This document shows, in pieces, positions 1 through 64,000 of a stretch of 64,000 bases of DNA. The position numbers and the translations under genes were made by a program. Source of the stretch: Tetramitus jugosus. Taxonomy: Eukaryota > Protista > Heterolobosea. The stretch lies in the NCBI GenBank assembly GCA_937625935.1, contig OW569368.1, positions 310,001 through 374,000 of the forward strand. Reading direction: 5' to 3'. The notes under the pieces are model-generated. The model ran no database searches. It saw only the letters and a list, made by a program, of their open reading frames with translations, and was not told the DNA's origin. How positions within the stretch are numbered: the stretch's first letter is position 1; every line of letters starts with the position of its first letter.

Positions 1-1244
1 CCGATCGCAATGCCAACAGAGGAGGTGCCTCCATGCTTGACATGGGTGACTTTTTGTCCTCTGGTTCTCAACAACAACAGCAACAGCAGCAACAAGCACC
101 ACCTAGTGATGATGACTTTTTTGGTGGTTTGGTGTCCAGTGTTGCATCCATGCCACAACAACAACAAAACAATCAACCATCATTGGATGACTTGTTTGGT
201 GGAATGGGCAGTGGTCAAATGATGAGCGGTGGAATGGGCAGTGGTGGTGCCAACATGATGGGTGGTGGCTATCAAGCACCTGCAAGACAAGCACCACAAC
301 AATCTGGAATGTTGAACATGGATGACATGTTTGGAGGTATGTCCAGTGCAACCACTAGCCCACCACCATCCGTCAACCTTGCCAGTGCTGCTGCCTCTAT
401 TGCTCAACAAAAGAGAGAAAATAGAGAGTTGAGTGGCAACAGTATTGATGACATGATTAGAAGCAACTCCATCCTCGGTTCCGAGATTATTCAATCCGAG
501 GAGGCTCATGCTGCAGCCCGCGAGTTCTTCAAGGATCTCATCTTTACTGACTCTGGTATTGTCATTGAAGACGCTCACTTGCAAGTCAAGGTGAAGATGG
601 AATTCCATGGCAACAAGGGCAGAGTTCAAGTCTTGTTCGGTAACAAGACTGATGAGCCATTGACTCAATTCAGATCCGAAGTTGGTGACCACCCATCTCT
701 CCAGACACAAGTGTCCAATGTTGCTCCACTGATTGCCAAGAAGACACAAGTCAAGCAATTCATTGAAGTGACCTGCTTGAGACCATTCAGAGATCCATTG
801 CAATTGACTCTCTTCTTCCAACACAACAGACAATTCTACCGATTCAATGTGTCATTGCCAGTTGTTTTGCACAAGTTTGTTGAGCCATTGAATCTGATTG
901 GTGGTGATGCATTCTTCCAACAGTGGAATCGCATTGAGAAGGGATCACCTCACGAACACCAGAGAGCATTCCGTCAAAACACCGCTCTCTATCCAACTAT
1001 TGACTCTGTGAAGCAATTGTTGAGAGAGGGAATGCATATGGGCGTGTTGGAGAATGTGGATCCAAATCCAAACAATTTGGTCTCCTGTGGCACCGTTGCC
1101 TGGAAAGGAGGTCAGGAAGCTGTTTTGATTCGTTGTGAATTGAACGCTCCAAAGCAAGCATTCAGACTCACGGTCAGAAGTGCAGATGTCACCGTAGGAA
1201 AAGAGATTCAAGACAGAATTGTGAACCGCATTGGTCTCTTATAA
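1..1244 (+). CDS. AP2A: AP-2 complex subunit alpha, C-terminal hinge and appendage (ear) domains; 5' end lies outside the window
   Basis: Low-complexity hinge (DDFFGG, LDDLFGG) followed by ear sequence DSGIVIEDAHLQVKVKMEFHGNKGRVQVLFGNK...LPVVLHKFVEP...FFQQW...LENVDPNPNNLV...RCELNAPKQAFRLTVRS, matching the alpha-adaptin appendage. Confidence 0.9.
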   Translation, partial: DRNANRGGASMLDMGDFLSSGSQQQQQQQQQAPPSDDDFFGGLVSSVASMPQQQQNNQPSLDDLFGGMGSGQMMSGGMGSGGANMMGGGYQAPARQAPQQSGMLNMDDMFGGMSSATTSPPPSVNLASAAASIAQQKRENRELSGNSIDDMIRSNSILGSEIIQSEEAHAAAREFFKDLIFTDSGIVIEDAHLQVKVKMEFHGNKGRVQVLFGNKTDEPLTQFRSEVGDHPSLQTQVSNVAPLIAKKTQVKQFIEVTCLRPFRDPLQLTLFFQHNRQFYRFNVSLPVVLHKFVEPLNLIGGDAFFQQWNRIEKGSPHEHQRAFRQNTALYPTIDSVKQLLREGMHMGVLENVDPNPNNLVSCGTVAWKGGQEAVLIRCELNAPKQAFRLTVRSADVTVGKEIQDRIVNRIGLL

Positions 1245-1320
1245 AACAACCAAACTTTCCATAAAGCTTTACACTGTATTTTCAATCTCTTCCCGTCGTC
1301 TGTTGAATAGATGAATTTTT

Positions 1321-3039
1321 TTATTCTGGGTATTGTTGTTCTTGTGGCTTAGCTCTAAATGTGCATTGCAGTGCTTGTGACTGCTCCCATTGCTCATCGT
1401 CCAACAACCAGAGGAATCCCTTGAAACTATAGAAACGTTTCATCTTGTTCTTCTTGCCGATGACCCAGTTGTTGTGCACGACGTGAATATTGGGAAAGTT
1501 GTTTTGAATGTTGCCACGTGCACCAAAGTACACTGCACCACTCGGATAAGACTCCATGGGTAGGTATTGCACTTTGAGATGTCCGCGATACTTGTTCAAC
1601 AGATCCTGCTCCGTCTCCACAGAAATGTTGTTGAGTATCTGGTGTGCGTGTTTCTCCGTCACGATATCCCATATCCGTTTCATGGTCCGCGTATTGTTCA
1701 AATAGAGAAATCCACCGCAAATGATGGTTCGGATGTGGAGACTCGCACTGGGTTCATCATTCTGTGCCACCAGATCCATTCCACTGTATCGACTGTGAAT
1801 AAAGTCGAGTGGACTGTGGAACCATATAGAGTCCGAATCAACGAGCAACACTCGATGATTCATGTGAAGAATTTTTCGAATGAACCGTGTGCGATGAACC
1901 ATCAACAATTGATAATCTCTCGTATCATACTTGAGATCCTTGTTATCATTATTATTGTTGTTCTTATTATTATTGTTGTTATTGTTCGTTGTGTCAGTGT
2001 GTCCATCGTTCAATGTAGTCGTAGTGGTAGTAGTGGTAGTCGTAGTAGTGGTGGTAGTAGATGACAAGTCATCAATGTACACATGAATGGGATTGACGTG
2101 ATACTTTTGAATGAGTTCATTACCAAATTCAGGATCAATCGTATAGATTAACAAGTGATTCAATGGTGGTTCAATTGTTGTGGATTGATGATGAATGGCA
2201 CTCAGTGAACACAACCAATTGAACAAGAGATTTTTGAATGAAGAGGTGGCAATCGTGACAATGACTTCATTGTTTGATGTCTTCAATTGATTGAGTTTGT
2301 ACTCTAGTGTTGATGTATAGTCTTTGATCATTTGTATATTCTTATGATTGTTATGATTGTTATTGTTGTTGTTATTGTTGTTATTGTTATTATTATTGTG
2401 GTTGTTGTTATTGTTATTATTCACATGTTGTGGTTGTTGTTGAGATGGTGTTGATTGTGTGAGAAAGGTTCCAAACGAATAAATGGAAGATTGTTCTTCA
2501 TTATTATCTTGTTGTTGTGATAATGATGATGGTAATTGTCGTATGATGAGTGATGATGGTGATGATGGTGATGATGAAGAATATTGCCGATACGTTCGTA
2601 CATGATACTGTTTCTTCCGTTGTTGTTGTTGTTGCTGTTGTAATTGCTGTAGTTCTGCTACTTGTTGTCTGTGATGAATAAATTCAAAGTAGTTGAGATG
2701 GGGTGATGAGAGATCAGAGTTGAACTGATAGGGATACACGAGATAGAATCGATAAACCAATACACCAAATGATATGCCAATAAACAGAATCATCAACAGA
2801 ATAGACAGTACGATGAGTGAGAACTTGTGATGATGGGTCATGTTGATATGATGATGATGATGATGATGAGACTTTGAATAAGGATTATTGTTGTTGTTGT
2901 GATTGTTGTTGCTATTCGAGTGGTGTTTCGCCTTTTTGATTGTCCAGTGAGTCATCCATTGACGGAACATGTTGCTGCATCGTAGTGCAATGGGAGTGGT
3001 AGATGATGTGGTGGTGGTAGTGGTAGTGGTTGTAGTCAT
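1321..3039 (-). CDS. Type II membrane nucleotide-diphospho-sugar transferase (GT77-like)
   Basis: Single N-terminal TM (FSLIVLSILLMILFIGISFGVLVY), LLFNWLCSL, DxD motif (VLLVDSDSIWFHSP), CGGFLYL, EQD and C-terminal VHNNWVIGKKNKMKR. First in-frame ATG is at 3039; the ORF track starts at a non-ATG codon. Confidence 0.8.
   Translation of the reverse strand: MTTTTTTTTTTSSTTPIALRCSNMFRQWMTHWTIKKAKHHSNSNNNHNNNNNPYSKSHHHHHHHINMTHHHKFSLIVLSILLMILFIGISFGVLVYRFYLVYPYQFNSDLSSPHLNYFEFIHHRQQVAELQQLQQQQQQQRKKQYHVRTYRQYSSSSPSSPSSLIIRQLPSSLSQQQDNNEEQSSIYSFGTFLTQSTPSQQQPQHVNNNNNNNHNNNNNNNNNNNNNNHNNHKNIQMIKDYTSTLEYKLNQLKTSNNEVIVTIATSSFKNLLFNWLCSLSAIHHQSTTIEPPLNHLLIYTIDPEFGNELIQKYHVNPIHVYIDDLSSTTTTTTTTTTTTTTTLNDGHTDTTNNNNNNNKNNNNNDNKDLKYDTRDYQLLMVHRTRFIRKILHMNHRVLLVDSDSIWFHSPLDFIHSRYSGMDLVAQNDEPSASLHIRTIICGGFLYLNNTRTMKRIWDIVTEKHAHQILNNISVETEQDLLNKYRGHLKVQYLPMESYPSGAVYFGARGNIQNNFPNIHVVHNNWVIGKKNKMKRFYSFKGFLWLLDDEQWEQSQALQCTFRAKPQEQQYPE
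2341..2421. repeat. (TTG/TTA)n trinucleotide microsatellite encoding poly-Asn in the glycosyltransferase
   Basis: Directly visible triplet repeat; the protein has N/H runs. Confidence 0.85.
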
Positions 3040-3520
3040 GATTATGATGATATCATTAGCAAGTGGTTGGAAGAGATTGTGAATATAAATAGAGGAGAGA
3101 ATATGTGTATGGTGTGGTGTGGAGTGGGGCGTTAGGATAGAACGAGTTGATGTGTGTTTGTGTTTGTGCTTTTGTTTTTTCCGTGAAGAGAGGGCGGTCA
3201 CCCAGAAGGAACAGAGAGAACTCCCTGAAGAAGGCACGGCAATCTGCTCCGGACGCCAAATCTCTCGCAGCTTTCTGCCGAAACAAATGGCGAATATTTT
3301 CAGGTTTTCCGTGTGACCTGCACTCTATTTTTCCATAGAGCCCAATTCTGGCGGGCAATCCTCGGGAAAGCGCAGAAATGTGTCATCCTCATTCTCCGAT
3401 TCCTTTGGACCCCTGAAATTGGTTGTCATCGTCGACATCAGAACAGCAGAGAAAAAACTCACACAAGCCACCCCAGAGGAAGAGAACCGCCAATCATTTT
3501 TTTTTCCTTCAATTGTACAA

Positions 3521-6500
3521 ATGGAAGAAGAACAACAGCAGTCATCAGTCGTGGATGACCATTCTTCACTGCCCTCACCCATCCAATCATCATCACCAAC
3601 CACAACCACAACAACAATCACAGATATTCCATGGGAACAACAACAACAACAACCAGACAATAACAACAATTATAACAACAATAACAACAATGGTAAAAAT
3701 CAAAATCCTGAAAAGGTGCTCGATGATGACGAAAGGCAATTATTGGACGATATTTTAGCCAATGCAGATGACACGGATGACGAAGAAGATGATGATGATT
3801 CAATAACCAATGATAGTCAACGCTTGACCAGTGAATCAGATCACAATAACAACAATCATAGTACTAAAAACAACAACAACAACAATAAGGATGAGAGTGA
3901 TGATGATGATGATGGTACGGACAAGGATGGTATCAATAGTAGTCATAGTAGTAGTAGTAGTAACACTAGTGATGAGCATGATGACAATGATGAAAAGAAG
4001 AACAATCAAAAGAAGAAGCAAAAGAAGAAGAAGAATACAACTAGTCCTAATATCGTTGTTGATTCATTGACCACTCAGCAGACAAAACAGGAGCCCAATG
4101 TCTCACCATCATCTAATATGACTACTACTATTACCCCTACTACTGCTGCTACTACTCATCATAATAATCTTGTGCAGAATCAACATCGGAATCAAAAAGG
4201 CCTGAGCAATAGTTTTACGAGCAGTCACATGATTCATGATCACTTTCAGCAGAAGAACAAGGATATCAGTTTGAGAACAAGTGCTACAAAGGCTACAGCA
4301 ACTACAACAAGGACTCGTGCTGATTACAATAGTGACAATAGCAATAATAATAGTAGTGGTGGTAGTAGCAGTAATAGTCAGAAGCAGCCATTTGTGCCCG
4401 TCAATCGTCAAAGTCAATCCTTTCATCCATCGTTGATGTCACGCAGAGTTCAATCGACAAGGTCAAATGACACTCCTGCAAATCACAATCAAAATGTCAG
4501 TAAAAAAAATCAAGTCGACGGTGGCGGCAAAAAAGATTTGAGCAAATTGGACAGTGATTACATTTTCCTGGAAGGATACTTGTTAAAGGAGGGATACAGG
4601 ATCAAGAGCTGGAGAAACAGATGGTTTGTTGTCAAGAAGCACCTCGTGCAATACTATAGCAAGAAGGGTGGTGCTCTCAAGGGTGAAATCCAAACATTGG
4701 GCACTGTGATTAAGCCTTGTTATGAAAAAAAGTTGAAGCACTGTTTCAAGATTGAGACAAGCAATGACAATAACAGAACATGGTACATTCAGATACCATC
4801 TGTTAAATCATCTGCCAAGTCTCACTCGCATGCGAGCGAGTACATGAACAAGTGGATTCAGGCAATTGTTACATTTGGTGGAGCCACCTATGGTGGTGAT
4901 GATGCAAGTGGCGATGAGAAGCACGGGCAAGATACCAGTGGTGGTGATGCTACTCATCATGGATCTCCCAGCAACAACAGAGTCAAAGAGTCATCTCCTT
5001 CAGCAGTGGCAACACGTCATCGCAACAATAGCACGACTAACAGTACTGCCACTAGCAGCAATAGTGAAACGAGTGACAGTGAGAAGGACAGTGATAAAGA
5101 TGAGGATGATAGCTTCGATAGTTCATTGTCTTCTGATAGCGATGGACCACTGAGAAGAGGAACCAAGCAGAGCAAGAGTGCAGCGCGCAAGAATCGCAAT
5201 AACAAGGGCAGAGAACACAACACATCTGTTTTCTCGACCATCGATGCTGATGACTACTATGGAGGTGCCAGCAGTGTTTACTATGATGATGATGATGACG
5301 ATGACGACATGCTGGGAGATGGTATTTATCGCTCAGACGATGAATTATGGGACATGCTTCAAAATTCTCGACAAACAGTGAATCGAACTCGCTCAAATCG
5401 CTCAAAAGCAAACAAGGCTCAACCATCGAGAGCCAACACGAGCAATCAAGCAAAAAATTTTTCCAATGTAACAAAGAATACCGAGGATCATGTCTCTGTT
5501 GTGTCCTCTGGTAGTGCAGTAGCTCTATCTACGACCGAAGATTTGTTTAATTATTTTGCAAGCACTTCAGAGAAGCAACAAGCGGTCAGGCAGGAGACAC
5601 ACACTTTGCCACCAGTCTTAACCGATGGTGAGGCGCAACAGTTGAGAGGACCAAGGACACCATTTGGAGACATTAGTATTTTGGCAAAGAACGAAACAAA
5701 GACTTCCAAGTTGGATGTTGAGGAGTTGAAGCATCATATGCGCAAACAAAAGTTTATCAATACTTTTTCAGAGGATATGGGGGATGAGGACGGATCAGGG
5801 TATGAATCCGATGGTACATCAAATCAAATGTTTGTTCGTGATTTGATTATTGATGAAGACGAGGAAACTGCTTCACTCAGGACTTCTGGCTCCTTCACAA
5901 GTCGAGGCAGCTCAGGGAAGAGCAAGGGTATTTTGGCCCTGTTTTCACAGAATTATCATCATCCTAAACTATGGATGAGACTGCTTGTGATCATATCAGG
6001 ATTCTTGTTCTTTCTCGCTGTTTCCATTATGATATTCCTGAGAGCTGATATGTCATTCAGTCGCAAGGTGTTTACAAAGGAGGAAACTTATGTGGTATCT
6101 CACATTGATCAAGCAATTCAACCAGTCAAGTTTCTGTTCGGTCAATCCATTTCTATTGTAACATTAATGGAGACTTCTCTCTCCGAGAGTGGTGCTTTTA
6201 TGTATAGAGCCATTTATGAGAACACTGCCTTTAAGAGAGTATCTGCTGTGAGTCCATTGCTTGAATCAAAGGCTTATGTCGGTAGAGTTCTTCAAATGGG
6301 CTCTTACACATCCATTTTGTTTGCTGTCATTGCTTCTCTTGTTGGATCAGCTCTCATTAGTAAGTAGGAGGCTTTCTTTCTCTAGTATCATTGTTTCTTT
6401 CATGCAATTTTTTATCTGACATATATTTGTTGTATAGGTGGATTGCCAAGAGGTGATTGGATGCACGGTTTCATGAGAACTCCCTTTTTCCTGTTTGAAT

Positions 6501-7578
6501 TCCTATCATTGAATTTTGAAAGTAGTCTGCTTGGTATATTACATTGGTGGCAATGGCTCATATTGAATGTGGTGGCATGTGGTGGATATTTTGCACTCTT
6601 TTTTGCATTGAAGGCAACAAATGTAACTTCCCTGCTCTCAAGTTCAATTTCATATGAGAGTTATGCATTTGTTCATTTTGTGCTTTGTTTCACAGCGGTA
6701 GTCTTCACCTCTCGCTACAAAACCAAGTAAGTACTATGCATATATTTTTTCCATCCACTGTTTTCTCATTTAACTAAACTAACTGATGTTGATTGCTTAT
6801 AGGTATGATGCCGGCAGCTTCCAGCAGGATAAGTACACAGTGTCTCGGTACCTCAACTATTCTTCTTACATTCTATTATTGAACATTATTCCTTGTACCA
6901 TCCAAATTGTATGTAAGATGCTAACGATTTGTTGTGCCGTAGTTGTCAAATATAACTCTATTTTCTTTAATTTAGATGTGTGGAATTGTTGTGAAGCAGA
7001 AACTGCCAGAGTTTTCATACGATACGTATTCAAAGTACATGGCCATCACCACGCTATTCACACTGATGGGAGTCAAAATGAATCAGTCAATGATATTGAG
7101 CATTGGTACTCGATACGTCAAACAACTTATGTTCCGAACTTATATCCAATTTATGTTCAAATGTTTGGTTATGTTTGTTGTGCACACTGGTGTCCTTGTT
7201 GGATTATTCTTTTCTCTAAATGTTGAAAGAAATGCCTATTTTGCTGGAATTACCTGGGGAATGATCATTAGTTCTATTCTGTTGAATATGTACCAGAGCT
7301 TCTCGTTGAATTTTGAGAATTATGCGTTTATCTCATGGGTATCAGTTTTGGCAAGCACGTGTATCACTCTGCCAGCTGTTCTTGTTTCCCTTTTGAAGTT
7401 CTCTTCCATCAGAGGCATTTTCTTTGGATTTATGATATCAAATATCGTACAAACGATCGTTATTGCTGTCGTTGTTCACTTCTGGGATATGAGAGATTTG
7501 AAGATTGTATGGTTAGAAATGAGCGCAAAAAGAAAGGTCAACCAAGAGTCAGCTTCATTGATTGATCAGAACGAGTAG
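3521..7578 (+). CDS. PH-domain protein fused to a C-terminal ~12-TM MATE/MOP-like membrane domain; exons 3521-6359, 6438-6726, 6803-6908, 6976-7578 (~1278 aa)
   Basis: PH motif EGYLLKEGYRIKSWRNRWFVV...WIQAI. Three GT-AG introns (6360-6437, 6727-6802, 6909-6975) join four ORFs in frame. The last TM region GIFFGFMISNIVQTIVIAVVVHFWD resembles the MATE C-terminus. Confidence 0.75.
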
Positions 7579-7692
7579 CGACTGTTGTATTTTATCTACC
7601 GGCAATAAACCTTATTCTCTGTGGTGAGCCATGGATTCCACAAATATTCTAGGCTAGGAATGACAGTGTTGTGATACTGGTATCAAAACTAT

Positions 7693-10600
7693 TTATTTGT
7701 ACGATGCAAGATTCCGTTTTACGAAGTTCGGGCGTTGCATGCCATCGCGTTGTTTCAGCACGCTCACTGTACTGACTTTCAATTTGTTTTCAATGCGACT
7801 CTTTTTCACCTTTGGAGCAATATACTTTGGTAGGACGCCTCTCACTTCGTATCTCCATTGCATTTCCTCGGTATCAATCACCAGAATTCCCAGAGGTACT
7901 TTTCCGTAATAATTTGCAGCGAAGTTAACAATGAATTGAGTACCATCTGCTCCATAAGGAGTCAACATTCCCTTACCAGGTTGTACGGAAAACACTGATG
8001 GACTGGCAAGAGTGAAGTATGCCTCAAATGCAGCAGGCTCTGAAAATATGTTGGTCAATCGAAACCCAACCTTTTCTGTACTACCAATGATACTTTGTAT
8101 CTCGATTGTATCATCAATCTCCGGTGTTGTAGCCTCCAAAAGAAGTTCGTACTTGAACATTCCCCCACCTTGTTTTAGAATAATCAGGTTAGCAGTGCCT
8201 ATGAGTGGTCGTAGAGGGGCGAATTCGACTTTTAAGAAGATGTGCTTCTTGTCTGTGAGAGACATCTTGTCGTCCCCGATGCTGTTCATTCGGTTACTGT
8301 TATGGCTACCCATCCTCACTTCGGTTACTGTTATGGCTCGCTTGATCGCTTTGATATGATCCTGATTCTCCGGTACAATTACTTCATACTTGAATGAATC
8401 TTCAGTTGCGTCTTCGTAATGTACTTTCAGGTTTGGTTTTCCTCTCGGGTTAGAAGAAGGAGAAAAGTGATTTTCTTCTTGTGTGATGCGAGTTACTGAT
8501 CGAGTTGATAAGCTTGGAGTTCCCGAAAATGGATGAGATATCAGATCTTCGTTCTCTAAAACACTGGGAACAGATATTTGGATCACTTTCTCCACAATAG
8601 TTCGAGCTTGGCATTTGAATGAAAAAGTTTCAGTCGTGACTGCCTCAGCAACACCAAGGAGCGGATACTTCCATGAGATTTCTTCCCCAACTATGCTAAC
8701 AATAATGTATGCCTGGTACTCTCTCATAATGAGAGGAGTAAATGTGAATGGTATCTGAATTGTTGAAAAAGGATTTAACAAAGTACCGTTCTTATGCTTA
8801 ATCATAAGCTTGAACACCTTATGCTTCTGAGTGGAAGATGTGTTCGTTGAACGGGCAGACATTACTACCTGAATAGTAGAATCATCCATAACAAGGGATA
8901 TCGATATCTTTTTAGGGATAGGAAATGGATTGCGGAAGGATAGAATTGAACTTTGAGTCCTGAGAACTTGCCCTACTACCTTCTTTACTTCCATGTCAGA
9001 TGGCTGTTGACCAGAACCAGAGCAGCTAAATATCCAATCTCCGATCAGAGGATTATATATCCTTATTGCACCCTTCTCAACGATATCTATCGAGGAAGGA
9101 TAGTAGAGAACTTGAAGCTTGAGAGAGTCTGAAGGGGGTAATACAATTGCTGAAGGAAAAACAGCAAAGTTGTTTGGGTTCTCGATATCAACTAACATCT
9201 TCATCGGTTCGGTTGATGGATTTTTAATCTCAACTTCATAGCTTGCACTTCTTCCTATTGGACAAGAGAAAGATGGAATAATAACAGGAGGTGACTCCTC
9301 AGCAATTAGGTCGAGTTCATACCAGAACTCTCCTATATCCGGGTTATAAAATGATATCGATCCGCATGAAGTCCCTACTTGAAGAGGAGAGAAGGTCAAC
9401 AAGTATTCAACTGTCTCATTGGGTTGTATCGTGAGGAGCTTATTACCATCAAGAAATTTTCCAGAGTAGTTCACAATGTAGTCTATCGGAAAACTGTGAG
9501 TGTTTCGTATTGGAATGCTCAAAGTGGTGAATTCTCGTATGATGGATTTCATTACATGTTTACTCTCCGGCGCTGATCTATGAGAAGTCACTTCGATACT
9601 GTACCATATATACTCTCCATCTGGTGCTGTAAAGGTTAGTCTACCAGAGTAGCTCCCCCCAAGCGGAGGGCATACGCAAAGTTTGTACATTCTCTCCTTC
9701 GTGTTAGTTTCATTGATATTGTGATTGGCTAACGATGGGCTTATTGATCTCTCCTTTCGAAGCGGTCCTACAGGATGAGTTGGATTTCCAGTGATAAATG
9801 GGATATCTATGGAACATTTATACACTATACTGCCTCGATTATCCGATATATTAGGAGGGTCTACATAATAAAATACCTGCTCTCGAGCATTGCAGCTAAT
9901 CTGAATTTTTCCTTCGACCAAGGGATCATCAACCTTTCCTCGCAGTGTATAGACAAATTTTTCTAAAGTATCAGAGTTTGATAGGGACAAACTTCCTTGA
10001 TTTTTTCCAGTTTTCCTTGGATTGTAACTGAGGGGATATGCTATACATGAGTTAGGTGGGATTCGAAGTTCACTTGGTCCCAGGAAATAATCGCCACAAA
10101 GCGCAGCTTGGATGGTCCAGAAATTGCTCGTTCGATTGTTAATAGGAATTTCTTGAATTACTCTTTGCCTCACTGGAACGCTAAATTCGATTTCAGATTT
10201 AATTCCTGGAGAAATTCCTTTTCCTGAGATAGTATACAACCGAATATCAAAGTCGTTAAAAAGTATTACGTCACAGGGATAGATACCAGTTACCTTAGGT
10301 GAAAACAAGATTCTCAATTCAGGTAGAGGCGCCTTTTTGTTAAGGGTGATGCTATTAGGTCCAGAATAGAAAGGAGACGAATATTCGACCCTAAAATTCA
10401 CTTGTTCTTGATCTGGTATTGGAACAATTGATCTGCCAATTCGATAATTCTTATATCTCTCTTTCAAATACACTATTGCCTTATCCACCGAATAGTTAGT
10501 CATTGTTGGTTGAATGATCACCTCCTGAGTCTGATTACTTTCAGTTCGAACTTCTAAATGCTGAATTGGTTCGGGAAGCTTCGATTGGGCCTTAATACAA

Positions 10601-13600
10601 TACATAAACTCACCGACATTCTGATCACTGAACAAGATAATACACTCGTAAGTACATCGAGTGATGAAAGGGAGATATTGTAACATGATCTTCTTCTTCT
10701 CTCCCCTTTTCAGAGGCAAGAAATCGGTCGTACACCAAAAGGCCTCGGGTACTGTAGACGTAGGCTGGTCACCTTTTTTGATTGACTGTTTGAGTGTTAC
10801 TGTAAATTGACAATTTTTGTCAAATGGGTTCTCTACTTCCAGTTCAATTTTCCTATTCTCATACACAATATTTGACACTTCGATGAGTTTTTGGAATCGT
10901 TCAGCAATTACATTAGTCCTCAGATTGAACACCATTGTAGCTGGATTGAAAGCTCCAGATCTTTTTGCCTGGAATGTTAGTCGAGCCTCGATTGGAGTGG
11001 AAAATTTAGGTGTGACATCTATTTGGAAGTTGTGTTTGGCCTTTGGCTTCAACGTTAATTTATCCTCCAATAGGATAAACGCCTTTGATCCTTCCAGAAA
11101 GACATTATACTCGATTAAATTTTTTGTGGGGTTGGTCATTTCTATATGTTTTGTTATTTTCTCTTGTAGATTTCCTGTAAATTCGACGGTTGTCTTAGGA
11201 ATGTACTGAGGAAGGGTTTGATATAGATAGACACAAAATAGTAGACTCTCTCTCGGATTAGCCGATAAAATATCATTGGTAGACACCACATAATCGAGTC
11301 GTGCTTCATTGAGAGCTGATACAATCAAGGACGCATTGTGTTCGAAATCACTTGGTTGATTAGGTTTTGAAATAAAACTTTCAAGTTTGTGACTAACATA
11401 AGGGATATGATTGAGAACTAGAGAGGCAAAAACCTTTCCGTCTCGAAGATCTTGTCCGAAATTGGTTACTCTTACTTCCTCGTCAGTGGGAAATTGCTTA
11501 TTCAGGTGAAAGGTCATCCATTTCAAAATAATGTTTTCTGCAGTTCCATAAACATTGCTGCCTGAAAATGCAACCTCAGGACCAGAAAATATTTCCTCAG
11601 ATAATCCCTTGGCTTGTCTTAGATTGATTCTACTCAGCTCAAAAACTTTGATAATTTGATACAGCACTGTTAACCAAGCTTCGACAGATCTATACCGGAA
11701 TTTTTTTTCTGTCATTCTTTTGTGAGAATGATAAGAATTAGGAAATCCTGGGTCAGTAGTTAACTTCTGAAATTCTTCATATGAGAGTAAGAATTCAGGT
11801 CTCACAGAATTTAACAATGCTCCATATGCCTTCAAAAAATTAAGTAACTCCTCATAGTGAATGTAAAGAGTTCTGATTGCTTCAAGTTTGCTTGCTGACA
11901 CCTTTGTTGGTCTCGATGGCGGTCTTTTCCCAGATAGATATTCTATTATGTCATACACTATTCCACCACTGGAGAAAATGATAGTTTTCATTAAATCATC
12001 CACAGGATTTGACAAAATGCTGACATTTAACCAATTTAGAAGTCGATCAATATTTTTCTTGCTATAAAGTTGCCTTAAAGGAGCATCACTAGTTGTGTGA
12101 ACGGAAAGACTTGTAGTTGTAGTATTTCCAGAATAAACCGAGAGTCGCGAAGAAAGAGCGTCATCTTCTCTTGTTATCTCGCTCCTCTCCTTCAAAACTA
12201 AGGTCACGGGCTTATTTTTTTGAGCTTCCAATCTGTAGATATCTCTATTATTGGCCAGGTAGGGATAATTTGTCAACAAGCAATTGTCTGACATACAACT
12301 GACACGTAGACTGTATTTGTTGCCATCATTGTCAAAGAAGTCTATCTTGGAAGTGAAGGATATGGGTTTCGAGGAACAAAATGTCAACTCCACTGGAATC
12401 TGGGTTTTTGTCGCAGTTAATTGTGTACCTTCAGGAAACAATAGTTTGATTGGAATCTTGGAAGTATCGATGGGTAAGCGGTGTTTTACGTCCAATCGCT
12501 CATATCCATCGTTGATTATTGTGAATACTTGGACTATTGGAATGTTCAGAGGTACAACAGGTAGAACTAACTCGGGAATATCGAAAGTTAATGCAGGATC
12601 AGCACCGATACCCATAAGTTGAATCTCAAAGTAACTCTTTTCTATTTCCTTGTCTAAAAATATAGGCAAGATGCAAGAGTACGTTCGCTTCTCTCTGGGC
12701 GTAAAATATATTAGCGCTTGGATTGTTTGACCTGGATTCAGGAATCCAGAGACAGGTTCCATCCAAAAATTTGGATCATCAAAGTTTCCTTTTCTCCATT
12801 CCAACTGAACTGAATCTTCGTTCGTAAAGGTGACTATACTCCTGTGAGGAAGAACTCTAGATTGCTCTAAAATTACTACTCTCTTTCCAAAATCCACAAC
12901 ATGATGAGATGTGATTAATCGAGGCTTGATAGCTCTAGCTCTTACCTCTCGATTAAATCCCATCATTGAAGGAGGAACTCCAGCTAAACTAAGTGCTAAT
13001 GTGAACTTATAGGAGTTAACTGACCGAGGTTTAAAAATAATATAGAATAGAAGACTGCTATTCGGTTCAACAGTGAGCTTGTATCTCCGGGATTCCTTCC
13101 TATCACCCTCCCCGTCGCTCAAAGAATCTAATCCATCTTCTGATCTACATTCATCGCCAGTGTCTGATGATTCAGGAGAATCGATGGTAATAGGTTCATC
13201 TCTATCCGTGGATTCTGTTACTGCTATCCCCTTTTCGTTTGCTATGTGGAAATCAGAGTAGTGGGAAAAATCCAGAAAGAGTACTGCAGGTATAGAACCT
13301 CCCACATTCTTGAATGTGATCTGACTCTTAGCGGATGAACCAACAAAAACATCACCAAAATTCAACAACCCTCCATCCATCTCCACCATCGGTATTTTTG
13401 CTTCACCAATGATAGGAACCTTCAAACTTCGCCCTCCTCTCACATTAATGAGGAGGTTCAGATTAATATTCTGGGCAGAGCTAGGACAAATTTCTAACAA
13501 TAATTTTTGAGTTGAACCTGCGGTCACTCTTCCCCTCATAGGTGTAATCTTGATATCAGCTACAGTGTCTATGTTGAACACAGCAGCATTCTCACTCACA

Positions 13601-16563
13601 TTCTTCAAAGATACTATTTTAGTTTTTCGTTGACCTACCGGTATTGCCCCAAATTCTACTTTCTTTTCACTGCATACTACTTTGGTTTTGCCCATGATTC
13701 CACTAAAACGAATTCGTTGTCTTCTCTGGCTTCCTCTTATGTCTAACCAATAGATATCTTCACAAGAATGAATATCGCCAGGCGTATAAGTAATTTGGAC
13801 AGAGAATGTCCCTCCGGGTGGAATCTCTGCTTGAACTGGAAGTATTTGAAACACTGGTATTGATGGTTGCAAAATATGTGTTGGATTATCCGAGTAGGGC
13901 GTAAAGTTCAATGACTTAACTTCGCTATTATTCAGCTTGTGGAAAGAAAATTGTGCCGTTGAATTTCCCTTGTTTTTCATTGTTATAGTCTCGGTCATAC
14001 TGGACTCCAGACTAAATTCATTAAATCTAAATTTGACATCATCAGTTGAAATATCCACATCTGTTGGTATGACATCACCCATTGCAACAAATTTAATCTT
14101 GCTATGCTCGTTAATGCTCAAGTACATTGTGGTCTGCACGACCTGTATAGTCTCCGAACAGAAAATGACATCAAATCCGGCTGTAGCAAGCGGTGGTATC
14201 ACCTGACTAGGAGGATACACCTTGATTTCACCCGTTTGTGTCAATACCTGCACCAGTATGTATTGATTCAATTGATTTGTTATCCCAAAGGATTTTGTTT
14301 CCGATGCAAACACAGTCATCTGTCCAAAATCTATTAATTTAGGTCCAAACGCTATCCTTGAGAGTTGTTGGTTATTTAGTTTAATTTTGCAATCTCTAAT
14401 CTCGTTCTGAGTGGAAGGCACTGATTTGTGCTTCTTCCTTATTATTTTATTTTCATCAAACTTCGGTGGTTTCTAAAGAGGAGGTGAGTAGAAATTAATT
14501 AGTAGATCTGGTATCAAAAAAGTAGCATACCCTTATTAAGGAAGTGACATCTTGTGATTCAGCTTTGTCAGTAACGAAAAGCAAGTCTTCATTTGTTAGT
14601 GGTATCAGCCTTGGACTAATCATGCCAGAACCAGGCTCCATACCAAGATCCACATCATTAAGTAAGTTTCCAATTTTGTTTGTTTCTTGTTCGGATCGTT
14701 GCTTTTCAACGCGATCTTCTCTCATTGTTCGAATGAAAGAATTATATTGTCCTTCATTCTTCTTCTTCTGATTGTAGAGGTCAAGTTTTGACAGAAAAAT
14801 TTCCGTTTCAGTGTCTTGTCCAATATACTTGCACCTCTTCTCTCGCTTCTTCCCTCCTACTTCTGCCTCTAAGGTTTTCTCAATATCACCAGTCTCGGAT
14901 GTTCTCTTTGTTTTCACATAATTGATTTCTCTCCCAAAGTCCTCTGGGATTTTGTTGATACCACCCATTATTTTGGTTTTAGTTGAGATGCTGTCCGACG
15001 ATCCAAACAAGTTCAAAAATAATTTTGTTAATCCACCAAATGAAAAAGTTAAACGATTCTTAAAGCTTCCCATCTGATTCGGTGCAAATGTCACAACAAT
15101 ATCTGTACTAGAGCATGCGGCTATAACTCCCGTTGCGGGATTGGCAGAAAAATGAGCAACCCTATCGATCGTAAAACTAATAGGATTGGGTTGATAATTG
15201 CGTATACGAATCGATACATCTTGATATGAATGAACCGCACAATTTCCAAATCGAATCTCCTTTTCAGAGATATCAACTCTTAGATTTAAGGCAACTCCAG
15301 ATAATCCAAAATTTAGTTTTTGTTCAGTTTCTACAATCTCGACTATCATCTCGCTATAACAGTCCTCCTTATCATCGGATGTTGCTGACTTGAATCCAAC
15401 ATCTTTAGCTTGGTACTTCGGATGAAAAATTAACCGAATAGGTGTTCTTGATTGTGGTGGTAGTTGGCCCTCAACTGGCAATACAGAGAAATGATCCGCA
15501 GAAACGTCCTCAGCATCGTTATCGTCATTTCTGACCTTCGAAAAACTAAAAGAAGAAGAAAAAGGACTGGGATTAACTAAAAATGCCTTCAAACTTGCTT
15601 CCTGACCGAAATACAGGGGTTGAAATTTTGCCACGCTTAAGGTGCCTATCTCTCCACTAGCACTCACTAACTCTATCTTACTTTCGATAACTTTCATTAT
15701 CACATCGATATGTCGGACTGAATCTCCTGAAAATTCCATTTTCATTGGAAATCTAAACTCTCCGATATTTCCTCCACTTTTTACTTGTATCTGCTTGCAA
15801 GATCAGTCAACTGAAATGAGTAGAACAACGGAAACCACATGAAACTTACCTTAATCTGCTGAGAACTTTTAGCTCCAACAATCCCACTCATTGGTAAAAC
15901 ATATACAGGAGCGTTGTCATCGATAATAAAACGAAATGGTCCCTCCTTCGTGCCAACATTCTTCAATTCAAAAAACTTTGTTTCACTTCTCATCAGAGGT
16001 AAGACTCCCATATCAAATAAGTATGGAACAATAAACTCGGGAGATGGAATCATTGACCTCAATGGAATCTCTATGGTATCATTTTCGGCCAACACCACAC
16101 ACTTATCTTCATAATTGCGAGCCTCTCGGGTACTAAATACTATCTTAAATGAAACTTCTAATCCAGGAGCCAAACCAGTTTTAGGTGGTAAAAAAATTAG
16201 TTGATAGTTGTCAGTCTGTCCTGGTGGTATTACCCGAATTGATATAGTGTTTCGAGATATATTCCGAATTGTAAATAGTTTGCTATACGTGGTATTCGCA
16301 GCAATGCTCTCAAAAATCCCCTCTCGTGGAAACACTGATACTCGCTCTTCAGTGCTTGAAACAACTCCAGTTGAGTATGATTTTGAATCCATTCTGTTGC
16401 TGCGATTATGAATATTGGGAAACATTCGCTCTCCTTCAGTTAGATGACTCGATTGCAAGTCAGAGGGAGTAGACAACCGAGAATTTTGTTTAGAGCTTAC
16501 ATATTGAGCTTTTCCTCTCATATTGTAAGTACTGCTTCTCATTGAAGAAGTTGTTCCATTCAT
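7693..16563 (-). CDS. CFAP47: Cilia- and flagella-associated protein 47 (Hydin-like ASH/Ig repeats plus CH domain); exons 16563-15850, 15790-14531, 14472-7693 (~2917 aa)
   Basis: Introns 15791-15849 and 14473-14530 join three ORFs in frame. Many ASH-type repeats, CH domain (ENIILKWMTFHL...NFGQDLRDGKVFA...LYQTLPQYIPK), and C-terminal LVIDTEEMQWRYEVRGVLPKY. Confidence 0.85.
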
Positions 16564-16814
16564 TTGATTGTTGTGATCGTATGCGCGCCGTGGTTGTGTC
16601 TATGGCTTCGTTGTTCTTTGTTTGCTTTAATGTTCACTGAAGATGAAGCCAGTCGAAAGTTCATGTGAGAATTCGCTTTTGATCCAAAACAGAACCGTTC
16701 TCATTTGATTGGCGCCCATGGACAGTAGATCATGATGTTGGCATCTTGGCGCCAAATAAAGTTTTATTGTTTCGTTGTTACCCCGACTCATTTGTGCAAA
16801 GTTCAACAAAAAAC

Positions 16815-17888
16815 ATGAACAACAACAAGAGCAATGGCAGCAGAAAGAGAAGCCGTGGTGGTGCATCATCATCATCATCGTCATCATCATCTAGAGGCAA
16901 CAGTGGCAACAATGGAATGAAGACTTCTCGACCCATCATCTCCACCACCAAGAAGCAAAAGAATCATCAATCGTGCCGAACAGTGAAACCAGTGACTTCA
17001 TTCGAAAAGATTAAGGACGCATTCCGATTCTATCACAAGTTTGGATTTGTAGAACCGTACAACATTTTGTTCGATGCTCAATTCCTCATCATGGCCACAC
17101 AGAATCAAGTCGATTTGGAAGAACAGTTGAAACGAGTCTTGTTGCGCAGTGAAAAATTTAACTTGTTTTGTTCGAATGAAGTGTTGCACTATTTGAGATC
17201 CTGTCCCAATGATCAACACATTAAAGCTGTTGTCATGGCCAAAAAGTTCCAGAGACCTCTCAAGAAGCAGTACATGACCAAGGAGGAACGAAGGAACAAG
17301 AAGAAGGACCTTCAACAACAACAAGAACAAAACTTGTCCAATGACTTGGAATCGCTCAAGAAGATTGCCAATGATACGGTGATGGAAGCTCTCGGTGAAG
17401 GCAATTCTAGAAAGTTTATTGTTGCACTGGGAGACAATCATTTGCGAACTCTGGTGCACAAAAAGTATCCTACGACACCTACTCTGAGAGTCATTAGAGA
17501 AACGATTGCTATTGATGCACCAAGTCAAACTGCCAGAGGTGTTGCAAAACAAAAGGAACAAAAAGTAGTGGAGAAGCACTCTCAGTTGACACCGTGGGAA
17601 CGAGAGCAATTGTTGAAATTGCAAAAGCCAACTGCTGCATCCGATGATGAAGACACTGATGCAGCAAAACTTCAGAAGCAACAACATGTTCAGATCCTGA
17701 CAACGGATATGGATGTTGCTGACGAGGGAGATGAAGAACACGAGTCCACTCACAAACCGGAACTGGAGAATGAAGATCAAGAAGAGCAGGAAGAAGAGGA
17801 AGGACAGGAAGAACAATATGAATCAGAAAGTTCAAACGGTAGCGAAGATGAAGATGAGCCTCAAACCAAGAAGAGCAAGAAAAACTGA
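16815..17888 (+). CDS. UTP23: rRNA-processing PIN-domain protein UTP23 (Fcf1 family)
   Basis: FYHKFGFVEPYNILFDAQFL matches the UTP23 FGFREPYQVLxD motif; GNSRKFIVALGDNHLR; acidic/basic tail. Confidence 0.75.
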   Translation: MNNNKSNGSRKRSRGGASSSSSSSSSRGNSGNNGMKTSRPIISTTKKQKNHQSCRTVKPVTSFEKIKDAFRFYHKFGFVEPYNILFDAQFLIMATQNQVDLEEQLKRVLLRSEKFNLFCSNEVLHYLRSCPNDQHIKAVVMAKKFQRPLKKQYMTKEERRNKKKDLQQQQEQNLSNDLESLKKIANDTVMEALGEGNSRKFIVALGDNHLRTLVHKKYPTTPTLRVIRETIAIDAPSQTARGVAKQKEQKVVEKHSQLTPWEREQLLKLQKPTAASDDEDTDAAKLQKQQHVQILTTDMDVADEGDEEHESTHKPELENEDQEEQEEEEGQEEQYESESSNGSEDEDEPQTKKSKKN

Positions 17889-17935
17889 ATTCCAAAAGAT
17901 TTTCCATCCATCATGCAACTCAAATAAAACAAAGT

Positions 17936-18414
17936 ATGATGAATGATATTGAGAAACAAGACGAACTTGTCGTACGGAAACTTCAGGGAACTGCCTGTAA
18001 AGATATTGTCAATCAAAGTTATTCCTGTTTTAAATCTGATGAGGATCCTGACAAAGACCGCAACCAAACCATCGTCATTACTCATGTATGCGATGATCTG
18101 ATGAACAAGGCAATGGAATGCATATTGAAGAACAATCTGGAACACTTGATATCTGTGGAGAAATCAGAAGGGGACGAATCATCTCCAAGCTAGCGGGGAT
18201 ATATAAGGACACTCGAAATGCTTATCCATACCAAACTTTGAATGGTCGGTGGCGAAACCGATTCCTGTCACGAGCTGAGGAAGAAGAACCACTTTGGTAC
18301 AAGATCCGTGTGTGCAGAAAAATGATCCATCCAATAGAACTGAAAAAAATTGACGTCATTTTATTATTGTTTGACGATTGTGTGGAGTACAAAATCCTTC
18401 TGATATCGTGGTAG
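17936..18414 (+). CDS. Possible small hypothetical gene or pseudogene made of two overlapping ORFs (17936-18193, 18118-18414)
   Basis: ATG follows an A-rich leader and composition looks coding, but no unambiguous intron joins the two frames. Confidence 0.3.
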
Positions 18415-18462
18415 TCTCAAAAATTGGGCAAAAGCTCATGACTCTTCTTTGGTTCGTGTCAC

Positions 18463-20142
18463 CTACTGTGTAGCCAGATAGTGTCTCATCACCATTTGAT
18501 TCATCCATGGATAGCTCTGCTTCATCAAATTCGTTGTAGCAATAGGTGCTCTCTGGTTGAAGACAAATGGCGTGTTCATGTCTCTTGCTCTCATCTGTTG
18601 CTTCCATCCTTTGCTGCACTGAGCAATCGAGTGGCGCTTATTGTTGTTATTATGATTCATACTCTCCTCTAGTAAAATCTCTTCGGAACTCTTCTCTTCT
18701 ACACTGTTGGTATTCGCGGCTGATGGCAATGGTGCACCGTCAGTGGCACTACCATTGAGATTCATCAATCTCCTTCGAGAGAGGTTGATTGCATCGGATC
18801 CCTGAGCCAATCTCTTTTGCAACATTGGCTTATAGTTTTGATCATCTCTCACAGCTTGTGCCACCATGGTCTCATACTGTACAATCAAGTGATTGTTTGG
18901 ATCTTTGCCAATCTCTTGAATTCTCTGAATGACTTGATCATACAGCTTGCACTCATCGCTTGTCAAATGATATTGCACTTCTGGAGATGCCTCCTGTTCA
19001 TCATACAATGGATTCATCAAGTAGTAGCACTTGACATCACATTCACCGTACAGTTGATTGGCTTGATCCTTGTTCAACAGCTTGAGTGTGTTCTTGTATC
19101 CCATGTGAGTGGTGCTGCCCCATGAAGATGAGTAACGCCTACCGCCATTGTTACTATTGTTGGGTGATGCCTCATCTGGTTGTTGTTGTTGTTGTTGTTG
19201 TAATCTTTGTTGTAATGTGTTTGTGATGGAGTAGCGATGACTGCGTGTACTGCTGCCTGCGAGCGTGTTTGTCGATGATGGAGAAGATGGTGCTGAAGCA
19301 CTGGTGTCATCCGACGTGTTTTTTTCAGTTTGGGCCGATTCAGTGGTTGTGCTAGTGTTGTTTGCTGTAGTGGTAGTAGTAGTAGTTGTTGTTGTAGTTG
19401 TAGTAGTAGTAGTAGCAGTAGCAGTAGTCGTATTAGGGGATGAAGAGAGAGGAGAGTCTTGAACCAGTTGTGGGACCGTGGAGGATATCCTTCTGTTGAA
19501 CAGTGCACTCTGAATAATTCGTTCGGATGTGCTTCCAACGACACTACCATTGGCAGACAAGCTCTTTCTGGTGGGCATGGGCACAGAGATGTCTCTTCTC
19601 GATGGTAATATTGTTACACCACTTGTTGGAGGAACTGGAGGAGGCACATGATTAGATGTGACTGCTGCTGTTGTTGTTGTTGTTGTTGTTGTAGTAGGTG
19701 TGTTGTTGTTGTTGTTGTTGGAAGTCGATGGAGAATCAGAGGAGGGAGACAATGTAGGTTGTGTCGATATTCTACGAATAGGTCTCTTGACAATGGACGA
19801 TGTGATGACTCTGGGTGAATTGACTGGTGATGATGCAGGTGAATGGTTGGACACTACTGCTGCTGCTGTTGCTGTTGTTGTTGTTTCTTCAACTGTTGTA
19901 GCTGATGATGAAGTTGCAGTGGTAGGTACAGGTGAGGATGAAAGTGATGATGCTGCTGGTGATCCAGTGTTATTGTGTACATTTCTGTTGACGAAAACAG
20001 CAGATGTCGTCGGTGGAGTACCAATAGGTGTTCCTTCTCCACTTCCTCCAATGCTGCCGTGGTTGGGCTTGGTTCGGACTCTGACTTGAAATTTTCTGAC
20101 GGCTGATACCGGTTCGTTGCCACTAGATGATGTATCACTCAT
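18463..20142 (-). CDS. Hypothetical protein with a long Ser/Thr/Pro-rich disordered N-terminus and a small globular C-terminal region
   Basis: 559-aa ORF with an ATG after a CA-rich leader; poly-T/N/Q tracts. Confidence 0.75.
   Translation of the reverse strand: MSDTSSSGNEPVSAVRKFQVRVRTKPNHGSIGGSGEGTPIGTPPTTSAVFVNRNVHNNTGSPAASSLSSSPVPTTATSSSATTVEETTTTATAAAVVSNHSPASSPVNSPRVITSSIVKRPIRRISTQPTLSPSSDSPSTSNNNNNNTPTTTTTTTTTAAVTSNHVPPPVPPTSGVTILPSRRDISVPMPTRKSLSANGSVVGSTSERIIQSALFNRRISSTVPQLVQDSPLSSSPNTTTATATTTTTTTTTTTTTTTTANNTSTTTESAQTEKNTSDDTSASAPSSPSSTNTLAGSSTRSHRYSITNTLQQRLQQQQQQQPDEASPNNSNNGGRRYSSSWGSTTHMGYKNTLKLLNKDQANQLYGECDVKCYYLMNPLYDEQEASPEVQYHLTSDECKLYDQVIQRIQEIGKDPNNHLIVQYETMVAQAVRDDQNYKPMLQKRLAQGSDAINLSRRRLMNLNGSATDGAPLPSAANTNSVEEKSSEEILLEESMNHNNNNKRHSIAQCSKGWKQQMRARDMNTPFVFNQRAPIATTNLMKQSYPWMNQMVMRHYLATQ
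19368..19430. repeat. (GTA/GTT)n microsatellite encoding poly-Thr; a similar tract lies at 19663-19720
   Basis: Directly visible triplet repeats. Confidence 0.85.
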
Positions 20143-20648
20143 GATTTTTTAAAAAAAAATTTTACTCCTATATCGGTTATGATGTTTGTTGTTGGTTGCA
20201 GTGTTTGTTTGTTTGTTTGTTGTTTGTTGTTTGTTCGAGGAAAAAAAAAGTGGAAGAGGAGATGTAGTTGTTCGGTGGGGTTTGGTGGACTGTCTGGTTC
20301 GTGGTTTTTTTTTGGTCGGTATTGTTGGATAGTGTTTGGATGTTTGGGCCCTTGTAGGTTCGCAAAATTTTGTGTGCGCTTTTTGATGATGGTTGCTGTG
20401 CAAGGTGTCAAATTCCCCTTTGTGCTGGACCGATGTCAATCATATTTCCTCATTCTACCTGACAGGTGTCAAGGAGATATTTACTCCGCATCCGCCAACA
20501 ATTTGAAGCTTCCTCTGCGATTAGATTTTCCTCGGGCCTCGTAGTTTTACTGGAAACCTGCAGAGCTCCGAGAAGCATTCGAGTGCTCGTTATAAGTTCC
20601 TCACGGTTCACTTTATTTGAGGTATAATATCCTCAACGTTCCGCACCC

Positions 20649-23041
20649 TTACACAAACAAAGAGATTCTCCCTTCCTTCTTTGCAGATACAATGCGCTTT
20701 GTTTCGATATATTCCATGACCAGATTGCTAATAGACCTGTTATTATTCTCATGTTCCACAATGGTGGCGTAATGCTTGAGTGCTGTGTATCCATCACCAC
20801 CACTCAGCATATAGTTGGTTGAACAAATGTTGTAGACTCTTTCGGGATCGATTGGTTCTCCATTCAGCTCAAATTGCTTCACTCGCTGCATTGGCTTCTC
20901 CAGTTTATCAAATACAAGGCGACAACCCTTTGATAAGTGAGGGAATGCACCAAGATTGAGTTCTGCTTTGGAGAGACCCTGTTCCAATGCTTCAATCAAA
21001 TATTGTCCTTTTATACATTGGAGGGAAACACCACTAGGAAATGGAAATTCCTTATAAATATCACCTCTTGTAATTTCATAACCAGCATCATAGGTTCTAT
21101 CACCTCGAATCGATCCTCCATTAATAATGGCCAAATCTGCATTGAATGTCTCCAATAAGACATCTGCAATCAAATTTCCCATTGTTGTTTCCTTAGATCG
21201 AACAGAGTCAGAATAGGAATTCAATTTCGTTTCAGTGACGCCAATAATATCATTGTAATCGCTCGGTAACTTTGATTGATAATAATCGACAACTGATTTT
21301 ACATTCGGGTCAGGTTCATATCCTCTGTTCATAATCATTTTCCATTCCGGAAATACGTGAACTTGTTTAAACTCTTTTCCGAATGGATGAGTCACTGTTT
21401 TCTCAACAATCAATTTAATGTTGCCCAGGTATTGACCATTGACACCAGCTTTATGAATAAAAACTCCCTTTTGCTGGTTGGTTATGACACTGTGATCGTG
21501 TCCTCCCAATTCGACATCTATGCCTCGGACTTCCTCGGCCAACCGCTACATTGTTCACATCACAAAGCAAGTGAGACAAAGGTGTCAGTATCACTACTAC
21601 AATGTCCGCTTGTGCAGGCACACGCACAAGGGTGCACATACTAATCATATAAAATCACAATAGGAAACACATACATTATCATCCTTGATACTCAAATGAG
21701 TGAGTGCGATAACAACATCGACTCCATCATCCTCTCTCAATTCCTTGACCATTTTTCGCGCAGTGTCAATAATATCTCTAAACTCAATTTCATCACCAGG
21801 CTGAGACAAGTTCTTGGTCGCTGGTGTACACAGACCAAATATTCCAATTTTAATCTCGTCCATGGGCTCTCCTGCTTGAACACCACGATCACATGGCACT
21901 GTCAATACGACCTTTGACACCATCCCGTTCATAATCTTGTTCGTGTTCTTGTAAAAAATATTGCTACACTACAAAAGGACAATCGACAATGGAAACAAAG
22001 AATACAATGTAACACACACATATATGGTTGTCAGCCATCATATATCACCTTGAATCACAAAGCACAAAAACTATAAGAGAAACACACCACACTTACAATC
22101 CATTTGAACTTTGATTCACGTATTCGCTTCTCGAGCACCGTACTACCAAAATCAAATTCGTGATTCCCTGGCACGACATACTGAATTGGCATCTGATTCA
22201 TTATTTTGATCATGTGAGCACCTTGATATCTGTTTTATCACCAACCAACAAACAAACAAATTGTCAGAGTCAGTGATGCTGAACTTTTACACTCATGTGC
22301 ACAACATGTTGCACGTAGAGAGAAGAAAAACAAGCAATCAAACACAAAATAAAGATCTTGTTTTGTTCAACAATAAAGTGTGAGATGGTGAGAGATATAC
22401 ACATACCTGAATGCCAATTGACTCGCACTCAAAAAATCGCCATTCAACGTCACAATACAATGATTGAGATTATTGTTGTGCTTTCTTTCAATGTTCATCC
22501 TCTCTTGCTTCATAATGGTTGATAGCTCTGCTAAACCACCCAGTTTTCTATGATCGGGCACCAACTCATACACATCATTCACCATGAGAATATTGAATTC
22601 TGTTCCTGAGATTTTGGGTTGTGGTGGTGTGGACATTGATAATTTTTTGTCTTGCAAAATTTGTTGTTGTTGATTGTCGAGAGTCAGTTCATTTGTTGAT
22701 GTTGTTGACCGTTGATAGCTTGAGTGATGATAACGGCACAATAGCAAACAAGATGATTTGTTGTTGTAATGTTCATGTTGGTGTGCTGTGAATCTTGATC
22801 GTGTTATCAAAAACTTTGATATTGAGGAAGAATGGCTGTTCAGTCGTTGATGATGATAGTGTCGTGCTGCTGATTGAGTCCGATTGGAGAGTGGAGGATA
22901 ACAGCACACACCACCATGATTCTTTGTTATTGTTGATGTGGAGGTGTATGGATGATGGACAGTGGAGACTGGACAACAAGAGTTCACTGTCTGATATGTG
23001 GCCTTGAGCAGTGACGGAACTGATTGATTTTTTGCAAGCAT
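20649..23041 (-). CDS. 5'-nucleotidase / UshA-type metallophosphoesterase; exons 23041-22407, 22229-22097, 21968-21675, 21545-20649 (start uncertain)
   Basis: Spliced product contains NDVY, GDFLS, GNHEFDFG (in an exon missing from the ORF track), ALTHL, GGHDH, and the C-domain motifs VRSKETTMGNLIAD and NGGSIR. Introns 22230-22406, 21969-22096 and 21546-21674 are all GT-AG and frame-consistent. Confidence 0.9.
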
Positions 23042-23250
23042 TCGTTGCAAAATCCGAGTCCGTGCCAAAAAACCCAAGAAAAAAAAGTCGGAGCAACAAA
23101 ACATCAAAAAACACCAATCCGTTCGATGAACTGCCACCTATTCACTTAACACATTTCTAGCAATAGAAACTGGCGAATAACAGCGGCAACTCCAAAATTT
23201 TTTAAAATTGGAGGTTTTCTGAAATAGTTAATGATTTCTAAGAAATAACA

Positions 23251-23292
23251 ATTGTGGCTCCCGCAACACCGGTTCGATTCCGGTAGGCGGCA
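23251..23292 (+). tRNA. Isolated 3' half of tRNA-His(GUG), positions ~31-73; 5' half absent
   Basis: A-TTGTGGC (anticodon loop, GTG)-TCCCG-CAAC-ACCGG TTCGATT CCGGT (perfect T arm/B box)-AGGCGGC-A, then ATTTTT. The upstream sequence cannot supply the acceptor strand GCCGCCT or the anticodon strand CGGGA. Confidence 0.75.
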
Positions 23293-23402
23293 ATTTTTAG
23301 GACTGCAATTTGCTTCGGCGGAACTTGCGGTCAACGAACACTTTGGTGGCTTTTTTATTTGTATTCATCATCGATATTGGTAGACCCAGCCCGAAAAAAA
23401 TA

Positions 23403-23714
23403 ATGAATTGGTTTCGAACAAGTCCCAGTGAAGACACCTCTAAGAATTCTGCCCAGAGTCAAATGACTGTTGACGCAACATTAGCTCATCAGAAACAAAC
23501 GATGGACGACCAAGATAAAATGATTGATAAGATGATTGAGAGCCTTGGCCGAATAAAAAGTGTTGCTGAAGCTTTTGGACCAGAACTAGACAACCAAAAT
23601 AAGGAACTTATTGAACTGGATAACGAGGTCCACTCGATCAATGGAAAACTGAAAAGAGAAACCAAGAGAGTTGAGAAATTGTTGGACAAGAAGCCTTGGT
23701 GGCAAATATGGTAA
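23403..23714 (+). CDS. Small Qc-type SNARE-motif protein lacking a transmembrane anchor
   Basis: DDQDKMIDKMIESLGRIKSVAEAFGPELDNQNKELIELDNEV is a t-SNARE coiled coil with a central Q; the protein ends KKPWWQIW. Confidence 0.75.
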   Translation: MNWFRTSPSEDTSKNSAQSQMTVDATLAHQKQTMDDQDKMIDKMIESLGRIKSVAEAFGPELDNQNKELIELDNEVHSINGKLKRETKRVEKLLDKKPWWQIW

Positions 23715-24035
23715 AGTGTTTGTCACGAGGTGGATCAAATGTCCGTCAGTGAAACAAGTGCACATGGATTATTCTCAATCTCGTGGGAAGAATTGGTAGG
23801 ATTTTCGTATGGGAATCCTTCACTAGAGCCAGTTCCAGAGGAAAACAGGGACAGGACTCGAAAACCAAAATTTTCCAATTCAATTTTTCTGTAAATACTT
23901 TCTCCGATTGCCGTTAAACATCACCTTCTGTTCCTTGAAACAATGGAATGCTTTTTGCTGTTTCGTTTTCCTCCATTTTCGAACAATAAAAACAACAACA
24001 AACAGAAAACCACAGACCGTTATTTAGGAAAGAGA

Positions 24036-24605
24036 ATGATGGAAGACCAAGAAAACTATGATTACACTGCTGACTACGATCCCAGCAACAGTAGTTGTTC
24101 GGGATCCATGTTACCGGATGACCACTCGGCCAATTGTACCATGTCCACGATTGACATCAATACAGTCGTATTGACTCCAAAAAAGGTGAGAGCTCGGTCG
24201 TCCTCTTTTACCACTGCCTCAAGCTCCAATGGCATTCAAAAGAAGACACCTCAGAGATCTACTCTTCCTCGGTCCGTACTCACCTCGCCCAGAAGCTCCA
24301 CCAAGAAGACTGGTGGTCGATCAAGACAAACACCGTCCAGGATCATGAATCAAGTTGCAGATCAAGTGTGCAAGAAGATTGTTCGAAGAAAATTAGAGTT
24401 GGATGATGAGGATTTCTTGTGTAAGGAAACAGATGGAACTGTAAAGCTTTTGACGGGCGAGTCCGTGTTGGATCGGAATGGATGTGAATTGAAGATGGAT
24501 ATGGACATGACAGACCTACAAAAGAGATATATTATGCATGTCAAGGGTAGTGTTGTGGCGGGTGAAGGTCTCATGAATCAACTAAGCACTTTTTCATTGA
24601 ACTAA
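24036..24605 (+). CDS. Hypothetical Ser/Thr-rich basic protein
   Basis: ATG after a CA-rich leader; several S/T-P-x-K/R sites. Confidence 0.65.
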   Translation: MMEDQENYDYTADYDPSNSSCSGSMLPDDHSANCTMSTIDINTVVLTPKKVRARSSSFTTASSSNGIQKKTPQRSTLPRSVLTSPRSSTKKTGGRSRQTPSRIMNQVADQVCKKIVRRKLELDDEDFLCKETDGTVKLLTGESVLDRNGCELKMDMDMTDLQKRYIMHVKGSVVAGEGLMNQLSTFSLN

Positions 24606-24661
24606 TTTCGTCGCATGTAAATAAATGAGCCAAAGGAATACTTTGCGAAGAGGCCTCCCAT

Positions 24662-26533
24662 TTACTTATTGTACTTTTTGAACCTATTAAGGCTCTTGTC
24701 TGCATATCGTTTGTATTGTGAGATTGCTTGTTGCTCTGTTCTTGTTCCTTTGAATTGTTGTTGTTGGCTGTCCAGCGATATTCCATTAAGAAGCATTGTG
24801 ATCTTTGAGTCCCAGTAGGATCTCGTTGAAGATAGATCTCTTCTAGTAGCCTCGTTCAGTAAACGTCTGCACATCTCAATATTTAACGATGATTCAAATA
24901 TCCGACCAATGATGTCCGCTTTCAGCAAATTATCACTCACTAAATATGCGTTAATGACCAAGTTCGTATTCGGTGGATTCATTGCGAGTAATCCTTTAGG
25001 GGTTTGTTTGAGTTTCTCGATCAGTTCATCCATTTTCTTGATGTTGACTCGTTGTGCATAAATATTGAGCAAAGCATTGAGCAAAGGATAGTGATGTGAA
25101 AAGCCTCTTTCTTCTGCCATTTGCATCAACTTATCAACCATAACTAGATTGGAATTTTGTCCAAACTTCTTGATGAGAAGAACAAATGTCGAAGCATTTG
25201 GCTCAATACCAACTTGTTTCATCTCTGCCAACACTGAAAATAATTGTTGTGGATCCGAAACGGTAGATCCCCACTCTGATAGCATGATGTTATAGGAGAG
25301 AAGACTTAGCTTTCTCTGATTCTTCATTTTTTCAAAATATTGCATGCCCTGACTCGTTAAATCAATCAATCGATAAAAGAATAGCCGCATGATGACCGCA
25401 TCCAAAAACTCAAACGGCTCCAGCTTCACTAGGCGACAAAATCCGGAGAGAGTCTGCTTTGCACTGTCAATAAACTCCATCTTCTCATCGATCGTCAATG
25501 GCCTATAGATCGCGGTCTGTTCCATTCCTCTCAGCGAAATATTCACATAAACAGAGGACAGAAGCATCACAAATGCTTCCTTTATGCGCGTATTACCACC
25601 ATTTGCATACACTGATGCAAACTCTTCAAAATACTTGACCATCATGCTATAAAACATGTTGGACAGCTCTATGCGATGCTCCAAAGAGCGCAACACATGA
25701 AAACTGTGGATTTTGTCCCTCTCTGGAATGCTTTCCCTCTGAAAATTCAAACATTCAATACCCAACTCTCTGTACTTTTCCGCAAACTTGGACACTAGAA
25801 TATAGTATGTTTCTTCATTGAACTTTTTGAGTGGTTTCAAATTGTTTTCAAAATGAGAGACACATCGCTTGTATGTTTCAATCGACACGGAAATGACTCT
25901 CAAGTGTTCATTCTCAATTTGAATCATATCGATTGGCAGCATGTGATTCGATTCTTCATACTTGTTCTTGATAATGATATTGAACGACATGGATGTTCCT
26001 TGATCCTTGGTCTTGACAAAATAGTCATACAATTTCTTAATGACTTGACTCAATGGTACGCGATACATTTTGGACAATTGTTCCTTGCTCTGTTGATTGC
26101 GCTTTTGTTGATCAATAATCAATGCGAGAATACTTCTGAGATTGTTTTTTGCCACTTCAATTTGACCTGGTTCTCCCAACTCCATCTTTATCATTTTTTG
26201 CTGCAATTCCAATACTCTGTCATGTGATGGCTCTGCTGACGAAGCATTATGTTTTGTTGTTGTTGTTGTTGTTCGAGGTGGAGTGGAAGATGCAGAGAAT
26301 GATGATGCTGGTGAATCACCATTTGTTTGAGTGGTGCGAACCGAGGGGGTAGAGGAAAATGAAGACACTCGATTGTTCATCATCATCAGGGAACAGCGAT
26401 AATGAGATGATGTGCATTGATGGATATGAGTGAACAATTGTTGTTGTGTATTGCAATGAGAGGGTGTTGCTTGACCGACATTGTAGAGGAATCGAAGAGT
26501 TCTGGAGCGATAATGAGCCATGTGGTTCATCAT
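24662..26533 (-). CDS. Pentatricopeptide-repeat (PPR) protein, probably mitochondrial
   Basis: 35-aa repeats SYNIMLSEW...EMKQVGIEPN / ASTFVLLIKKFG... / LLNALLNIYAQ; the N-terminus is Arg/Ser-rich and acid-poor. Confidence 0.8.
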   Translation of the reverse strand: MMNHMAHYRSRTLRFLYNVGQATPSHCNTQQQLFTHIHQCTSSHYRCSLMMMNNRVSSFSSTPSVRTTQTNGDSPASSFSASSTPPRTTTTTTKHNASSAEPSHDRVLELQQKMIKMELGEPGQIEVAKNNLRSILALIIDQQKRNQQSKEQLSKMYRVPLSQVIKKLYDYFVKTKDQGTSMSFNIIIKNKYEESNHMLPIDMIQIENEHLRVISVSIETYKRCVSHFENNLKPLKKFNEETYYILVSKFAEKYRELGIECLNFQRESIPERDKIHSFHVLRSLEHRIELSNMFYSMMVKYFEEFASVYANGGNTRIKEAFVMLLSSVYVNISLRGMEQTAIYRPLTIDEKMEFIDSAKQTLSGFCRLVKLEPFEFLDAVIMRLFFYRLIDLTSQGMQYFEKMKNQRKLSLLSYNIMLSEWGSTVSDPQQLFSVLAEMKQVGIEPNASTFVLLIKKFGQNSNLVMVDKLMQMAEERGFSHHYPLLNALLNIYAQRVNIKKMDELIEKLKQTPKGLLAMNPPNTNLVINAYLVSDNLLKADIIGRIFESSLNIEMCRRLLNEATRRDLSSTRSYWDSKITMLLNGISLDSQQQQFKGTRTEQQAISQYKRYADKSLNRFKKYNK

Positions 26534-26737
26534 GATGAACTGAGAATGCTTTGTTGTTGTTTGGGATGTGTGAAATTTTTGGATCGGAAAAAATAAAAAC
26601 TCCTCAAATTCCTTTTGTAATACTTGGCGCCAAATATTTGTTCGTTCAAACACAAGAATTTTTTTCTTCACGAAATCAAACCAACGAAAAGAAAAAAACA
26701 CAAATACACCTATTTGATCAACGATATATACAACAAT

Positions 26738-28543
26738 ATGTCTTCAGTAACGAGCAAAGGCAGTACGTTGGAGTTTAAAAATATTTCTCTGGGTGGCAGA
26801 GTCGCAACTGTAAGTTTTACACACTATTATTTTATCCTGTGTTTCTTTTTTCGTTTGTCAGTGCTTACAGTGTATACAAATTTGAACTCTAGGTGTATGG
26901 TGTTTTAACGATCAGCGGTGAAGCTGATAAGGCATTCTCATGGAAAGCTCTCTCCACCAGTGGCGTCGAAGATGTCAAGAGAGATAAATTAAAGAGCTTG
27001 GATTGGATGTTTACGACAAGAGGCCACCAATTGAGAGTTTGGAAGGTGAATGATGAAGCTGTGGAGTTTGTTGGCTTTGAAGAAGAAGATTTTCAACGAC
27101 TCAACGCTTTCGTGATGACTTATTTCTCCGATCTGGGAGTCACGATGAGCAGTATCGATATCAATGCAGAGGGAAAGAATTGGGGAAAGCCAACATTTAA
27201 AGGTAAGTTTGAACACACGTTTTCATCATCAATGGTTGTCATTGTCTGTTGATTGATACTCACACATTCTCTCCATCGCAACAACAATAGGTAATTATAT
27301 GATATTCAAGGAGGGAGACCGAGAATCATTTGAAATTTCATTACCAGACGTGAAAAATGCTCAAAAGCTCGCAAAGAATAGTGAATTGATATTGGAGTTC
27401 CATGACGATGATACCGCTTCGAAAACTGATGATTGTCTCGTTGAATTGCGCTTGATCGTGCCGGATGCAGCAAGCAATGAAGACGCCGATGACAACGAAG
27501 AAGATGGTGAAATTATGACTGTAGACTCGATTCACAAAACAATTCTCAATAAGGCAGAGATCGCAACTGATACAGGTGAAGCCATTGCCACCTTTTCCAA
27601 CTTGTCGTTTGTTACGCCTAGAGGTACATACAATGTGGATCTGTACCGAAAGTTCTTGAGATTGCATGGTCGGACATATGCGTTCAAAATTCTGTACAAA
27701 TCGATAAGCACACTATTTTTATTGCCAAAGCCAGGTGGTACACACATGTATTTTGTAATTAGTTTGGATACTCCAATTAGACAAGGTCAGAAACCTTATC
27801 CACACTTGGTGCTGAATTTTGCAAAATCCGACAATTTCGACAAGGATGAACCTCTTGCACTGAAGATGGACAAGAAGGAAATCGAAGAAAAGTATAAGGA
27901 TAAGAATCTGAAGAGAAAGATGGATGGTCCAGTGTTTGAAGTTGTTGCCAAAGTGTTCAGAGCTCTAACAGGTAGAAAATTGATTGGTGCTGGTAAGTTT
28001 AGCAACTACAGTAGTGATAAGGCCATCAAGTGCTCATACAAGGCTTTCGAAGGATGCTTGTTCTTCTTGGAAAAGAGCATCTTCTTCTTGCACAAGCCAA
28101 CCATCTATGTGAGACATGAGGAGATCAAGTCTTTGAAGTTTCAAAGAGCAGACAGTCGTGCTGGAGGATCAAGATTCTTCGATCTGGCTGTGATATTGAA
28201 GGCTGGTGGCAAGCCACACATCTTCTCAAATATCAATAAGAACGAATATGAAGGCTTAGTCGAGTTCATTCAACAGAAGGGTTTGGTCATTGATAACATT
28301 ATCCAACAACAGAGCGTTCCAGATTATACGGATGATAATGATGATAGCGATGAAGATGATGATGACTTCGCTGCTGAAGATGTCAACGAAGAAGAGGATG
28401 ACGCAGAGTTTGAGATGTACACCACGAGCACCCAAGCAAGTGAAGAAGTTGCAGACGGCGGAGATGGAACAAGAGGAGAAAAGAGAAAAGCTTCTTCTTC
28501 CGGTGAAGATGGCGAGAAGACCGCCAAGAAACCAAAGAAGTAA
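26738..28543 (+). CDS. SSRP1: FACT complex subunit SSRP1/Pob3; exons 26738-26809, 26893-27202, 27291-28543
   Basis: GKNWG, LEFHDDD, TPRGTYNVDLY..FLRLHGRTY, PIRQGQKPYPHLV, FFLHKPT, acidic tail; introns 26810-26892 and 27203-27290. Confidence 0.93.
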
Positions 28544-28865
28544 AGATCCAATCAATTTGAACGACCGTTTCTTTCGTAAACAAAAAAGCTGTTGCAGATA
28601 TCTGGCAGGCGGGAGCTTCCGCAGACATTCCCGCATGCCATGACGCGTCATTTGGGGGTATTGACCATGGGGTTTTTACACACTGACCACCGGGTTATCT
28701 CTGTGAGGACCTTGCGCAGATTCTCAACACCGAAACGACCGATAACAACACCATTAAAACAATTTCACAAGCTACAGCTACAGATTTTCATCTCAATATC
28801 GTGTTCACCACCACGATAACAACAACCACCATATCAACACATAAAACACATAAAACACAAAGAAA

Positions 28866-29864
28866 ATGAAGAGAATACTGTCTATTGACACTGAGGCTGG
28901 TAGTTTCGTCTCCACGCAGAACATGCCCATCTCTCCCATTGTTGCCTATGCCAATCAACAACAACCACCTCAACAACAACAAAACAACAACAACCAACAT
29001 CATTCATGGTTCGATAGTGCAAACCTTACATCTTCTGCTTCTGACCAACAACAACATGAAGAAGACACAACAAGCAAAACAACGAGTGGTACACTGCAGA
29101 CAACAGAACGAAAAAAGTACTATACGAGGTGCCCCTGTGGTATTCACTTGCATGTCATGAATGGCAACATTGATGGTGAAGAGTACGTACCATCTACATT
29201 GGAAGAGCTCGCCAATGTGATCACTCATTTCATTCCTGCTATTCTCTCCTTTGTCATCTTGCCATCGGTTTTTAAGCTCGTGGCCAACACACCAAGAGAA
29301 CAATTTTCTGCTTATATTTATGGTGGTTGTTGCACATTGTTGTTCTCTGTGAGCACATTGTATCACATGAGTGGACTCATATTTGGTAAGGAGTCAAAAG
29401 TGAATGAATTTTTCTTAAAGTTGGACATGACCACAATTTTTGCGTTTATTGCTGCAAGTTATACTCCATGGGGCTTGTTGATTGATGTCGGTGCAGACAA
29501 TGTCTATGGTCGCTCCATGATCACATTCATATGGCTGTTTGCAGTGTTGGGAACCCTGAAAAATCTAGTGGGAATTTTGCCCAATGTTCCCAGTCTGTAT
29601 GTGTACTTGGGAATGGGTTGGATGAGTGCTGTTTATATCATTGCTCTCGTTGTGCTTACCATGGGTAATTTTATAGAAAAGAGTCCAAACATGTGGGGCA
29701 TTGCTGAGATTTTTATTGGAGGATTGCTCTATAATATTGGTACAATGGTGTTTAAGATGGATGGAAAGCTGCCGTTTGCTCATGCGATATGGCACATATT
29801 TGTCGTGTTGGCTGCAGCGACTCATCTCCACGCAGTGATTGTGCATGTCATGTGTTTGGAGTAG
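28866..29864 (+). CDS. PAQR / hemolysin-III family 7-TM protein (MMD-like)
   Basis: EELANVITH, STLYH, DMTTIFAFIAASYTPW, YLGMGW, HAIWHIFV...H motifs. Confidence 0.92.
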   Translation: MKRILSIDTEAGSFVSTQNMPISPIVAYANQQQPPQQQQNNNNQHHSWFDSANLTSSASDQQQHEEDTTSKTTSGTLQTTERKKYYTRCPCGIHLHVMNGNIDGEEYVPSTLEELANVITHFIPAILSFVILPSVFKLVANTPREQFSAYIYGGCCTLLFSVSTLYHMSGLIFGKESKVNEFFLKLDMTTIFAFIAASYTPWGLLIDVGADNVYGRSMITFIWLFAVLGTLKNLVGILPNVPSLYVYLGMGWMSAVYIIALVVLTMGNFIEKSPNMWGIAEIFIGGLLYNIGTMVFKMDGKLPFAHAIWHIFVVLAAATHLHAVIVHVMCLE

Positions 29865-30065
29865 GAGGAAAATTGAATTTGACAGTTGTTGTGACTGTGC
29901 ATGAATGTCTTCTTGAGAACTCTAACAAGTGATCTGAGACGCGTGCATAGGCTCCAAAAGAATAAACAATCAACAATCCCTTTCATTGTATTGGCAGGAG
30001 CTACAATTCCAGCAAAAAATGGAATTGGATGTTTGTGTGTTGGAGCGCCATAGAAAAAGAAGTTC

Positions 30066-31766
30066 ATGAAAAGAGGCACCAACACAAGCAACAATCTTGT
30101 TTTGCGTTTGTTGCAACGTCAAGTGTTACCCCACCCAAGAAATCCTGAGCATCACCATCACCACGGTCATACTCTCCTATCACTTGATGCGTCAAGAAAT
30201 GATGTATTTAGTGGCAGTGTTCCTCCCCAATGCAAAATTCCATTGTCCCTGATTGAAGATGAAAAATTGTGGATCAGAAAGACTGTAATTCTGGGATTTA
30301 GTCACTGTTGTTGTTTCTTATTGTCTTATGCTATATTGAGCACTGAGGAATATGGACAAATGATTAAAGCTCTTTTCAGTGAGAATCCAGCGACACAACA
30401 GCAGCAACAGCAGGATGTACTTGCAGCGATGCAACAGGAAGTATTGACCTATCAGCATTTGAGTGATCAAGTGTACATTGCAGGTGAGGATGAAGAACTA
30501 GAGCTGTACATGGCGTCTCTACACAGTGAAGAACCGGATGAGGCTGCTGCAATGCTCAGGCAACGACCATCTCAATTGAATCATTTTGTGTTTGTATATT
30601 GGAAGTTTGACTTGGATAGACGCTTGAAATTGAGTCACATTGTGCCCATGATTGGTCAACCTGTGCGACAAGTCGAAGGGATACCGCGTGAGTTGTCTCT
30701 TTGTCGAGAGGAGAGCAACGACGAAGAAATGACGAGAACGCGGTTGAATGAGCTGAGTCACAACATGTTTTCGCACATCTCTAGATCTGCTCTTTTCAAA
30801 AGCGTGGCCAATGGAGCAATGAACTGTTCACTGCACATTCAAACAACGGAATCAGTCGATTCACCGCTATTTTATAATTATTTGTTCTGTGATATTGATG
30901 AGCAAGAGAGGAGACACATCTTGTCCATCATGCCATCTCCCATTGGTTCTCACTGTAGAGGTGTTGATAGTCTATGGGGTATTATTATCGAGTTCAATAC
31001 TAATTTTCCTCACCCCACTCCTTTCGATCCAACCAAGTGTGTAGTGACCGCAGACACCACCTCTGATCGGAATAGTAGTGTTCTTGCACGTGAAATTATT
31101 TGCATTCCGAACGCAAATTGTATTGATGTTATTTGTTACGATGTTATACGGAATGACGACGGCTCGACCGATAAGCAAAGGCAGAACACTACGTTCAAGG
31201 ATTTTAACGTAGGACCGAACGAAGTCATATTTCAAGAGGGTCCGAGTGGTTTTACATACAAATTTGAAGTTCTCTTTCAGAAGTACAGGGAAGCAACAGA
31301 GAATGGACCCTATATTTGCTTAAGAATAGTTTCGAACAATCATTTGAATATTGAGGTATTTCTGAATAATCTCCTCGCAGATAACGAAAGGTTGGTCGAC
31401 TATGACTATAGAATCACGAAGAAACTAGAGTATAACGAAATATTTGTGATTATTGTTGCTGATTTTATCACTAAGCAGGCCGCGAGAACACATAATAGGC
31501 TCATTCTGTACACGATCATGGATCTTCAGAGGAACTGCATAAAAGTTGTACTGAAACAGAGGATTACTCTCCCCAAACAGAAAGTGGATTTGGTTGCCTT
31601 CACGAGGCAGATTCAATTCAAACTCAACAGAGCGGACTTTCGATTGATGTCTCGAACTCGAACGCCAAAAACTTACACCAACGAGAATATCTTTCAAAAG
31701 AGCGAATCCATGCCGTATTTTGTCCACCCATTCACTCCAGTAGCAATCTTATCACCTAACACGTAA
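30066..31766 (+). CDS. DCAF15: DDB1- and CUL4-associated factor 15-like substrate receptor
   Basis: VPPQCKIPLSLIEDE...ILGFSHCCCFLLSY and VYWKFDLDRRLKL resemble the DCAF15 N-terminus; C-terminal YTNE.....S....HPFTPVAIL. Confidence 0.6.
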   Translation: MKRGTNTSNNLVLRLLQRQVLPHPRNPEHHHHHGHTLLSLDASRNDVFSGSVPPQCKIPLSLIEDEKLWIRKTVILGFSHCCCFLLSYAILSTEEYGQMIKALFSENPATQQQQQQDVLAAMQQEVLTYQHLSDQVYIAGEDEELELYMASLHSEEPDEAAAMLRQRPSQLNHFVFVYWKFDLDRRLKLSHIVPMIGQPVRQVEGIPRELSLCREESNDEEMTRTRLNELSHNMFSHISRSALFKSVANGAMNCSLHIQTTESVDSPLFYNYLFCDIDEQERRHILSIMPSPIGSHCRGVDSLWGIIIEFNTNFPHPTPFDPTKCVVTADTTSDRNSSVLAREIICIPNANCIDVICYDVIRNDDGSTDKQRQNTTFKDFNVGPNEVIFQEGPSGFTYKFEVLFQKYREATENGPYICLRIVSNNHLNIEVFLNNLLADNERLVDYDYRITKKLEYNEIFVIIVADFITKQAARTHNRLILYTIMDLQRNCIKVVLKQRITLPKQKVDLVAFTRQIQFKLNRADFRLMSRTRTPKTYTNENIFQKSESMPYFVHPFTPVAILSPNT

Positions 31767-31805
31767 TAATAATATGGACTTCAGTAATAGAAGTAAATTT
31801 TAATT

Positions 31806-34800
31806 CTACTTGTAGTCAAAGCGGACCTTAAGTAGATATCGGATCTTGATCTGAGATATGTCATACACGATCATCTCATCATACAGCAAACTGCTTCCTC
31901 TAACTGGAGCATTTACTCCCTCTCCCAATGGAACAACGACCTTTTCCTTGACCTTCTGTGAGCAACTGTCAATCAGAATTGTGCTTGCTGGATTTGGTGT
32001 AGTTCTACCCTTACCCCAGGTGGATTGTTTGCATGGCTTCATATTTTGAAGTTGCTCTGGTGTGACAAATTCTGCGCCCAACCTCTCATACATATCACCC
32101 AGTACGACTTCAGACAAGATCAAGATACCAACATTGTTCTCGCGTGTTGTGAAGCAATAGTTTGCAGATTTAGATGACATGTTAGCAAAGTAAACACCCT
32201 TACCAAACATGTAACCTGTGACTGGTGCTTCAGGAGGTGCAATACGCAAACCTTGACTGAGGATACCAGTCCAATTTGTAATTCTCGAACCGTGCCATAA
32301 GAGCATTCTATTACCAACATCATTCCACTGCTCAAACTTCTCCTGTTCACCCTCCCTATCAACAGCAAATACATCCATTAATTGCAAGGAATATGCACGA
32401 TGAGTTGAAGCGTGAGTGTTTTGTAGATAGGTGTTGACCATTGTGTACTCGTCTTGGTCTTTGTTCAATGGTTGCAGACTAGTCTTCAACGCCTTGTAGT
32501 GATTGTCGATTGGATTGGCTTCAGGATTGGATTCTACATCAACCAATGTTGTTGCAACCTCCATCTCCAACAATGTTTCCACCATTTCTAGCTTTTCTTT
32601 CAAGATTTGTTCATTGTCAATGACAGTGATACCCTCAGGACCGAAAACATGTGGAACAATCGTATAGAACTTGTTCGATAGTTCCAAGAACTTTTGGCGA
32701 TATGGTGCTTTTCGTGCCAACTCTGGTATCTTCGTTACCTCGACAGGAGGTTGTTGAGAGGACTGAGAGGACTGAGAAGGTTGAGAAGGTTGAGACACTT
32801 GAGAGGCACGATCTTTTTCTTTCTCTTCGTCCTTTGTGTGTTCTGTCTTGATTGCTTCTGTGTTTGTTGCTGTTCCTTCATCGCCCATTGTTACATCTTC
32901 TTCTTGTTCTGCTGATGCCGATGCCTCTTGTTCTTTTTTGATGTTCCTCTCTTCCTCTTCTCGTTTTTCCTTTTCCACTTGTTCCTGTGCCTCCTTTTGT
33001 TTTTGCTCTTGCTCTATCTGTTGAACTGAGCTTAACAACTGTGAGAGTTCATTTAAAGCTGAGAATCCCTCCATTAAATTCTTCTTGGATAACTTACCAA
33101 GAGGCATTTTGGTGGTATCAATTTCCATCTGCTTTAAAGTTTGATCAAACTGTTTTACATCAAAAATAAGTCTAATCAACTCGCGAGTACGTGGATCCAG
33201 AGAGCCCTTGTACTCTACAGCTTGCTGTTCATCGGACAATAAACCAGCAGGTCCCTTATCGGCATCATCTGCGTAATCGACCTCCACAGGGAACATTTTA
33301 CCAGGTTGTTTGCGGAACTCTCTTCTGTTTTCCCATTCTACACCTGTTTGCTTTTCATAGAGGGTTTCGAATTGATATTTTGCATCACCTAGATCACTCT
33401 CATACTCGTTGAGCAACTGACCGCCAATATGATCATCACCCACTCGACCCCATTTTCTAAATACATAGTACTTTTTCTTATGATCGTGCGCTAGCAATTG
33501 TATAATATAGTACGAGTTTCTATTCTTTTGAATATCAACCTTGTTCAAGTTCACTGACCAAATGTTAAACTTATCACCTCCTTCGTCATAAACATGTAAT
33601 TCATCGCCATTCTCAACTTCTTCATGTACAGCAGCTCTTCCCTTAATCCTAATCTTTCTTGCTTTTTTGTTTGGCCTTTCATCTTCAGCGACTTCTCCGC
33701 CCTCTTCGTGCTCAAGACCCCTCTTCACAATCTGCTTTCTTCCTTCAGGTTTAAACAGACAAAATACTTGTCTTTCTTCCTCAGAAAACTTTCTTTCTTG
33801 TTCGGCACTTTGTTGAATAAAATCTTCATCCATGATAGGGATTCCAATCTTCTTGGCTGCCTTGATCTTGCCCGTATCTTTAGCATACTCGTTTGGTGAT
33901 GCAATCAAAAAATCAACGGTATTATCAACTGAAGAAGAAAAACGAGCTCCGTTCTCCTGAATAAGATCCTTTAGCTCTGTATGAATTGTACTCAATTTCC
34001 CAGAGAAGGCAATTGTGTAACCTCCAAGTGGTTTCTGCAAGTCTTCTTCAGAAAACTTGATCTCTTCTTCCTCTTCTTTCTTCTCTTCATCACCAGTTTG
34101 GCTTGGCTCAGCCACTTGTCTATTAGGTACGTAATCACACTTTTGGTGCTTCTTAAACTCATAATTGTTCATGTAATTAGTTTCCCAATCAATATCAGGC
34201 ATCTCCCATTCTTCTAGGTTCAATTCATCCACAGATGCACTATAGCTACAATTTCCCCATTCTGTCTTTCCTGAGCACTTGTATCTGCCATTGAAATAGG
34301 ACAAGTGACCACCTTCACAACCATCTTGACCACAAGTGGGAAGCTTTCCAAATAACAAACCAAATGCACTGCGATCAATAATCTTGCTCTCACCTCCATT
34401 TGTTGGTTGATCATTGAACTCCAACATTTCCTTCAAACTCCTCAAGTCTTCCTTCTTGAGTTGGTCCTTGACCTTCCATATCATTTCTGATTCTTCCATG
34501 TAGGCCTTGTACTTTGGATCTTGATTTTCCTCACTACCGCCATCAGCAGATGATGAAGAAGAAGCAGTGCCTGATGAACCACCCATGAATTCCTGAATTT
34601 CCTTTTGATCACTTGGCTTCAAATTCTCAATACCCCACACTGGTCTGCTCTTTTTCTTAAACTCTTGGGTCTTCTTGGTGTCCTTCTTGAATGCTGTCCA
34701 GGCGTGCCACACTGGCTGCGTACCGTCAAACCTTTTGGATTGAATGAGAACGGCAATACGAAGAGCACCCTAAATGAACGAAAATGAGGGAGTTGATTTT

Positions 34801-34926
34801 CACACTGGACCAGGAACTGGATTGAGAGAAACAACAAATAGGTACCTTTGGAATGGATTTTTTTGTGATCGTACAGGTGGACCTGTTCGATTTTGCATAC
34901 TCTACCTGATAGTCTCCCACTTGCAT
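31806..34926 (-). CDS. PARP1: Poly(ADP-ribose) polymerase 1-like (degenerate zf-PARP, PADR1, BRCT, WGR, regulatory and catalytic domains); exons 34926-34846, 34769-31806
   Basis: VEYAKSNRSTC, PADR1 CxxxxC...C...C, BRCT, RKWGRVG, KMPLGKLSK, LLWHGSR, GYMFGKGVYFA..SKSANY, LLYDEMIVY (H-Y-E triad); intron 34770-34845. Confidence 0.92.
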
Positions 34927-35054
34927 GTTTCGACAATAAATAAAAATGTTGGTTTTGTTTGTCTTGTTTGTTTTTCAGCAGCACACAGGAAGTTGATCAA
35001 GGGAAGTATTTTCTGGAATTGTCGGAGTTTATTGGAGCTCGGCAGGCCGAGTGT

Positions 35055-36607
35055 CTACAACTCTAAATGAGTTGTATCGAAGACGACTGGATGTACCTCC
35101 AAATTTTTCAGGTTGACCAACACGATCAACCCTGTTTCTACAAAACTTGGGAGAGAAATGAATCGAACCTTCTTTGAGCCTTCTTGCAGAAGTTTTGTGT
35201 CGAACTGAGGTTGATTGCCAGCAAAGTACACATGAGGCGTCAGTGAGACAATGAACGGATCGCTGTCATAGAATGGATAGCAATTCAATGTGTCTGGGGC
35301 AGTTGGAGCCATGTGACTCCATCTCAATGTGTTTTCCATGAGTTCAAGTGTGTCAGTCTGACTGGAATAGAGTTTCAAATCAGATATCGCTTGTCCGGAT
35401 GTACCTAAAAAGCTGTAAAATCGATTGTGTCAGCAAACAAGTCCATTCCTTGAACAATTAAATGAATAACTTACTCTACCCCTGATAATTGGAAAGTATA
35501 GGGATTTGTCACAAGATGACATGTCGTTAATTGAGACGATTTAGGAAGCATACTTGGATGCAATGGTTGTTGAGGTAAACTTGTGTTTGAGGGATCAAAC
35601 TCTCCTGGCATCACATCGACATGAACTGAATAGGCTAATTGTTCGATTAATCGATCAACTGCTTTTGAGGGCTCAACCAAGGAAGCACGTTCGACTGGTC
35701 TTAAACTACCTCTCACATCAAAAAGCTTCTTACTCGATACATCTTGCCAAACGGAATCACCAGTGATAACTACCCGAGAAATCTTGGAAATAATTTCCTT
35801 TTGCTCAGTTTCACAACAGAGAGCTCCAGTCAAATAGTCAACCAAATTTTGTGTGTTCTGCAAGCTGAATTGTGGATGACCGACACACAATCCACTGACA
35901 AAAGCAACATATTGATCCTCATGAGAGTCGCTAAATGGATTTTGAGTGGCTAGCTCAGAGAAAATGGTGTCTTCAACCATAAAATGTCCCAATTCGTTCA
36001 CTGATCCATACACGGCAACGATGATGCCAGTGACTAACTGATCCACTTGTTCCTTGTGCGTTTGACCCTTCTTGTTCTCTTGGAAAACTAGAGTGACTCT
36101 TCCCGAAACATCCTCGAGCACAATCGAATCATCAGCTGACACTCTACTGCCATTGCTTGCCTCACTTTCACTAAAATCCTTTATGTCGGATCGTTCTAGC
36201 GTGTACTCTTGCAGAATATTAGGCTTCAACTTCATGTCTTTGAACACGGTACCTACAACAATGTACTTTTTTGTTGTATTATGTTCATCATACTTGAGTT
36301 CTAATACTCTGGATGCCAACGTAGCATCTTGATGCAATTTCGTTGCTCTTTGTTGTAACTTGGGCTTCAATTGCTTTAGTCTCAAAAAGTATAGATTAGA
36401 GAATTGTTGAGAAAATGTCTTCTTTTTCACGAGGAATAAATCTTTGGCTTGTGTGCTGTATTTTGTTTCAGCATCAGGGGCGCGAGTGAACACTGTGGGT
36501 AATTCGTTCAACTCTGCCCCACTTCCAGTGATGAGCGAGCATGATTCTTTGTTAATCTTGTTCTTGTCAAATCTCCTGGGATCAGGAAGTTCTATCTTGC
36601 TGCTCAT
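35055..36607 (-). CDS. POLD2: DNA polymerase delta subunit 2; exons 36607-35475, 35412-35055
   Basis: QQFSNLYFLRL, LEDVSGRV, MPGEFDPSNTSLPQQPLHP, (D)FLGTSGQ across intron 35413-35474, HMAPTAPDTLNCYPF..DPF...PHVYFAGNQ. Confidence 0.95.
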
Positions 36608-36668
36608 TTTGTGTTGTTATTGATTGTTTTTTAGTTCTTGTTTTTGCAAGAATTGACAACGTTTTTGA

Positions 36669-36688
36669 GCGGGAAATTATTTGGCGGG
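36669..36688. promoter_or_regulatory. Paired E2F-like sites upstream of POLD2
   Basis: GCGGGAAA (TTTCCCGC on the minus strand) and TTTGGCGGG, 60-80 bp upstream of the POLD2 ATG. Confidence 0.5.
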
Positions 36689-36699
36689 AGCTGAATGCT

Positions 36700-38215
36700 T
36701 TATTCGTTCGTAATTACGGTTAGATCACATAATTTTCCCCTTTGTTGAGTGGCAAGTAACTTGGTGGATAAGTTGGTATGCATCTTTGAAACACTGTACA
36801 ATAAAGTGTGGAAACCAGTTTTAGCACAGGCCACACGAAGTTCACTGTAAAACGAATCAAGAGACATTCTTGGCAGTCGAACTTCACTGAAGTCGTTCTC
36901 ACTTGGTTGTGTTGCATTGAACCTGGTAGAACTAAAGGTCAAAATCGTCAGTAGCCGCAACACAAAGAAACTTACAAACATAAGATACATACCTTCTCTC
37001 ACCACACGCATAGACTTTCCCCTCCTTTGTAGTAAACACTGTAAAGTTAGATCCACAACTGTAATCAAGCACAGTTCCAAGTGATAGAGGAATCTGAGTG
37101 ACAATTGATTGTATATACACGACAGGAAGTCCCAGAGCCCCATGAGAATTCTCTCCACAACCATAAAAATTGTTTGACTCTGTTCGAAACACTGTAAAAC
37201 AGCTACCACACTTTGCTTCCACAAGTTTCTCAGATTCAGGAATTCCAGTGACCAAAGCAGGACTTACTACATTGCCCGGTGAAGAAGAATTGTAACCGCA
37301 CTGACCATGATGGTTATAACCCCAGGAATATGCAGCTCCGCTCTCCGTGATCACTATTGAGTGCCATTGACCACATTCTGCACTCTTAATCGCCACCGAC
37401 CCATCTAAATCAGGGTGATCCACTCTTTGAGGCATTAAACTTTGTTGTCCCTGATGCCCCTGACCGAGAGATCCAAATGCGCAATACCCTGATGAATACA
37501 CACAATTATCAACTGTGACAAACACAGTATGATATGCGCCAGGTGCAACATACTTCAACTTTTTGCCTCCGATACTCTGCAACTTTTCTACGCCATAAAT
37601 ATTCTTTGCTCCAGTATCTACTCCACACTCACCATGAAGGTTGTACCCTGCAGCATAGACACATCCATAACCTTCACTAATGAAAAAGGAGTGAATATTT
37701 CCACACTTTGTCTCGACTATATTACAATTGGTCAACTCTGGTATCAACGTCACTTGTTCCACAATGGACACAGAATCAGGCATTGCACAACCACCACTCG
37801 AATTATTACCACAGCAAAACACACGCCGATGATTGGTCACAAACAGTGAATGATTCTCACCACCAGAGGCATTGATTATGTATTCACTCGGTGCCAAAAT
37901 CTCATTCTCTGATGAGAATTCTTCTCCGACAGAACCGTATTGTACAACTTGAGCAAATGTGGTCACACGCTCTGATCTTATCCCATTGGACGAATCATTG
38001 GTCAGATAACGGTCCAGATCACCAATATGTGAATAGTAGGATCGATTGAACCCGGTTTGATGGTGAGTGGTGTAGCCACCACCGAAAACATTCAGATGTC
38101 TCTCGATTTTGTTGCTTGCTGACAACATATTTCGATTGATGTGTGAGTTTGGTTTTTTTATTTCTGTAAAAAAGCTTCTTCTGCTCGTTTGAATGAATTG
38201 CCCTTTCTGCTGCAT
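36700..38215 (-). CDS. RCC1-repeat protein; exons 38215-36993, 36922-36700 (start uncertain)
   Basis: Repeated GxxHS/T...YxxGxNxxGxxG RCC1 blades; intron 36923-36992 joins the C-terminal ORF. Confidence 0.85.
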
Positions 38216-38351
38216 ATCAAAAGAATTCAACCATGAATCATTCTTCGGGTGTGTGCTATTGAGTGAGGTACCTTTTTGACACCGCTCAAACTTCGGACAA
38301 ACGCTGCATTACAGAACAAAGAAGGAATTGAAATTAACATCAGTGATCAGA

Positions 38352-39164
38352 ATGTCTTCCAGTGTTGACGTAACGCCAATGGGAGAAGAAAAATCTCTGG
38401 AAGAGCTTCAGAGAGAGCTTGAGATGCTTAAGAATATGAAGATCCTCCCTCCTCCTGATGAAGTATCCCTCACGGTAGATGACCCAAGATTTAAGAAGAA
38501 GCAAGCAGAAAAGTTGAGAATGCAAGAAGAAATTAAACAATTAGAGAGATCGATGATTGTTGTTCCTGAGGAACCCACAAAGGCAAGAAGTTGGATCATG
38601 GACTCGAATGGAAGTTTATTGGACTTTAATCTGACACACCTCCGAATGGATCTTATCTTTCGCTTGAAGAATGATTGTTTATTTAGCTTCGAAGAGTGTA
38701 GGCATATGGTCAAAGAAATTTTGTTCGTGCAACAGAAACAAGCAAAAATTGACTTTAAAAACTTAATGTTCTTATCCAGTTTCAGAAATGATCAGTGTTT
38801 CCCACAGCCAGTTCGATCTGATTATCTCGGAAAGAATGGAATCGATGGATTTCAAGATACTCCAGAAGTTCAACACTTGCTCTCTGACACAATCCCGAGT
38901 CTTGATGAAGATTTACTTCGTTCAGATTTCCAGAAGATGTCACTCGCATCGACCATTCCGATTCTGAAACCCAAAGCAAAGCTCCACCAATTGCTTGCTC
39001 ATGTAAATCGTTCTCTTGTTAAGCTCATCGATAACGGTCTCAGACAGAGGAAGGAAAGATTATTGCTTCAGGCTACGATCCTCTCTGAATTAGAACAGAG
39101 CAACTCTCTTGTAACATACCTACGATACGAAGGCTTTCCAAAGAAGAAACAAGCAAGCAAATAA
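38352..39164 (+). CDS. Hypothetical coiled-coil protein
   Basis: 270-aa ORF with no recognised motif. Confidence 0.65.
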   Translation: MSSSVDVTPMGEEKSLEELQRELEMLKNMKILPPPDEVSLTVDDPRFKKKQAEKLRMQEEIKQLERSMIVVPEEPTKARSWIMDSNGSLLDFNLTHLRMDLIFRLKNDCLFSFEECRHMVKEILFVQQKQAKIDFKNLMFLSSFRNDQCFPQPVRSDYLGKNGIDGFQDTPEVQHLLSDTIPSLDEDLLRSDFQKMSLASTIPILKPKAKLHQLLAHVNRSLVKLIDNGLRQRKERLLLQATILSELEQSNSLVTYLRYEGFPKKKQASK

Positions 39165-39209
39165 AGCTGCCTCAGTTTTTCTCTGGACAGAAACAAAGCA
39201 AAGAAAAAA

Positions 39210-40703
39210 ATGAAACACAAATCCTATCATGTCACGCACTATGATTTATCGTTTGATTTTGGAGCTCAATGTTCTTCATTGAGCCAGGTGACAAAGAATC
39301 CCTACTGTGGTCGGGTTGATGTGAACTTTCGGATCGAAGAAGAATGCAATGAATTTCAACTCCACGCAAGTCCCATTCACTTGCATATCCAGGGTGTCAA
39401 GCTTGAGCAAAACCGCAAATCGATAGAATGCACGTTCCATCAAATAGCTCCAGCAACATCATCTCCTCCAAACAGCGAAGCTTCCTCGAGCAAAAACAAG
39501 AAGAAAAATAGTGGCGCCAAAAGCAATGCATCCAAAAAGAGCGCCAAAACAAGTAGCTCAAGTGATGAGCTGTCAACTGGTGGTAGTACTAGTAGTGCAG
39601 GCATGACGCTAGATGACTCTATTGTCACCATATCAACAAAAAACGGCGATAAGCTATCGATTGGTAAAGCGAAGCTAACGATTTCGTTTATCAGCAGGAA
39701 ACCTGTACCTCTTTCCTCTGATGCTCTCACTGGACTGTATTATTGCAAGGGATCTGATCTTATGCAAACGCATTTTGAGCCTCAATTTGCGCATACAGTG
39801 TTTCCCTGCATTGACACATTTGAAGCCAAGGCTACCTTTGCTCTTACATTAACAAATGTGCCTCGTGAGAAGCCATACATGTATGTTTCAAATGGTTCAC
39901 TTGAGAGACAAATGACAGGAGGCAGTAAATCGACGGCAACTGTCGTATTCAAGATTTCGCCCATCATGGCTCCATACTTGCTCTACTTTGGTATTGCTTC
40001 CTTTAGCTCTCTGGAGTTTCAGTACAATAATCAAGTACCCATGAGAGTACTATATCAGAATCAACCAACAGTCAACTCTGCTATCGCACTCTTTGTTCAA
40101 GAAACATGCTTGAAGGCCATGCCCATTCTGGAAGACTTGTTTGATTATACGTATGCCGAAGTGAGTGAAAAAATTGATCTCTTGTTGGTGCCTGAGAGTA
40201 TATTTGGTGGCATGGAACATTGGAACTGCATAACGTTGCATGCAACAGAATCTGGCATTGGAATGTCAGATCGTAAGAAACAAAAGGAAAAGCAAGATGC
40301 ATTCCTAGAGCTCATTGTGCATGAGTTGGCTCATTTCTTTGTGGGCAATCTCGTTGGTTTCCCAATTCACATCAAGGAAGGACTGGCTCAATACTACGAA
40401 AAGACAATTGCCGATGTGATGCTTGGCAGAGGTCCTTCGTTTAATTTGAACAACACTGACACTTCACTCGTTCTCAACGTGGAGAGCAACAAACGCATGA
40501 AGGACTCAGACTCGAAATCAATCCAACAACAAATGTCGGACATGTTCAACGGAATGAGCTATGCTGCGAGCTTGAATTCGTTGCTTGACATCATTCGAAG
40601 AATTGGCGTCGAACGGTTCAAGACACAAATGCAACAACTATTGAGAGAGCACACCAATGGGTACATGAGTCAGGAAGAATTTTTGCACTTTTTACTGTCA
40701 TAA
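39210..40703 (+). CDS. Peptidase M1 family aminopeptidase (short form, no ERAP1-like C-terminal domain)
   Basis: HYDL, THFEP..AHTVFPCID, GGMEHWN (GAMEN variant), HELAH...EG, SY catalytic Tyr region. Confidence 0.85.
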   Translation: MKHKSYHVTHYDLSFDFGAQCSSLSQVTKNPYCGRVDVNFRIEEECNEFQLHASPIHLHIQGVKLEQNRKSIECTFHQIAPATSSPPNSEASSSKNKKKNSGAKSNASKKSAKTSSSSDELSTGGSTSSAGMTLDDSIVTISTKNGDKLSIGKAKLTISFISRKPVPLSSDALTGLYYCKGSDLMQTHFEPQFAHTVFPCIDTFEAKATFALTLTNVPREKPYMYVSNGSLERQMTGGSKSTATVVFKISPIMAPYLLYFGIASFSSLEFQYNNQVPMRVLYQNQPTVNSAIALFVQETCLKAMPILEDLFDYTYAEVSEKIDLLLVPESIFGGMEHWNCITLHATESGIGMSDRKKQKEKQDAFLELIVHELAHFFVGNLVGFPIHIKEGLAQYYEKTIADVMLGRGPSFNLNNTDTSLVLNVESNKRMKDSDSKSIQQQMSDMFNGMSYAASLNSLLDIIRRIGVERFKTQMQQLLREHTNGYMSQEEFLHFLLS

Positions 40704-40747
40704 CAACAAATCAACAAAAGTATTGCCTTTAGCTTATTTACATATAT

Positions 40748-41274
40748 TTACTCCATGTCAAATAGCTCATCATCTCCACCATCGATATTCTTGTCATCTT
40801 CATCTTCGTCATCCATGATACCTGAACCATTGACTTGTGCGTCAACTGCACGGCGCTCAAACTCTTCATCATCAATGTCGTCTTCATTGTTTTGTGTTGT
40901 TGTCACTTGAGGAACAGTGTCTTCTGCCTTTTGTTTTGTTACACCAGGAATCACTGGCAAATTGAATGGCTTTTGGAATGTTTCAGGTGTTGCACGCAAA
41001 GAAAGCAACATATCTCTCCTGTAGACACGTCTTGTACCTGCATGATCATGATGTTTTGTTGGTTAGTAATCGTCATCGTGCTTTTTTTTTGGGTAGCTCA
41101 TGCCATTTTTGTGGCCACAAATGAAATTCACAAAATCAAAATGATTGAGAATGTGTGACGACACATACCACCAGGTGTAGTACCATAGATGGAACCACCA
41201 ACTGATTGACAAATATCAAGCAAATCAATGGTTTCTCCCTGCTTAGTCTTTATTGGTATAGCTTTTGTGTTCAT
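40748..41274 (-). CDS. EIF4EBP: eIF4E-binding protein (4E-BP); exons 41274-41169, 41037-40748 (131 aa)
   Basis: Spliced product MNTKAIPIK...SVGGSIYGTTPGGTRRVYRRDMLLSLRATP...ELFDME contains the TPGGT motif, the YxxxxLL 4E-binding motif and a C-terminal TOS-like FDME. Intron 41038-41168. Confidence 0.9.
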
Positions 41275-41648
41275 TATGTTTTTTTTGTTGAAAAAGGCTT
41301 ATTGTTGTTGTTGTTATAAGTTATGTATATGTACAGGAGCGACAAATTCTGATCCAATATCGAACGAGGATGATGCTGGTGACTTGTTCACAAGTGAAAA
41401 AAATGTTTGTTGTTGTGGTTTTCTGTGGCGACGCTTTTTTGTGGCGTTAGTGGCGGTCAATTGATTTGGCGGGGAAAGGTCTCCCCGAAAGGATTTGGAA
41501 CAAAACGGCCTGTTGCCATAGGTGTGAGCGACGACCAGCTGGGAAATCAACAATTTCAGCACTTCATGAGCCCATGAAACGCACGCAACCAAACTAAAAT
41601 TCTCCAAATATTTTCGGGGTCAGAATCATAGATCAGTGATAATATCAA

Positions 41649-41721
41649 GGGGTCATGGCTCAGTTGGTAGAGCGCGTGCTTTGCATGCATGAGGTCCAGG
41701 GTTCGATTCCCTGTGGCTCCA
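41649..41721 (+). tRNA. tRNA-Ala(UGC), intact and intronless
   Basis: Full cloverleaf: GGGGTCA/TGGCTCC acceptor with G3:U70, D arm GCTC/GAGC, anticodon TGC, T arm CAGGG TTCGATT CCCTG, then TTTTT. Confidence 0.97.
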
Positions 41722-41950
41722 TTTTTCTAGCGGAGGGTGTCTTCGGCCGAAGAGTTGCGGACTTTGGAAACCCGAGTGAGTATTACTTCATAATCTGGTT
41801 GTTGAGCGACGGAAGAAAGAACTCCGTTCACCATGATGAAAGGTTAACCTATTTTAATTCTTCCAATTTGGCGGAATTCATGCCAACTCCTCACTTCGTT
41901 ATTAAGAATCGCGTGATTACCTGAAACACAATATAATCTGTAGCAACCAT

Positions 41951-43495
41951 ATGTTTGGTACTCGAAAGTTATCCAGCAGTCTCAAGCGAGAGTCATCTTG
42001 GCAAAATGGAAGTCCCCTCAAGAAGTATCCGGTTGTGGATCCAGAGGAAGAGGATAATGCCATTTATTATCAACAAGCACACCAACTCATCAATACAAGT
42101 TGTTCTAGTCCAGAGGTTGGATCTGACACAATAATCAATACAAGAGGAAGGAACAAGAGAATTGCACGGAGACACAGGAACAATTCAAAACAGCCATCCA
42201 TGATCATGGGTATCCTTATGATTGTGGTTGGAGTGCTGCATTGCTGTTTGTGTGGAGGAATGATATTTGGATGGGCTCCAGTGGAGATCATGCTCTTGAG
42301 GGAGGGTCTATACAAGCACAAGTGTGCCCCAGGCGAAGCTATCCCTTGTCCTGAGCAAACCTACACATTGGGATTGATATTTACCTTTGCCTCTGTTGTA
42401 ATCAATGTGTTCCAGATTGTGAGTGGCACGATGTTGGATCGCATGGGACCCAAGTTGACAACAATGACCTTTTCATTCATATTTGGTCTTGGTATGCTCT
42501 TGTTCGGGTTTAGTAACGACACTAACTTTCAAGCATTCATACCTGGTTATTTATTGATGGCAATTGGAGGTCCTCCCATTCTGAACTCGTGTCTGCATAT
42601 GAGCAACTTATTCCCAAAGTACATGTCCACACTCAAGTCTGTGTTTGGTGGTTGTTTTGGTACATCTGCTTTGGTTATGTTTGCGTTTGAGTACTTCTCT
42701 GAAAAGTATCACCTCACCCGAAGGAGCTTGTTCTTTGGATACTTACCTGTAGTCATATTTGTGGGTGTTTCAGCTTGTTTCCTGTGGCCTCACAAACCAT
42801 ACACTGTCCCAAGAAAGCAGATGAAAAATGTAGTTCAGTCGAAGTTAGAGTCTCATTCACCCCATAAGGGCAAGAACTTTTTCAGACAGTTCTTCACAAT
42901 GGAAATCATTGGCACTATATTGGTGGTGTCCTTGGGAGTTGTTAGACTCAATTATTTTGCAGAAACAATGGTACAACAACTTCAAAGAAAGGGAGATTCA
43001 CATAATGTCTATGCCAAGGCTTTTAGTATCATCTCACCGCTTGGCTTCCTGGGAATACCGATCATGGGATTCATACTGGACAAGTTTGGCCTTGTTCCTG
43101 CCTTTATTTTTGCAAGTTCCACTCAGCTCGTATACAATGGGTTGATTTTATTGCCTTTTCTTCCTCCTCAGGTAATCACATTCCTCGTCTTTTCAGTTTC
43201 AAGACCATATCTCTACGCTCCAGAGTATGCATTGATCAGTAATGTGATGGGATTCCAGAACTTTGGTAAACTTGTGGGTGCTTGTAACTGTATGATTGGT
43301 ATTTTGAGTACTTCAGAGTTTGGAGTTCTGAAGATCTACTCTGAGTTTTTCAAAGGGAATCCAACGCACTTGAATTGGATCTTCCTGGGACTGGGATTTT
43401 TGACCTATGTATTTCCCCTGTGTCTCTTCATACGAACCAAACGAATAGAGAGGCGAATATCGGATGAAAACAAGGATATTCAAATCAATCCATGA
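41951..43495 (+). CDS. MFS transporter, SLC43 (LAT3)/FMP42-like
   Basis: GGMIFGWAPVEIMLLREGLY..C....C.EQ...LGLIFT, GTMLDRMGPK, GFILDKFG, FGKLVG; about 12 TMs. Confidence 0.88.
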   Translation: MFGTRKLSSSLKRESSWQNGSPLKKYPVVDPEEEDNAIYYQQAHQLINTSCSSPEVGSDTIINTRGRNKRIARRHRNNSKQPSMIMGILMIVVGVLHCCLCGGMIFGWAPVEIMLLREGLYKHKCAPGEAIPCPEQTYTLGLIFTFASVVINVFQIVSGTMLDRMGPKLTTMTFSFIFGLGMLLFGFSNDTNFQAFIPGYLLMAIGGPPILNSCLHMSNLFPKYMSTLKSVFGGCFGTSALVMFAFEYFSEKYHLTRRSLFFGYLPVVIFVGVSACFLWPHKPYTVPRKQMKNVVQSKLESHSPHKGKNFFRQFFTMEIIGTILVVSLGVVRLNYFAETMVQQLQRKGDSHNVYAKAFSIISPLGFLGIPIMGFILDKFGLVPAFIFASSTQLVYNGLILLPFLPPQVITFLVFSVSRPYLYAPEYALISNVMGFQNFGKLVGACNCMIGILSTSEFGVLKIYSEFFKGNPTHLNWIFLGLGFLTYVFPLCLFIRTKRIERRISDENKDIQINP

Positions 43496-43699
43496 GATCC
43501 TATGACGCACAGTTTCACTCTCACTAATTGGTAAGATTGGTAAGATTATACAATGAACAGCAGCATCCAAACCAAGATTGATGTTCAAAGTTGTAAAGCG
43601 CCGAAAAAAAAATTCTCTTGCGACACAGTTTTCACACATTTCCCGTCTTCACCCAAATCAAACATAATCACCAACAACTCCACACAACAACCATACAAA

Positions 43700-45816
43700 A
43701 TGACGTCTTATCAACCCACACAAAGTGAGATCTTAAATTATGACCCAAATGAACAGTTCACATACCCTGAACCTTCATTCAAACTGAATAAAAGCTTAGC
43801 CAACGTGTTAGCTATTGACAATCTTCCACTCACAGAGGCATCAAAGGCCGAAAAGATGAGTGCTGTCATACAAAAGGTCTTTGAGAAGAAGGCCAGTATT
43901 GTTCCAATTGATTTCTATATGCCGATCGATGAAGCAACAGGACAAACGAAAGGGTACGCTTTTTTTTTCACGTCTTTTTTCACCAAGCTCTTTTTTTTTT
44001 GATTGCTAACAATCACAATCACACACAATCACTATCCAATCAACACAATCACACACATGATAGATTTGCATTTGTTGAATTCGCTACACCTACACAAGCA
44101 AAGTCTGCTCTTGAAAAAGTGCAAGGATTTGCTTTCACAAAGAAGAATGATCTAGTATTGTACAGTGTGAGTGACTGGGAAAAGTATGAAACTTTTGATG
44201 AGAATACCGTTGAGAAACCAACTGCCGAACCATTCAAAGAACAAGAAGACTTGTCCACATGGCTCTCTGATGAACAAGCGAGAGATCAATATGCCATCAA
44301 ACATCACGATACAGTTCAAGTGCTATGGAATGACCCTCATCACAAACTTGTCAATGTTCATTCAAGAGAACACTGGACAGATGATGCAATCATGTGGTCA
44401 CCACAAGGATCCTATCTCGTTACATTCCACAAGAAGGGTCTCGCTCTTTGGGGAGGTGAAAATTGGAAGATTCAATCCTCCTTGTCATTCAAAAATGTTC
44501 GCTTGTGCCACTTTTCACCAAATGAAAAGTATGTTGTTGCCATGAATGATGATCCAAGAGACAATGTTGCTATTTTCGATGTGAGGACCAAGAAGAAGGA
44601 AATTTTCACTGCAAACGACATTATTGCCCGTTTGCCAGAGGGAAGATGGCCAGTTTTCCACTGGAGTTATGACTCAAAGTATTTTGCTCGCTTGGGTGGT
44701 GATGATGAGTTGGAAGTGTACGAGTCTTCGACAATGAAACTCTTGGGAGGAAAGCCATTGCGCATTGATGGTATTCAAACATTCTCCTGGTGTCCAAACA
44801 AGAACATCATTGCTTATTGGTCCCCTGAATACAATGGTATTCCAGCCAAGATTGCCTTGATGGAAATACCAAAGTTGAGAGAAGTGAGAAGCAAGAACTT
44901 GTTCAAGGTGTTGAATGTTCAAATGGTATGGCATCCAGATGGTGACTACTTGAGTGCAGCTGTGGACAGTGAAGTGGTTAAGAAGTCTGTCAAGGTGAAG
45001 CAGACGACACTCGAACTCTTCAGAATGAACCAAAAGGGTGTTCCAGTTGAAGTTCAAGAAGTCAAGGAAACGCTCATCACTGTGGCATGGGAACCAAAGG
45101 GTGACCGATTTGCCATCATTCATGGTGACCAGCAGTTGAAGAAGCACGTTTCATTCTACACAATGAATGGTCCAAATCAAAGCTGCAAATTGCTCAAGAT
45201 GCTTGAGCCAAAGCAAGTCGACAGTCTGTTCTGGTCTCCTCGTGGTATCAACCTCGTTGTTGCCAACACAAAGTCTAGCACTGCCACTCTGGAATTCTGG
45301 AATGCTGATTCACTTGAGCCAATTGGTTATGGTGAGCACTTTGGTATGACGAATGCCAGCTGGGATCCAACTGGTAGATACTTCTGTACTTATGTCAGTG
45401 CTCACAAGCGTGCTGCTGATCTTGGTTTCATCATTTGGACTTTCTTGGGACGTACTCTTCACAAGAACAACATTGATATGTTGTATGAGTTCCACTGGCG
45501 CCCACGTCCACCTACTCTGCTGACTCCAGTACAAGAGAAGAAGGTCAAGAAGAACTTTAGAGAACTTGCCAAGCAAATCGAAAAAGAAGTTAAGGCTAGA
45601 GATGAGAAGGTTAAGGAAGGCTTGCTTAAGGAACGCCAAGAACAATGGGACGAATTTATGGAATTCTTGGCTCGTATCAAGGAAGAATATGCTGAGATGA
45701 AGGAAGAAAGAGCCAAGATTAGAGGTTATGAAAGTGACGAAGACGAATGGTATGACATCAAGGAAGAAACAGTGGAACAAGTTGTTGAAGTCATTGAAGA
45801 AGAAGTCACCAATTAA
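43700..45816 (+). CDS. EIF3B: Eukaryotic translation initiation factor 3 subunit B; exons 43700-43953, 44064-45816
   Basis: RRM RNP1 TKGFAFVEF is formed across intron 43954-44063; beta-propeller WSPQGSYL, WDPTGRY, WRPRPPTLL. Confidence 0.95.
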
Positions 45817-45835
45817 ATGCTCATCTTTTATAGTT

Positions 45836-47362
45836 CTAAACAAACGATAACTTAAGATTACCACTGTTAGAAATGTATTCCAGTACGTTTTCTGAAGTTT
45901 GATTGGACCTTGCCTCGATGATTCCTTTCTTTTCCATCTTTGAGTCGAGAAAGTAATGGATATCACCAGCAACCAGAGAGTCATTGACACCAGCGCTTCC
46001 GACAGTGCTTGTTATTCTCAAGTCGAATGCTCCAGCCCAAAATCTATCTACCTCAATGTTGACATCGCCTTGGTATACTGTGACACCCCGAAACACCGAT
46101 CCAGAATAATTAGAAACAAAAACGGATCCATGTGATGTTTCGACTTGCATTTCAGGTGGTCCTGCATCACCAATAAAACTATCACTAAACAATATCAATG
46201 GAGCATCCAAGATGGCCAACCGTGTATTGTTCACATAAATATTGCCCTTCACGGTACGTAATCGCACATCTTGACTCGACCGAACATCATTTAAATACAC
46301 ATTACCCTTGCCAGCTTTCACAACCAATGATCCATCCATGATCGCAGATTGTTCCATTATCATCTCGGTATCCTGATCAAAGGATTGTGACACTTCTGGC
46401 GATGTAAAATTATGAACATAAATATTGCCATAGGTCGATTCCAAATCGACGAGCGTCGATCCCACATTTCTCATCCGTATATCACCACTGCTCGTGTACG
46501 CATTCACTCGTCTCAACACGTGACTCAACTTTTGTGGCACAATTACTTGAATAAACGTTTCGGGACATCCAAAATAAAAACTGGAAAAGTAGCCCACAGT
46601 CACTGTGAGTGTATCGCCCAAAAAGTTGATATTGGATCGAATCTTGTTCACATATCGTTCATCCGGAGAGGTCATATTGATCTTGACAATGACTTTTTGT
46701 GGATCCATGAACAGACCATCACCATCACCACCATCATCATCATCATCCGTGTCTTGCCACAATCGAATCTCAATGTCACCAGCAATCGAATTAATGTTCA
46801 AATTGGAGATGAAACGTGAGTCATACTGCTTCACCATTGTTTTAAAAGAGCGGTTGGTGCCAATTTTACAACGATAGTGAACAGTGAAGAACATGGTGAT
46901 TAGGAAGAGAATGGGCATGAAACAAAGGAGACAGGAGAGAATGATGAGAATCTTGGAGCGTTTGAGACGCTTTTTGCGAGCCAATATGGTTTCATTGACC
47001 TTGTGAGTCAAGTGGAGTGATTGGTTGTAGTGGTAGAGCTCTTGTGATGCACTCTTGTTGGATAGTGTTTGTGCTGTTGTTGTTGTTGACGATGATGAGA
47101 GTGGAGTGGTTGGTGAGTAGGGCGAGTAGGATGGAGAGCTAGTCGCAATGGATGCGATGGGTGTCGATGCTGACAATTGCTGAACATTTCCAGAGTGAAA
47201 GCTTTCATTGCCACTGCTACTGCCGTAGTGGGCTCGAAGGGGTTGTATTTGGCGCGCTTTTCGTTTCACATTGTAAAGTTTTGGATTCTCCGAAAGGAGG
47301 GAAGTGTATTCGGAGATGTCATCGATGGGGTCTTCTGATTCTGGAAATATGTAGTGATCCAT
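45836..47362 (-). CDS. Type II membrane protein with DUF4097/putative-adhesin beta-repeats
   Basis: One TM (ILIILSCLLCFMPILFLITMFFTV), then repeats SIAGDI, TSSGDI, STYGNI, AGKGNV, TVKGNI, TSHGSV, VYQGDV, SNSGNL. Confidence 0.7.
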   Translation of the reverse strand: MDHYIFPESEDPIDDISEYTSLLSENPKLYNVKRKARQIQPLRAHYGSSSGNESFHSGNVQQLSASTPIASIATSSPSYSPYSPTTPLSSSSTTTTAQTLSNKSASQELYHYNQSLHLTHKVNETILARKKRLKRSKILIILSCLLCFMPILFLITMFFTVHYRCKIGTNRSFKTMVKQYDSRFISNLNINSIAGDIEIRLWQDTDDDDDGGDGDGLFMDPQKVIVKINMTSPDERYVNKIRSNINFLGDTLTVTVGYFSSFYFGCPETFIQVIVPQKLSHVLRRVNAYTSSGDIRMRNVGSTLVDLESTYGNIYVHNFTSPEVSQSFDQDTEMIMEQSAIMDGSLVVKAGKGNVYLNDVRSSQDVRLRTVKGNIYVNNTRLAILDAPLILFSDSFIGDAGPPEMQVETSHGSVFVSNYSGSVFRGVTVYQGDVNIEVDRFWAGAFDLRITSTVGSAGVNDSLVAGDIHYFLDSKMEKKGIIEARSNQTSENVLEYISNSGNLKLSFV

Positions 47363-47606
47363 TCATGAAGGAGGTTGAATATATCACTCACACAATGTTC
47401 TTTATGGTCTGCTTGGATTGTCCCAATCTTGTTTTTTGGCGCCACAAAACAAAGTGAATTTTTCCGCCCTCCAATTTGACCTTTTCGAGATGCGGGATAT
47501 TTTTGTTTCTGAATACAAAAATAGGCAATTTTCATTGAAACTGAGCTGATAAGTTGCATCTAGAACGAAGAGTCAACACCAAAGTTTTGCGTTTACTTGA
47601 CTAGAC

Positions 47607-48809
47607 ATGGAAGAATTAACATTGATCGATCTTCTCACTAATGACGAGTGGTGCACCATATTTGACTTTCTCCAACCAAGAGACTTTCTCTGCATAAGTT
47701 TAGTCAACCGAAAATTTCATTGTTTGATATTCAACAGAGACAATCACTACTATGTCTGGAGGAGAACTATTTCTCACTATCGAGGAGCATTTATCAAGGA
47801 TAAACTGACTGGCACGGTTCTCTCTGCGAGCAACGTCAAGAAACAACCACCATCTTCTCTATTGTATACAAGAAAGAATTATTGTGCATCATTTGAGGAT
47901 CATTTGTACAAGAGGGTTCAAGAACTGACATTTGATTGGAGTATTAGAAAGGATGGAGCAGTCAACTCACTGTTTCATCCTTACAGTGCACTGGAGGAGG
48001 CATTCAGAGAACACACACTTCATTTTGATTCATCAACCATGGATCACAACAGAGATTTGTTGAAACAGCTCAAGGGACAGAGTTTGGTTTCAATGCACTC
48101 TAGACGAGTCAAGAACGAATTTGATTCTCACCGTAGCAAATGGGAAACTGTTCATGCCAATATTCAGTGCACTCCTGGTAAAGTGTACGAGTGGAGTGTC
48201 GTTCTGGACTATTACAATCCCAATCAAAATTCCAATTTTTGGGTTGTCATACTGGGCGTGCAAGATGAAAATCTTCAATTCCAGAGGATCAATGACCAAG
48301 TGTTTGGAGATTGGCTAGCTCGAAGCGGCAATGGTCTGGGCTATATTTTGCACTGCAGAGAGTGGATCTCAGGGAACATGTCATACAGTTATCCTAAAAC
48401 GAACAAGAAGTGTGTGATTAAGACTGGAGATGTGTTCTCTTTTAGATTAGACATGGTTAATTCGAGTGAGAAACAGGATGAGTTAATTTCAGAAATCCTG
48501 AGCTCAAAATCACAACCACTGTATACCTTACAGGATATACAAACTGAACTTAAGGAGTACATCAAACAGAGGCCAGAGTTGAATAGTTTAGGAGGTTCAT
48601 TGGAGATGTTCTATAATGGGGAACCAATGCTGGATGAACCAATCATGGGAATCATGGGTCAGAAATTATGGCCCACCATTTCTATTGTAGATCAACAAGA
48701 AGTATCGATATGGCCTGGAATTTTATCTCCTACAGAAGAGAAAAAGAGGAGAAATGGAGAAGGAGCAATCGGTCAACCATCTACTCCTTCAAAATCCGAC
48801 CTCCATTGA
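47607..48809 (+). CDS. F-box protein with SPRY-like domain
   Basis: N-terminal LLTNDEWCTIFDFLQPRDFLCISLVNRKFH; GKVYEWSV, ILGV, TGDVFSFRLDM, FYNGE, LWPTIS. Confidence 0.8.
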   Translation: MEELTLIDLLTNDEWCTIFDFLQPRDFLCISLVNRKFHCLIFNRDNHYYVWRRTISHYRGAFIKDKLTGTVLSASNVKKQPPSSLLYTRKNYCASFEDHLYKRVQELTFDWSIRKDGAVNSLFHPYSALEEAFREHTLHFDSSTMDHNRDLLKQLKGQSLVSMHSRRVKNEFDSHRSKWETVHANIQCTPGKVYEWSVVLDYYNPNQNSNFWVVILGVQDENLQFQRINDQVFGDWLARSGNGLGYILHCREWISGNMSYSYPKTNKKCVIKTGDVFSFRLDMVNSSEKQDELISEILSSKSQPLYTLQDIQTELKEYIKQRPELNSLGGSLEMFYNGEPMLDEPIMGIMGQKLWPTISIVDQQEVSIWPGILSPTEEKKRRNGEGAIGQPSTPSKSDLH

Positions 48810-48853
48810 ATGATGGCTAAATTCGCCCAACACACACATAACAAAACTCCCTA

Positions 48854-48928
48854 CTGTAAATAAGCTGATCCGGATCTCGGATGACGGGCCAGATCGTTTC
48901 TTTTTTCTGCTCGGAATTCCTAAAAATT
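48854..48928 (+). repeat. Duplicated upstream element, copy 1 (with palindrome GATCCGGATC)
   Basis: CTGTAAATA..TGATCCGGATCTnnGATGACGG..CCAGATC..TTTTTCTG..CCTAAAAATT is shared with 49718-49806. Confidence 0.8.
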
Positions 48929-49020
48929 GCTCGGGTCGTAATTAATTTGTTATAAACCTGTTACCTTTTGATTGATTTCCTTCACATTAAAAAACCCAAC
49001 AAACCCTTAACGAATTAACA

Positions 49021-49659
49021 ATGGACTTCAAGACTATCCTATTCCCCCTAATTCTGATTTCAGCGGTCACATTACTGACGTTCCCATCGCTTGTTTTCTC
49101 TCAGGATGGAACCTGTTCTGCTGGTAGTTCTTGTCCCGCAGGACAAGGAAGAGTTCAGAAGCAAAATTATGTCATTACCTCGAATGGCTGTGGTCCATCC
49201 CTCCTAAATCTGGATGATGTGGTTCCAGAGTACAGATTTGGAAATTGTTGTGATTCTCACGATCGCTGTTGGTCCAACTGTTCAGTCACGAAGGAAGCTT
49301 GTGATGAAGAGTTTTTCCAATGTATGAACGATAAATGCGATGAGTTGAGTGGAAATGGAATCATTGATCGAATTCGCCACAGAATATGTCTTGGATGGAG
49401 TGAGTGCTATGCTGCAACTGTGTCTCAAGATGCTTTCTGCCCATACTGGGGTACCAGCCAAGACGAGGCTTGTGAATGTGGAGTTGTTACAGAACAGAGG
49501 GTAACGAACACTACCACGTTCAGAAAGAGGAGTGATTTAACATGCCCTCCAAGCTTTGATCAGCTCGATTCTAGTGATTCAGACATCATTTGTCCATCAA
49601 CTCGTAGTATCTTTTTCCTTTCTGTCCTCATCCCTCTCTTGTTTGTCATGAGCATGTAA
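49021..49659 (+). CDS. Group XII-like secreted phospholipase A2, copy 1, with C-terminal hydrophobic (GPI-like) tail
   Basis: Signal peptide; NGCGP Ca loop; CCDSHDRCW; CDEEFFQCM matches the PLA2G12 pattern. Confidence 0.85.
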   Translation: MDFKTILFPLILISAVTLLTFPSLVFSQDGTCSAGSSCPAGQGRVQKQNYVITSNGCGPSLLNLDDVVPEYRFGNCCDSHDRCWSNCSVTKEACDEEFFQCMNDKCDELSGNGIIDRIRHRICLGWSECYAATVSQDAFCPYWGTSQDEACECGVVTEQRVTNTTTFRKRSDLTCPPSFDQLDSSDSDIICPSTRSIFFLSVLIPLLFVMSM

Positions 49660-49717
49660 AAGGTATTTCTTCGAATAAAATTTGATCTGAATTCTCTGAT
49701 CTGGACAACATGCCCAA

Positions 49718-49806
49718 CTGTAAATACACTGTTGATTGATCCGGATCTTAGATGACGGTTCTTACCAGATCCTGTTTCCTTTTTCTGTGTTGCTTGCCTA
49801 AAAATT
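49718..49806 (+). repeat. Duplicated upstream element, copy 2
   Basis: See 48854-48928. Confidence 0.8.
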
Positions 49807-49888
49807 CCTTTGTTTTGTTGTATTTAACAGAATTGTGTGAACCATTAACACCTCAAACAAAATCTAACAAGCTATTCACAGTTTTAAT

Positions 49889-50524
49889 ATGAAGTTCAAG
49901 ACTGCATTCTTACCTATGATTCTTATTTCAGTTGTCATTCTACTGGTGTGTCCTTTGGTTGTTTTCTCTCAGGATTTGACCTGTACGAGTGGTCTTTCTT
50001 GTCCTGCAGGGCAAGGAAAAGTTCAAAAGCCCAATTTTGTCGTCACGGTCAATGGGTGTGGCCCTGCTATCCTGAATCTTGACAACGTGATTCCAGAGTT
50101 CAAATTTGGAGCTTGTTGTGACGGTCATGATCGCTGTTGGTCCAACTGTTCAGTCACAAAGGAAGCTTGTGACGAAGAGTTTTTCCAATGTATGAACGAT
50201 AAATGCGATGAGTTGAGTGGAAATGGAATCATTAATCGAATTCGTCACAGAATATGTCTTGGATGGAGTGAGTGTTATGCCTCAGTTGTATCTCAAGTTG
50301 CCTTTTGTCCATTGTGGAGTGTCAGCCAAGATAAAGCCTGTGAATGTGGAGTCGTCACAGAACAGAGGGTAACGAACACTACCACGTTCAGAAAGAGGAA
50401 TCTTACGTGTCCTCCAAGTCTAGCCCAACTACTGGGCTCAAGTCCAGGTATCCTTTGCCCATCTATCCCACGTCTCTTTTTCATTTCTCTCCTGATCCTT
50501 GTCTTCTCAGTCATTCTCATGTGA
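49889..50524 (+). CDS. Group XII-like secreted phospholipase A2, copy 2 (tandem paralogue)
   Basis: Same motifs as copy 1 (CCDGHDRCW, CDEEFFQCM). Confidence 0.85.
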   Translation: MKFKTAFLPMILISVVILLVCPLVVFSQDLTCTSGLSCPAGQGKVQKPNFVVTVNGCGPAILNLDNVIPEFKFGACCDGHDRCWSNCSVTKEACDEEFFQCMNDKCDELSGNGIINRIRHRICLGWSECYASVVSQVAFCPLWSVSQDKACECGVVTEQRVTNTTTFRKRNLTCPPSLAQLLGSSPGILCPSIPRLFFISLLILVFSVILM

Positions 50525-50699
50525 AACTGTATTCCTTCGAATAATATTTGCTCCGAACCAATAAGATTCTTTCTAGAATTAGTTTCAGTTGACTGGGATC
50601 TCGATAAAGAGGAATCTTCGTTTGAGAACTGAACACACAATAGTAACTGCAATAATCCCTAACAAAAACAACGCTAACAACAATAAAGAACCACATACA

Positions 50700-50972
50700 A
50701 TGGAATCGATACGGGAAGCTATCTCCTTCTTGAAAGAGAACATGATTGGAACAGATGATGAAGGATATGATCAGAGTGACCATCCAGAGTACCCATCATC
50801 CAAACATCATCACGAATCCACTCCTACGGATTATGTGATCCCGAAGGCAGATATTTCAGTGTTGATGGAGGAGCTCATGCGTAGTTCTGCGGCAGTAACA
50901 TCCATGTTCTCCACGAACAGTCGGACACACAAGGCTCAAAACAAAGGGGATTACAAGCGATTGGAGGACTGA
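50700..50972 (+). CDS. Small hypothetical protein (90 aa)
   Basis: ATG after a CA-rich leader (CCACATACAATG), similar to other genes in the window. Confidence 0.6.
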   Translation: MESIREAISFLKENMIGTDDEGYDQSDHPEYPSSKHHHESTPTDYVIPKADISVLMEELMRSSAAVTSMFSTNSRTHKAQNKGDYKRLED

Positions 50973-51086
50973 ACTCTCAAGGAAGCTCTGTTGATCCAAT
51001 ATCCCTTGCCTCGATTACATAAATAATCTTTATAACTATATTTTACAAAATCTTCCATTCCCACACTACATGGTACAATAACTGTT

Positions 51087-52151
51087 TCAATCCAAATCAT
51101 CACTTGTCTGATTCAAAGCTTGCTCTGTCTCACCAACAGTAGCAATCTTGGCATTCAACTGCTCCAACAACTCTTCTAGACGCAATATTTTATCATAGTG
51201 GAATGGATTGGACACTGGTCCACCCAAATTTGTTAACAAGACAGATGGGTCTATGTGCTCATGCAAAAATGACTCGAGATTCGAGTCACCTGATCTGAAT
51301 ACGAAATAACGTCTCAAAACATGCTCTGAAATAAACGAGGAAACCACTCTCCACACCAAACTCAACGTCCACGACACATTACAAATAATATTCACATTAA
51401 TCACCTCTGGATAATAATCTCCAAGCTGTTCAAACATGCCTCTCAATTTCTGAACAAGACTAATGCTCAACGGAGCATCTGTCATATCAAAAATCCAAGT
51501 TAGTCTGTGCTGATCCGGTGGTAAATAGTACAGGCACCTCTCAATACCATAAATCAAATAATTGAACTTCAAGATCACATTTTCATCCGAATTATCACTA
51601 ATATTCAAATTTTTAGCATGAATATAGATGATGGGCCTTCCATTACGATCAAATCCATACAAATGAACAAGTGCATTTGGTCCAACATGCTTCAAATCCT
51701 TCATACGTATCTCGTGTGGCTTATACTGCATTCTCCATGTCGTAACTCTCTTTAACACATTATTGGCACTCGTCACGCTCCAATTGTATCCCTCCAGTGC
51801 CCTTAAAATACTCCGATCGTCAAACACATAACGAGTTTGTTGTTCGTCGAGCTCACTCACCCATGCATGGTCACCTGTTGCCTCCTTCAAATTCTTCTTT
51901 ACCATTTCAAACTTTTCAACTTGTTCCGGTGTCAAATGAGAAAACAAATTTCTTTCTTCCTCTACAATTTCGGATACATCATTAGAAGATAATTTTACGG
52001 GAGCACTCTGATGATCAACTTCCTTGTTACTCTTGTTCTTGTCTAAACTTTGACCAGAGATGAACAATCCATAGAGTTCTTGTTCCAGTTGCGAAATTTC
52101 GTTTCGAAGGTCTTCGAGGGAAGTGGGTACTACTTGTTCTTGCTGACTCAT
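51087..52151 (-). CDS. CRAL-TRIO/Sec14 lipid-binding protein (PDR16-like)
   Basis: DRSILRAL....W......LK....WR, GFDRNGRPIIY, WIFDM, DYYPE, NLGG. Confidence 0.88.
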   Translation of the reverse strand: MSQQEQVVPTSLEDLRNEISQLEQELYGLFISGQSLDKNKSNKEVDHQSAPVKLSSNDVSEIVEEERNLFSHLTPEQVEKFEMVKKNLKEATGDHAWVSELDEQQTRYVFDDRSILRALEGYNWSVTSANNVLKRVTTWRMQYKPHEIRMKDLKHVGPNALVHLYGFDRNGRPIIYIHAKNLNISDNSDENVILKFNYLIYGIERCLYYLPPDQHRLTWIFDMTDAPLSISLVQKLRGMFEQLGDYYPEVINVNIICNVSWTLSLVWRVVSSFISEHVLRRYFVFRSGDSNLESFLHEHIDPSVLLTNLGGPVSNPFHYDKILRLEELLEQLNAKIATVGETEQALNQTSDDLD

Positions 52152-52326
52152 ACCTCGGTGGTTCTTTGTCTGATTTCCTTTTGTTGTTCGGAGATTATCT
52201 TTCTCGATAAGATCTTGCAGAAAAAGATCACTCCAAAACGTTGTTTGAAGCCGCGGGGAATTGAGAAATCGGACTGAACAACAAATTTACATTTACAGTT
52301 GGAACCTTTGCTTACTTACTGAATTC

Positions 52327-53528
52327 ATGTCATCTTCTCTGAAGAAGCCTAGTTCTTTCGAGGAAAGGGTATGTATAGATAGTGTACAATCTTAGATTTA
52401 TTAAACCCACTTGATTCTGATGTTAATCAGCAAGAAGTGTAGTTTCGAGATAAGATTTCAGTTGTGAACAAAGATGGGTCTAGAACTAGAAAGGCGGACG
52501 GTGAGGTAGAGTATACTCCTCCTCATATAGATTCTCAGGATTCGAAGCGGCCATTCAAACAGGCTCCCTCGATAGACGATTCAAAGAATAACGCGATGTG
52601 GAACACCAGCAACGATCGTAGAAACATGAAAAAGACGAGTAGAAATGATCAAATTCAGATCAGGGAAGATGAAACTTCCTATGTACCCTCTAAATACGAA
52701 AAACCTGAGTATGCGGCTCGTAACTCCAACCGTACTCAAAAGAAGTTAAATGTTCCACAAGACCACGAAGATTCAGATCATACAGAGCACATTGCAGCTG
52801 ATAGAGTGAAGAATAGGAAGGGAATGAAGTCTACCAGAGCTACAGACAGTGAAGAAGAAATCGAACAATCTTACTCTCAACTCTACAGACAGGAGAAGGA
52901 AATACATGAACCTATTAGAATTGTCCCAAAAAACATTAGAAAAGATCATGTGAATAAGGCTAATGATAAAATAGAAGCAACCTATTCAAAAAAGCCGAGA
53001 GAAATATCTTACAAACCCCACACGATTGATGAGTACAAAATGATCAATGTACCGGTAAGGTTGGGAGGTTTGGGTCCAGATCTCCAGAACGAAGAACTGC
53101 GAGTAAAACAAGAGAAGCGACAGAAAATGATGGAGTATTCGAGAGATATAGCTATGTCGAACTATTCAAAACTAAGAACAGTACAATCAAAGAGTCCTCA
53201 ATCAGAAAGTGATAGATATATTTCTTCAGCAGATTCTGAGGGTAACACAAGACAGAAACGTCGACCTTCAGAGGGAAAGAAGAAATCTGCGAGGGAGAAA
53301 GCTTTGGATTTCGCTTCCAAAATACCCAAACCTCCTGTCCGCCGGAAGGAGTCTGAAGGAGTTAAACCCTCGTCACTCAGAAGCAAAAATACTGACACAG
53401 ACGACATCTTATCTCTTGATAATGAACCTCAACCGTTGTCAGATTTGGAATTACTAGAACTAAAACACAAAAAAGAAAAGGAATGGCTAGAAAAAGAATT
53501 TGGAGATTTGGACTACTATTCCATCTGA
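52327..53528 (+). CDS. JHY: Jhy (juvenile hydrocephalus) ciliary protein homologue; probable short first exon 52327-52368 (acceptor uncertain, ~52442)
   Basis: SYKPHTIDEYK...VRLGGLGPDL....K.EKRQKMMEYS, SAREKALDFASKIPKP, LELLELKHKKEK. Confidence 0.7.
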
Positions 53529-53631
53529 CATCCGCAAGTTCGGAGAATTCAAACATTTACAATCTGCTGGCGCCAATAAATTATGCCCACCTCAAAACAA
53601 GAAGATAAAGAAATCCTTATTCTTTGAAGAT

Positions 53632-55098
53632 ATGACTAATTTGACTCACAAAGACAAGATAGAAGCTTCAGAGAAATCACAGCAAATTCATGACGCCGCG
53701 AGTTCATCCGATGAGTTTTGTCGAGTCCATGTAACCACAGACATTTTCTCTGAAGGAGATATAGCCGTGTACAAGAGAAACCGAACAATGTTGATGAATA
53801 TTCACTCTAAAAAACTTACATCCTTCATACCTGAGAGCAGGGAAGAATTGACGGTGACCGACATGAAGAATGTTAACCTGGGTTATGGTTATGGCATTGT
53901 TGTATCGACATCTGATCCTTCCAAGGATGATACGATTGGCTTGTATCTAAACAGCCAAGTGTTTGACGTGATTCAATTGTTCTGTCGTTCTGATAATGTA
54001 ATCCAAGGGCTGAATTGGAGAACAGGGAGCATTGGTTTCTATTGCACAAGACGAAGCATAATAATATCAAATTCAACGATGAAAACTATGAACATTGACA
54101 AAGGTCAACTTCAAGGAATGACTGTGAAACAACTTCAAAAACAATTTCCTTCCAATAATACGAGAAAAAGGGTTAAAGTTCCCTTGTTTAAGCAAGAAAG
54201 ATCTGCTGTGATGATTCAAAGAGTTTATCGTCGATTCAAGAGCCTATCAAGGTTAAAAAGTAAGTTTGATATCGATGATTTCCTATTAAATGGATTGTTT
54301 AACCCTCAAACCTCTAGAATCTTTGAGAAAATTCAGAGAGTACCTCAATCTGGAAAAGGAGTTCTATACTTCTGAGAAGAAGTATATAGACTATTTGAAC
54401 GTTATAATTGACTTGTATCTAGTACCACTACGACAAATGGTGGGTACAGAAAACGAAATTATTGATTCAAAACAAATCACAAAGATATTTGGTAACAGTA
54501 TGCATCCATTACCTTTTTCTTGTTCTGGTTCTTAACACTAATCCTTCGTTTAGTCGAAACTATTGTAAAGTTGAATCAAGAGTTCTACAAGGAATTGTTA
54601 GAGGCAAAGCGGCACAAAACAAAACATCTGGCTGATGTAATGTTATGGTTTTTGCCCTATTTGAAGATGTACATTACGTTCATCAGTCAATATGAAGACG
54701 CAACGAGGTTAATCAAGTCATTGGCTACTACTGACTCTCAATTTAGAAATCTATTAACCAAAGCTCAGGAAGATCCAAGAAGTTTGGAAGCCGTATCTAG
54801 CAATTCAAAGCCTCTTGGACTGACAGATCTGATGCCGAAGCCATTGCAGAGGATTTTTGCCTACAACAACATGTTGCAGAGAATGGCCGAGATTCTCCCA
54901 AAGGAAGCAAGAGTGTACAACAATGTTGTTCATGTAAAAACAGAAATGGAGAACCATATTATGTGGGTCAACGAAACGAAGAAAACAATTGATCTTCACC
55001 CTAAGTACAATAGTGCTCCTGAAAAGAAGAGAAATTTCTTCAACATCCCTAAGGTTCATGTGGCAGTGGATAAACGAAAACTTACAAAGAATCATTAA
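53632..55098 (+). CDS. IQ motif + Dbl-homology (RhoGEF) protein; exons 53632-54259, 54318-54497, 54554-55098
   Basis: AVMIQRVYRRF; EFYTSEKKYIDYL, KIFGNIETI, LKMYITF, LMPKPLQRIFAY; introns 54260-54317 and 54498-54553 restore the frame. Confidence 0.82.
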
Positions 55099-55208
55099 TT
55101 CTAGCATCCAATAAATACTTTATTATGGTTTGATCGACAGTGGACCGCCACCTTAATTCTAGCAATCCAATAAATACTGGCCTCGATTTTGTCTCATGAG
55201 ATAGTTCC

Positions 55209-55220
55209 TTTCCCGCCAAA
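55209..55220. promoter_or_regulatory. Overlapping E2F-like site TTTCCCGCCAAA
   Basis: Canonical E2F-type core just upstream of the ATG at 55243. Confidence 0.5.
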
Positions 55221-55242
55221 AATCTGAAGAAAAGAGAAACCA

Positions 55243-56402
55243 ATGGGCAAGAGTCAAGATGAGTCAAAAGACTCTCGGAGGTCAAGAAGTAGAAGTCGAG
55301 AAAAGAGCAGGAGCAGGAGCAAATCTCGGGATGCTAGTCCATCCTCTAAATCAGCAGGAAAAATTCGGTCTGCACCATCAGACGAAGAGAGCAGTTACTC
55401 GAAAGAAGAGAGAAGGTCAAAGCGATCATCACGGAGCAAAGAAAGAAGAAGTAGATCGAAGAGTAAGAGGGATAAAACAGAAACGACCGAGCCAGAATCC
55501 AAATTGAAGGAAGATGAAACGAAGAAAGTTCAGAACGACATAGGAGATCGAACGAGATCCATCTATGAAATACATGGTCTAGCTCAAAATTCGCTACTGC
55601 TGCAACAATTTCAACACAATGTTGAGAACATTCAATTCAAAGTGAACACAATGTTAATCCCCAAAAGACAATTAATCATGAATCAAATGATGAGTATCCA
55701 AAGCAAAATCGCTCAAGTAAAGAACATCAAAGAGTCCATTGTATTGGAAACGAGAGAAACAATGGACTCCATCATGTCGCAATTAAACTCGCAGGAGAGC
55801 AGAAAGGTGTCTTCACTCCACTCAGACATGATGGAGCTTCAGGTATGATTTTCAATCTCCTGTGAATCTGAACTTAACTCACTCTTTCTATAGAACCAAC
55901 TCAACGATATTACAAAATTTGTAACAAAAGTAACAAGTATGCTCGAGCTGAAAACAAATGATGGAGATTCTCAAGCTCAATCCTCGAACATTGCGATGCC
56001 AAATACAACAATGATTCAAACCCTTAATTTCTTAAATGCGTTTGATGAACTTCAATATGAATGTGAATACTTATCCAACAAACCATTCAAGAAGGAAATT
56101 GATGTTGAAATTTCTGATTTTGCTCGAGATGTCTATGAGTTCAAAACCAAGGACAGAAGGTAAGTAGTTGTTTCTTGTTTCTTCTAACATGCCTTTTTTA
56201 ACACATGATCGTGCATCATAGTCTAGAAGAACTCAAGAACGTTATCCGGTCTCAGAACGAAATTATTGAACGACTTACGAGAGAGAAGGAAGAAGTTAGA
56301 AGACAGAAAGACGATGAGATCGCACAATTGTATCGCTTGTATCTCTCGACCAAGAGAGAATTATTTGAATGGATATCGATGGTCGATAAGAAAGTCCGGT
56401 GA
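55243..56402 (+). CDS. Hypothetical RS-rich N-terminus plus coiled-coil protein; exons 55243-55842, 55894-56159, 56222-56402
   Basis: Introns 55843-55893 and 56160-56221 are GT-AG and join three ORFs in frame. Confidence 0.72.
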
Positions 56403-56763
56403 CACATCATCACATTCCATTTTATCTCAAATAGTCCAAGGTTTCTCTTGGCTCGGTACGTCACGTGCCGTTGTACATGCTTCATGCTTGTGTCACCAAG
56501 AGGTCAGGAGTTTAGACCAAAGGAATATTTGGTTCGAAATTGTCCGTAGTGCAAGGAAAATATTTCGAGCGCTGCCCTTCCACTAAGCTCCGGCAAGGTC
56601 CTTTTACAGGTTAGACATTTTCTGTCCTCCAACTTCTCTCGTCTCCCCAAGCCAAGTCGCACTTCAGTCCAACAACCACTATTCACACCGATTCACACTT
56701 CCTCTCAAGCAAGAAAAAAAAACAAACACCCAACCAATACAAAAAAACAAGAATTGATAGAGC

Positions 56764-59091
56764 ATGTCCTCTGAATCAGAATCACCACCATCGCCTTTGC
56801 CTTCACAAGAAGTAGAAGAGCAACTACCACAAGAACAACAACCACAATTACCTCAAGCACCACAAGAGGAACAAGAAGAACAATTAGCACAAGAATCACA
56901 AGAAGCAGAAGAAGAAGCACAACCATCATCATCACCACCACCAACAACAACCACCACCAATACTACTCCCACTGCTTCCATCTCTACTCCATCCACTCCC
57001 AAACCACCACTCTTTGCCACCTCTACCTTTATCCCATGTGATAACTCAAAGCAAAGTGTTCACATTGAGAATGGTGTATTCCGTAATGCACGATACCCTG
57101 ATTCGTTGGTCCATCTCATTGATGCCAATGCACCCACGACTTTTGCCGCTTTCAAGGCTTCTTGTGAAAAGTATCGTGATAGACCATGCTTGGGTCGTCG
57201 ATCCATGATTGCTCAACCACAATCACCATCATCACAATCAGCCAATGCATCATCATCATCATCAGCTACTACTGCACCTACTGCACCTACTACTACTACA
57301 GCTACTACTACTACTGCACCAACAACAACAACAAAAATGGTGGCTGGTCCCTATGAATGGCTCACATTCCAACAAGTGTTTGACCGTGCCAATCACTTTG
57401 TCTGTGGAATGGTCAAACTGGGTATTTCATCAAAACAGCACATTGGTGTATGGAGCAAGAATCGTATCGAGTGGCAAGTCGTAGGTGAAGGATGTGCCAT
57501 GCAAAACATGGTAACCATTTCTCTGTATGATACATTGGGACCTGAATCATCCGAGTTCATCATCAATCACGGAGATATTGTCTCCGTGTGTTGTGCAGGT
57601 GATACACTGCCCAAATTGTTGGACATTATGGACAAGTGTCCACGTGTCAAATTCATTGTTTGTTTCGATGCAGATGCAGTCACTGAACAAGTCAAGCAAA
57701 AGTGTAGCGTACCCATCTATTCTATTGATCACGTAGAGCAGTTGGGCAGAGAAAATTTGTTGCCTCATGCTCCTCCAGTGAGCACAGACTTGTTTACCAT
57801 CATGTACACGAGTGGAACAACTGGTCAACCAAAGGGTGTCATGATTACTCATGCAAACATCATGTCCATGATTGCTGGAGCGCAGGTGCATCTCGTAGGC
57901 AAGATTTTGGAGGCTCCGGGTGATCATGCCGTTCTGGGTTTCCTACCGTTGGCTCACATTTTTGGTCGATTGGTCGAAGCACTCTGTATGCACAATGGTG
58001 TCAAGGTGGGTTACTGGCAGGGTGATGCCAGATTGTTGGTCGAAGATATCAAGGAGTTGAAACCAACGATTATGGCCACTGTTCCACGTGTGTTGGACCG
58101 TGTGTACGATAAGGTGAAGGCTGGTGTCGAAGGAGCCAGTTGGTTCAACAGAGCCGTGTTCAATCGTGCCTACAAGTACAAGAAGGCGGCATTGGAGAAG
58201 AAGACATCGACTCCATGGTGCGATTGGATGGTGTTCAACAAGATTAAGCAAAATTTGGGAGGCAGTATGCAGTTGATTATTAGCTCTGGAGCTCCATTGA
58301 GAGCAGAAGTGCAAGAATATTTGAACATTTGTTTTTCTGTGCCAGTGGTCCAAGCGTATGGATTGACTGAGATTTCAGGTGCTGGATTTATTCAGATGCA
58401 CGATGATTTTAGCTTTGGACACGTCGGTAGTGTCTGTCCTTGTAATGAAGTGAGACTAGAGTCCGTTCCTGAGATGAATTATTTCGTGACTGATGATCCA
58501 CCAAGTGGTGAAGTCTGCTACAGAGGAGAATCCGTTACGATCGGATACTTTAAGGACGAAGAGAAGACTAAGGAGGTGTTTGATGAGGAAGGATGGTTCC
58601 ACACTGGAGATATTGCAAAGATGATGCCAAATGGAACTTTGGTCATTGTGGATAGAAAGAAGAACATTTTCAAGCTATCACAGGGCGAGTATGTTGCCGT
58701 GGAGAATATTGAGAACAAGTTGGGTGAAAGCAAGTTGTTGTCTAGATTGTGGCTCTATGGAGACTCTTTCCAAAGCTCTCTGGTGGCAGTCGGTGTTGTC
58801 AATGCACCTGTCCTTGTTCAACACGCCAAGCAAAACGGTATTACAGATGCATCCGAGGACAAGATTAAGGAACTGATCCAAAGACCAGACATTAACAAAC
58901 TCGTTCTTAAAGATTTGGAAAAGTTGGGTAAGTCACACAAGCTTCAAGGATTCGAGTTCGTCAGGGCGATCCACTTGGTTGACTATGACTTTGACACAAT
59001 TGACTGTGTCACCCCAACCCTCAAGCTGCAAAGAGTCGCGCTCAAGAAGCACTTCCAAGAACAAATTGATCAAATGTACAGTCGTTTGTAA
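56764..59091 (+). CDS. ACSL: Long-chain acyl-CoA synthetase
   Basis: IMYTSGTTGQPKGVMITH, FLPLAHIF, YGLTE, GWFHTGDI, DRKKNIFKLSQGEYVAVE. Confidence 0.96.
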   Translation: MSSESESPPSPLPSQEVEEQLPQEQQPQLPQAPQEEQEEQLAQESQEAEEEAQPSSSPPPTTTTTNTTPTASISTPSTPKPPLFATSTFIPCDNSKQSVHIENGVFRNARYPDSLVHLIDANAPTTFAAFKASCEKYRDRPCLGRRSMIAQPQSPSSQSANASSSSSATTAPTAPTTTTATTTTAPTTTTKMVAGPYEWLTFQQVFDRANHFVCGMVKLGISSKQHIGVWSKNRIEWQVVGEGCAMQNMVTISLYDTLGPESSEFIINHGDIVSVCCAGDTLPKLLDIMDKCPRVKFIVCFDADAVTEQVKQKCSVPIYSIDHVEQLGRENLLPHAPPVSTDLFTIMYTSGTTGQPKGVMITHANIMSMIAGAQVHLVGKILEAPGDHAVLGFLPLAHIFGRLVEALCMHNGVKVGYWQGDARLLVEDIKELKPTIMATVPRVLDRVYDKVKAGVEGASWFNRAVFNRAYKYKKAALEKKTSTPWCDWMVFNKIKQNLGGSMQLIISSGAPLRAEVQEYLNICFSVPVVQAYGLTEISGAGFIQMHDDFSFGHVGSVCPCNEVRLESVPEMNYFVTDDPPSGEVCYRGESVTIGYFKDEEKTKEVFDEEGWFHTGDIAKMMPNGTLVIVDRKKNIFKLSQGEYVAVENIENKLGESKLLSRLWLYGDSFQSSLVAVGVVNAPVLVQHAKQNGITDASEDKIKELIQRPDINKLVLKDLEKLGKSHKLQGFEFVRAIHLVDYDFDTIDCVTPTLKLQRVALKKHFQEQIDQMYSRL

Positions 59092-59134
59092 ACCTAACAA
59101 ACATACCATAAATAAAATACAAAATATCTTTCCT

Positions 59135-62100
59135 TCAATCTGTCTTTACTTGAATGTTTCTGATCAAATCATTCAACAACTCTCCTTGTTGTAGCTTGAG
59201 ACTAATAGATAGGGATTCGGGTGTAGTGGAAGAGAAGATGTCAACTTTGGAAGCAAAGTGACTGATCTCTTGTAGGGCATTGGATCTCATGATAGGGTGA
59301 AGATCAGGAAACTCTTCCATTGGTAGTTCGTTTGTGAAAATATCTACAATAGGATAGTTCTCCAAGATCAATGCTATCTGCTCCCAATGAGCAAACATAT
59401 CATTATCCAATTCTGCATGATTAACTGCTGTCATTCTAATTATGTGAGAATATAGAGGAAAATTAATCTTATGGAGCAGATGCTCTATCATACTCAAGTT
59501 AACCATAATCGAATTGGGTGCATGTAATTGCTCAAACAGGTGATTGTAAACTAGAAATAGCAATTTTTCGATTACAGTTTCGATCAACTTCTCATTCACA
59601 TCATTGTCACTCACTGATTGATTGCGGAGTTGGTTCACTATCATTGTATTATCACGAATAAAGTTGCATACACTTATGCACAATTCCATCAATTGTGAGG
59701 ATATTTGCTTGTTGATGTGATTCAACATAATCGGTGCGGAAGGTGTACTTATTTCGATACTATCCTGTTGAACATTGTCATCAGTACTCGGAATGTTCAG
59801 AGGTTTATAGAGGTCGCACGATCTGAAATGGACAAGTACAGTATCATTGATTAATTGAGCTGATGAAGTTATGATATCGATCAATTTAGCTTCACATTGC
59901 TTCATAGCCTCCATAACAATGCTGACGGCAACCTGGGACAATAGGTTGGCATCTGCCTGGGTCTGATTCAATTCCGATGATATTTCCTGCTTTACTATGT
60001 CCGTGGTCGATTGGAGGAAAGGATCACTACTAATCATGTCGAATTCACTTTTCAGTAGATATGAAGTCCACTGAGAAGCACTGTTCTCAGAAGAATGTAT
60101 GACATAGAGCAAAATATAGAGTAGAGAGTCTGTCAGAGTAGCTCTAATTTGATGCCGCTTAACAAACTGAGCATCATTGGATGGTATGATGATATTTTGA
60201 CAGACATCTTCCAATGACTGAATTATTTCGTCATAGTCAATATCTTCGTCTATATCCTCACTGATCTGTTCAGTATTAGTATGATGGGAGTGTGGCAATT
60301 GTCGCTCAATTTTTGTGGTTGTCAACACTTGATTAAATACATGAGTTGCTGCTTCTGATACAAGTTCGTTATAGCTGTTCGCTTGGCTAAAACGTTCAGC
60401 TATTGGAATGTAGTATGGCTCTATCGAGTCAACATCAAGTTGATACACTCTATTGAAGTATCCTTTCGCTTCTTCACGAGAATTACTCAGCTCTTTCGAT
60501 ATGTCTTCATGATGGCTAAGCCGTATTAATTCATCTTGTTCTTTTGTAAGTGTATGTATCTGACTACTAATTTGAGAGTCATCAATTTGTATATCGAGAG
60601 CGATTTGGTCATTTTGTTGAGAGTTGAGAACAATTACATCCAAGGTAGGAGTGGTTTGTAGTTCAACTTGATTCAGATTATCTTCAATTGCTTGTGATAT
60701 CGATGTTTCATTTGAGCCATACTCCCTTAGAAGTTTTCGGCTTGCACTTCGGAAATACTCAAACCGCGATATTTCACATGCTAGATCTAAGATATCCATT
60801 TGGGACGAAGAACACCGATAAGATATCTTGTCTCCAGGATGGTCAGTAATAATAGGACAAGATTGAGAATCTTGTGGTTGCAGCGCAAGTGCCACAATAC
60901 TCATGGCATCCAATATGTATGGCAGAGAGTTCCGAATTTGCTTCAAACTGGCTATATGTTGCAGGATATCTGATATACTGTTGTTAATCTTGGTTGCCAC
61001 CATCTCAGCAAAGCGTGAAATGATAGATTGACACAGTGTTTTATCTATTACGTCATACTTGTAAATCCATTTCGAATATTGAATGATATTTTGGCAATTA
61101 TACAAACAATCTATTGCGCTATCACCTCGAAGGGTATCCTCCAGTGTTCGATTCATTTCACTCTCCAATTCATCTAATCTCAGCATAACACTTTCAGTTA
61201 ATCTTGCTATGTCATAATAACTCGATTGCTCGTTCAGATGACATAGCTGATCAATAACCTCCGTTAATGGTTCACTTTCACAACTACGCATAAGTGTCAA
61301 GTAGTCATTCATTCTCCCACTCAAATTAGTAAATGTTTCGCGAGCATCAACCGATGGAGTATTCTCCAAACATTTTGAAATTTTCAGATGGATACATCTC
61401 CATTCAGTAGTATCTGTGATGAAATGCAAATATGGATGTTCTCGATCCCACTGTTTTTCAACTTCACTCGAAGGATTAAAGAAGGAATAAGTACCGATAT
61501 TTTCTAATTCTGAACGTTTGATATGTCGTAAGAAAACATCTGAAGCTTTCTCCATAGATAATGCACAAACATGAATTAGGTCCCATTCCTGATACAAATC
61601 ACGCAATATTTGCTCACTTCTTATTAATCGAATGCTCAAGTAGCCGAATAGTTGACCAGAAACACTTTTTGCGTGCATAAGAGAAAGCAACACCATGTGA
61701 ATATCACAACAGAGCTCAATCAGGCATCTCATAGATTCGATATTGTCCTTCATAACGTTTTGTTGTGGAGCTTTCAAATAAATATCAGGTGGTACTGCGT
61801 TGAATGTACTAAAACTGGAGGATACTCCCCTCGCTTCGTATTCGCGGGTCAGATCATAACCACAAGACTTGGCACTCTAGTCATAGCACGGTAATTGAGT
61901 TAAACTATCTCATGAGAACATGGAGAGACAGGTCACATACTTTTGAAAGCTGAAGCTGAATCAGTTTCGATATCATACTGGAGTTTAAATCAGTTTCATT
62001 CATGATTGAAAAAGTGACATTCTCCAACTGGATATCATAGTAATATCGAAGAGACTTATCCCGCAAATCAGTCCATAGTCTCTGCTCTACACATTGATCT

Positions 62101-63260
62101 TCAATATTTGTCAAGTGTTCCTTAGAAGAATGAACAAATTCTGTCCATTGTTTGCGTAATGATATCCAGTCATCACTGCTTTTATCACTCAAGCCAGCTT
62201 CACTCACCTTATCCGCGAACCAATCAGACAAGTACTTGGGTTCGATTGATGAGATATCATGCATCTTTTCGTCACTCAATGTATCTGAACCATACAAACT
62301 TGTTTCTTCTAGAGTCGAGCTTCCTATTTGCTCGTTTTCTTCGGCAGATAAATGAAGTTGGATGTCGTAGTTGTAAGTTTCAAGCTCAACTCTCTCTTTG
62401 ACCTCGTCAAAATAATTGATTGAGACACCGAGTGGTGGGAACAACATTTCTCTCAATGAATCATCCAAGTCACTCCACTGCATTCGCAATTGATCCTCAG
62501 TAAACATCAAATCATCCTTGGCCAATCGCTCCATGGCTCTACTTAAATAATCATACCTTAATTTCATTTCCTCCTCTTCTGCTTGTGGGTGATCAGAAGT
62601 CTTTTCATTACTTTCATTCACCAACGACAAGAAATCATCCAACTCTTTGACCTTCACATAGCCATCGTTACTCCTAATAGAGCTACTAGAATGTAACTTC
62701 CTAGTGTGACTTGGCTTTTGTCTCTTCTCTTTTGCCAAGCTCTTCTTTTGAATTGATTGCCTGGCCTTGTTGTTCTCGTCGCTCTCCGTTTCTTGATGAT
62801 CGGATAATGATAACAATTGTCTCATGTACTCTAACTCTAACGCTTGAATCTCCTCTGCTTGTTCTCTCAAGTACACCATATTGTATTCATCCACTTCTCT
62901 TTTTAACGAATTTCCATGGCCATTACACTCCGAACAGACTTCAATCAAGGAGTGAACCACTTGGAAACGCAAGATGACTGGATCACAGGGAACCATGGAG
63001 TAACACTTGAGCAAGGACAACAACTTAAACCTCCATTCCTCATGAATACTCTCCATGGAGTGAATCATTGCATTTGACTCCTGAGCTAACAGAGAATCAA
63101 GTGCATAAAGAAGGTGAGAACCATTGGCTCGATCAATGACACACGGATCAAACAAATCATCATTTTGACCATGAGCTATGATTTCATCTTTTTGAGCTTT
63201 TGTTGTCATCTGTTGTTGCTCCGTTTGTTGATCTCGTTGTTGCCCTTTGGTTCGCATCAT
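59135..63260 (-). CDS. Large acidic alpha-helical hypothetical protein; exons 63260-61941, 61876-59135 (~1353 aa)
   Basis: Intron 61877-61940 (GTATGT...CTAG) joins the 451-aa and 880-aa ORFs in frame; no recognised domain. Confidence 0.7.
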
Positions 63261-63626
63261 TTTTTTTCACATGACTTTTTGTTTGAATTGAAGACATGAC
63301 TCTAATGGATGTTGATGAACTTCCAAACTATCAGTCTCGTTGTTATTGACAGACGGCTTACCAAATTGAAATTTAACTACCCATGACAGGTCAAATGGCA
63401 CAAAAAAACTTGTCATGGTTGGCGACTCCTAGCATGAGTGGCCAAAAAAAGTGAAGGAGAGATGTCATTTGACGTGGAGCGTCGTTTTTGAGATGAGGCT
63501 TTCCGACCCTAGTGAAAATAGACAGACCATTATCTATTACGATCAAATGATGACTGCACATTTTTGCTTTGGAATTGCAAAGTTAAATTGCGCATGCTAT
63601 CCTCAAGCTGGACCACCACAAATCCA

Positions 63627-64000
63627 ATGAACAAGTTAAACCCTAGTATAGCTATGCATCTTCGCCTTCTCTTTCAAGTTGTGATGGTGTTTGCAGTGAT
63701 CACTTTCCTATTCCTATTCTTCTATCTCCCTGACTTGTCGCTTCGAAAGGCCAGCGTTGTCAAGGAGCAAGTAGGAATTTCAACCACTCCAGCTCCAGCA
63801 CAAGAGTTGAAAGAACAAGCACTTCCAATTCCAATTCCTCTTGCAGATGATCCAACAATCATATTCACGAAGGAATGTTCAAAGGGTGTTGTTATCTGGT
63901 CTGATGGTTCAGAGCACAATGCAGTGCTCTCAATCGACCATCGCTTAAACTACGATATGAATCATCCATTCCCTAGCTATTGTGTTTGCCCTCAAGGATA
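63627..64000 (+). CDS. 5' part of a type II membrane protein, truncated by the window end
   Basis: Open frame MNKLNPSIAMHLRLLFQVVMVFAVITFLFLFFYLPD...CVCPQG runs to the end; not in the ORF track. Confidence 0.65.
   Translation, partial: MNKLNPSIAMHLRLLFQVVMVFAVITFLFLFFYLPDLSLRKASVVKEQVGISTTPAPAQELKEQALPIPIPLADDPTIIFTKECSKGVVIWSDGSEHNAVLSIDHRLNYDMNHPFPSYCVCPQG

Follow-up and report, generated by a model that had tools for sequence, protein, structure and literature searches.

In prokaryotes, duplicated tRNA 3′ ends mark integration (att) sites, and in yeast TFIIIC is found at isolated B boxes, the extra-TFIIIC (ETC) sites. A different kind of free-standing tRNA piece is presented by split tRNAs, in which two separately encoded halves carry complementary leaders that form a bulge-helix-bulge motif; a review of disrupted tRNA genes tabulates them only in Archaea (PMC4033280). 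In Nanoarchaeum equitans and Caldivirga maquilingensis, for example, the 3′ half stands by itself behind a leader that is not tRNA (PMC4033280, PMC3218864), while the permuted tRNA genes of Cyanidioschyzon merolae and prasinophyte algae place the 3′ half first in the DNA (PMC3978253, PMC3728597). The locus considered here, a 3′ half of tRNA-His(GUG) that begins at position 23251 of a 64-kb window (G000:C25:310001-374000; positions are those of this window unless a contig is named), resembles both of the latter systems at first sight, and a first-pass annotation of the window had put forward a split or trans-spliced half-gene as its headline. Searches over the whole of the 26.35-Mb assembly G000 (56 contigs) lead us to a more modest conclusion: the 23251 locus is very probably what is left of a normal nuclear gene for tRNA-His(GUG), that is, a 5′-truncated pseudogene.

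The retained half is faultless. On the plus strand, 23251-23292 reads as 42 nt of tRNA-His(GUG), positions 31-73, discriminator included. It opens on A31 (23251), the last base of the 5′ anticodon stem strand, and continues through the anticodon loop TTGTGGC with its GTG anticodon (23252-23258), the 3′ anticodon stem TCCCG (23259-23263), the variable region CAAC (23264-23267), the T arm ACCGG/TTCGATT/CCGGT (23268-23284), the acceptor 3′ strand AGGCGGC (23285-23291) and the discriminator A (23292). The B box, GGTTCGATTCC, lies at 23271-23281. Immediately behind the half come a native-type 3′ trailer and Pol III terminator (23293-23298), an A at 23293 followed by T5 at 23294-23298; each intact tRNA-His gene of the genome likewise has a short trailer and T-run of its own. 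All 42 positions are identical to the 3′ part of the genome’s ten intact tRNA-His(GUG) genes, and because a reversed-pattern control for the 3′-half search returned no matches, this identity is far beyond chance. The first-pass reading of 23251-23292 as roughly tRNA positions 31-73 without defect, with a T5 tract behind, thus holds to the base.

Gene finders pass over the locus. ARAGORN calls no tRNA at 23251-23292, and the only tRNA that it reports in the 64-kb window is a tRNA-Ala at 41649-41721; the Rfam tRNA model RF00005 finds no match in 22000-24500, even at E<=10. One weak Rfam match to a piece of tmRNA (23261-23321) falls far under its gathering score and was taken as chance. Partial-length homology (42/42), together with the lack of a cloverleaf and of any call by ARAGORN or RF00005, is what a truncated pseudogene presents, and it is this possibility, the last on the first-pass list, that our analysis supports.

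No 5′ half of tRNA-His was found upstream, downstream or anywhere else in the 64-kb window, as the first-pass annotation had also reported. Within the window, the pattern GCCGCCT...CGGGA matches only the reverse strand of the half itself, which is trivial. Nor is a degenerate 5′ half hidden in the leader: the true 5′ half and the 30 nt that precede the junction agree at 9 of 30 positions, mostly differing by transversions, and since this is about the level expected from composition, the 5′ half is absent rather than degenerate. A circularly permuted gene was rejected as well, since 23298 is followed by unique spacer and then by a protein-coding gene, with no 5′ half in the window; the earlier exclusion of a simple permuted gene is thereby confirmed.

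The search for a partner was extended to the genome. A 41-nt version of the 3′ half has 11 mismatch-free copies in the assembly, ten of them in complete genes and the eleventh at the 23251 locus. The ten intact tRNA-His(GUG) genes, 71-72 nt long as called by ARAGORN, share one sequence and lie on nine other contigs; the existence of intact genes elsewhere had been proposed as a check, and all ten carry exactly the same 3′ sequence. They also reveal the true 5′ half, GCTGCTTTAGTATAGTGGTAGTACACGGGA, which runs GCTGCTT...CGGGA with G·U pairs in the acceptor stem. The 5′ acceptor strand assumed at first, GCCGCCT, was not quite right: the real strand is GCTGCTT, with three G·U pairs. At up to three mismatches, the true 5′ half occurs exactly ten times in the genome, each copy joined to its own 3′ half. 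A structure pattern for any compatible 5′ half, GCYGCYTT-N5-A-N2-4-GG-N6-10-CGGGA, which takes in the acceptor strand, U8, A14, G18G19 and the anticodon-stem strand, returned the same ten intact genes and nothing else when run genome-wide. Thus the assembly holds no orphan 5′ half of tRNA-His, whether sought by sequence (<=3 mismatches) or by structure pattern, and the pattern search suggested in the first-pass annotation for a separate 5′ half has given only the intact genes. To judge from gene content, histidine decoding is done by these ten copies elsewhere.

Two further observations concern the tRNA complement as a whole. Paralogous tRNA genes are strikingly uniform here, the 5′ halves being identical in all ten His copies, in all 13 Arg(TCT) copies and in 17 of the 18 Ile(AAT) copies, a pattern that fits concerted evolution or very recent amplification. 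Contigs C54 and C56, for their part, give identical matches to AT-rich tRNAs of organelle type at equal coordinates (e.g. 12773-12844 and 44585-44656), which suggests that the assembly contains two copies of one, probably mitochondrial, sequence.

What these searches mean for a split tRNA gene, in which a leader-bearing 3′ half would pair with a separately encoded 5′ half and be trans-spliced to it, is plain enough. The anatomy is suggestive, with a flawless 3′ half that starts from the anticodon loop, a leader and a terminator, and it is the anatomy only that speaks for such an arrangement. No orphan 5′ half exists by sequence or structure pattern, so there is no separate 5′ half to be joined; with ten intact genes at hand a split copy is not needed, and no otherwise-unencoded tRNA would be supplied by it. 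The leader is AT-rich, folds without significance and has neither a second copy nor a detectable complement in the genome (BLAST, both strands). Moreover, split tRNAs are tabulated for Archaea only (PMC4033280), and a break at 30/31 corresponds to no known eukaryotic splice position. We therefore regard a split tRNA gene as scarcely credible. The first-pass headline fails on the very grounds that its author had named as fatal to it, namely intact genes (ten) with no orphan 5′ half. In essence, the outcome is mostly negative: what appeared to be the first eukaryotic split tRNA is in all likelihood an ordinary remnant, and there is no new tRNA biology to claim.

The leader itself repays a closer look. 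Its sequence from 23090 to 23251 is single-copy, matching only itself genome-wide on both strands by BLAST, and the same search detected no complement of it on either strand, at a sensitivity that AT-rich complements of 12-14 nt would escape. Both of the hairpins ascribed to the leader do exist on the plus strand: a 6-bp inverted repeat, CTCCAA/TTGGAG, at 23190-23213 (arms 23190-23195 and 23208-23213), which bears no sign of function, and a second one, TTCTGAAAT/ATTTCTAAGAA, at 23217-23225 and 23234-23244. The 111-nt stretch as a whole, however, folds no better than shuffled sequence (z = -1.15, with 23 of 200 shuffles equally good), which is not significant. An A-box-like element had also been proposed, TAGTTAATGATT at 23225-23236. 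Set against TRGCNNAGTGG, in which 9 positions are specified, it agrees at no more than about 5; the AGTGG core is missing, and the string does not stand as an A box.

A link to tRNA genes lies farther upstream. The 16-mer TTTTCTGAAATAGTTA (23215-23230, plus strand), which starts 37 nt before the junction, has two exact copies in the genome, and the other is located at -41..-26 of an intact tRNA-His gene, C43:280814. Its first seven bases (23215-23221) belong to a motif, TTTTCT[AG]. Of a sample of 37 intact nuclear tRNA genes, 8 (L010, L030-L032, L035 and L047-L049) have this motif with its start at -41..-57, against a background of 0.9% per equivalent segment (binomial p~1e-9 for the enrichment). 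Repeats end at -41..-58 in front of 9 of the 37 intact genes, and the motif may either be associated with these or serve as an upstream element for Pol III. No tRNA-associated repeat of this kind adjoins the remnant at 23251, and the leader has no homology to those repeats; being single-copy besides, it was rejected as the end of a mobile element.

Between the 16-mer and the junction, the leader ATGATTTCTAAGAAATAACA (23231-23250, plus strand) is single-copy and fills the position where the proximal upstream DNA and the 5′ half would otherwise lie. It was considered as a native His upstream region by means of a position weight matrix built from the ten upstream regions, and rejected: it scored in the top 0.3-0.4% of window positions, but about 60 offsets had been tried, and the resemblance to the CGGAGAA box of intact genes is thus weak and not significant. 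The box itself is a separate observation. CGGAGAA (CGGACAA in L011) starts 16-18 nt upstream of six of the ten intact tRNA-His genes (L003, L004, L005, L007, L010 and L011), and looks like an isoacceptor-specific proximal upstream box of tRNA-His.

The remnant occupies a 361-bp spacer between two protein-coding genes. Upstream, on the minus strand, is a gene with a 5′-nucleotidase C-terminal domain (Pfam, E = 6.9e-34); downstream, at 23403-23714 on the plus strand, a 103-aa ORF encodes a small coiled-coil protein with one close relative, P0001, among 5.8 billion proteins. The Pfam matches of this ORF are all sub-threshold (Snapin/Pallidin at 22.2 bits against a cut-off of 29.6, and Use1 at 16.1 against 38.3). 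Two other matches near the locus, to the Rfam families DdR4 and SNORD39-like at 22721-22906, were far under their gathering scores and were taken as chance.

The protein relative P0001, at 98% identity, is encoded on an ENA metagenome contig, L057, which also preserves the neighborhood. L057 starts inside the tRNA (CGGTTCGATTCCGGTAGGCGGCA), continues with the same ATTTTT and leads to the same gene; the 5′ part of the tRNA lies beyond the contig end. Over the tRNA 3′ end and T-run, the window and L057 are identical at 29 of 29 positions, and over the coding sequence at 307 of 312 (98.4%), while the 104-bp spacer between them (window 23299-23402, L057:30-152) is only 54% identical, with indels. 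Runs X1 and X4 contain the form seen in L057 too, as a second allele with its joint at 23298 to 23395, and contigs there break in the repeat; the DNA downstream of the coding sequence is 100% identical in the two allelic forms. Given that the same tRNA 3′ end and ATTTTT recur in L057 and the second allele, the tRNA locus predates the split from this allele, and the mere 54% identity of the spacer beside the remnant marks the site as prone to rearrangement. Two forms in reads that are labelled as one organism point to an isolate that is heterozygous (diploid?) or mixed, with a local structural variant. The forms differ in addition by 3- and 6-nt indels at 22791-22938, which fit a coding, repeat-rich N-terminal extension of the 5′-nucleotidase gene better than they fit the weak snoRNA-like Rfam matches at 22721-22906. 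Scans of metagenome contigs for the tRNA end with trailer, and for the start of the downstream coding sequence, gave no matches; with the 5′-nucleotidase exon as query, the contig obtained, L060, was more distant (76% nucleotide identity), lacked a tRNA and offered no usable synteny.

This setting also bears on the idea of an integration scar, whereby a mobile element would have recombined within a tRNA-His gene and duplicated its 3′ half, much as prokaryotic att sites are marked by duplicated tRNA 3′ ends. Contig C25 holds no other tRNA-His, the sole tRNA in the window being the tRNA-Ala at 41649, the flanks of the remnant are single-copy, and ordinary genes stand on both sides. The first-pass annotation had listed such a scar among its options; on this evidence we consider it implausible in the extreme.

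Could the junction simply be wrong? Repeats are the classic place for misjoins, and the half is an 11-copy repeat, so that an assembly artefact, with the tRNA-His repeat misjoined to unrelated sequence, has to be weighed. We aligned contigs from four public runs (X1, X2, X4 and X9, of which only X9 is recorded as RNA) to 22700-23800. Record 13 of run X2, which carries the same-organism label, is a 104-nt k-mer contig identical to 23176-23279. It runs from unique leader into the half by 28 nt and ends where a 31-mer graph must branch, the branch point being the 11-copy repeat; it bridges the left junction by those 28 nt, against the at least 31 asked for, and its run may share the assembly’s own sample. 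On the other side, contigs from X1 and X2 start at the expected branch point (23268 and 23277) and run through to 23430, linking the half to the downstream gene, and the right-hand junction is seen independently in L057. We take the junction as real; a misassembly there is unlikely, and we give the artefact very little credence.

The 23251 locus is not the only remnant of its kind. Among the tRNA families surveyed, Arg(TCT) has 13 5′ halves and 13 3′ halves, all joined, whereas Ile(AAT) has 18 5′ halves against 20 3′ halves. The surplus consists of two sister remnants: L058, which ends at 203158 of G000:C50 and starts at tRNA position 11, and L059 (G000:C51:183632-183672), which starts at U33 in the anticodon loop. 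In both, the retained part is 100% identical to intact tRNA-Ile(AAT) genes and is followed by a T-run of its own. Upstream of L058, a tRNA-associated repeat is still in place, ending at 55 nt. Over His, Ile(AAT) and Arg(TCT) together, three orphan 3′ parts contrast with no orphan 5′ part, an imbalance that is not significant (p~0.125). That the B-box half was kept in all three could hint at retention of TFIIIC-binding pieces.

A further upstream sequence was noted at tRNA-Ile loci. The pattern TCT[AG]AA[ACT]ATAG has nine strict matches in 355 kb of sequence (both strands), eight of them sense-strand and upstream of tRNA-Ile genes; the sense matches end exactly at -38 (four genes) or -3 (three genes). 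The tRNA-Ile(AAT) loci concerned are L033-L037, L044 and L049, with L036 and L054 representing one overlapping place, and the ninth match (L038) has no tRNA assignment.

Taken with the leader and the second allele, the sister remnants help to choose between two routes by which a truncated copy might arise. One is retro-copying, in which a 5′-truncated tRNA-His precursor was reverse-transcribed and inserted by LINE machinery. All three remnants are truncated on the 5′ side, as incomplete reverse transcription would give, and the trailer ATTTT at the His locus is the same as that of an intact copy, L002. Yet there is no CCA, poly-A or target-site duplication around 23251-23298, and since the second allele or relative has this tRNA end and trailer at the corresponding place, any insertion is not recent. 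The leader, in addition, contains an upstream motif of tRNA type. The Ile remnants point the same way: their trailers differ from all 17 trailers seen at intact Ile genes, which argues against retro-copies of precursors from existing genes, and the repeat upstream of L058 lies at a distance typical of a resident gene. A retro-copied origin accordingly strikes us as most unlikely.

The other route, loss in situ at a resident gene, is the one we favor, although with clearly less assurance than the identification of the locus as a truncated pseudogene. According to this model, a whole tRNA-His gene would once have stood in the 361-bp spacer between the 5′-nucleotidase gene and the small coiled-coil gene. 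A local deletion or rearrangement of some 34-50 bp would then have taken the start region and tRNA positions 1-30, that is, the 30 nt of the 5′ half and 4-20 nt of proximal upstream DNA. The junction would have formed at the 5′ edge of the anticodon loop, where one base (A) is common to both sides, leaving the distal upstream element, positions 31-73 with their B box, and the T5 terminator. The size estimate follows from spacing: with the motif 37 nt before the junction, as compared with -41..-57 in intact genes, the former +1 would fall at about 23256-23272, so that about 34-50 bp would be missing. As an inference, the in-place model draws mainly on one 16-mer and one motif, together with the age of the locus as seen in L057 and the second allele. 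We infer from sequence both the size of the loss and the lack of function of what is left.

The retained 42 nt contain no substitutions. Because a neutral relic should decay, this perfection implies that the event is young, that the fragment has been converted by intact copies, or that it is under constraint, and the last of these raises the prospect that the remnant is dead as a tRNA gene and nonetheless active as a Pol III/TFIIIC element. Such activity might take the form of TFIIIC bound at the B box, insulating the two divergent genes, or of a short RNA, about 45 nt long, similar to a 3′-tRNA half. A perfect B box, GGTTCGATTCC, a T5 terminator and an upstream motif of tRNA type some 30-37 nt ahead of the half would all suit that role. 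So would the conservation, with 42 nt unmutated here and 29 of 29 identical in the relative despite an adjacent spacer of 54% identity, as well as the persistence of the B-box half in three of three remnants. On the other hand, there is no A box. Contigs from the metatranscriptome X9 include nothing on the leader, and the X9 contig that covers the half comes from an intact tRNA-His at a different locus. Unlike 9 of the 37 intact genes, the remnant has no tRNA-targeting repeat upstream. Identity to the intact copies is equally well explained by a recent event or gene conversion, and the gene in the relative may simply be intact. We consider an active element, an option that the first-pass list also included, improbable. 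The broader proposition, that this genome keeps its 5′-truncated tRNA genes as functional Pol III/TFIIIC elements and not as junk, seems slightly more doubtful still; were it true, such remnants would bind TFIIIC as a boundary, or encode a 3′-tRNA-half-like RNA without cleavage of a mature tRNA.

Whatever their activity, truncated genes of this type are modestly informative. The His locus and the two Ile remnants indicate 5′ loss from tRNA genes in this genome, with the B-box half surviving free of mutations, and the spacing of the newly noticed TTTTCT[AG] motif (-41..-57) may be used to date and size such losses. Remnants with a B box and a terminator are, moreover, natural test cases for whether a B box and an upstream element together suffice to recruit Pol III factors, or tRNA-targeting retroelements.

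How, then, does the 23251 locus compare with the systems described at the outset? It shares with archaeal split tRNAs a free-standing 3′ half behind a non-tRNA leader. It differs from them in having no partner half and no detected complementary leader or bulge-helix-bulge motif, in coexisting with intact genes, and in its host, a eukaryote, a domain for which no split tRNA is tabulated. Permuted genes are alike in that the 3′ half comes first in the DNA; in them the 5′ half follows in the same short locus, whereas the remnant has none in the window and no unpaired one in the genome. With the ETC sites and isolated B boxes of yeast, the locus has in common a flawless B box outside any functional tRNA gene, placed between divergent Pol II genes, and at 23271-23281 GGTTCGATTCC agrees with the consensus B box, GGTTCGANTCC, that would be expected of an ETC-like TFIIIC site; the difference is that this B box belongs to a recent gene fragment and is not a conserved stand-alone motif. 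The nearest kin are the known partial copies of tRNA genes, which are likewise intergenic, uncalled by gene finders and accompanied by many intact paralogues. Compared with old decayed or SINE-like tRNA copies, the remnant is unmutated and has kept its native trailer, terminator and upstream motif, and it looks like a young in-place deletion rather than a copy of either kind.
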